This document shows, in pieces, positions 1-64,000 of a DNA stretch of 64,000 nt; the first letter of the stretch is position 1; every line of letters begins with the position of its first letter. The position numbers and the translations under genes are program-made. The notes under the pieces were generated by a model that ran no database searches, was not told where the DNA came from, and was given only the letters and a program-made list of their open reading frames with translations. This stretch comes from Piromyces finnis finn (taxonomy: Eukaryota; Fungi; Neocallimastigomycota), in assembly GCA_002104945.1 (NCBI GenBank), contig MCFH01000014.1, positions 434,001 to 498,000 on the forward strand, in the 5' to 3' direction.

Positions 1-158
1 TTTTGTGGTTGTTGTTTCAACCTTTCTTTTTCTTTATTTAATACATGAAATTTTGATATCAATGCTTGTGAAAATTGATGAGTTTTCTTTTTACGAATAG
101 TTTTATTATTGGTAGTAGCTACCACTGGTTTTGGTAATCTTTTTCTTTTCAGCGTCAT
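1..158 (-). CDS. 5' fragment of probable 25S rRNA adenine-N1 methyltransferase (Bmt2-like), running off the window start
   Basis: ATG at 158 opens MTLKRKRLPKPVVATTNNKTIRKKKTHQFSQALISKFHVLNKEKERLKQQPQ. The LISKFHVLNK segment resembles the basic N-terminal 'lIrrFH.L.K' helix of fungal Bmt2. The catalytic domain is outside the window. Confidence 0.5.
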   Translation of the reverse strand, partial: MTLKRKRLPKPVVATTNNKTIRKKKTHQFSQALISKFHVLNKEKERLKQQPQ

Positions 159-771
159 TTATATTTTTCTTTTTAACGGGTAATATTAAGTTAAAAAAAA
201 AAAAAAAAATTAAATAATCTTTTCATGGTTTTGATCACACGTGATAAAATTTAATTATGTAGCATATTCATTTATTTATGTTGGTTTAAATTATATAGTA
301 TAAGGTGAAAGAAAGAAAAAAAAAAAAAGTAGTTAATAATAAAATGCTAAAAGTTAATTTATGATTAATAAATTGGTTTTTAGAGGGGAAACATTGATAT
401 AAAAAATATAATAGTTATCATCAATAAGTTAAATTTCATTAATTACTATTTTTTTTTTAATTTAAATATATTTGTAAAACTTTTTTATTAATAATTATTA
501 TTAATATTATTTTCTTCATAAAAGTCGAAGAATAATGGTAAAATACATTGAAAGTAAAAAAAAAAAATAGAAAAACAATTATTATATAGAAAAGAAAAGT
601 ATAAATATATCAATATCAATAGATTAATTAACATAATAATATTAATTTTTTTTTAAATATTTAAAAAAAAAGTTTTTAACACAAAACAATAATATTAGTT
701 TCATTAATAAAAAATAAAAAAAATAAAAAAGAGACTTCAAAAATTGAAAAAAATATATATATATATATAAT

Positions 772-2608
772 TTATGGTAAATAAGCATAATTTACAGTAC
801 TACATTTCCATTCTTCAGATTTTGTAGTATCTATTTCATCTTTTTCATTTATTGTTGATGACATTGGAGGAGGAGAAGATACTAATATAGTGGAATCTAA
901 AAGACTACTATTAGAATGAAACAATTTTGTATTTTTCAAATTATTAAAATCTAAACTAGTATAAGTGTTTGAAAGGGTCATTTGAAAACTATTACGGTAG
1001 CTATCATTACTTTTGTTATCCTCATCTTCTTGAATAGAATAAGTTCTGGTATATTCAAGGATTTTTAAAGGAGTATAATTATAATTGGAATAATAAACTT
1101 TTTCGGCATCCAATAATAACAAACAGAAATTATCTACCATTTCTTTTTGTAAATCTTCCATAGCTAAGGATACGGATTCATAATGTTCTTTTTGTTGATC
1201 TTCCTTTTTGATTTTCTGACATATTTCACAATCGGAATGATAACAATCATTATTATTACTATTATGATAATGACTACTCTTTTTTTTTAATGATTTTGAA
1301 CTTGGGTCCGGTACATGACAGTGATAACGTTTATGAGAACGATGACAGTATGGTTTAAACTCTAAATACTTTGATATATTGATTTCGTCTTGTTCATCCT
1401 TATTTATTGAACTAAAATTATTATAATCGTCCGAGGCCTCATTACCAACAACATGATTATCCTTTTCATTTTTTTGAATAAATTTATTTTTGTTTAGGTT
1501 ATGGTAATTTAAATAGTCATCAATTATTATATTTCTGGGATTAATAGATAAATAATTTTCATCTTCTCTTTCATTATCAAAATATTGTTTTGAATTCGTA
1601 GAAGTAGAATTTTCTTTTTGAATTTTATCTTTCTTTACTGTTTCCTTTTTTTCTTTTTTAAATCTATTTGGTATACCGGTATGAATTGGTAGAATATATT
1701 CTTTCCATTGACTTAGCCTTTCTTTTTCCATGTTATACCCGAATTTTGAAAATATTTTATTTTTATAATTTGCTCTTGTGTAAATTAAACTGTTGGGTGA
1801 ACTAACTGATAGTTAGATAATAATTGTATTAGTATTAATATGATTTTTATGATTATAATTATTTAAATAAAATAGATATAATAAATCATGTCATCATGTA
1901 ATAATAATATATTAAACTATTAAACCCTACTTATATATAATTTTCCTAATAAACGATATATTTCATGAGTTATGGGTAAAAACCTACAAAATTTAAATAG
2001 AAATATAATTTTATATTTATTTTATTGTTATAAGAAGAAGAAGAAATATTAGAGTTAATGTTCCATTGATTGAAATGTATAATTAATGGTTATACTAAAA
2101 AAAAAAAAAAAAAAAAAAAATCAAAAAAATATAAATTTGATGCTTATACTAACATACAAACTTCACCGTATGGAGAACCATCTAAAATATCATATAAATC
2201 ATTGGTTCTAACATCTACATAAAACTACAATATTCATCACCATCATAATGAATAGTAATTAAAATATAAATTAATATTAATTATTTACTACTACCTATAA
2301 TCAATATTTTTTTTATTAATTTTTATTATGATTTACCATTAGCATGGATAAAAATTTATTATTTTTTTCAGTAGGATGCTTATTAAAAAAAGATTGAAAA
2401 TGAACTGTTCTATTGGTTGGTTTTCCGTAAGGTTTAATGGTAGCTATTTGAACATAATCTTTATCAATATTTTATTTATTTTTATTAATATATATATATT
2501 TTCATATAAAATTAAAGTGTATCTATTTAGATATTAACTTAATGCAGGTTCAGCTTCATTCTTCTTTATAGAATCCATCATTAAATTTCTCCATTTTGGA
2601 ATAATCAT
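772..2608 (-). CDS. Pyridoxamine 5'-phosphate oxidase-like FMN-binding split-barrel protein (Pyridox_oxase_2/alr4036-like), 5 exons
   Basis: GT-AG exons 2608-2539, 2458-2337, 2224-2154, 1983-1931, 1805-772 splice in frame to MIIPKWRNLMMDSIKKN..YVQIATIKPYGKPTNRTVHFQSF..FYVDVRT..GEVCMFLPITHEIYRLLGKLYI..EKERLSQWK..DNFCLLLLDAEKV..WKCSTVN. These match the family motifs in order. The 772..1731 ORF is only part of the last exon. Confidence 0.8.
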
Positions 2609-3528
2609 TGCTAATTTTATCTTTTTTCTTTTTTATATAATTTTTTAAACTTTTATATAATTAATTTTTTTTTATTAATATTAAAAATATTAAAAAAAAA
2701 TATTAATTTTTTTTAAAATTAATGGTTAAAAAAATTTTTTTTTAAAAGAAATTAGAGTAATATATATATTGAAAAAATAAAATAACTTTGAAAATATATA
2801 TATATAATAGAATAAAAATAAAATTAAAAAAAAATGAACACCTAACATTAATAATTATATTTCATTATGATATGTTAAAAAAAAAAAAAAAGAACACTTC
2901 ATACAAAAAAAAAAAAAAAAAATATTATAAATTTAAAAGGATAACTTTTAATTCTATTTATTTTAAATATATATTTTTATGGTTATATTTCTACTGTTAC
3001 AATAATAACATAATCATTGTTATTTTAATTATTTAATTATATATTTTCAGTTTTTATTAATTATTTATATTGAGGATAATGATATTATATATTATTTATT
3101 TTTTTTAAAGTGTTATTTTTTTTTTTTTAAAACAAGTGTTAAATATATAAAAAATATTATAAATTTATTATATTATGATATGAGTAATTAATATATGTTT
3201 AATTATTATTATTGCTATTATTGCTATTATTGCTTTTGTTGTTGTTATATTATATAGTGTTGTTGTTTCATTTTTTTTTCTTTTTTTCTTTTCTCTATTC
3301 AAATATATGTATTTTTAGAAATGAAAAAAAAAAAAAAAAAAAAATCTAGAACTAATAATTTCTTTTTTAAATTAATTATGGTGGTGTTATTATTACAATT
3401 AAATTTTATTTTTTATTTTTTACTTTTTTTTTTTTTTTTTTGATAATTATGATTAAAAAATAAAAAATAAAAAATGAGATAAAAAAATTACATGAAAAAA
3501 TAGTAATATTTTTTTTAAATGAAAAACT

Positions 3529-3936
3529 TTAATTTCTTAAATCCATCATAATGACAGACTCCTTAATATTATATACATGACCATTATCGTTGTTGAAAAA
3601 TGCATCATAAAATAATTTGACATTTTCATGATGAGGATGGAAGCCATTCTTCTTACATGATGATATTACATTCATACCGTTATTATCAGTTAAACGGAAA
3701 TAACTTACTTTAGGGGTGTACTTTGGTGAACATACAATAGCAATAGCTTCCGAAATCATTAATTGATATGAAAAATGTGTATGTAAATCAACAGAAGATA
3801 AAAAACCTGTTTGAGAAGGACTATAAATAGAATTAAAAGACATATAAAATGTTACAGAAAATCATTAATAAAATGAATTAGAGAAATTGAAAAAAGTTTA
3901 ATATATAAATAAAAAATATTTATATCTATAAAATTT

Positions 3937-4002
<66 letters not shown>

Positions 4003-6676
4003 CTTACTGTGTATGGATCCAGCCTAATGTAAGTAATTCGTATTTTTCTTGAATATTTAATACCTCAACTTCATCCAATGTATTACAAGTATCTGATGAA
4101 CCAGTTTGTTTTGGTAAAATAACAGTAGTAACAAAAAATTCATCCTTTTTTAAAACACCACAAAGGATACCACATGTTTCGATATTATTTTCTGTATTTG
4201 ATTTCGCAACTTCCATAAATTTATCTGGTAATTCTTCAGGAATATATATTTTACGAAGGTTTGGATTAATGTATGTTTGAGGATAAGCAATGGTATTATT
4301 TCTTGTTTCACTTTGGTTCATATTTGTATTTTGAACTTGATTTGGTGTATTATTAAAGTCTACTGAGGTACTTAATGAATTCATATTATTATTATCATCA
4401 TCATCATCATTATACAATGATGAGGGTAACATTGGAGGTAATAATGATGAATGACAACTAGCATTATTATCTGGAATATTAGTAAACATTAATGGTGAGG
4501 AACTATATTGCATATTTGGATTAGATCCTTTTTGTGTGAGTTGTGGATTATTTGAAATTGGTCGAACCGGCTTTGGTGGAATATTTGTATTATTAATATT
4601 ATAGGGTTGTTTATTATTAATTTGTTGTAGATTTTGAGGAGTTTGACCTTGATTTTGCATCTTAGATTGAACATACATTTGTTGTTGTATTTGTGGTTGC
4701 ATTTGTTGCTGTTGCATTTGTTGTTGTATTTGTTGTTGCATTTGTTGTTGTTGCATTTGTTGTTGTAGTTGTTGTTGTTGTTGAATTTGTTGTTGAATTA
4801 TTTGTTGCTGTTGTATTTGTTGTTGTTGGAATTTTTGAGCCGTTAATTGTTTATTTATTTGTTGTTGAGACATTTTTTGACTATTTAATTGTTGATGTTG
4901 TTGAATAGGTAGAGAAAGTGATGGGCGTGATCTATGCATTTTTGTAGATCTTGGTGGAACAGGTGGGTATATATTTTCTACATTTTGTTGTTGTTGGATA
5001 GTTTGTTCAATTGGTCGCTCATTACTACTAAATTCTTTAGAGGATACAAGTTTTGGACTTTGGGCTGAATTCTTTTTATTCTTTTGTTGACGGTGCAATT
5101 GATCAACCTCATGTAACTTTTTTTGCATATGTTGTTGAATTTGACTTTTTATTTCTTGCTTTTTAAGTAAAAATTTTTCATCTATACGTTTTAATTGACT
5201 TACATGTAATGCTTGTAATTGTTTCAATTCATCATATTGTTGTTTTTCCATTTCTTGTCTCTGAATTATATGCGTATTTTTTAAGTTTTGTTGTTCTTGA
5301 AAATGTTGATTTTGTAATTTTTGTCGCATACTAAGTATCTGTTGATTCTGAACTTCTTCATTAGGCTGTTCCTTTTGATACTGAAGTACCATTTCTTGCT
5401 GTTGTCTTAATTGATCCATGATATATAAATGATTTTGTCTTTGTTCCTCTAGTTGATTTTGTTGCTCTTGAACTAATATTTCTATTTGTTCTTGATTAAA
5501 TTTTTGTTGTTGTAATATTTCCTTTTTATGTTTTTCTTTTAATTCTGATTTTAATAATTCAGTTTTTTTATACAACTCTTGTTTCTCGACAGCATACTTG
5601 TTATTATGTTGTTGTAATATAGATTGCTTAATTTTTTTTAGCTCTTGGTTCTTTTTTTCTTTTGGTTTTGAAGATGAAGATTCAGAAGTGCTTGCTTGGT
5701 TTTGTTTACTTTCATTTTCCTCTGGTCTTGAATAATTCATTTTTGAACTCGTCACTGAATTATTATAATTATTGCTATTATTACTATTACTATTATTACT
5801 ATTACTGTTATTATTATACGAATTATCAACAAGACTCAATTCTTGGAAACTTTGAAGATTACTCAAATCCGATAAACTATTTATAGAAACATTTAAATAA
5901 CTACTACTTTGTTTCTTAAGTAAAGAATCATGGTTTGTTCCTATATGTGGACTTCTAGGTGAAGAAGTTCTTTCAAAATATTGCTGTTGTTGTTGTCTGA
6001 TGGCATTAATATCTATTTGACTAATTGAATCTTTATTGCTTAATTTATTATTACTTAATTTATTTGAATCTTGAATATTATCTTTTTGTTTCATTACTTT
6101 AGTTTGTGAAATATATGAGTCATTTTTATTATCCATACTATTACTTTTAAGTCCTCCTTTAGTTTGTCCATTATTCATTATTTGTTGGTGAGCGTTATTT
6201 AAATTTACATATTCTTTATTTTGAACGATTACATTTCTCTCCATAATTAAATTATTATTTTCTTTTTTTTGGTCCATTCCTCGGTTATTAAAATTTGGAT
6301 TAACATTTTCTTTATTTTGAGAAGCTATAGCTTGAGTTTCTTTAATCAATTTTTTTTCGAGCATATTTTTAGTTATTGGTGGTAATTCTTTATTTAAATC
6401 TAATTTATTTTTATCTTTATCTTTTTTCTTTGTCAATGAAAGAAATTTAAAATTTTCCTTTTTTCCAGTGCTTTCCCTTTCTTTGGGGACCGGCTTTTTG
6501 GAATTATCATCGTTTTTTCTTTCAGAATTATTTAAAATTGACATTGATTTTTTTAAATTTTCACCAAGTTTCTTTTTTATTACAGAAGATTTTTTATTTT
6601 TATTTTCATCTAATTCATTATTTTTCATAGTCAAACTATTACTTGAATTTTGTCTAGTCTTACTATTTATGTTCAT
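3529..6676 (-). CDS. AMSH/STAMBP-type JAMM (MPN+) metallo-deubiquitinase with long Q/N-rich N-terminus, 2 exons
   Basis: Exons 6676-4008 and 3820-3529 (GTAAGT..TAG) join to [44 protein letters not shown]. The JAMM HxH-x7-S-x2-D motif is intact. Confidence 0.93.
3946..3999. repeat. (AAT)n microsatellite inside the AMSH intron
   Basis: Uninterrupted AAT run read directly. Confidence 0.95.
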
Positions 6677-8314
6677 TTTTTTTAAAAAAAAAATATTTAC
6701 GATTATGATATGTATATATATATGTGTGTGTGTGGATGTGTTTTGATATATTTTATTTCTTATTTTCTTTTAATATATTTCATTATGATGTTTAAATTTT
6801 TTTTTTTTTTTATAAAATATAATATCAAATTATATTATTCTATTCTATTTTATATATATAAATAGTCTACTTGAATTAAAATTAGGATAATTTTAAATTA
6901 AATATAACTTTCTACGATCTTTTATCCCTTTCTTTTTTATATCTTTTTTTTTTTTTAACAATTGGCAATTTAGTTTATGATTAAAATTTTTAAAAAAGTT
7001 TTTATACTCATTGATTTTAATATTTACTTAAAATTTTATCATCATAATAATAAATATTAAATGTTTTATTTTTCTTTCTTTAAATAAATGAAATGAATAT
7101 AATATTAATAACAAATTCTAATTACAATTTTATATAATGTTTTATTCATATAAAGATAGTTTTGCTTTTTTTTTTTTTTTTTTTTTTTTTAACCTATAAT
7201 TCCCCCTTTCAAAAAATTCAAAAAAAAGGTATATTTTAGGATATTTTATTATTATAATAAATTAATAGAAATTTTTTTTTTTAAAAATTATTACCAATAA
7301 TTTTCTCAAAAAAGAATTTTTTTTATTGAAATTAATATTGTTATTACCATTTAATTTATTTAAATCAAAACAAAGCATTCATTTATTTAAATAGAATTTA
7401 ATATATATTTATCTATTTTTATATTATTTATTTATTTAATAAATAACTATTGAAGTGATTATCCATTAAACATATAAATTATATATTAATATATGGCTTA
7501 ATGCATTATACAATATATTAATTCTATTATGTCAATTTATTTTTTTGCCAATTTCTTATTTGTAAATATTTTTTGAATTGAAAAAAAATTATTGCATAGT
7601 TTGGGTTGTTCAAGTTCATTTGCATAGATTAAATATTTTGTGTGACTTTAAATATATTGAGACAATATTATGAATATATTCTATTATATTGTAAATATAA
7701 TTAAATTAAATGAATTTTACCAATATTATATAAATGTAAAATTGTAAAAAAAACTGCCAATAAAAAAGATTTAAAACTTTATTTATTATAAAATGAATTT
7801 TGAATTCTATTTTTCTGTAGTACAAAATCTGATTAAAAAAAAATAAAGAAATCTTCTTCCTCCCCTAAACAAACAACCACTCATACAATTCATACAGGTA
7901 CGAATTAAGAGTAAAAAAAAAAAATGGAAAGGACAGCATATTATATATGAATTATATGAATACACCACTTTGACAATAAAGAAAAAAAGTATTTTTATAA
8001 TTAAAATTCTTATATTTTTAATTAGTATAAATAGTTAAATAAAATTCATATATACAATGTAAAGATTCATTTACAAATCATGGTTTTTTTTTTTTTTAGA
8101 AAAAATATAAAAAGTCATATTAAATACATAATTGGAATAATTCTTTAATGATGTATTTATATACAAGAATAATAATTCTATACATTTAAACTGAAAGTAA
8201 AAAAAAGATACATCAGAAGGATTAAAAAAAAAAAAAGGAAACGTAAAACCAATTAAATATTGATTATATGATTGATTATATATTGTAATAAAATTAATAG
8301 ATATATTTGAAATT

Positions 8315-11089
<2,775 letters not shown>

Positions 11090-11903
11090 GGCCTTTTGAT
11101 TAAAAAATGTCTTCTTTATAAGATATTCCTCTTTCAAAATTTATATCTACTAATGAAACTTTTTTTTTTTTTTTATGAATGAATGAATATGTAATAATAA
11201 TTTTTATAGAGCTTTTTTTTTTTTGCTTAAATGAATAATTAAAATTCAATAATAATTGAAACTTTTATTTATACAATAATATCGTTATTTTATATGCTTT
11301 TATGTTGTATATATTCTTTTTTAAAAGAAAAAGGGTATTGTATATTATTCATATATAGGTGTTTTTTTTTTTTAATTATAAAACTGGTTTTTTGAGTTTA
11401 TTGTTGTTGATGTTTTTTTTTTTTTTTTTTTTAATTTCTTTAAATTAATTTTAATTTAATATTAAATTATAATTTTAAAAAAAAAATTAATTAAAAATTT
11501 TATATATTAAAGAAATGAAACTATATTTTTATATTTGTCCTTTATTAATGTTTAAAAGTATCCTTTAAATTATTTTTATAATGAATAAAGATACATTAAA
11601 AAGAAAAAAAAAGAAAAGAAAAAAGAAACATTTGATTATTTAAAGTATAACTTAGTTCATAATTTACTAAATAAAAAAAAACATCATATTAAAAATAAAA
11701 TACAGTTAATTTGTTTTTCAACTATATTTTTATATATTTATATAGTTATTTACAATTTATAATGATTTAATAGTTATAATGTTCAATTGATTAATAATTA
11801 TATTTTAATGGTAGCATAGTCAAAAAATAAAATTTCTATCTATAAAATAGTATGAGAAATGAATAATAATGATGATGATACTACTAATAATAATAAAAAA
11901 AAA

Positions 11904-12434
11904 TTATTCTGCTAAAGAACCGACAGCGTAGTTTTTTAATAAGGAATTACAATCAACCCATGGATGACATTTATCTAAATATTAATAATCCATAAGAATT
12001 ATATAATGGAAAATAATGAAAATATATAGATATTCAATCAGTATAAAATAAAAGAATAATAAAAAAAGAAAGTGGAAAAAAGAGTTTACATATAATATAT
12101 TATAATAGCAATAATATCTTACAGAATATATCAGTTCCGTCTTTTCCAGCATATTTTATTAAAATATTTTTACCTATTAGTATTAATAAATTTATAATAA
12201 TTAGATATAATATATATATATATATATATTAATTCATTTCAAATAATTATATATATTTAAAAACCTCCAGGATGGAAATTTAAATATTCTGTTATATCAT
12301 AAATAATTCCATTAAAAATTATCCAACAGTCTTCTATCGTACAATGTTTTGAAACTTCTTCCATAGTATATTTTTTATTCAATCTAGATCTAAACTAAAT
12401 TACATAAAATTATACATTGACATTTCCATTAAAA

Positions 12435-12501
<67 letters not shown>

Positions 12502-12848
12502 TTAAAAAAAAATCATTGAAATTATATTTTTAATTTAAAAAACGTTATATATATTACTTCTTCATTTGAAATGGAGCTTTGGCTAACACGATGAATAAAA
12601 GCCATTTGATTATTTCCTCTTCCTAATTTATTTAAATTTTGGGCTTTTTATATATATATATATAGTGGAAAAAATGATATAGAGTTTAATTTTAAAATTT
12701 ACATATTTTATTACTACATATTATATATTATTCTTTAAAATTATTTACGATGTAAATTCAATTGGCTTGACAAAGAAGAAGAAGAAGAAGAAGGAAAAGA
12801 TGGAGGGAGATTAATCTTTACTTGTTTTTTTTCCTCTATTGGTTCCAC
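11904..12848 (-). CDS. Cytochrome b5-like heme-binding protein (Irc21 / CYB5R4 N-terminal type); 5' start not located
   Basis: Spliced exons give ..[13 protein letters not shown]..|[40 protein letters not shown]|[16 protein letters not shown]|..[22 protein letters not shown]. Both axial His (HPGG and CHPW) are present. It is absent from the ORF track. Confidence 0.85.
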
Positions 12849-13860
12849 TATTTTTTTTTTTTTTAATAATTTAAAAATAAAAAAAAAATAAAAATTAATA
12901 AATACAATACCAAAATTTCAACATTATAAAAATTTAACTTTATATTTAGTAACTCTTATATTGATATTACTTTTATTAGTATTATTATTTTGTTTGTTTT
13001 GTTTTATTATTATTATATATATATAATTTATTTCAATTTCAAAATTTCAAATTGAAATTTCAATGTATTTTAAACTATAAATCTTATTCAAATTAATAAT
13101 ACTTTAAATTTAATAATTTTAATACATTAATTAATGTGTATCATACATCATCATTATGATATAACAAACCATATTAATAATTACTTTTTGAATTATGAAA
13201 AAAAGAAATAATAATAAAAATAATAATAATAATAAGTATGAAGATATCTTGTTTTTAAATTTAAAACAAATAGTTTAAAGCTCTGTATTAAAAACGAACG
13301 ATTAATAAGAATATGTCAATTTCTTTATCGCATTCTAAACTTTTTTATTTTACTCTTATTTAAAATATAAAAAAATATGTATAGTGAAATATGGCTTGAT
13401 TATAAATATTTACAATTTAATATTACAATTTATTAATATTTTTTATAATTTTGATGGCTAAAATACCCAATTTAATAAAAAATTAAGGTTTCAGATTTTT
13501 TTTTACTAAACAAAATATATATAAATCAAAGTTTTACCAAACTTTATTTGAAAATTCTAAAACAAAAAACAAAAAACAACAACAAAAACTATAGTTTTTT
13601 TTATTATTATTAAAGTATAAAAGAAAAGGAAAGAGAAAGAGAAAACAATATAAAAAAAGTTTTACACATTAGAAATTCAATTCTCAATTCTCTCTCTTTT
13701 TTTTTTACTATTCTAAAATTTAAAAAATATATATATATATATAAAATTTCAATTAATATAAAAAGTAACATTTGACTTTGGAATATTTCATTACTTATCT
13801 TATCAACAATATATAGAAATATAGATAATTATTGATATTTTTTTATAACACAATAGAAAA

Positions 13861-14820
13861 ATGGATAGAAAACCAGTCTCATTAACCTATGTTGTATACG
13901 AAAAGGGAGATATACTTGGATTTATATTGGCCTATTCCTCTTTATGTCCAATATTCTTAATTGTTGCCTATACCTCAATTATATTATCAAGAAGAGAATT
14001 AATAATAATTTTCACTCTTATAGGACAATTGTTAAATGAAGTTTTCAATGGCATTATCAAAAATATTATAAAAGAACCAAGACCAGAAAGTAACTTTCAA
14101 ATCCATGACCTATTTTTTTTTTTTAACATTATTTTTACCAATCGTACATAAAATATATTTAACCATTATAATCTATCCAATATTTAAAATCCTTTATAGA
14201 GGCTGCTATATCAGGATATGGAATGCCTTCTAGTCATTCTCAATTTATGTTTTTCTTTGCTACCTATTGCATTATATATATGTTCTTAAAGTAACTATTT
14301 TATTTTTGAATTTATAAAAAAAAAAAAAAATCTATTAATTATTGAAATTATTCAACATCATTCCTAATGTATTGATAAATAAATTAAAATATAACTATTT
14401 TAGGTTAAAAATGAAAAATAATATTTGGAAATATATCTTAAGCATTGTTTTAATTTGCTTAGCAACAACTGTAGCATTCTCAAGGTACTTTCTTTATATA
14501 TATAAATAATTTAATTTTAATTTTATTAATTTAATTATAAATTACTTTTATGTATATATATTAAATTAAATAAAAAAAGATACTATCTTTATTACCATTC
14601 AGCTAAGCAAGTTTTAACTGGAATTACAATTGGAATTATTAGTGGTATATGTTGGTTCTACATTGTAAATAATATAATTAGACCAAAATGGTTTAGACCA
14701 ATTCTTGAACACCCAATTTCAAAATTCTTTTTACTTCAAGATTCAGAAAATATTGATAATGTCTTTGTTTGGGAATATGAAGAAAGAATGAAATATTACT
14801 TTGAAAATAAAGAAAAATAA
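13861..14820 (+). CDS. Dolichyl-diphosphatase (PAP2 family; DOLPP1/Cax4/Cwh8-like), 4 exons
   Basis: KNIIKEPRP (motif 1), GYGMPSSHSQF (motif 2) and SR|YYLYYHSAKQV (motif 3) join across GT-AG introns; stop TAA at 14818-14820. Confidence 0.92.
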
Positions 14821-14883
14821 AATATTAAAATAAATATACAAAATATACAAAAGAGGAGAAAAAAAAAAAAAAAGAAAAAAGAA

Positions 14884-14914
<31 letters not shown>

Positions 14915-16269
14915 TATAATTTAATAAATTCTATAGTATTAGATTAAAAACAATTAGTAAAAAAAAAAAAAAATTAACCCCCCCCCCAAAAAAAAAAAAA
15001 AGAAAAAAGAAAAAAGCCTTCATAATAAAAAATATATAATATAAAAATATAAAACGCTTTTCTCTTTTCTTTCTTTTAAAATCATTATATATGATTGATG
15101 GACTATTCATTTTATTAAACTTTATGATACTTTTTTTAATTCTTTTTTATTATTATACTTTAGATATTGTTATGAATTTACCCTTAAATATAATATTATT
15201 TCTTCATTTATATATATATATAAAGAAAAAAGAGAATTCATTATTTAATATTCATATTTTTAATCTAGCTTAAGTTAATGGGAAATAGCATTACATAATT
15301 TCATATATGAATAATTTAAAAAAAAAAAAAAAAATTTTCCCTCAAATTCAAGTTAAATTTTTCCAAAAAAAAAAAAAAAAAAAAAAAACATGTATCCAAA
15401 TATTTCAATATACTTTTTAGAAATAGTTTAAAGGAATGGCTGCAGTTTATGACCATATTATATTATTTTGGAATTAATCCTTTATTATTTCAATTTATTG
15501 ATACTAATTCATATAAATATTTTCAACAAAAAAATATACCTTTAAAAAAAAAAATTTAAAGTCGTTTATCTGTAATTTTTTAATGATATTCAGTAAGAAA
15601 GAGAATATAATAAAATATCAATCTACTTCAAATTATTATACCATTTCAAACAAAATATATTAATAAAACTATTTCTTTTAATGAATTTCTATAATAGAAA
15701 TAAGAAAATAATTATTTTTATTATAAAAAAAAAAAATACTCTATCATCATACTAATTTATAATGTATATATATATTATCTAAATACTTTTAATTTTATAA
15801 TGTCCTTTTTATTTTAAGACATAAATTAATATTTTTTAATTTTTTTTAATATGTATACAAGAGGAAATATTTTTCTTATGAATTCATATTATTAGATATG
15901 TTTTTGTTTTTGTTTTAATATTTTAGATACATAATAATAATTTATTTTAATAAATTGAATTTTGATATTAGAAAGTAACTATTCTATTCCATTATATATA
16001 TATATATAAATGACATTATAAAAGTTCATAATTCAAAGTTTCTCTTAACACCTTTTTTTTTTTTTGGTTTTCTCCTACATTATTACAATATTACAATAAA
16101 AATTAATTCATTGTGATTTAAATATCCAATACATTTCTACTATTTAAATAGTAATAAAAAAAAATTTTTTTACAATACATTCTAGCTACATTAGAAAAAA
16201 AAATTAATTTTTTTTTTTAAATAGTTTAACAAAATATTTTAATTTTAAAGAATAAATTAGAAATAAAAG

Positions 16270-16547
16270 ATGGACGATTGGGGTAATGGAAGAAAATTCG
16301 AAAAACATAAATTAAAAAATAAAATACAAAATGCACCTATATTAATTTTAGTCTATTTTCAATTAATTAAATAGAAAACGAAGATTTTGATAACATCAAG
16401 TTACCAGCTGTTAAGAACCAATGGGATGATGAAGATGTTGAATCTGAAGAAGAAGTCAAAGTAAATTTCAATCAAAAATTAAAATTAATTCAATTTTAAA
16501 AAAATAATAATAAAAACAAAAATAAAAATTTATAACATTATAATAAT

Positions 16548-16596
<49 letters not shown>

Positions 16597-17984
16597 ATAA
16601 ATATAACAATTTATTAATAAACACTATATATTAATAAATATTATATTAAAATAAAAGGATTCCTGGGATTTATCCGAATCTGAAGAAGAAAAACCAAAAC
16701 CAGCTCCAAAAGTTAATCAAAAGCCAAAGGCTCCAAAATTAACCAAGGCTCAACAAAGAAAGGCTGAAGAAGAAAGAAAGAAGAGAGAAAGAGAAGAAAG
16801 AGAAGTAAAGATATAAATTATTTTTTAATACAATATATATAATTTATTATTATTATAGATAATTAAAAATCAATTTCATATTTTTTTTTTTACTAAAACA
16901 CCATTTTTTCATTTCTTTTCTTTTTTTTTTTTTTCTATTTAAAAAAAAAAAAAAAAGAGACTTGAAAATGAAACTATTGAAGAACGTAAATTAAGAGAAG
17001 CTAAACTTGTCCAAGATGCTGATTTCCAAAATACTCTTGATTTATTTGGTGGTAAATTTAATTATAATATTATAGTGAATATAAAAATAAGTGAAAGTCA
17101 AATAGTCTAATAAAAATAATTATTGATAATAAAAGCTGATGCTACTCCAAGAAGATTAACTGCTGATGACGCCAGTGATGGTGAAGTTGAAGGTGAAGAA
17201 AAGGTTTTAATTGAAGACATGAAGCCAAAGACTAAGGATGAATTCAAGAAATACGGTGAAGCTGTATACGAAGAAATTTCAAAATATGAAGTAAGTTTAA
17301 TAGGATATATATACAGTTATGTAAATTTTGAAGACATTTTAAAAGATATATATAAAATGACTGAAAATTCATTAATGGTAATTTATATTAAAATCTTTAA
17401 AAAAAGAAAAACCAATTCTACAATGCTATGTTAGAAACTTTAGTTAAAAAGATTGCTGAACCAATGGAAATTGCTAATGTTAGAAAATTAATCAGTGCTT
17501 TACAACTTGAAATTACAAACAAGCAAAAGGCTCAAGCTAAAAAGAAGAAGAGTAAGTATTAAGTTATATACTATTGATAATGTATGGAATGTAGTTGGAG
17601 TGGATTATTAAACTCTATAAAACTCTATATTTAATATATTAGCTCCAAAGAAGGCTACTATTAAGCAAGCTTATGATAACGATATCATTTCTGATAGTAT
17701 GAAATTCAACTATGATGATGGTTAGTATAATCAGTTATCCTTTTATAATTATTATTTAATAGTATATATAATGTGCGTAATTTTTTTATTAAACTTTTTA
17801 TTATATATTAATTATTTTTTGATTGCCAATACCTATTAATTTATTTCAACAGGAGCTGATGGTAATTATATTAGAAATATGATCTATAATAATATATATA
17901 TTTTTTTACACTATAAAAAATTCATGTATTAATTTTTTATTTCTTTACGATAATACAAATAAAATAGATTACGATTTCATGTAA
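16270..17984 (+). CDS. Translation initiation factor eIF3 subunit J (Hcr1-like), multi-exon
   Basis: MDDW|E..NQWDDED..|DSWD..|..ERKLREAKLVQDADFQNTLDLFG|..KPKTKDEFKKY..|..NVRKLISAL..KQKAQAKKKK|..DDGADDYDFM*. The acidic Trp-containing N-terminus and the terminal DFM are diagnostic. Confidence 0.9.
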
Positions 17985-19715
17985 GAAAACAAAAAACCTA
18001 CCATTTTCAGAAAATTGTTAATTGTACAAAACTGAATTATTAAAATTAAATAGAGAATAAAAAATCTATAGATTTGATGATTATTATAAATATTTCTAGT
18101 TATCATCCAATAATCTATAGCATAAACCATTAGTTTAAAAAAAAAAAAAAAAGAAATGTATTAAATATATAAAAAATTTTTTTATTAAATAAATGCAAAT
18201 AAAATCCATTTAAAAAAAGTAAATGAATCATAATTATTTTACTAACAGATGAAAATGAAATGGCTAAGCGTTTTATTATAAAAAGTTGTTTTTTTTTTTT
18301 TCTAGGAAAATATATAAAATATAAAAAAAATGAAAGACTTTTTAAAGATTCTTGGTACATTTTAAGTTAATGTATACGTAATGTTTTAAATTTAAAAAAA
18401 CAAGCCACGACTGATAATTTAACAGAAAATTTACGTAATGGGATATTTATAAAAAATAATTTAGTTCCTGTGAATGAAAAGGAATAAATTAATTTAAAGT
18501 TTAACATAATATTTATTTTGTATCACATTAAAAAAAAAAAAAAAAATGTTTGAAAGTTTAAGCACAAAATATTTATAGTTATTTATAATAGAGTATAATA
18601 ATTAATAATTGAATATTAGTAAACAGATTATAGTGCAGTATATAAATGTATATACAAATGTAAATGTAATTAATCATGCATTTGTATAAATATTAAAAAA
18701 GAGTCCTTTCATCAATAAAATTAATAATAAATAGTAACATAACTATTAACAAAAAATGTTTCAAAATTTTAATAAAATTAATAATTATTGGAAAAAAAAA
18801 AAGGTTACACAATTTTTAAAATTAAAGTAAAATGGAAAAAAAAAATTATTGAATGGAAAAAAAAAAGGTCTGTAAGGAAAATAAAGGAAAATTAGTTTAT
18901 TTAAAAAATATATATATATTTATATTTATATATTTCTATATACCATATTATAACAAAAAAGAATAAATAGAATAAAAATAATTTTCAATTCTTTTAAAAA
19001 AAAAAAAAAAGAATTCAATTTATTTTTTTTTTTTAATATGTACATCTTTCTTTTTTTTTAATACACTTTTTTTTTATATTTATTTACCTACAATATATAA
19101 ATAAAAATTGTTCCTTTTTTTTTTATTAATTATTAAAGTTTTTAATCATTTTATTTCACACTTTTTAAATGAAATAATAATTAAAATATACTAATAATAT
19201 ACTAATATACTATTATTATATATTAATTTAATATTTGTTAGTTTTATTTTTTTATTATTTTAACCAATCAAACCACAAAATTTCAAGATACAAAAAAATT
19301 ATTATATAGTAAAAGTATAGAAATAATATTAAAATAGAAATGATGATCCATTTTTAAATTGAAACAATCATCCATTTTATTCCACCATAAAAAATGAATT
19401 TGAAAAAAAAAAAAATTATATAAATAATGAGATTTACTTCCTATTCCCTTTTTTTTTTTTTCTTTGCACTTTTTTTTCTTATTTGAAAAGCACTATAACC
19501 TATATATATATTTTTTTTTCTTTAAAAAAATAGTATTAGTTTTCATAAACTTTGTAAGTATTAGTCTTATTAAAAAAGAATAAAAAAGAAATATAAAGTT
19601 TCTTTTTTCTATATTAAAAAAGGAAAGAAATAACAAATGAAAAATAGTTCAAAAGATTGACTAAATATAAATATATATATATATGTTTTATTAAATTTCT
19701 ATTATAAATAGCAAC

Positions 19716-22216
19716 ATGGTTAATCAAACTTTTGGTGATATTGATAAGCTTGCTGTTAACACTATTAGATGCTTATCTATTGATATGGTTCAAAAGGCCA
19801 ACTCAGGTCACCCAGGTGCTCCAATGGGTTGTGCTCCAATGAGTCACGTCTTATTCACTCGTCACTTTAAGGCCAATCCAACTGATTCTAACTGGGTACA
19901 TAAAGAAATCCTTTTTTTTTTTTTTTTTATTTCTTTATAACATTAGAAAAAAAAAAAAAAAAAAGAAAAAATTAGAAAAAAAGAGCTAATGATAAAATTA
20001 TTATCTTTATTTTTATTATATAATACAGTTGGCTCGTGACCGTTTCGTTCTTTCTAATGGCCATGCTAGTGCTCTTCAATACAGTATTTATCATCTTTTA
20101 GGTTACAATATTTCCATGCAAGACCTTAAGGATTTCAGACAATACAAGAGCAAGTTAGTAGTATTAAAATATAGATAATTTTAATAATATAAATAGTTAA
20201 AAAAAAAATAGGATGAACCATTTTTATTCTCTTAAAAAAGAAAGAAAAAATATAAATAATCAATAATATTTAAAAAAAAAATGTGGTGATATGAAGGCGT
20301 AAAAAAAGAAATAATGATAAATTAAAATATTTTTTAATATTTTTTGAAATAAGACAAAAAGAAAAAAAAAAAAAAGAAAAAAGAAAAAAATAATTAGAGA
20401 AAAAAGGGGGGAAAAGAAAAAAAATAATCAATATTATATATATTATCACAATATTCATTATCTATATATATATAATTAATTTTTTATTCCAAAAAAAAAA
20501 ATGAATATATAAAGAACTCCAGGTCACCCAGAAGTTGGTATGACTGAAGGTGTTGAAGTTACTACTGGTCCATTAGGTCAAGGTATTAGTAATGCTGTTG
20601 GTCTTGCTATTGCTGAAGCTCATCTTGCAAAAACTTTCAATCGTGGGGATTACAAGATTTTCGATAATTATACCTATGTTATTTGTGGTGATGGTTGTCT
20701 TGAAGAAGGTATTAACTATGAAGCTGCTTCCCTTGCTGGTCACTACAAATTAGGTAAATTAATTGTTTTATACGATGCCAATGGTATTCAAATTGATGGA
20801 GATGTCGAAATTGCTTTCACCGAAAATGTTTGTAAACGTTTTGAAGCTCAAGGCTGGCATGTTCAAGAAGTTGCTGATGGTAATAATGATCTTGAAGCTA
20901 TTTCTAAGGCTATTGAAGCTGCAAAGGCCGAAACTACTAAACCTTCTTTAATTAGAATTAACACCACTATTGGTTATGGTTCCCAAAATCAAGGTACTGA
21001 AAAGGTTCATGGGGCTCCATTAGGTAATGCTGATGTTGCTTTCTCAAAGAAGAGTTTAGGCTTCAACCCAGAAGAATTCTTTGTTGTTCCAGAAGAAGTT
21101 CAAAAATTATACAATGACATTTGTCAATCTGGTATGGATGCTCAAAAGGAATGGACTAGAATGTACGAAAAGTATTCCGAAGAATATCCAGAATTAGCTG
21201 CTGAAATTGAACGTAGAAAACAAAACAAACTTAAGGAAGGTTGGGAAGAAAAGCTTCCAAGATTCACTGCTAATGATGCTGGAGCTGCCACCCGTAAACT
21301 TTCTCATGATGTTTTAAACATTGTTTGTAATGAATTACCAGAAATTGTTGGTGGTTCTGCTGATTTATCCGGTTCTAACCTTACTCAATGGAAGGGTAGT
21401 GTTGATTTCCAAGCTGATGCCTCAGGTCTTGGTTCCTACGATGGTCGTTACTTCCACTTTGGTGTTCGTGAACATGTCATGGCTGCTATTATGAATGGTA
21501 TTCATGCCTATAGATTTGGTTTCATTCCATTTGGTTCTACCTTTTTAAACTTTATAAACTATGCTTCTGGTGCTGTTCGTCTTAGTGCTCTTTCTAAGCA
21601 TCAAGTCCTTTACATTATGACTCATGATTCTATTGGTCTTGGCGAAGATGGTCCAACTCATCAACCTGTTGAAATTATTCCAAATCTTCGTGCCTATCCA
21701 AACTTATTTGTTATGCGTCCAGCTGACGGTAATGAAGTTTCTGGTTGTTACATGAAAGCTATCAAGTCTCGTACCACACCAACCGTTTTATGTTTAACTC
21801 GACAAGGTGTTCCACAATTAGAAGGATCTTCTATTGAAAAAACTTTAAAGGGTGGTTATATTCTTAGTGAACCAGAAACTACTCCAAAGGTTATTCTTGT
21901 TGGTACCGGTTCCGAAGTTAGTCTTTGTGTTGAATCTGCCAAGATTTTAAATAATGAAGGTATTGCTACTCGTGTTGTTTCTCTTCCATGTTGGGAAATT
22001 TTTGATGAACAATCCGAAGAATATCGTGAATCCGTTTTCCCAAAGAATATTCCAGTTCTTAGTGTTGAAGCTGCTTCTACTTTTGGTTGGTCCAAGTATG
22101 CTACTGCTTCTTGTGGTATTGATGACTTTGGTGTTTCTGCTCCAGCTTCACAAGTTTACAAACACTTTGGTCTTGTTCCAGAAGTTGTTGTTGAAAAAGC
22201 TAAGAAATTACTTTAA
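19716..22216 (+). CDS. TKL1: Transketolase, 3 exons (19716-19896, 20029-20153, 20514-22216)
   Basis: [33 protein letters not shown] (ThDP binding) and [16 protein letters not shown]; strong codon bias. Confidence 0.97.
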
Positions 22217-24422
22217 AAAAAATAGGATTCTATTTTAAAATTTTATATTTATTTTCATTCCCATAGTAATTTGATATTTAAATAAATTAAAAAAAAAAAA
22301 AAATTCCCCACTCCTATCTCTATTCTTTATTTTTTTTTTTTTTTTTTGAAAAAAATGAAGAGATTCAAAATAAAAATAGATAAAAAAAAAAAACTCCCTT
22401 TTTCACTATCATTATAAAAATATAAAAAATCTTTACAAAAAAAAAATAGATATGTATGTGTATACATCAAACAAACACTTTTATTAAATTAATTTATTAA
22501 AAAAAAAAAAAATTAGATACATAAAAAAAAGAAAAAATACAAAAAAAGAAATATTATTAATAATTGCAATTTTACTATTGATTTAATCTTTTATAAATAT
22601 ATATATATATATAAACGAAGAAAAGAAAATATATATATATATATTATATTCAAAAGAAAAAGAAAAAGAAAAAAATAGATAAAAATAATTTATAATAAAA
22701 TATATATATGTATAAATTATAAACATTTTAGCTTTTATTATTATCATATAAGTGTATAAACGTTGATTTAAAAAAAGTGTTTTCGTTTTTTTTTTTTTTT
22801 TATTAAGCATTTATCAAACATATATTTTTCATCAATTTCTATATTGCAAGGTAGAGATGGATATAAATGTAAAGGAAAAAGAAATTGAATAGTATAATAA
22901 TGTAGAGTATAGAGTCAATTAATTTTTTTTTTTTTTTTCACTAGGGTTTAAATAATTAAACTAGGCACTTTATTAAAAAAAAAAGTCATTATAAAAAGTT
23001 TTTTTTTTTTTTCCTAAAACTATAGTTTATTGTCATTGACTCGTAAATCATTAATACTCAATAGACAAAAGATCAGACCAATAAGGACTACATCCAAAAC
23101 CACTATTAATTCTAATTTTTGTTTTTTCTTGATAAGAATTTTTAATGTCATTAAACATCAAATACAATTAATAATGTTTTTTTTTTCTTGTTGTTTAATT
23201 AAAAATGGTTATAAATTACATACATTATATTTATTCATTATTTTTTTTTTATTCCTATGTATTTAACTTTAAAATTTTAATTTTTTTTTTTTTTTTTTAC
23301 TACAACGTATGTATTATATTTAATTGTATAAAGGGTTTGTAAAAAGTTTATTCATTAATAACACCTAAACTATTTTTAATGAAATTTAATAGTTTAAAAC
23401 ATATATGCATTATTACATAAATTATAGTATTGATGTCATACACATTTATTCATGAATAATAATAATTAAAAGTTAAATATATATATATTTTTTTTTTACC
23501 CATGATTACATAGTAAAAAAAAAAAAAAAACTTTAAAAAATTTTTTTAATTAATTTTTTTTTTAATTAAAAAAAAAAAAAAAGAAATGATTCATACTTTT
23601 TTTTTTTAATTAAAAATAAAAAAAAAAAAAGATGTATGATAAAGTTTAATGAAATATATATAAAATAGGAAATATATAAAAAGAATCTTTAAAAGTTTTT
23701 AATTTAGTTGTTGAGGATATTACTTTATTCATTTATTGTATTATTGTGTGTTGAATAAAAGTAAAGTTTTTTTTTTCTTTACACTATTTTCCTATGGCTG
23801 TTTTACTAAAAGATCAATACCTTCTTCATTCCTATTCTACACCAAATATACATTACCTAATAATGTTTTGTTTAGATTATATTTCAAAGTTGAACACAAA
23901 TTAATTATAGGACACAATCAAAAATTTAACACAAAATTCTGGTTGATTTCTGGTTTAAATTCTTTATTAAAGTTGTTTTTTTTTTTTTTTTTAATTAAAC
24001 CTTTACTTTTTTTTTTGTGGTCACAAAAATGGGAAAAAAGTTACAAAGGTTTATTCTCCATTTTTAATCATGGATATATGATAACAAAATATAATAATTT
24101 ATGAAAATGATAATAATGATATTAATACTATTAATAATAAGGAATCTCTCTTTTTTTTTTTTTTCTTTTAAAAAAAATAAATTCCTTATACAACTTTAAA
24201 TCATTTAATAAAAATCTCTTTTTTTTTTTACATTATCTTTATTATATGTTTTAATGTTTGGAATATTGATGTGATAAGATATATAGATAAAATATAGCAA
24301 AGATGCTATTAATTTAGATAATAATGTGCATTAAGTTATAAATATTTTACAATAGAATTAACTATATATTTTCTGATATTATTAGATTAATATTCACTTT
24401 TTACTTAAATTATTATTAATAC

Positions 24423-24977
24423 TTTTTTTTTTTTTTTTTTTTAACTTCCGAGTGCATTTCTCCCATCGATCAGAGTTAGCTCCAATGGTGGTTCTTAGAG
24501 AAACGTTGGCTCATTCCTATTGCTAGGTGGTTGTGACCCTCCTGGTCTGTCATACTGTTTCTTCAGCTTCGACGCTCACTTAATCCATGTACATTAGATG
24601 CATGTCGTTGTACGATATTTCACAACTACAATGCTAAGCCTCTTATAGTCAATTTGATCACGTGTCAACCGCCCCCTAATGTTTACACTTAAATTGATTA
24701 AGGAATATTATGTGTTTTTGGCATAGCCTAAGTCACCACTTATTAAGTTCTAATTTGGAATGTACCATGTACACTAGACCCTCTCAGGCCGGCTAGACGA
24801 GTGTTATTATCATAGTAGTAAATTAGAAAGTTCATTTATACTTACCTGAATATCATAACCCAACCCATGGCAAACCCAGTGGGAAAATCCACAGGCACTG
24901 ACATCTGCGGGGTCGAACCAGAAGCCTTATGTATGCTAAGGAAACGCCTTAACAACCAGGATAAAAACTGGAACGAC
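24423..24977 (-). mobile_element. tRNA-Ala(AGC)-derived SINE-like non-LTR retroposon with poly(A) tail and target-site duplication
   Basis: GC-richer island in AT-rich DNA. The minus-strand head GCGTTTCC-TTAGCAT-ACATAAGG-CTTCT-GGTTCGACCCC is collinear with eukaryotic tRNA-Ala(AGC); B-box at 24909-24919. A20 tail at 24423-24442. The direct repeat ATTATTAATAC(T) sits at 24412-24422 and 24978-24988. Confidence 0.8.
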
Positions 24978-25107
24978 ATTATTAATACTATTAATATGAT
25001 TATTATTATTATTAATATCGTTATATTAGGATTATATATTATGATTACTATTAAAATATGGTTAATATTATGATTATATTATTAATTTCGTTAACATTAT
25101 TAATAAA

Positions 25108-25250
25108 TTGGTTAATATTACTAATATTATAATTATTATTAATAAGTTGGTTAATATTATATTATAATTATTATTAATAAGTTGGTTAATATTACTAATA
25201 TTATAATTATTATTAATAAAAATTGGTTAATATTATAATTATTAAATTTG
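25108..25250. repeat. AT-rich minisatellite, ~35-41 bp unit starting TTGGTTAATATTA, 4 copies
   Basis: Units start at 25108, 25147, 25182 and 25223. Confidence 0.7.
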
Positions 25251-25484
25251 TTAAAATTTTTAATATTATTAAAGTTGTTAATACTATAATTGTTAATATG
25301 ATTATATATAAATTATGATGATTAAATTATGCTTATTTCATTAATTTTGATTTCTAAAGGTATAGGAAAGATAAGATATGTAATAATGAATTCTGTTATT
25401 AATGCTATTTAATTTTTTTCTTAAAAAATATTACTATACTCTAGGTAATATTTAAAAAGGTTATATAAACGATATACAATTATT

Positions 25485-26675
25485 TTAGAAAAACATGTAT
25501 AAAGTAGATACTAAGAAAGTGACAATAACATAAAAATTAATAGCATTTGCTATAGAACCACTTTTAAGGTCCATAGATTCATCATTATCTGGTATACTTC
25601 TGCTACCAGTATCAATTGAGGTAAGGTTACCACCTTGTGGATCACTAATGGTAGAATTTCCTTGGATTATATCATTTTTATTATCCAATGGATTACCGCC
25701 ACTAAGAACAGTTAAAGCATTACCAGCTTTGGACCAACCACCAGTTGGATCACCAAGGCATTCGGCAACAGTTACGAATTTATATTCCTTAAATAAGCCA
25801 TTTTCAATAATAAATGGAACTATAGTTTTAACGGTATGTGGTTGAACATCATGCATTAAAACTAAATAGTTTTCTCTCTTTTCCTTATATTCTTCAGTAA
25901 GGAATTCCTTGACAGCTTTAACTCTATTGTCAAAATTATCGCTCTTGACACCATGAACTTCACGATTCCAATCATTGGTATCAGTATCCCATTGAATAAC
26001 CTTGTAATTATATTCTTCAAATAACTCTACAGTTTCTTTACTAATACTACCTAATGGAGCTCGGAAATAAGTTGGATATTTACCAACATTTCTAAAAACA
26101 AGATCTTCAATTAAAGATAAAGATTCAAGAGTAGCTTGTTTATCAATAGTATCATCGTCTTGTAATGGAATTTCATGTTTCCAAGTGTGAGAAGCAATTT
26201 GATGACCTTCAGCAGCAGCTCTTTTTAAAACTTCTTGTTTTTCTTGACTACTTGATAATTCTGGCCAGTAATTATCACCATTAATAAAGAATGTAGCATG
26301 AATATTAGCAGCCTTTAAAGTATCAAGTAAATCATTAGTGTATTGGTATGGTCCATCATCAAAAGTTAAAGCTACTGTATTTGGTTCAGTACAAGATTCA
26401 ATACGTACAGCATTAGCAGAAATAACTTTTGGTATATCAAATTATATAAATAATAATATAATTAATAAACTTTTATATTTTATTTTTATTTAATTATTAA
26501 ATTTCATAAAACTATCTTTCTTAGAATAATCTTTAAAGGATATCTATCTTTATCCTTATTTTATATATTTTAAAGTTTATATTTTTTTTATTCAAAATTT
26601 GTTTCTATAGAAAAAAAAAAAAAAAAGAAATTTACCTGCACTAAGACCTAAAGAAATGAATGAAGTTAAACGCAT
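25485..26675 (-). CDS. Secreted, probably GPI-anchored polysaccharide (chitin) deacetylase, CE4/NodB family, 2 exons
   Basis: Exons 26675-26636 (MRLTSFISLGLSA) and 26425-25485. Motifs TFDDGP, SHTWKH, YFRAPLG, DTNDW and LMHD are followed by an S/T/G linker and a hydrophobic C-terminal tail. The ORF track shows only the last 123 aa. Confidence 0.92.
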
Positions 26676-28981
26676 CTTAATTTAATATTTTATTTTGGTA
26701 TTTTAGTATTTTGGTATTTTAGTATTTTGGTTTTTGGTTTGGTTTATAATTTTAATAATATATTTATAAAATTTAACTATAATATAAATAGTTTTTATTA
26801 TAAATTATTAAAATATAATTAATTCGTTTCAAAATTTGGGTTTTTTTTATTTATTTAATCAAGGGAAAAATGGTTGCTTTTATATTTTTTTTTTTTAATC
26901 AAACTCATTATTGCATATGTCAAAAAAATAAAAAAAAAAATAAAAATTACATAATAATATATTTAATATATATTATGAATATATTTGGATAAATTGAGTA
27001 TTTATTTCACAATTTTTAGGATTATCAATTTCCATTTTTGATAAAAGGAAAAAAAAAATTTTTTTTTGTACTCATTTTTTTGACAAAAGATTTTCCACCA
27101 AAAGAATAAAAAGAAGATAGCAAAAGGTTGTAGTTAACCCACAAAAAGAAATAAACAATTGAAAAATACTGTAGTAAAATAAACTTTTTTTTATTGCAGT
27201 ATTAAATATGACAAAGATATTTTATTTATATTTACTATAGTTAAATAATCATTCATAAAAATAGGTACTTGTCTATTGTTAAATGAAAAAATAGTATTAT
27301 TTACTAAAGAATAATACTATTGATATAAATTTCCATAATACTAAATATGGATATATATAAAACTTTTAAAATGTCAATAAATAATGTTTATAATGAGTAA
27401 TTACTTTTAGAATATATTGTTAATATAATAAATTAAAATGATAATATAAAATGTCAATATAATAATAAAATATATAATACAAAATGGTGATATAAGATTA
27501 AAGATTGTCAATGTAATAATAAGATTGTTATTACAAGATTGTTAATAAAATATAATAAAATTATAAAAATAATATTTATGATTATTCTAATTATTATCAT
27601 TACTCTAATTAATACTTTTATTATTACTCTAATTATCACTAGTCGTTAGTATGACTCTAATTATTATTTACAAAAGTACTAAAAATGTTCATATAAAAAA
27701 TGTCCATTTAATTTTATAATAAATGAATAAGAAAATGACAATTTCAAAATAATATAATAAAAAAGATGTTTCATTGATAATTTGATAACATTTGAATTTT
27801 ACCACTAGCTCATGTCAATAAAAATTTAATAGGAATATACTATTATATTAGTAATAATAATGTCAATAAAATAATGACAATTTTATCAAGTTAATTTATT
27901 ATAATTATTATAATCTATAAAATCAATTGTTTTATTTTTATTTTTAATTAATTATTCATTATATTATATATTAAATTAATGATTTTATATATAATACAAT
28001 TATAACATGAATAGTATTATTGTATTAATTTAATTCATTTAAATTTTAGGTCTTTTTTTTTCTGTTTTTTTAGAATGTTCGGATTCTTCTTCTTTCTTCA
28101 TTTACAACCTATCACAAATGAAATAAATAGGCTAGCTACATTAAATAAATTAATTTTAATTTATTAATAATAAAGTAATTCTTTTTTAAAGGATAATCTT
28201 TGTAAAATCTAAAGTCTAGAACTTTTTTTTTTGGTAGAAAAAAATTTTAATTTATTTAACAATATCAATTAAAACAAAAAAAAACATTTTTATAATAGTT
28301 AAAGTTTTTAATCTAATTTAATAATTAATTAATAAATTATTTGTCATATATTATTTTGTATCATTTTTATATGATTTTGTATACAGATAAAAAATGTTTA
28401 TCATGCAATGTGACTAACCCTTTTTTTTAACAATAGAGTTGTTTTTTTTTTTTATATGTTTTCTTTAATGCTTTTTAAAAAAAAACTATTGAAAATTATT
28501 CTAAACAAGAATTGTTTTTAATTCAGCTTATTATATATTTTATTATTTATAAAAAATAAGAGTATTTCATAAGATAATAAAATAAGGGTAAAAATGATAT
28601 GAAAAAAAACTTTCAGGGGTTAATAAATTACTTGTGAAACATTAAAATTCATTTATTTTTTGTACATTTTCTTAACATTATGTAGATTTTTTTTTTATTA
28701 TTTATTAAGCTTTATATGCTAAATGAATGAATTTCTTTTCGTATACAAAAAGAAATTCATAAAAGTATAAAATATAAAATAAAAAAAAAATAGACAATTT
28801 TATAAAATGGATGATAAATAAAAAAAAAACTAATCTATTGTATCTACGTAAATAACTTTTTTTTTAAACACTAAAAATAGTTGTTATTCATATTTCATAA
28901 ATAGGTATAAATATATTCATACATACTTTAAATACATTGATGAAATATAAATAGAAATAACAATGATAACAAAAGAAAATA

Positions 28982-29028
28982 TATTTTGTCATTATTATTG
29001 AATTCTTTTTAATAATAATGACAAAATA
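28982..29028. repeat. Perfect 18-bp inverted repeat with 11-nt spacer
   Basis: TATTTTGTCATTATTATT (28982-28999) and AATAATAATGACAAAATA (29011-29028). Confidence 0.85.
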
Positions 29029-30377
29029 ATAATTATAGAGCAGCAAAAAAAGAAAGTAATACCTAATAATATAAGTATATTTTTTATTATTACTATAAAT
29101 TCTATTAATATTCTATTCTATTATATTTCCTAAAGTTAATACTTTTTTTTTTAATAATATCAATAATATCATTATTTCCATTTCTTTATAAGGATTAAAT
29201 TTTTATAAAAAGTCATACGAAATAATTCTGTAATTCTATATTAAATGACTCGAAGAATTAAATAGATATAATTGTGTTAAAAATATATAATATATATTAT
29301 ATGTGTATGATAAATAGAATGATAAATAATAATATTGATAAAGTAAATTGAACATTTTAATCATGTTTTATATAAGAAACAGAAAAAGAAACTTTTGATG
29401 GTTTTATTTATTATTAAATTTTATTTTATTACTATGTACTCTTGGTAATTTAAAAATTTTAAATATATATGCCCTTTTTCCTTTTCTATAACAAATAGGA
29501 TAAATAAAATATTTCATTTTATTCTTTAATATATTTATAGTTAAAAATCATAAATTTAATAAACATATTTTATATATTTTATGAATTATCTACAATACGG
29601 AATGTATCATATATAATAATATAATGTATTATAATGTAATATAATGTTGAAAGGACGAGTCATGGGATCAACATAATAAAATGGATATAAAGAAGAATTA
29701 TCATAGAATTTATACTTTTACAATTTATACACGTGTATTCATAAATCTATGTGTTGGATAAATAAGTTGTTGTTGTTTATATCTATTGAACCAACAATTA
29801 AATAGTATTTTTTCCAACAATCTCTAATAATATATTTATTGGTTAGTTGTATTATAAACAATTAATTTATACCTAATTCCTCATTATTTTATTAATATAA
29901 GAGAAAGGAAAAGATTATGTAAATTCTAAAAAATATGAAAATAAATACACACTTTTGAAAGTATTAAAAACAACTAGATCTAGCTAATGATTTGTATTTT
30001 AATTTACAATAAAAGTTTAATTGCGATATAAAGAAATATAAAGAAATCCAAATAAATTTATTATTTAAATAACAATGAAAAAAAAACTTTTTATATTTAA
30101 ATACAATTTTTATACTATTTCCAGTAATTTTTAACATTCATAATTGGTGTAACAAAAACAAATAATAATAAATTTTGTGGCTACATAAAAATTAACAAAA
30201 AAAAATTTTAAAATATAAAAAAAAAAGGTGACTTTTAGTTTACTTTTTTTTTTTTTGTAATTAACTTTATATAAAAGAAAAGAAAGAAGGAAAGAGAAAG
30301 AGAAAAAGAGCCATTAGTTATAATAATTGCTAATATCAATTCTTTATAATTTTTTTTAATAATTTATATATATATAT

Positions 30378-30462
30378 CAATTTATATAAATAAACTAAAT
30401 ATCAATATATATATATATATCAATTTATATAAATAAACTAAATATCAATATATATATATATA
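30378..30462. repeat. 43-bp tandem duplication upstream of rhomboid 1
   Basis: CAATTTATATAAATAAACTAAATATCAATATATAT.. occurs at 30378 and 30421. Confidence 0.85.
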
Positions 30463-30731
30463 CTCAAGCAATAACAGAAATTTAAAATTTCAGTCAATAA
30501 TACTATATATATATATATACTAATACTAATTACATATATATTCAAAACATAACACAATCTACAGGTTTATTTTATTAAAATACTAAAAATAACAATTAAT
30601 AAAATATATATGTGTATAATCATTTACTTTTCAATATACTTTAGTTATATTTAAAATACAGCAATACCGAAATAAAAATATTAAATTCCCAAAGTATTTG
30701 AAGAATATACAATATATAGTTAAAATATACT

Positions 30732-30779
<48 letters not shown>

Positions 30780-30950
30780 TCAATTTAAAAATTACTATCA
30801 TAAAAAATTAATAGAAATTATATAACAAATTCTTGAGAATTAGAATATACCTAATCTTATTATTATCTTAAATTCATTTTTTTTAAAAAAAAAAAAGTTT
30901 TAACAAGAAATAATAGAAACAACTCAAAATATATATAAAGAAGAAGAAAA

Positions 30951-32840
30951 ATGAGTGAAAAAAGCATTAGAAGAAAAAGTACTTATAGTATTAAAAAAGC
31001 TGGTTCAGATGCTTGGAGATGGTTAAGTGCTGAAGATTCATTTGTTAGTGAAGAGCAACCTGTTGGTGTTTCATTTTATCAAAGAAATACTACTTTTAGA
31101 CAATATAGAAATAATAGAAATGGTTCTTCTTCACGAAATTCTAGTAATATTAGTCAATTTCTCAATCCATCATATTTTAGAAATCTTACATCTTCTGAAC
31201 AATCATACTCCTCAATTAATATGGAAGAACCCGAAGAAGACGAAGAAGTTAAAAAACCAAAACCAGCACTTGAAAAACAAAAGAATGAAAGTGACCCTAA
31301 TAAAAGAAAAAATTTAAAAATTCCAAGTGCATTATATGACCCAGAAGTTCGCAGACAACTCCAACAAATGAAACCTCATATACCTTACTTTTTGGTTACC
31401 GTAACTATTCTACAAATTTTCATTTTAATCTTTTCCATAGGTAGAAATTATTCTGTTACCGGTAAATTTATTGCTGGAATGGATGATAATCCAATGATTG
31501 GACCTTACCCAAGTGTAAGTTGAAAAAAAAAAAAAAACATTTAATTATTATCTATTCATAAAAAAAAAAAAGTATTTAAATTTGATATATATATTTTTTT
31601 TTTTATTATTAAGAAACGAAAATGATATATTTATTTTTATATAAAAAGAAAGAATTGACGTATATATATTAAACAAAAGAAAAATATTATTAATCATTCA
31701 TTATTAAATATTAATATTATTTTAAAAAAAAAAAATTAATTTCTTATCATGTTCATTTTTATGTTAATTTTATTTAAAAAAAAAAAAAAAAAAAAAATAG
31801 TTTTTTATCATATATTTATTTTTATTAATATATTATTATATAATATTAAATAATTTCATTCCATATTTAGACATTAGTTTATATGGGTGCTAGATTTCTT
31901 CCATGTATGAAAAAAACAAATATTACTGAAACAGAATGTCCTCCAGGTGTTAAAAGTCAAAACTATGTTACTAAAATGGTTTTAGATCAAAATGGACAAA
32001 TGATTAATACACTTCAACGATCAGACATGTGTTCTCTTGCCGATATTTGTGGTTTTGATATGAAGCAAAGGGATACACCAAATCAATGGTACCGTTTTAT
32101 TATACCCATTTTCCTTCATTCAGGAATTCTTCATATTTTATTTAATTTAGTTTTTCAGGTTCGTACGGGTATCCCTATGGAAAAAGAATTTGGCTCCTGG
32201 AGAATGGCTATCATTTATATGATAAGTGGTATTTTTGGTTTTATCTTTGAAGCAAAATCTGTTGGTTATGCTCCAAGTGTCGGTTGTTCTGGTGCACTTT
32301 ATGGTAAGTTTAAATGAAAATGCATTTCATTTTTCCATTTCTCTCTTTTAAATAGAAATAAAAAATAATAATAATAATAATAATCAATATTTATCTTCAA
32401 TATAAATAACCTTGGAAAATTAATGAAAATATTATTTAAATTTATAAATTATAGGATTATTGGCTTGTCTTTTACTTGATTTAATTCAAAGTTGGAAAAT
32501 TATTATTCACCCATGGAAAGAATTATTTAAATTACTACTTATTATTATCATTTCATTAGCTTTTGGTTTAATTCCATATGTAGACAATTTTGCTCATATT
32601 GGTGGTTTTATTATGGGTTTACTTATGGGAATTATCTTTTTACCATTTATTATATTCAGTAAAAAAGGTCTTATTATCAAAAGAATTTTAATGGTATTTT
32701 CTGTATTTATTTCAATATTTTTATTTATTTGGGCCATTCGTCAATTTTACATTGATGGTAAATATTGTAGATGGTGTAAATATTTAAGTTGTATACCCAT
32801 TAAAGAAGAATGGTGTGAATATTATGATTCTATATATTAA
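30951..32840 (+). CDS. Rhomboid intramembrane serine protease, paralog 1 (exons 30951-31514, 31871-32303, 32455-32840)
   Basis: QWYRF..FLHSGILHILFN, catalytic GCSG and NFAHIGG, plus a Cys-rich luminal loop GARFLPCM..C..CSLADICGF. Confidence 0.93.
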
Positions 32841-34708
32841 AAAAAAATAATAATAACAGTATATTTTTTTTCAACCTTTTATTACTATAGATATTTTTTT
32901 TTTCAATCTTTTAGTACTATAGATAATTTTTTTATTTATTTATTAATATAAATTATAGGATTAGAAAGTATTTACTTTATTGTATATATATATATATAAA
33001 AAAGAATAATTCATAATTCATACTTTTTTTAAGCTTTTTTTTTTTTAAAAAAAATACCAAGAAAAAATATATATTACTATTTTGATTGTTTTAATAATAG
33101 TAAAAAATAAATTAAAAATAAATTATTTTAAAAAAAATTTTTTTTTTCTCTTTCCCTGCCTTGATTCATTCTACGCCTACCATAAAAAATACTATCAAAA
33201 AAAAAAGGAAAAATAATAAATTTCTAATTTTTTTTATATAAATACAATGAATAATATCAAAAAAAAAAAAAAAAAGCTTTTTAATATAAAAAGCTTCATT
33301 CATTCATAGATTCTTTCAACCTTTAATACTATTTCAAAAAGTCTAAAATAATAAACTTTAAATCTATATGTTTTAATACTATTTCAAGAATTCCAAAATA
33401 AAATGCTTTATGTTCTTTTCATTGATGTTGTACACCATGAAAGACGATCTTTTAACCTAAAAAAAAATATGTGTATGCATGATATCCATATGACTTATTA
33501 ATGATCAATACTTTTTTTTATCTATAAAAAATGAACCTACCGTCAAAACATAAAAATCAGCCAATAAGTGATTAGAATGTTTAATATTAATTAAAGTTTG
33601 ATATACCATAAATCCATGAAATAGAATTAATTTCAATATTAATTAATCTTCATTATTATCAAACTAGCAAATGAAATCCATTGAAATTTCAATAATGAAT
33701 ATATTATAATATATGAAATATAAATTAAATATAATTATTTAATTAACTATATATATTTATGTTAATTGTAACAAATTAAAATTCTTTCAATATAAGAAAT
33801 TATTGAGTGGCCGACGTCCTTTGAGCGAACAATATATAACATTTTATTGTTAATTCTATATTTATAAAGAGTCTAATATGTCGATGATAAAGATATTTTA
33901 TTATTCTTTATCATAAAATAAACTATCTATTTACCATTAATCATTGAATAGATTGTTTCATTTATTGAGTGATAGCATATATAGCATCATTATTAGTAAT
34001 AAAAAGGTACCTAAAATATTTCTAAAACATTTTTAATAAACTATTTATATTAATTAATATAATCGTTAACTTGATGAATTTTATTATTGACTAAGAAGAA
34101 GAAGAATAAAAAAAAAAAATATATATAAAAATTAATATTATTTAAAGTTTTTTACTTTGGATGGCTCTGAATATGGAAATTTTATAATTAAATATTCAAG
34201 AAATTTTATATTAATTTTAAAAGACTTTAAAAATTTTTTTTTTATTTTTCTTTTTTTTTTTTTTTTTTTATAAATCACTTGCAAAAAAAAAAAAAAAAAA
34301 AAGGTGAATAAAGAAAAGAAAGAAACAAGAAGTTTATTTTTAGTTTTTATTTACAATTAGTAATAATAATATTTTTAAATTGAATTGTGATAAAACTATG
34401 ACTTTTTTTTTTTAGAAAAATAAACAAAAAATAATAATAATAATAAATATATATATATAAATACACTTTTTTTTTTTCAACATTCTTCAATAGGAAAGAA
34501 AAAGAAAAAAAAAACAATAGACGAAAATTAAGAAGAAAAAACATTATAAATATATTAATAATACAACTTTTAAAAAACATTCACTTTAAAATTGTATATT
34601 CCTATAATTATAGAATAAAATTATAAATAAAAAAATATATATATACAATAAAAACATAAAAGTCATTATCCAAAATATATAAATAAATAAATAAATAAAT
34701 AAATAAAA

Positions 34709-36504
34709 ATGAGTAATTTAAAAAGAAGTAATACTCTTCAAACAATTAAAAGAGCGGGTACCGGAGCTTGGAAATGGATTAATGCAGAAGATGCTCAAAT
34801 AAATCAAAATAATCCTCAGGGTGTTTCCTATTTCCAAAGAAGTAATACAATGAAGAAATTAAATAGTAGTAATAGTATTCGGTATCGTCAACGTCCTAAT
34901 TATGGATATAATCAATTACATGACCAATCTTATGATAATGTCTATAATGAAAATTCTTATACAGTAAATATGAATCAAGTTGATAGTAATGCTAGTATAA
35001 GGAGACCAGAACCAGCAAGAGAAAAAAAAGAAAAAGAAACAGATCCAAATAATAGAAAAAGAAAAGAAAAAATTCCAAGTGCTCTCTACGATCCAGAAGT
35101 ACGAAAACAATTAGAACAAATGAAGCAACATAAACCTTATTTTATGTATATTATTACTGTTATTCAAATATTTATGATGGTCATGTCAATTTATAAATAT
35201 TACACTGCTACTGGTCAATTTCTTGCTCCTATTAATGAAAATATTATGATAGGTCCAGATTCAGGTGTAAGTTGAAAAAAATCATATCTCTATATTACCC
35301 TTCTTCCTACATTTAATATTTATAATATATTGATAATATATTGATAATTTTATGATGTTTTTTCTTTAAAAATAAAATTATATATATTTGAATATATATA
35401 TATAATATATAAACCATTTATAAATAATAATTAAATTTTACGATATAGGAAATAATATTTTTACCATTACTATGAGTTTTTTTTTTTTTTTTAGTAAAAA
35501 AAGGAATAAAATAATTAATGTAATATTTCATTATAATATATATCCAATATTATTTTAATACCTATAGCCTTTAATTCAATATGGTGCAAGATTTCTTCCA
35601 TGTATGAAACCAACAAACACTACCTTTATGGAATGCCCTAAAAGTATAAGAGGAACTGCTACTGCACAAAGTATTTCAGAAAGAATAGGACAAAGGGTTG
35701 AAGAACCACTTAATGGAAAAAAATATTGTAGTTTGAAAGATGTTTGTGCCTTTGGAATGAAAGAAGATGAAGTTCCTAATCAATGGTTTAGATTTATAGT
35801 ACCAATCTTTTTACATGCTGGTATTTTCCACTTGGTATTTAATTTAACTTTCCAAATTCGTACTGGTATTCAAATGGAAAAAGATTTTGGTACCTGGAGA
35901 ATTATGGTTATTTATATGGCTAGTGGTATCTTTGGTTTTGTCTTTGGCGCAAATTATTCAGGTATATCATCTAGTGTTGGTTGTTCTGGTTCTCTTTACG
36001 GTAAATATCGAATGAAATTAGATATAATAAACCCCCAATAAAAAAAATTAAATAATTTATCCAAAATATTAGCAAAATCATATTAATTTATAAATAATTT
36101 TTATATATAAATTTGTCTCTCTAGGTTTATTAGCCTGTCTTTTATTAGATTTAATTCAAAGTTGGAGATTAATTGTTGAACCATGGAAAGAATTATTTAA
36201 TATGCTTATTATCATTGTATTCTCATTAGGTATTGGTTTAGTTCCATTTATTGATAATTTCGCTCACGTTGGTGGTTTCATAACAGGAATATTAACAGGA
36301 TTAATATTTATGCCTTCAATTATCTTTAGTAAAAGAGATCTTAAAATTAAGAGAATATTAATGATTGCATCAGTCTTTATATCTATCTTTATGTTTATCT
36401 GGGCATTTAAGCAATTTTATGGTTCTAATAGTGATTGTAAGTGGTGTCACTATGTTAATTGTCTTCCAATTAAAGAAGGATGGTGTAAAAATTATGAAAC
36501 TTAA
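34709..36504 (+). CDS. Rhomboid intramembrane serine protease, paralog 2 (exons 34709-35266, 35568-36000, 36125-36504)
   Basis: QWFRF..FLHAGIFHLVFN, GCSG and NFAHVGG; same intron positions as paralog 1. Confidence 0.93.
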
Positions 36505-36657
36505 TTATGGATACCAAAAATAATTATTATTTTAATCGATAATAATTATTATTGTAATAATACTCTTTTTTTTTAAAAAAAAAAAATCATTATCATTAAT
36601 AAAAAAAAAAACCTAATAATTATAGAATTGTAAAAAAAAAATATAATAAAAAATAAA

Positions 36658-36688
<31 letters not shown>

Positions 36689-37767
36689 TTAAAATAATAG
36701 CTTAATTTTTTAAAGGATTCAATAATTTTTCTATCTTTTTTTTTTTTTTAGCTCTTTAGAAGTTACAAAAAAAAAAAAAAAAAAAAAAGAAATAATGTTG
36801 CACTAAGTTTACCTATTATTATTTTATATTATCAACAATTACTGATGGATTGTTATATCCTATATTCTTGTTTACTAATAAAATTAATATCAAGTTTGTT
36901 TTTTTTTTTTTTTTGCCTATTGGATTTTATTAATATTAATATTCTATATACACAAATAATAGTTTGTTATAATAAGGGACACAAGTTCGAAACCTCAAAC
37001 CCTTACCTAATTTTTATATCTTTTTTAAAGTGGATAAATTGAAATATTCCATGATTTCAATTATTATTTTTATTGTATACAATGTAATATTAAGTTTATC
37101 TACATTAAATAATATAATGTACATTAATGCATTAATGTATTAATGATAATAAAATTTTTTTCAATTTATTTTTTCGAATCTAATATATGATATCCCAATA
37201 TATTTTATATATTTTCGAAAAATTTCTATTTCATTATTTTTTTTAAAAAATTATTTTCGTAAAAATTTATTCATTTATTAATAATATATTAATTATATAT
37301 TGTAATGTATTGGATCAAAATATTTTTATTGAATTTATTATACCTCAAAATGTAATAAAAAAAAAAAAATTATACATTTCATACTACCACCCACCACCAC
37401 CACCACCACTAGTATTTCTTATTAAATATATAATAGTATTAATTATTATTAAATGATATTCTATAATTTATATATAAATTTAATACCTACACACTTTATT
37501 TTTTTTTTTTTTTTTTTTCCTTACAAACTTTTTTAGATATTAAAAAAAATATAGATTTTAAATATAAAAAGTCTTTTTTTTTTTTTTTTCTTCAATTAAT
37601 AGTCCTAATTAAAATAAGAAAAGAAAAAAAAGAAAAAAAATAATAATTATAATATATTTATAAATATATATTTATTTAATTTATTTAATATTATTTATTT
37701 TATTAAAACTACTTGTTACATTTATTTTTTCATTTTAAATTCGTTACCCATTTTTAATAATAAATAA

Positions 37768-40100
<2,333 letters not shown>

Positions 40101-41319
40101 GCACCTCAACATGATATACCATGAAACACACCATTCATTTAAATTTTTTTTTAAATACTATTATTTTTTTTAATTTTTCAAACCTATTATCTATTTTTTA
40201 CAATTCTTTTAATTCAAATATTTCAATTCAACGAAAAGAAATTGATTTTTTTTAATAAAAAAAAAATTGTTTTTGTATAATTTTTCAATTCATTTTTTTA
40301 AATAATGAAAAAAAAGAAAATTTTTTATTTTTAATTTCGCGAAAAAAGGGAGAAATGTACTTTTCTCCAACCGAACAATTTCATACCCAAAAAGAAAAAA
40401 AAATCATTAAAATAAATTAAAAAAAAAAAAAAAAACCCAACAATCACTATAAAAAAAAATACAATAAGAAACCAGGGAAAAAAAAAGTAGAAAGAAAAAA
40501 AAAAAGGAAAAAATAAAAAACAGAAAGAAAAGTTAAGAAACAGAAAGAAAAGAAGAAGAAAAAAACTTATATTATTTTTATCATGATTATTTAATTTTTC
40601 TTGTTTTTTAAAAAAATTTTTTTTTTTTTAACCAAAAATATTTATAAAATAAAAATAAATAGAATTATTCAACTATACATTAAATATAAAATAAAATAAA
40701 TGAAAAACAAAATAAAAGAAAAAATATATATATAAAAGATTTTTTTTTTTTTTTCTCTAGTATTTTATAAATTTTATAAAATAATACTAAGCATTTATAA
40801 TTAAAAATAAAATTAAAAAAAAAAAAAACATATTTTAATATAATTCTTTTTATTATTTTTATAATATATAAAAATGGATGGCAAGAATGAAAAGTTAAAT
40901 GAAAATTGTTGATATGAAATAAAAGAAATTATGAAAAAAAAAATATATATATATATAAACATATTGCTTTTTGTAATGATATATAAAATAGTATGGTATT
41001 GAAATATTGCAAAATATATATATTCGTTCAATAGGTTAAATAATACAATTTAAATTTTATAAAAAAAAATATATATATATATATATTGAATTTGATAGTT
41101 GTTGAAAAAAAAAAAAATGGATTGATAAATTGATTGTTTTAACTGAAATAAAAATAAAAAGAATATTGTACTTAAATATTGTTCATTGCAAATGTAAAAA
41201 AAAAAAAAAAAAAATGAAATAAATTAAAATTAAACTATTTTTTAAAAATTATAGTAATTATTAAAAGATACTATAGGTAAAATATATATATATATAGATA
41301 TGGATATAATATATTTAAA

Positions 41320-44300
41320 TTAAAAAAATATATATAAAAACCATGATGTAATTAAAAGTATTAAAGAGAAAGATTGATTTACCCAAGTTGATAATGAAGT
41401 TGCTTCTGATACTACTAAAAAGTATTCACATTGATTATTAGTATGTGTTACATTTCTCGAAAAGAGTTGTCGTTCATCCATAATAACATCCCAACCAATA
41501 GTTTTCATAACTTTTTGAGTATCTGGTCCCCATATTGGATAAATACCATCTTCTGGTTCTTTAATATCCCAACCGTCTAAATCAACACCATCATTAATTA
41601 AAGATTTTAAAGATCTTCCCTTCTTTGCCATATAAACCATTAAAAAGTCAGAAGTATCTATGAAGGAATAATCAATGTGAGAAAGAGAACTAGAACCATT
41701 CCATAAATTACAAAAAGATTGAAGTGGAACGTAATTTGAAAAGGTGACATATTTAAATTCTGTATCAAAACTTTTTTCAATATATTCATTAGAAGGTACA
41801 CCAAAAGAAATACTACCACCTTTACCGGTAGCCAGGGTATAAAGGAATTTTGAAGCAATAAAACCTTCATTATCATCATTTTCATAGGCTTTAATAAATT
41901 CACCTAAAGGCATTTTTCCTCCATTCTTTTTTAAAATTGCCTTTGAACTCTTAAGCATAGAAAGGTATAACGTATAAATCGGTGAATATTCTTCATGATA
42001 CATAAGATAACGATCATAAATAGAAATTGGAACCCAACCTAAAAATTGAACCTTTTTATTATTAGATTCGGAAATTGAATAATAACCTTGAGGTGTAAGA
42101 TAGGTATCCTTGGCCTGAGAATACTTTTCAAATATTTCTGGATAATTTTTGTAGAATGCTGTATCCCTATAAAAAAAAAAAAAAAAGAAAAGAATATATA
42201 TATATTTAATTGTAGATAGACATATAAAAAAAATTTATAAAAAGGATTAATAAAGTTTACGTATAAATAAAAATATATTTAGATAATCGTTTATATATAT
42301 ATGTGAATATCGTGTTTATAATATTTATTAGATATCATAAATTTAAAACTAAAAAAGAAAAAAAAAGGAATTTAATTTTTTATAAATTTACCAAAAAGAT
42401 AAAAATCCTAATCCATGAGTAATTTCGTGTAATAAAATATAAAGAAGATCACGATATTTTTCATTAAATTCATCAGAATCCTACAATCATAACAAGTTAG
42501 AATGTAATATATGTTAAAATAAAAAGTATATTTTATATATTTATATACATATATATTTAATGATATAAAAAGTTATTGATTGATTGATTTTTTTTTATCC
42601 TTATTATTATAATTATTTACCCCAAAATAGAATTGATAATTATTATTAATTTGAATGTAAATATCTTCTTCATTATCATCAAGGTCACTAGTGCCATGAA
42701 TTTGCTTATAGAGTGCTTTTGGAAAACTCCATTCAATACCATTAGCATCATTAAGAAGATAAAGACTAGAAGGAGAGGATGATGCTACTGTAACTGAATT
42801 ATTTGAACAATTCTTTTCTTTACAGAAGGAATAATAATCAACCGTAAGGTATAATTTTTTATGAATAGTAATCATTTTTTGAATATACTGACTACATTTT
42901 TTTAGGGTTTCTTCAACTTTTCTACATTGTTCTTCATCAATATCATAATCACAGAAATAATCAAATACTAAATATTCAGATTTAATTTGTTTAGAATTAG
43001 AATTTCTATTGATAATATCAGTTCTTAAATCTCTTTTTTGTTTCATACGTCGTTGTTGTTGTTGTTGTTGTTGTTGTTGAAGAGTTCTATTCATTATAAT
43101 TTCTCTTCTTTTTTCGATTTTACTCTTTGATTCATTCAATATTTCATCTTCAGTGGAATTATCCTTTCGTTTTGTTTTTAGAATCGTTTGACCGGCGGTT
43201 GAAATCATCTTCTTTTTAATATATACTGGTCTTAATTTATCATTAGGATTAGGGGATGGAATAAATTGAACATCAATGTATTCTTCCTCATTTCTTTTCA
43301 TTGCCTTCACATCTTCCATAATTATTCTTTCAATATTTCTTTTTGAAGGTTTAACTGAGCGAGCCAATTTTTCTTTATTAACATTATCCCTTTTATTAGT
43401 GTTAGGTTTGGAAGTTTTGGATTTTGGAATCAATCTAACATTTCCTGTAGTATTACCTAATGATGCTATATTATTATTATCCTCCTCTTCTGTTGTATCG
43501 GTATTTTTTTCATCGGAATTTTCACTTTTATTAGTTAAATGATATTTACCAGAATTGATATAATTCACCGATTTATTGATACTATTATTTCCACTACCAC
43601 TACTACTACCTTTATTGTTATTAAGAATAGGATTCGTTTGTCCATTTAAAAGATTTGATGTTGTTGATTTTGGTTTTGTTTCATCATTAAACATATTATT
43701 ACTTTGACCATTTAAAATATTTGATGTTGTTGATTTTGGTTTTGTTTCATCATTAAACATATTATTACTTTGGCCATTTAATACATTGGATGTACCTTGC
43801 TTTGATTTAGTTTCATCATTAAACATAGTATTACTTTGGCCATTTAATACATTGGTTGTACCTTGCTTTGATTTAGTTTCATCATTAAACATATTATTAC
43901 TTTGGCCATTTAAGATATTCGATGTACTTGATTTTGGTCTTGTTTCATCATTATACATATTGAGTATATTATTACTTTGGCCATTCAATATATTTGATGT
44001 ACCGGATTTTAATTTGGCTTCATCGTTAAACATATTATTACTTTGACCATTCAATACATTGGATGTACCTTGTTTTGATTTAGTTTCATCATTAAATATA
44101 TTATTACTTTGACCATTCAATACATTGGATGTACCTTGTTTTGATTTAGTTTCATCATTAAACATATTATTACTTTGACCATTCAATACATTGGATGTGC
44201 CTTGTTTTGATTTAGTTTCATCATTAAACATATTATTACTTTGACCATTCAATACATTGGATGTACCTTGTTTTGATTTAGTTTCATCATTAAACATACC

Positions 44301-45710
44301 ATTCAATACATTTGTCGTATGTGTTTTTGTTTTTGTTTTATCACTTAAAGAAGATTTAAAGTTTTGTTGTTGTTTTTCATTTCCATTAACATTTTTATTA
44401 GAACTTGAATTACTGGAACTGTTATTGATATTGAAAACTTTTTCGGTACTGGTATTTCCTACTGTATTTTTATCTTCGGATATAGAATATGGAGGAGAAT
44501 TGTTATTTTGATTTTGTTGTTTGTTTTTTCCATCATTATACGTTACAGTATTTCCAGAGTTGTTATTTTGATTTGGTTTTTTATCCCCTAGTCCTAAATT
44601 GAAAACTTTTTCATGATTATCGTAGTTTATATTATCCTTATCATCATTTAATGCATATGGAGGAGAATTTTGTTGTTGGGTTTGTTGGTTTTTTCCACCA
44701 TTATAAGTAACAGTATTTCCTAAATTGTTATTTTGACTTGGTTTTTTGTCAAACATACCTAAACTAAAAACTTTTTTAGGATTTGAACTATTTGAATTGT
44801 TGTTTTTATCATTGTTTAATGCATATGGAGGTGAATTTTGTTGTTGGGTTTGTTGATTTTTTCCATCTTGATAAGTAACAGTATTTCCTAAATTGTTATT
44901 CTGACTTGGTCTTTTATCCCCTAGACCTATGTTGAAAATTTTTTTAGGATCTGAATTATTTGAACTGTTTTTATCATCGTTTAATGCATATGGAGGAGAA
45001 TTTTGTTGTTGGGTTTGTTGTTTGTTTTTTCCTTCTTGATAATTAACAGTATTTCCCATATTGTTATTTTGATTTACATTTTTAATTCCACTATTTATAC
45101 TAAAAACTTTTTCAGGACCAGAATTGTTTGGACTCTTGTTATTATTATTTAATGCATAGGGAGGAGAATCTTGTTGGGTTTGCTGTTTTTTTCCATCTTG
45201 GTAGGAAACACTACTTCCTGAATTGTTATCTTGATTCACTTTTTTAATTCCATTATTTAAATTAAAAACTTTTTCTGGAAAAGTGTTACCCACATTCTTA
45301 TTGTTATTATTTAATGCATAGGGAGGTGAATTATCTTGTTGGGACTGTTGCTTTTGACCATTATTATAATTTACACTTTGACTTGAAATTGGATTTTTGT
45401 TTTCTTTAGAATTTTTAATACTATTATATAAGTTAAAAATTCTTGCATTAGAAACTTCGCTAGTTTTTTTGCGAGAACGATTTAAATTAAATTCTTCATC
45501 GGTAATGGACCGATGCTTATTTTTTGATTGTAAATCTTCATTTTTTGAATATTCTTCAGAATTTGATGCCTTTATTTCCTTTAATTCCAAATTTACATTC
45601 TCTATTTTTTCTGCATGAACTATTAATATGAATAATATGAATGTAAATGTGATAATAAAATTTTTAAAACTATAGTTTTTTTTATTATTCAGTATCGACG
45701 TTATGAGCAT
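41320..45710 (-). CDS. Large secreted, probably GPI/membrane-anchored zincin-like metallopeptidase with repeat-rich N-terminal region, 3 exons (45710-42621, 42480-42392, 42166-41320)
   Basis: The two ORF-track ORFs are joined by an 89-nt exon encoding DSDEFNEKYRDLLYILLHEITHGLGFLSFW (HExxH). The gene also has a hydrophobic N-terminus, FPKALYKQ, later SHID..DFLM..WGP, and a hydrophobic C-terminus. Confidence 0.8.
43630..44300 (-). repeat. Coding tandem repeat, 66 bp / 22 aa (NDETKSKQGTSNVLNGQSNNMF), ~10 copies
   Basis: Visible in both the translation and the DNA (period 66). Confidence 0.93.
44400..45400 (-). repeat. Coding tandem repeat, ~55 aa (SPPYALN..KVF..NTVTY.DGK.QQ), 6 copies
   Basis: Six SPPY-anchored units in the translation. 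Confidence 0.88.
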
Positions 45711-46106
45711 TGATTATATTATATATTACTTCTATTTAAAATGACAATGGGTTTAATTTATTATATCTCTATCTCTATGTAAAATTTTTTAACAATAAAA
45801 GAAAAAATAAAAATATAAAAAAAAAAAATAATAAAACTATAAACAATTATGTTTTATTTTATACAAACATATGAAAAAAAAAAAAAAAAAGTTTTTATGA
45901 ATTTAAATAAAAAGAGAAAATAATATATATACAACTTTACAATAAACTTCTCATGTTTAATTTAAAATTTTAATTATTTCTTTTCGAAAAACATAAGAAT
46001 TAAAATTTTCGAAAAATTTACGAATCAAATTTTAAATATTTTATTTTTCTTATTTTTTCACTTTAATTTCTTTAATTTCTATATTTTTTTAAAAAACTAA
46101 CAATTG

Positions 46107-46144
<38 letters not shown>

Positions 46145-46493
46145 CATCAAAAGATGAAGCAAAACATTTTATTATATTAATATTATTATACATATAATTA
46201 AGAATGAGAAAATTGTATAAATAATAATAATAATGTTTAATTCAATAAAGTCTTTATTATCTAAATAGTATAATGTGAACAAAAAAAAATATTCATTGCT
46301 TTATTATCATCCTACCTTCTCTTCTGAAGAAATTATTCTTTTAAAGTTTGATAAAAACTTTAATATTTTTTTTTCCTATATGAAAAAAATAAAAAAAATT
46401 ACAAACTTTGGAAAATACATAATATTTAAAAATAATTGAAAATTAAAAGTAAAAAAAAAACAATCTTTCAACAATTCTTCAATATTTATCTTT

Positions 46494-46516
46494 TTTTTAT
46501 TTATTTATGTATGTAT

Positions 46517-46591
<75 letters not shown>

Positions 46592-46620
46592 TGTATTTAT
46601 TTATTCATTCATTTATTCAT

Positions 46621-46655
<35 letters not shown>

Positions 46656-46688
46656 TTCATTTATTTATTTATTCATTCATTTATTCAT

Positions 46689-46718
<30 letters not shown>
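46494..46718. repeat. (TTTA)n tetranucleotide array with TTCA/TGTA variants
   Basis: Read directly; it generates the spurious IYLF-repeat ORFs 46436 and 46507. Confidence 0.95.
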
Positions 46719-46719
<1 letters not shown>

Positions 46720-47416
46720 TCAGTAGTAAATATTAAAATTTACTCAATTGCTCTACCTTTTTTTTTTACATTATTTCTTTTTTTTTATTTATTTATTTTG
46801 TTATTATTAAATAAATTTATTTAATAAAAGTTCTATTAAATGTGAATATCGTTATTTATTTATTATTTTCTTGATGTTTGCTATTATTATTTTACTATTT
46901 CTTTTTTTGTTTTAATTAATTAATTATTTATTTATTTATTTATTTTATTTTATTTTATTTTATTTCAAACTATTATAATTCGAATTATTTTATTTTGAAG
47001 GTTATATTTGAGTTGTGTATGTTATTGCTTAAATCAATATTTCTTAATAAAAAGAGTTTTGTTTTTTTTTTATTTTTTTTTTCTTATATTAACTTATTAA
47101 TAAATAATGTTTAGTACAAGATTAATTATTCTTTTCTAATACTATTATAAAAAAAAAAAAAAAAAAAAGCAAAATTGGATATTTTGGGAAGGTTAATCAT
47201 TATAAAAAGTTTAATTTTTTTTTTTTTTTTTTTTTTTGACAATTGTGTTTAAATACTCTATCTTATAATTTAAAAAAATTATAAGTTAAAATTTATTATT
47301 TTTCTATTGATAATTAAATAATCTTTTCAATATATTTTTGAGAATTTTAATTATATATTATTTAAAAAAGATTATGTAGTTTTTTGTTGAAATACATTTA
47401 TGTTGAAATATTTGGT

Positions 47417-48328
47417 TTACTGTGGTTGTCTGATAACAATAACTGGAACATTACAATGTGATAAACAATAATTACTAACAGATCCTAATATAAGACTATT
47501 TAATATCAATTATATAATAATAATAATAATAAAATTTAAAAATTAATTGACATTGTTTATAATTTTAAAATCGAAAATGTTGTTATCTTTTATATATTTA
47601 CCCTTGCATATAGGTTTTTCCATTAGCTCCTAAAATTAACATATCAGCTTTCTTTTTATTAGCCATTTCACATAATATTTGACCTGGATCACCCCATGCA
47701 TATTCAAATACACAATCAATCTAATATATATATATATATAATATTAATAATTATTATTTATGTAACATTTTTATAATTTTAACATTTATTTATTTTTGTT
47801 TTGTTTTTTAAAAAAAAAAAAAAAAATCTAAACTTACAGTTTTTGGACAAGAACATTTCTTTAATGCAATTCTTACTAAATCTTCCATATTTTCTAAAGC
47901 TCTTTCTTTTGTATTAATTTCTTCTTGTTTTAAAGAAGATTCTTGATTTTCTATATAAGGGTTTCATTTAATTATTTTTAATAAATAATATATTATATTA
48001 ATATTATTAAAATTTGCATTTCCATTTATCTTTATAAACATTTTAATTTTAATTAAAAAAACATACGCCATTTTGTTCCTTGGAAAACATTATTGACTGA
48101 TATTGGACTAATACCAGAAAGTGAAAAATAATCTGATGTGTTACTCCATGAACGTTTACCGACGGCCATCATAATGAGTTTATCTTCATTTCTTAAAATA
48201 TGTTCAAAAGCATATTCTAATGCTTTGGCTGTACATTGTGAAAAATCAACTCCAAATAAAATTCTTCTTTTATTTGGTATAATCTCCATATTTGTACTAT
48301 TATTGTTGTTATTACTGTTAGTTTCCAT
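47417..48328 (-). CDS. Universal stress protein (UspA-like) domain protein, 4 exons
   Basis: RRILFGVDFSQCTAKALEYA..|..|..AWGDPGQILCEMANKKKADMLILGANG..|LILGSVSNYCLSHCNVPVIVIRQPQ*. Confidence 0.9.
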
Positions 48329-48799
48329 GATTACTTTTATTATTGTTATTATGTTTTATTTTGTTTTTCTTTTTGTTTTTCTTTTGTTTTTGTTTTTGTT
48401 TTTTTTTTTTTTTTTTAGAAAAAAAAAAGAGGAATAAATATTACTATGATAAAAAAAATCCAAATTAATTAATAAATTATTATTAAATTATCGATTATTT
48501 TATAGTTTTGTATAATATGAAATTATAAAAGTATAAGTGAATCGAGAATTTAATTAAATATTTTAGATTTATTGTTTATGGGGGTATAATTTTACAAATT
48601 GATATTCAATTAGTATAAAATCTATGTATTTAACTTTTTTTTTAATAATTTGTTTATTTTTATTTTTTATTATTGTTGTTGTTATTTTATATTATTCTTT
48701 TTGATTACTCTTGTTAAATAATTTTATTCCTCCTTTTTCTTTTTGTATATCGATTGATTACTTATCAATGATAATTAACTTTAAAATGTATTTTAATAT

Positions 48800-48837
<38 letters not shown>

Positions 48838-49538
48838 TTATAGAAGCTTTTTTTTTCTCCATTTATATAAAAAAATTAATTAAAAACAATAGAAAATATA
48901 TTAAAATTTATATTAAAAATAAATAGATAAATGATTAAATAATTAAGTAAATTTTGTAATAATTATTAAAAGAATTTCATTAATGAATGATGATGCTTTA
49001 ATCTTTTTTTTAAAAAAAAAAAAAAAAAAAAAAAGATATAGTCGATTAATAAAAGTAACAAAGAATCAAAAATATAAAAAAAGAAATATATAAAAAATAA
49101 AAAGCATATACACATATATATAACAATTATTAAGTAATAATAATATAAAAGGTTTACAATAAAACAAAAATAAAAAAAAAAACCATATAATATATTGAAA
49201 AAAAAGTAAATAGTTTTTATTTCAACAATAATTCTATTAATTTGTTTTAAAACTTTAGAATTTTGAAAATGTGTTATAATAATATTGTATGTTTATAAAA
49301 GAAATTCGGTCTGGTTTTAATACAACATGATAAGAATAATTATTATTCAAAATTTTTAAAATCATTGTTATAAAACTTATTAGTATAATAGTATTAATAA
49401 TATTATATTGTCACTGAAATAATTATAAGACCAAAAGATTAAAATTAAAACTATTGCTTATATCTTTTCTCAACAAGTTACTAATTAATATTATATATAT
49501 GTATATGTATATATTATATTTAGTAATTAAATAATAAA

Positions 49539-50456
49539 ATGTCTGAAGTTATAAGTATGTATATGAAATTTAATATTTCTAATTTTAAAATAAAAAAAAA
49601 AAAATCCAAAAAGAAATATTTATAAAAATAGTAATATAATAATAATAATAATAATAATATCATCATCATCATCTTATTTTTTATTTCATATTAAAAAGAA
49701 AATATAATAGGGTTTATCTTGGTTGCATCATGTTGGGGTTTTACCAATCCTTTTATTAAACTAGGAACAAAAGGTATTGAAGAAATAGAACAAAAATACA
49801 CAGGTTGGAAAAGAACATATAAAAGAACTATTTGGTTATTAACTAGATGGCAGGTAATTTAATAAATAATATTTTTATATATTTATATTTTCATATATAA
49901 TCTTGTAATAAATATAAAATGTCTGATAAAGTTACAAGAATAAACAAATAATAAATAAATAAAATAATATTACATATTATTTATTCTTGAATTGAAAAAA
50001 TATTTTTCATTAAATTCATTACTATTGCAGTATATAGTACCATTAGCAATTAATTTAGGTGGTTCTTTAGTATATTATTATACACTCGGAAATGCAGGTA
50101 TATTTCATTAAAATAATCTTAAAGTTTTTTTTTTTTTTTCAGTTTTTATTGCTATCAAATATATATCTAAAATAATATATTAAAAATAAAAAAAACATAT
50201 TATAAAGATTTATCTTTAGCTGTTCCTATTTCTAATTCATTGACATTTGCTTTTACCACTATTGCTGGTAAATTTGTTGGTGAACCATTTGGTGGTACAA
50301 GTAAGTTTTGAACTTTATAATAAATAATAATATATCAATAAAATAGTAAAACTTTTATTTTATTAATATCATTATTCCCTCATATATAAAGAATCCTTCC
50401 TTGCTTTAGGTTTAGTAATGGCAGGTGTTACGCTTTGTGTATTAAGTAAATTATAA
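49539..50456 (+). CDS. TMEM234-family small membrane protein, 5 exons (first exon tentative)
   Basis: LVASCWGFTNPFIK..RWQ|YIVPLAINLGGSLVYYYTLGNA|DLSLAVPISNSLTFAFT..GE..|..GLVMAGVTLCV; not in the ORF track. Confidence 0.85.
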
Positions 50457-51182
50457 CTTACAAAGCATTAAACCTCTGTTTAAATCAGTTTTGTATCATA
50501 AACAATAGAGTTTAATCTATACAAATATATAGATTCCTTATTAAAAATAATTATGATAAATAATAAAATATTTAAAATAACAAATAAAAAAAAAATTAAA
50601 AATAAACAAGTTTTAAAACAAAAATAAATTTGTTTTTATTTTATTTCATATATTTAAATTTTGCTCATGATTTGTTATTTGTAATAATATAGGATTTTAT
50701 ATCTATTATAACAGTACATCCTGATGTTTTTTTTTATTATAGTTTCATTCATTTTATTATCAGAATGCTTGTTATTTATTTTTAATAAAATTTAAACTAC
50801 ATAGCTATAATAATTCTCTATAAAAAGAAAGCTCAAAAGATACTTTAATGTTTAAAAAAAAATGTTAGAATATTATAATGGCAATGATGAATGAAACAAA
50901 AAAGGAACAACAATATTCACCAAATGTTACTCTTCATTTCCTAAATTTCAAATCTTTTCCATAAATTTATTTATTTTTTAATTTATTCATTGATTTTAAT
51001 TATTAAATAATTTTGAATTAACATTTAATAATAGTTTATCCATTGTAATTATACACCAATAAAAATATAAAGAAATTTGATTTTTTAAAAAAATTAATAA
51101 TATAAAAATATAAATCAATTTTTTTTTCTATTTTCTATTTTAGCTCCTTATTAGCCAGGTTTTTATTATTAATATAAAAAAA

Positions 51183-51564
51183 ATGGGAAAAAATATAACA
51201 CTTTCATTCGGGTACATATAAATATTAAAATAATAAAAAAAATTGGATATTTATAAATAAAATAAATAAGTTGAGTAATTAGTAATATTAACTATCTATT
51301 TTTATATCACAATTAATAAAAGTGGTGGTATGGAAATTTTATTCAATAACACCAAAGAAAGAGAAATTGAACTTCCAGACTCTGTTGTAAATATTAAGGA
51401 TTTAATTGCTTATATGAAGGATGAATTACTTCAAGAAAGACCAGAATTATTTGTTTTAAATGATTCAGTGTAAAGTATTCTTGTATTTTTTATTTATTAA
51501 TATAATCTTTATATATATTTTTTTAGTATAATTATTTATATATATATACCAAAATATTAATATT

Positions 51565-51600
<36 letters not shown>

Positions 51601-51746
51601 AATATAATTACTTATATTTTTTTATTAGTCGTCCAGGAATCATTGTTTTAATTAATAATGCTGATTGGGAAATTGAAGGTGGTTTAGAATATGAACTTGA
51701 AGACGATGATGAAATTACTTTCATTTCAACTTTACATGGTGGTTAA
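51183..51746 (+). CDS. URM1: Ubiquitin-related modifier 1, 3 exons
   Basis: [29 protein letters not shown]|[31 protein letters not shown]; not in the ORF track. Confidence 0.96.
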
Positions 51747-52600
51747 ATCAAATAATTTTAAAAAAAGAAATAATATAGCTGTTCAAAATTCAAATAAGAT
51801 TTATAAATTTCGAAGCATTATTAAAGCAATTTAATGAAATTAATAGATATAAAAAAAATTCTTTATTTAATACTAATATAACCCGAAATAAAAATACTAT
51901 TTTAATATAACATTATTATATATACTTAAATAAAATGATAATAATTTAATAATTTAAATATGTTCATATTTAATTTTATTAATTTGCTTCTTTTATAAAA
52001 TATATGATTGTGTGTGTGTGTGTGTGTGGTGCGTTATTTTCTTTTTATTTTTTAAATAGACATTTTGTTTCTTTTCCTAACTTCATTATTAAATAAAAGT
52101 TTAGTCTTTCATTCTTTTTAGTTTATTATAATATTCTATTCTTAAATTTTGATTTTTTTTAAAGGATTATGATTGGGTAAAATTTTGTATTATTATTTAG
52201 CAAATTCATAAACCTTTTTTTTTTTTAAACAATATTGATAATATAAAAAATTTTATTTCAATAGTTATATATAAATATTAGTAAAGTAATAAATTACTTA
52301 ACTAATACTTTAAAACTATTGAAAATTAATTTCTTGTCTTTACACTGTTGTAGCTGTAATAATAGGATATTTTAAATAGAAATTTTTTATATATTAATAA
52401 AGATAATTTTATTCATTCATTTTATGCTTGCCAAAATTGAATATTGCTTATTTTAAATATAGGTGAATACTAAATATAATAATAATCGTTATATTATCAC
52501 ACAATATTATGCTCATTACTAATTAACGAACAATATTATATAACAGTAACATATATTAAATATTAGTATTATATAATTTTTTATAATAAGAAACATAAAC

Positions 52601-55471
52601 ATGGATAATTCAAAATCATTTACTATTGAGAATATTAGTAAATCTCTAAAATCAACTTCTTTATCCAATGAAGAAAAATTAGAATTTGCAAAGAAAATTT
52701 GGAATACAGATAATAAAATCTTCATTCCAAGAAGAAGAGAAATGATTTTGGAATGGTTGTGTAATGCACTTTTAAAATCTTTACCAAAAAAGTACTTGTT
52801 AAAATATATATATATATATGTCTATTTTATTAATAATTTAAGCTTTTTCATATTTTACATGTTAAATTAATAATTATTATCTTTCTTTCTATTCTTTCTT
52901 ATCTTAACATTAAATGAAATAATTTATAATATTTATATATATATATATATTTGTAATATTAAAAAATAAAAATAAAATAAAATAAAAAAAGAGGAAGTCC
53001 ATTAGGAAAAGAAGCATTTCTTAATATATCATTCTGGGAATTTCTTGAAGTTATATTAAATCATTTTATTGACAAAAGTGAAAATATTCTTTCAATTAGA
53101 ATTCCATTTCCAGCAATTTATTCAAAAATATTCCAATGTGTTAGTGAAATTTCATCTAACAAACAAATAAAAAACAATTATAAAAATCTTTTAGAATCTT
53201 CAAAAAAGTGTTTATTAATACTTATTCATAAATTATCGGACTTTTTCAGAGTTGGTCTTGACCAATACATTATTTTAACAAGTGATATTTCTGCATCTTA
53301 TTTATATTGTTTAAAAAATGATTTTGGTAATAGCATCAACAAAGAATTAGGTTTATACTTTTTAGAAATTTCAGATTCCCTTTATGCTCATCAAATTCAA
53401 TGTCCAAATCAAAGAAAAGTAATAAAAAATGATTTATATGTTATATAATATGAATAAACTTGTTGATTTATTTAAACATAGCTCAACTATATAACTAATA
53501 CCTTTTAAATTATATATATATTATATTTCTTTATTTAATATAGGTATTTAAATATGTATCAACAAAGCATTTACAAAATTTCCTTGAAATTATTCATATA
53601 ATAAAAGATGATGAAAGTAAAGAAGAAGTTATGAAGGATGAACTTTATGAAATAAACGAAAAAATTAAAGTAAATATTGAAAATATTATAAATCACGGTT
53701 TATTTAATTTAGAACATATTGGTGGATATACAATATATTTACAAAAGCAAAATCAGGATAGTCATAATGAAGGTGAAAAGAAAGAAAAAAATCAAAAAAA
53801 GAAAAAATCAGATAATGAAAATTATTCTAAACAACTTTTTGAGCAATTAAATATTATTGGAAATACTTTGAAATATATTGAAATAGGTATAATATCAAAT
53901 AATCATAAAATTTTCTTTTACTTTTTTTTTTTTTTCCTTTTTTTATGTATAATAATAGAGATTAATTTTTTATTATAATATTAAATATTTAATATTTAAT
54001 AATAAGAATCACTTCCAATGTTATACAAGTTTTTCATTAAAGCTCAAAACAAATATAATAACATACAAAAAATTAAAAATTTAAACAAAACAAATACAAC
54101 ATTTTCACCAGAATTTGAATTTTTCAAAGAATTTTATTTATATATTTCAGAAATTATATTAAAGGACAATGAATATGATAAAAATATCGTAGAAGTATCA
54201 TTCAACTCATTACATAAAATGTTAGAATATATCAAAGAGTTTAGTATTTATAGACCAACAAATGATGAAATTTCAAAAAAGCAATTAGAATACCTTAATA
54301 AAACATTTATGGATAGTTATTTCTCACTAGCTGATAATGGTAATTTTAAAGTTATTTCTTTTTTATAAAGTTTTTTGATTATAAAAAAATAGCAATAAAA
54401 AAATTAATACTTTTAAATAAATTAAATTTAAAAAAATAATAATAATAAAATAATAGAATCTATTCAAAAATACATTTTTGATATATGGAAATTATTATTA
54501 TCCATTGATTATTCATTAATTGATGGACATCTCGAAAAAATATTACCATTATTAATCAAGGTACTAAAATAAATATAAAAAAAAAAGTATTAAATCTTTT
54601 CTAAGATATATTTTTAATATTTTATATTTAGCCATATTCAAATTCAAACGAAATTTGTCTTGAGTTTTTAATTGAGTTAGTAAAGTCATATAACAAATCA
54701 AGACAATTAGATAGATACTTTAATCTTAAATTAGATGAAATTATCAAAAGAAATATTAGCAATAGATCAGATATGCCAATATATTCAGCAAAATATATTA
54801 ATCAGTAAGTAAATAAATTATTTAAGAAATTGTTTTGTTAATATCCTTAATAACTAAATATCAATATTAAATTTTGTGTTATATTTCAATTTAAAAATAG
54901 AATGATTTATTCAATTTCACATACATTACCATCAATCATTATTGAAATTATAAACATTTTTACTGAAAAATTAAAGAATAACATAATTAATCCACCAACT
55001 GAATCAAGCATAAAGAAAAGAAAGATTAGTAATAAATCTAACAATAAGACAAATGTTCATCTTGATAATATTTTATATATATTAAATAATATATTAACAA
55101 ATATCCAAGTATCAGTAAACTATAAAAAGAGTTTTGATGTTGCTTTTAATTCATTATATAAAGAATTCATATTACCTACTGTACAAAACTTTGAAAATCT
55201 TGATTTTAATAAAAATGAATCAATAAGTAATGAATGGAAGGTTCATGTTATAAATCCAATATTAAAAACGCACTCTATTTTAATGGAACTTTCAGATGAT
55301 TATAGAGATAATCAAGGAAATCCAATGGTTTCTAATAGTATTGAACAAAGATTGTATTCTTATTCAGATGATTCATTTGAAATGAAATATATTTTGGTAA
55401 TAATTATTTTTTACTAATATTTTTTATACTGACTCTATTATTTAAATGAGAAAATATATAAAAAAAAAAAA

Positions 55472-55504
<33 letters not shown>

Positions 55505-58500
55505 CAATATTTATATATCTTATAATAATAATTTTTAATTTATCAATAATATTTTAGGCTAAAATTTATTTATTCCAAGTTGATATTATAGCAAATAAAT
55601 CTGAAAGTGAAGAATTAAATAAAATATGCAAATCATTAATTGAAAAATGTTTATTATTTATTGACTTTGATAAAATGGATTCATTATTAATTTATAAACC
55701 TGATGAAATTACAAATGATGTTGAATTCCAATCATCTTTCTGGAAACTTATTGCTGATAATATTGTCATTTTATGGTAAATATAAAACATTAAATTATAT
55801 ATTTAAATAAAAAATATTAATATAATTTCAATTATTTATGTTATTTATGTTTATTATTTATTTAATAAAAAAAAAAAAAAAGTCGTTATTTAGAAAATGA
55901 TAAAATTAGTTTAATTTTACATATTATTGTTCAAAGTTTCTTAAACTTTAATCATGATATTAATCCAGAACACAATTCAATTCTTAAAACTAATATTGAG
56001 TTAATTAATAGTACAATATTTTATGAAATTAAGGAAATTAAAGGTAATTTGAATATTATTTTTTTTTAATTAGTAATAATAATAATAATAATAATTAGAT
56101 TAATTGTTTTTTCGTATTCTCGTATTGTTATGATAGATTTATTCCAAATAGTTTATTTTGATGTTCTGAAAAACTTCTTAAATAGCTACATAAAAAATAA
56201 TTCTAAATCAAATAAAAACGGATCTTATAAATTAATATTAGATATTTTATCTAATTGTAAAATTGAAGATGAAAATGAAATTTCTGATATAATCACAAAA
56301 GATAAATCTTCTAATTATAAGCTTATTAACAAAGAGAAATTTGTTGAAAAATTAAATATTTATTTAAGTTGTTTAAATATTTTCCCAATTCAATATTTCG
56401 AAGTTAATGAAAGACAAATTTTCAGCTGGATTGTTTGTTTATTAGAAAGATTTATTTTTATGTTTGAAAATAAAAATATCACAAATCAAGAATATTTAAA
56501 ATTCCATTTGATATGTAGAACTCTTCAAAAAAACTTTATGGATGGTAGTGAAGAAAAATTAGTTACCGCTTCATTTTCAGATTATCTTAAATGGTATATG
56601 GATTCTATAAAATATATTTCATCAACAAATGAACAGAATAATGTTATTATAGAATATATTATAAATGTCACCTTAAACATTGAAAATATTACTTTAAAGT
56701 AAGTTTTGTATTATAATAATATTTTTTTAAAAAATATATAAAAATATTAATTCTTAATGTTTTAAATCATTTCATAGTCATATTTTAAAGAGAATTATCT
56801 CAAATAATGTTTGGAAAGGAAAAGATCAATCTGTTCAACATTATATTGAAAATGTTTATAAATATTTATGGGATGAAACTACTGTCCATCAATTATTTGA
56901 AAAGTTCACTTCTGAATTTAATGCTTTAAATATAATAGATTTAAAATTATTTAATGAGTATTTGACTAATATTATAAATTGGATTAATAGTGATAAAGGG
57001 TAAATATATGTTTATAGTTTTTTTTTTTTTTTTTTTAGCAATAAATTTAAAAATTTTTAAAATTAAATTGATAGTAATATGAAAATACTAAAAAAAATTG
57101 TCATTTATACCCCGTTGTTTTTATAATAGAAAAAAAATAAAAGACAATAAAAAATATGAAGAATTTATAAACTTTTTGAATGAAATTTTTGAAAAAATAG
57201 AAGTTATTCTTTTAAAATTCTTTAAGCAATTAAACACCAACTTTAAGAAAAACAACTCTAAATTGACGATTGAAGAAATGGAAAAGAAGTTCTCTATGTA
57301 TACTATTATGATATCTATCTTTGAAAATGCAGTACACTATGAAAAATTAACTAAACAAGGTAAATTTAATGGATGTTTAATTATTTAGTATATAGCAGAC
57401 ACTGGTATAACTAATATTTAATAATTATACTATAATTTATAAATTTTTTATGTATTTTTAATATAGATGGAAAGAAATTTATAGATATTTTCAATTTATT
57501 TGTTTCCATGTTAAAATATCCAAAACAATTTTTAAATGAAATAAAGGCTGAAAATCTTTGCAAAGAAACCATTGAAATGATCTTATCAATAATTTCTGTA
57601 TTTTGTCAATATTATTCAGAAATTGAACCTGTAATTGAAAATGAAAAAATTGGTGAAATTTTAGACATAATATGGTTAACTATGAAATACTCTAAAGGTT
57701 TATATAATAATATTTACTTAAATATTCACATTCTATTTGTTTATTATGCAAACAATTTAATATGAATTTTAATTTTAATTTTTTTTTTTTTATTTTTATA
57801 TAATACCTTTACTATATTAATAGATAATGAAGAATATATAGCTATTGAAAATAAAGCATTATCTCATTTAATAAGTCAATCTCAAGATAGCCAATTTGAA
57901 TATATTTATAATAAATTCATAAATGAAGTTGAAATAATATCTTTCAATGTCAAAGAAGAGGATGATAGTATTGATCATATAATGGTTATCATTAACTCCT
58001 TAACTATATTATTAAAGAATGTTTCTGGAGGTAAAAAAAAATAAAATAAAATAAATAAATAACCATTTTAATTTTTACTTTTCTAAATTATATATATATA
58101 TATTAATTTTATTAATAATTTATAATAATATTATTATTAATATTTTATTAGATCGTAAAATAAAATTCAAGCAAGCATTACCAATGATTATATCAAACTT
58201 TACAATTTTACTTCAACAAACTTCAAAAATTGAATTAATGATTAATGTATATAATTTATTCACAAAACTGATTAATGATATAACTTATAAATTAAAATCA
58301 TCCGAAATATCTTTAATATTGAATTCTGTTATTGTAATTTCTTCAAATTCTTGCGAACAAAGAATTCTCAAATCTAATTATAATATCATTAAAATTAATG
58401 TTATTGAATCTCTCTTTGATTCAATTTATTATTTATTACTTAGTTTGATTCGTTTCAGACGTGAACAAGTTTTAAATTCTGTTGGTTTATTTGTTGAATT

Positions 58501-59556
58501 AATAAAAGATATCCTTTTTATATAATTTATATTTTATATTCTATATTTATTATAATATTATTATATACTTAATTGTATTGAATCTAAATAATTTAGCATT
58601 TCAATTTATTATCCTTAACTTTTAATATTTTATTTATTATTATTATTATTATTTTATTTTATTTTATTTTATTTTATTTTATTTTATTTTATTTTATTTT
58701 ATTTTATTTTATTTTATTTTATTTTATTTTATTTTATTTTATTTTATTTTATTTTATTTTATTTTATTTTATTTTATTTTATTTTATTTTATTTTATTTT
58801 ATTTTATTTTATTTTATTTTATTTTATTTTATTTTATTTTATTTTATTTTATTTTATTTTATTTTATTTTATTTTATTTTATTTTATTTTATTTTATTTT
58901 ATTTTATTTTATTTTATTTTATTTTATTTTATTTTATTTTATTTTATTTTATTTTATTTTATTTTATTTTATTTTATTTTATTTTATTTTATTTTATTTT
59001 ATTTTATTTTATTTTATTTTATTTTATTTTATGGTAAATACGTCTAATGCATTGTTTTAGAATTTCTCAAGAAGAAGCAAACAATTCAATAAATATAATA
59101 AGCTCTTTACATCAAAAATCAGATATAAAAACTTTCAACGAACCATTATTCCCATTATTATCTAATTATGGTCATTATTTATCTGTTCATCATGCAACAA
59201 ACTTTTCTCGTTTATTGTCAGCTATATCACAAAAACCATCAACAAATCAAGTTCATGGATCCAATGCTAATTCACTTACATCATTATCTAGCTCAGCTGC
59301 TAATACTAAACCATTTATCAAACATATTGTTCATATATTAGGTGAATATGTTAATATTCAAACTTCAAATCGTCCATTAGATCCAATTAAAAAGAATGAA
59401 ATTATTACTGGTCTTAATGCACTTCTTGATCTTTGTGACGAACATGATAGAGAATATGTTTTAGTTAATTTAAGTCATGCCAACGGAGGAAAAATTATCT
59501 TTAAGAAATTGGTTGAAGAATGGAAGAAAAATTGGAAGTTTGGTGGAAAAGTTTAA
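52601..59556 (+). CDS. URB2: Nucleolar ribosome-biogenesis protein Urb2/Npa2, 16 exons (14 GT-AG introns + 1 AT-AC intron)
   Basis: N-terminal FIPRRREMILEWL. C-terminal Urb2 domain LLSLIRFRR..KGLMHCF..NFSRLL..FIKHIVHILGEY..GLNALLDLCDEHDREYVLVNL..FKKLVEEWKKNWKFGGKV. All exons were joined in frame by hand. Confidence 0.88.
58509..59041 (+). other. U12-type (minor spliceosome) AT-AC intron
   Basis: 5' site G|ATATCCTTTT, branch-site consensus TCCTTAAC at 58612-58619, 3' site AAATAC|G. Removal restores ELIK-G-LMHCFR in frame. Confidence 0.85.
58651..59030. repeat. (ATTTT)76 perfect pentanucleotide array inside the U12 intron
   Basis: 380 bp of uninterrupted ATTTT counted from the sequence lines. 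Confidence 0.97.
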
Positions 59557-60877
59557 ATTCCTACATCAAACTTTTGTTATTATTACTTATTTATTTCAAT
59601 TTTATTAGTAGCAATAGTATTATTAAATATTTCTATCATAAATTGTTTGTTTTTATTTTTTAAGGATTTTCAACTTTAAATTTTATTTAGAAGATATAAC
59701 TTTTTTTTTTTTTAATTTTCAAGTTTAAATATATTTATTACTAAAAAATGATTTATATAATTAAATAAATAAAATTAATAAAGAATTAATTATAAAATAT
59801 AATGATAAATTTTGAGAAATAGATTTGTGAATTTTTTAAATGTATTAATTCAGTTTTATTAAAAGGTGATTATAAATATCTTTTTCTCCTTTCTTTCCTT
59901 TTTGATATAAAATGTATGTCTATATTTGTAATAAATATTAATCTACAACAAACGATAATTTAATATTCATAATCTTTTTGTTTTTATCACTTTTGAAAGA
60001 ATAAAAATTTTTAAATTTTTAATTCGTATAACATTTTTATTTTAAAAAATTAAAACCGTTTTTTTTTTTTTTTATTATTTATATAAAAGTATTCGAAATA
60101 AAAAAAGTATGAGTATACTAAAGAAATAGAAAAGAAAGAAAATTTAATATTCAGTAAAACAACCATGAAATTATCATATTATTTGGTAAATTTATTTCAA
60201 CATTTGAAGATATTTATTAAAAGTTAACAATAAAAATTAAGGGTTAGTTATTCCTATTTCCCTAACCTTTTTATCTTAATTATTATAGTTTGATAGGATT
60301 TTTAATTAATACTTATCAGTAGTTTGTAGTATCATATATCATTATCAAAAAAGAAAAAAGAATTTCGAAATTTGAAATTTGCTTTTTTTTTTTTTTTTTT
60401 TAAAGTTTTTTAATTTATATTATTATACTCCAAATGAATCATAATATATTTATTTCTAAGGCAAGAAATAAAATTATAAGAAATATCATATAAAATTAAT
60501 ACACTAACAAAATTAAAAGTTTCATAATATTGAATAAAATATAATATTTCCCCCCTTAATTTCATAAAACCACAAAAGTGAAAAATATATTATACCATTA
60601 CATTTCAATTATCTAATGAATAAATTATTAAAATAATAATTCTATATTAATACTATTTTGTATGGAATAAATTATAATAGAAATAACAAAGAATTAATAT
60701 TAGCATAAAGGAAATTTAAATACTATCAAAAAAAAAAAAAAAATTTGAATTAAAATAAATTTGCTTTTAGTAATAAAGAAGCAAATAGGTTACAATATAT
60801 CATAAAAATAAAAAATACCTTGGAAATAAAAGCCATTTCAATTATATAATAAATAAATAAGGATAAAAAAAAAAAAA

Positions 60878-62966
60878 ATGGCAACAAAACAGTCTTCCAA
60901 TGGAACAAATATATCGGAAACCCAAAATGAAACAAATTTAAATGGAGCAGCAACTAATACCACAAATAATGCTAACATGACCAATAATCAAACCAATATT
61001 CCTAATAATAATGAACAAAAAAATGTTAAGAGTGAAAGCGAAGCTTTAGTTTTAAATAAATTTTCTTTATACGAAACTAAAACGGTAAAAAGCAATGAAT
61101 ATATTTTAAGTATTTAATAATTATTATTAATTGAAAAATGTTTAAATATTTTTATTCAAAATAATTATTATCTTCATTATATTTTTGTTGGTATTGAATT
61201 AAATAAAAATATAAATAAAATAAATTTAGAGATTTTATATTCTTGGAACAAATCAAAATGAGGAAAAATATAGAGTATTAAAAATAGATAGAACTGTTCC
61301 AGAAGAACTTATAATAACGGATGATGATGTTATCTATTCAAAGCAAGAAATTATTCAATTATTGGCTATGATTGAAGATGGAAATAAAATTTCTGGAGGT
61401 TTACATAGAATTGCAAGATTTTTTGGTATTATAGGTAAACTAATTTTAAACTTTGATATAATTTAATTTATTCCCTCTCTTTTCTATTATTATTTCTTTA
61501 ATATAATATATACAATATATATTAAATGAACTATTTAAAAAAAAAAAAAAAACGAAGATAAATATTTTAAAATGAATAAAAATTATTTTATTATTATTTA
61601 TTCAATATATTTATTTACGAAATATATAAAGGTTTTATAAAATTTCTTGAAGGTTATTATATGATTATTATTACAAAAAGAAGCGCAGTAGCATTGTTAG
61701 GTGGTCATTATATATATCATATTGATGATACATTATTAATTAGTATACCAGGACAAGGTGTAAAATTTGATAAAAAACAAAATGAAGCAAAGTATGATGA
61801 TATTACGGTTTTTTTTTTTTTAAATATACATTTATGAAAAAAAAAAATTTGAATTATATATAATATTTTATAATATTTTATTTATATTTTATTTTTATAT
61901 ATTATTTTCTCTAATATTATATAAAATATTTAAATGGATAAATATACTATTTATAATTTAGATATTTACAAATATTTTCACAAGTCGATCTTACCAAAAA
62001 TTGTTATTTTAGTTACACTTATGATATAACATGTTCTCTTCAACATAATTTAAGTCGTAAACCAGGACGTCAAAACTTTTTACAAAATGAAATGTTTATA
62101 TGGAATCATTATTTATTAAAAAATGGATTTAAATCATTTAAATCATCATGGGTATTACCAATCATTCATGGTTTTGTAGATCAATCTAGTAAGTGTAGGA
62201 ATATATAAGTAATATAATTATATTTAAAATAAAGAGTAGCTATTGATATTAGATATATAAACTAAATACCTTTTTAATGCTCTATTTAAAAAATAAAAAA
62301 TAATAAATAGAAATTTCAATATATGGTCATATAGTAAATGTTACATTAATTGCTAGACGGTCAAGGCATTTTGCTGGTGCTCGTTTTTTAAAACGTGGTG
62401 TGAATGATGAAGTGAGAGAAAATTATAAGATTGTTTTTTAAGATAACATAGAATTGAAAAAAAAAAAAATTTTCTTTTGTTAAATTATTTATTATTATGT
62501 CATTCTTCATATTTTTTAATGTATAGGGTTATGTTGCAAATGATGTAGAAACAGAACAAATTGTACATGATGCTAAAACTACATCTTTTTATTTACCTCC
62601 CGGTCGTTATGGTAATAAACCTGCATTTACATCATTTTTGCAACATAGAGGTTCTATTCCATTATATTGGTCGCAAGATACTTCGACAATGGCTCCTAAA
62701 CCTCCAATTCATAGTAACTATACATGTTATTTATTATTAAATAAAGGAATGATGTAAAAAAGTATTATAATAGATTTATGGTATTAATTAAAATCATTAT
62801 ATATAAATAGTTAATGTGGTTGATCCATATTATTCTGCAGCAGCATTACATTTTGATAATATGTTTAAACGTTATGGCTTTCCAATTATTGTATTGAATT
62901 TAGTAAAAGTATAATCAACATTTATAAATAGTGATATAAATAAAATTATTTAAAATTCGTATTAAT

Positions 62967-63013
<47 letters not shown>

Positions 63014-64000
63014 TAGACAAAAGAAAAAACAAAAAGAGAATCTATTTTATTGGATGAATTTACTCAAGCAGTATCATATTTAAATCAAACATTACCTCAA
63101 TCTAAGCAAATTAAATATATTGCATGGGATATGGCAAGAGCTTCTAAAAGGTAAATAATTAAATAATAATAATAAAAAAATTATATATTTTTATAATATT
63201 AATCCAATAGAATTATTTAATCATTTTAATATTTGTTATACATTTTTATTTTTATGATAATTAATATATTTAAATGTATTTTTATTTTTTAATTAGTGAG
63301 GATCAGGATGTTATTGGCGTATTGGAAGATATCGCAGAATACGTAATAAATACAACAGGATTTTTCCATAGTGGTGCAGAATCAACAATAAATGCTATGA
63401 GAAAATCAGGGTAAATACTTTTTTTTTTTTTCAAGTAAATGTATATACTTTTTTTTTTTTTTTAATTAAATTCATAATTAATAAATATACATTATACATA
63501 TTTTAAATAAATTAGATTAAATACTCCAGTAAATTTGATTAAACCAACTCTAATTAGAAGACAAACGGGTGTAGTTAGAACTAATTGTGTAGATTGTCTT
63601 GACAGAACTAATGCTGCGCAATTTGTTATAGGGAAATGTGCATTGGCTCATCAAGTAAATGAATTGAAAATAGATATATCTTAACAAATGATAAATTATA
63701 TTACAATTTTTTGTCATTATGAGCTTTTAAATATATCTTTCACCTAAAAAATATCTAGATACAATTTTAGTAATATAAATTTTTTATTTCATTTATATTT
63801 CTTATAGTTATATGCTCTTGGTATTCTTACACATCCATCTTTACCATTTGATACAGATGCAGTAAATTTATTAAATGCTATGTATCATGATCATGGTGAT
63901 ACTATCGCTTTACAATATGGTGGTTCTCATCTTGTCAATACTATGGAAACCTATAGAAAAATTGCACCTTGGACTTCACATTCAAGAGATATGATTGAAA
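60878..64000 (+). CDS. FIG4: SAC-domain polyphosphoinositide phosphatase Fig4/Sac3, multi-exon, truncated by window end
   Basis: LYETKT|[60 protein letters not shown], catalytic [12 protein letters not shown], and [23 protein letters not shown]. Confidence 0.95.

Follow-up and report, generated by a model that had tools for sequence, protein, structure and literature searches.

A very probable U12-type AT-AC intron with a distant branch-site motif in the URB2 gene of Piromyces finnis

The gene URB2 is essential in yeast. How are its last two exons joined in an anaerobic gut fungus of the Neocallimastigomycota, and which spliceosome joins them? The stretch of DNA analysed here (the window, 64,000 nucleotides from Piromyces finnis) raises this question through the 533 nt that lie between these two exons (58509-59041 on the forward strand; unless a contig is named, positions are those of the window). 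The earlier note had read this stretch as an AT-AC intron of the minor (U12-dependent) spliceosome. Consensus donor and branch motifs, an RNA junction, protein homology, and orthologous introns conserved in relatives now speak for the same reading. The stretch is very probably a genuine and conserved U12-type AT-AC intron of a neocallimastigomycete URB2 gene, and there is little doubt about the assignment to the U12 type in particular. The features concerned are collected in Table 1.

Table 1. Features of the URB2 intron and its surroundings, with spacing of the branch motif in orthologous introns
Feature	Position	Strand	Length or distance	Remarks
Upstream URB2 exon	58152..58508	+		Encodes the beginning of the Urb2/Npa2 C-terminal domain; ends ...GTTGAATTAATAAAAG; 58508 is the exact end point of pieces of RNA contigs
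U12-type 5' splice site ATATCCTTT	58509..58517	+		Matches /[AG]TATCCTT; ATATCCTT invariant in five orthologous introns
Branch-site motif TATCCTTAAC	58610..58619	+		Presumed branch A 58617/58618; second of only two conserved intron blocks
(TATTT)80.6 microsatellite	58626..59032	+	407 nt	99% pure, no C or G; found by TRF; length given by the assembly alone
3' splice site TAC/	59039..59041	+		First AC/AG dinucleotide 3' of the branch motif
Last URB2 exon	59042..59556	+		Carries the remainder of the Urb2 domain and the stop codon; Pfam match; RNA contigs run into it
Branch motif to acceptor, this window			423 nt	
Branch motif to acceptor, L061			90 nt	Nearly all of the spacer is T
Branch motif to acceptor, L057-L060			64 nt	
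Branch motif to acceptor, L002			34 nt	
Branch motif to acceptor, Anaeromyces robustus			32 nt	

RNA evidence was drawn from 4 runs of the same organism. It consists of assembled contigs, by which the presence of a junction can be shown and its absence cannot; the contigs were aligned to positions 55000-58640, and the acceptor was taken from their overhang. In three runs from two studies (X1, X3, and X4; P1 and P3) contigs match the window without mismatch up to 58508 and continue with the 30 letters GTCTAATGCATTGTTTTAGAATTTCTCAAG, which are those of 59042-59071. This is exactly the junction that had been proposed. The letters read ...GAATTAATAAAAG/ATATCCTTTTT... at the donor junction (58508/58509) and ...GGTAAATAC/GTCTAATGCATTG... 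at the acceptor junction (59041/59042). The junction cannot be shifted to either side, because 58509 is A and 59042 is G, while 58508 is G and 59041 is C. Hence 58509-59041 is absent from the transcript and constitutes an intron with AT...AC ends. The same contigs also skip seven other mapped URB2 introns, all of them GT..AG, and hence the libraries represent spliced RNA. The preceding URB2 intron (58031-58151) is GT-AG. Positions 58538-58640 are covered by no RNA contig.

In several runs, two stretches of 21 nt each (55600-55620 and 56264-56284) are matched with one mismatch by contigs of a different and more abundant transcript, which then diverge from the window with the loose ends CAGGAAGAAGGTG... 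and ...GAAAATATTAA. Such an overlap probably reflects a short coding word of low complexity that the two have in common, and not a splice form of URB2.

At the protein level, the junction 58508/59042 divides the Urb2 Pfam domain. The last exon matches PF10441 at positions 88-209 (E 1e-20, 75.1 bits, gathering cut-off 27.1), and the upstream exon matches positions 4-78 with 17.3 bits, which alone is below the cut-off. The intron is of phase 1, with exon frames ...ELIK + G(g/gt) + LMHCFR.... The spliced peptide ...VGLFVELIKGLMHCFRISQ... aligns with the uninterrupted sequences ...FIFIIQGMFHCFK... of Funneliformis, ...LTGVLGPLFYCF... of Basidiobolus, ...LFAVLRTLFACFR... of Cladochytrium, and ...YLQCFRI... 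of Spizellomyces. The motif (G/D)L(M/L/F)(H/F)CF(R/K) is thus continuous in four other fungi, and the peptide ELIKGLMHCFR fits Urb2 as anticipated.

Outside this species, proteins with 85-93% identity to the last exon come from Anaeromyces robustus, from Pecoramyces ruminantium, and from uncultured fungi (JGI and ENA metagenomes), which places the organism in the Neocallimastigomycota. The same AT-AC intron is present in A. robustus (145 nt) and in three uncultured metagenomic lineages, referred to here as L002 (118 nt), L057-L060 (166 nt), and L061 (191 nt; 3395-3585 of that contig). In an alignment of these four introns with that of the window, the only conserved blocks are the donor ATATCCTT and the stretch TT.TT..C.TTAA.TTT. 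A contig of a further relative (L064, 464-810, GCA_016295295.1) was left out of the alignment. It shows the end of the exon and the ATATCCTTTTT donor; in the 330 nt past this donor neither an acceptor nor an Urb2 exon was seen, and the sole feature is an ORF of low complexity that is unrelated. Either the intron is long in this relative, or the contig may be chimeric.

Outside the group, the site is uninterrupted in the URB2 genes of Spizellomyces, Cladochytrium, Funneliformis, and Basidiobolus, and these four fungi thus give no sign of an ancient, shared intron position. As far as sampled, the position appears to be specific to the Neocallimastigomycota, which would fit loss elsewhere or gain in this group alike. 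A search of the metagenome collection for related loci returned no match, and a scan of the same collection for the exact DNA pattern returned 47 chance matches, none of them in Urb2.

The intron begins with ATATCCTTTTTATA..., and the letters at 58612-58619 are TCCTTAAC, an exact match to the U12 branch consensus and the sole consensus branch motif in the intron; the sequence TTATCCTTA(A) ends at the presumed branch adenosine. GC content is about 14-33% in 2-kb bins of the window and mostly near 18%, and at such a composition the donor and branch motifs, taken by themselves, do not rise above chance. In the 64-kb window RTATCCTT was observed 7 times with 7.75 expected, and TCCTTAAC 3 times with 1.66 expected; for a stretch of 533 nt, the chance expectation of TCCTTAAC is ~0.007. 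The case for this site is consequently made by the RNA junction and by conservation, not by motifs alone. The remaining RTATCCTT sites of the window were considered as candidate introns of U12 type and rejected, no branch-like motif being found within 1.2 kb downstream of them.

Two further occurrences illustrate this background. The letters ATATCCTTAAT at 54841-54851 resemble a U12 donor and lie inside an apparent ordinary GTAAGT...AG intron of URB2 (about 54805-54901, delimited by sequence alone and outside the coverage of the RNA contigs). With no branch-like motif downstream, they are a chance decoy and demonstrate that the motif by itself is non-diagnostic in this genome. A second exact TCCTTAAC at 57997-58004, within the URB2 coding exon 57824-58030, is a chance occurrence.

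The three U12 signals named in the earlier note, i.e. donor, branch site, and acceptor, are all found where it had placed them. Their arrangement, however, is not canonical. Branch motif and acceptor of U12 introns commonly lie roughly 10-26 nt apart, with an optimum of 11-13 nt, and this distance is an important factor in recognition (PMC3584512). Here the acceptor lies 423 nt past the presumed branch adenosine, about 30 times the textbook distance, with the (TATTT)80.6 array in between; the relatives show 32, 34, 64, and 90 nt. The spacer is also 78% T, in conflict with the absence of a distinct polypyrimidine tract that is regarded as a trait of U12 introns. Because 58620-59032 contains not a single C or G, the AC at 59040-59041 is the first AC/AG that follows the motif. 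This use of the first AC/AG is common to all five lineages; for the four relatives taken together, its joint chance is roughly 0.003, subject to caveats for low-complexity sequence.

The TATTT array is missing from the orthologous introns of the relatives. In L061, a perfect TTCCTTAAC precedes a spacer of about 80 nt that consists almost entirely of T (80 of 89 nt). The length of this poly-T differs among short-read metagenome assemblies of the lineage (contigs L061, L062, and L063), and two contigs end within it. In the final 40 nt of the L061 intron, A occurs only at -6 to -2, so that this intron has no proximal branch adenosine. Other AT-only microsatellites in the window are (TATT)60 at 46483-46720, (AAT)40 at 10261-10379, and (AATAAT)26 at 9504-9660. 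Given these arrays of 119-238 nt, the 407-nt array is large but in character for the region.

Two ways in which the gap could be shortened before the second step were rejected. A nested GT intron that removes the repeat first would need a G, of which there is none in 58620-59032. An RNA structure that bridges branch motif and acceptor finds no support either, as the intron folds worse than its shuffled versions (MFE -11.4 kcal/mol, z +1.97).

Several other explanations of the locus have to be weighed against a U12-type intron with a distant branch site. The earlier note had found no well-supported GT-AG pair across the two exons. One such pair is in frame, namely GTTGAA at 58491 and the TTTTAG ending at 59060, although the judgement holds with respect to the RNA: the pair is used by no RNA contig, including the acceptor at 59059-59060 that would have spoken against AT-AC splicing, and contigs of three runs use 58508/59042 instead. 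Since splicing at this pair would also remove VELIKGLMHCFR, a stretch that other fungi retain, it is refuted as the main isoform, and the chance that it represents the true junction is close to nil. A rare AT-AC intron of the U2 type, for which the major spliceosome would use the long U-rich stretch as a polypyrimidine tract, would make sense of a spacer that resembles a giant pyrimidine tract, and U2-type introns are known in which an AG-free zone separates a distant branch point from the acceptor. The donor ATATCCTTT, however, is a U11/U6atac consensus and not of U1 type, and donors of this kind are invariant in five lineages alongside a U12-type branch motif, so that this alternative is highly improbable. 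The geometry could also be an artefact, if the 407-nt repeat were over-extended or mis-assembled and the living strain carried a short spacer in an ordinary U12 intron. The array length is indeed backed by the assembly alone, and metagenome assemblies of the L061 lineage conflict on homopolymer length. On the other hand, long AT microsatellites of 119-238 nt are present elsewhere in the window, enlarged spacers of 64 and 90 nt are found independently in relatives, and the unique sequence joined at both flanks of the repeat matches RNA contigs without mismatch. We thus regard such an error as distinctly unlikely, with somewhat more to be said for it than for U2-type splicing.

Among the alternatives, the most serious one accepts the U12 type of the intron and moves the branch site. 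In this case a weak, cryptic TATTTTATGG in the last repeat unit would provide the branch adenosine at -11 (59031), pairing with U12 through G-U wobbles, and the upstream TCCTTAAC would be a recently stranded relic. An adenosine at -11 falls inside the canonical distance window, the distance rule favours a proximal site, and an array that is 99% pure is probably young, in which case a relic motif need not have decayed. Nevertheless, the proximal TATTTTATGG has no C and would pair very weakly in comparison to the perfect upstream consensus, and strings of the TTTTA type are trivial in T-rich sequence. The relatives retain the distal motif at 32-90 nt, which is already beyond the canonical range, and L061 lacks any possible proximal adenosine. 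The motif in the window is moreover closer to consensus than the motifs of the relatives. We consider the cryptic branch site rather unlikely, and the distal TCCTTAAC is, as judged from these sequence comparisons, probably the branch site that is used in this species, if with moderate confidence only.

These observations may suggest a possible mechanism by which the intron with its distal branch site is removed. The donor ATATCCTTT would be read by U11 and U6atac, and U12 would pair with TCCTTAAC; after branching, the second step would take the first AC downstream. The T-rich spacer may be free to lengthen within the clade as long as it is free of AC and AG, which in this species would have happened via expansion of (TATTT)n. 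The short canonical spacing of branch site and acceptor appears to be relaxed in this clade. Tentatively, and just short of an even chance, we hypothesize that the minor spliceosome of anaerobic gut fungi works without the short distance rule and takes the first AC/AG however far away it is, here at 423 nt across (UAUUU)80. If true, the spacers of U12 introns would be a free zone for repeat expansion, and this would be the first natural class of distant branch points among minor introns. Classifiers which seek the branch site only near the acceptor would then under-call minor introns in the clade.

Public gene models of the relatives are affected to different degrees. The model of A. robustus already contains ELIKGLMHCFR, i.e. 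the correct AT-AC junction. This model (6001-6973 of contig L001, MCFG01000326.1) is a C-terminal fragment of 275 amino acids that starts at an internal methionine, and about 4 kb on its 5' side carry no called gene; the URB2 annotation of A. robustus seems to be split or truncated. In the Pecoramyces ruminantium model P0001 (EukProt), ...LLKNVSG is joined directly to EANN..., which omits the whole exon homologous to 58152-58508 together with the first residues of the last exon. The exon was probably skipped because the AT-AC intron was not modelled. The expectation that gene finders would mis-model this junction is thereby borne out for Pecoramyces.

Minor introns and minor snRNAs have been reported for Piromyces finnis and Neocallimastix californiae (Larue & Roy 2023, PMC10639083). 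The inference of a minor spliceosome drawn in the earlier note is hence correct and already published, and the presence of this machinery in Neocallimastigomycetes is not a new result. In the 64-kb window itself, Rfam at gathering scores detected no snRNA or other RNA family. A literature search returned nothing relevant on a minor intron in URB2, and no description of a distant U12 branch point in minor introns. Given the survey of 2023, the existence of the URB2 intron is ordinary; its geometry is not.

The basic finding adds one RNA-verified minor intron and flags wrong or split URB2 models in relatives. Beyond this, a short distance between branch site and acceptor is treated both as a hallmark of U12 introns and as a mechanistic constraint, from which the apparently well-spliced URB2 intron departs. 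The spacing of 423 nt, together with the graded series of 32-90 nt, allows the search of the minor spliceosome for its 3' splice site to be tested on a natural example. The locus also shows that the growth of microsatellites inside introns is tolerated in extremely AT-rich genomes.

Canonical U12 AT-AC introns of animals, plants, Rhizophagus, and other early-diverging fungi share with the URB2 intron the ATATCCTT donor, the TCCTTAAC branch motif, and the AT-AC ends. They also share the non-zero phase and a host gene of information processing, in this case ribosome biogenesis. In contrast, their distance of branch site and acceptor has its optimum at 11-13 nt, as compared to 423 nt here and 32-90 nt in the relatives, and they are typically devoid of a pyrimidine tract, whereas a long U-rich tract forms the spacer of the URB2 intron. 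Among the records that we found, no U12 branch motif is displaced as far as that of the URB2 intron.

Distant branch points with AG-exclusion zones are known from U2-type introns. Smith et al. in 1989 are said to have set out a scanning model for these, and Gooding et al. in 2006 reportedly dealt with distant U2 branch points as well. The URB2 intron resembles such introns in a branch motif that lies hundreds of nucleotides upstream, in a pyrimidine-rich spacer free of acceptors, and in the use of the first acceptor dinucleotide downstream. However, distant-branch introns of the U2 type have GT-AG ends and are removed by the major spliceosome, U2AF being bound to the tract, while the signals of the URB2 intron are those of the U12 type.
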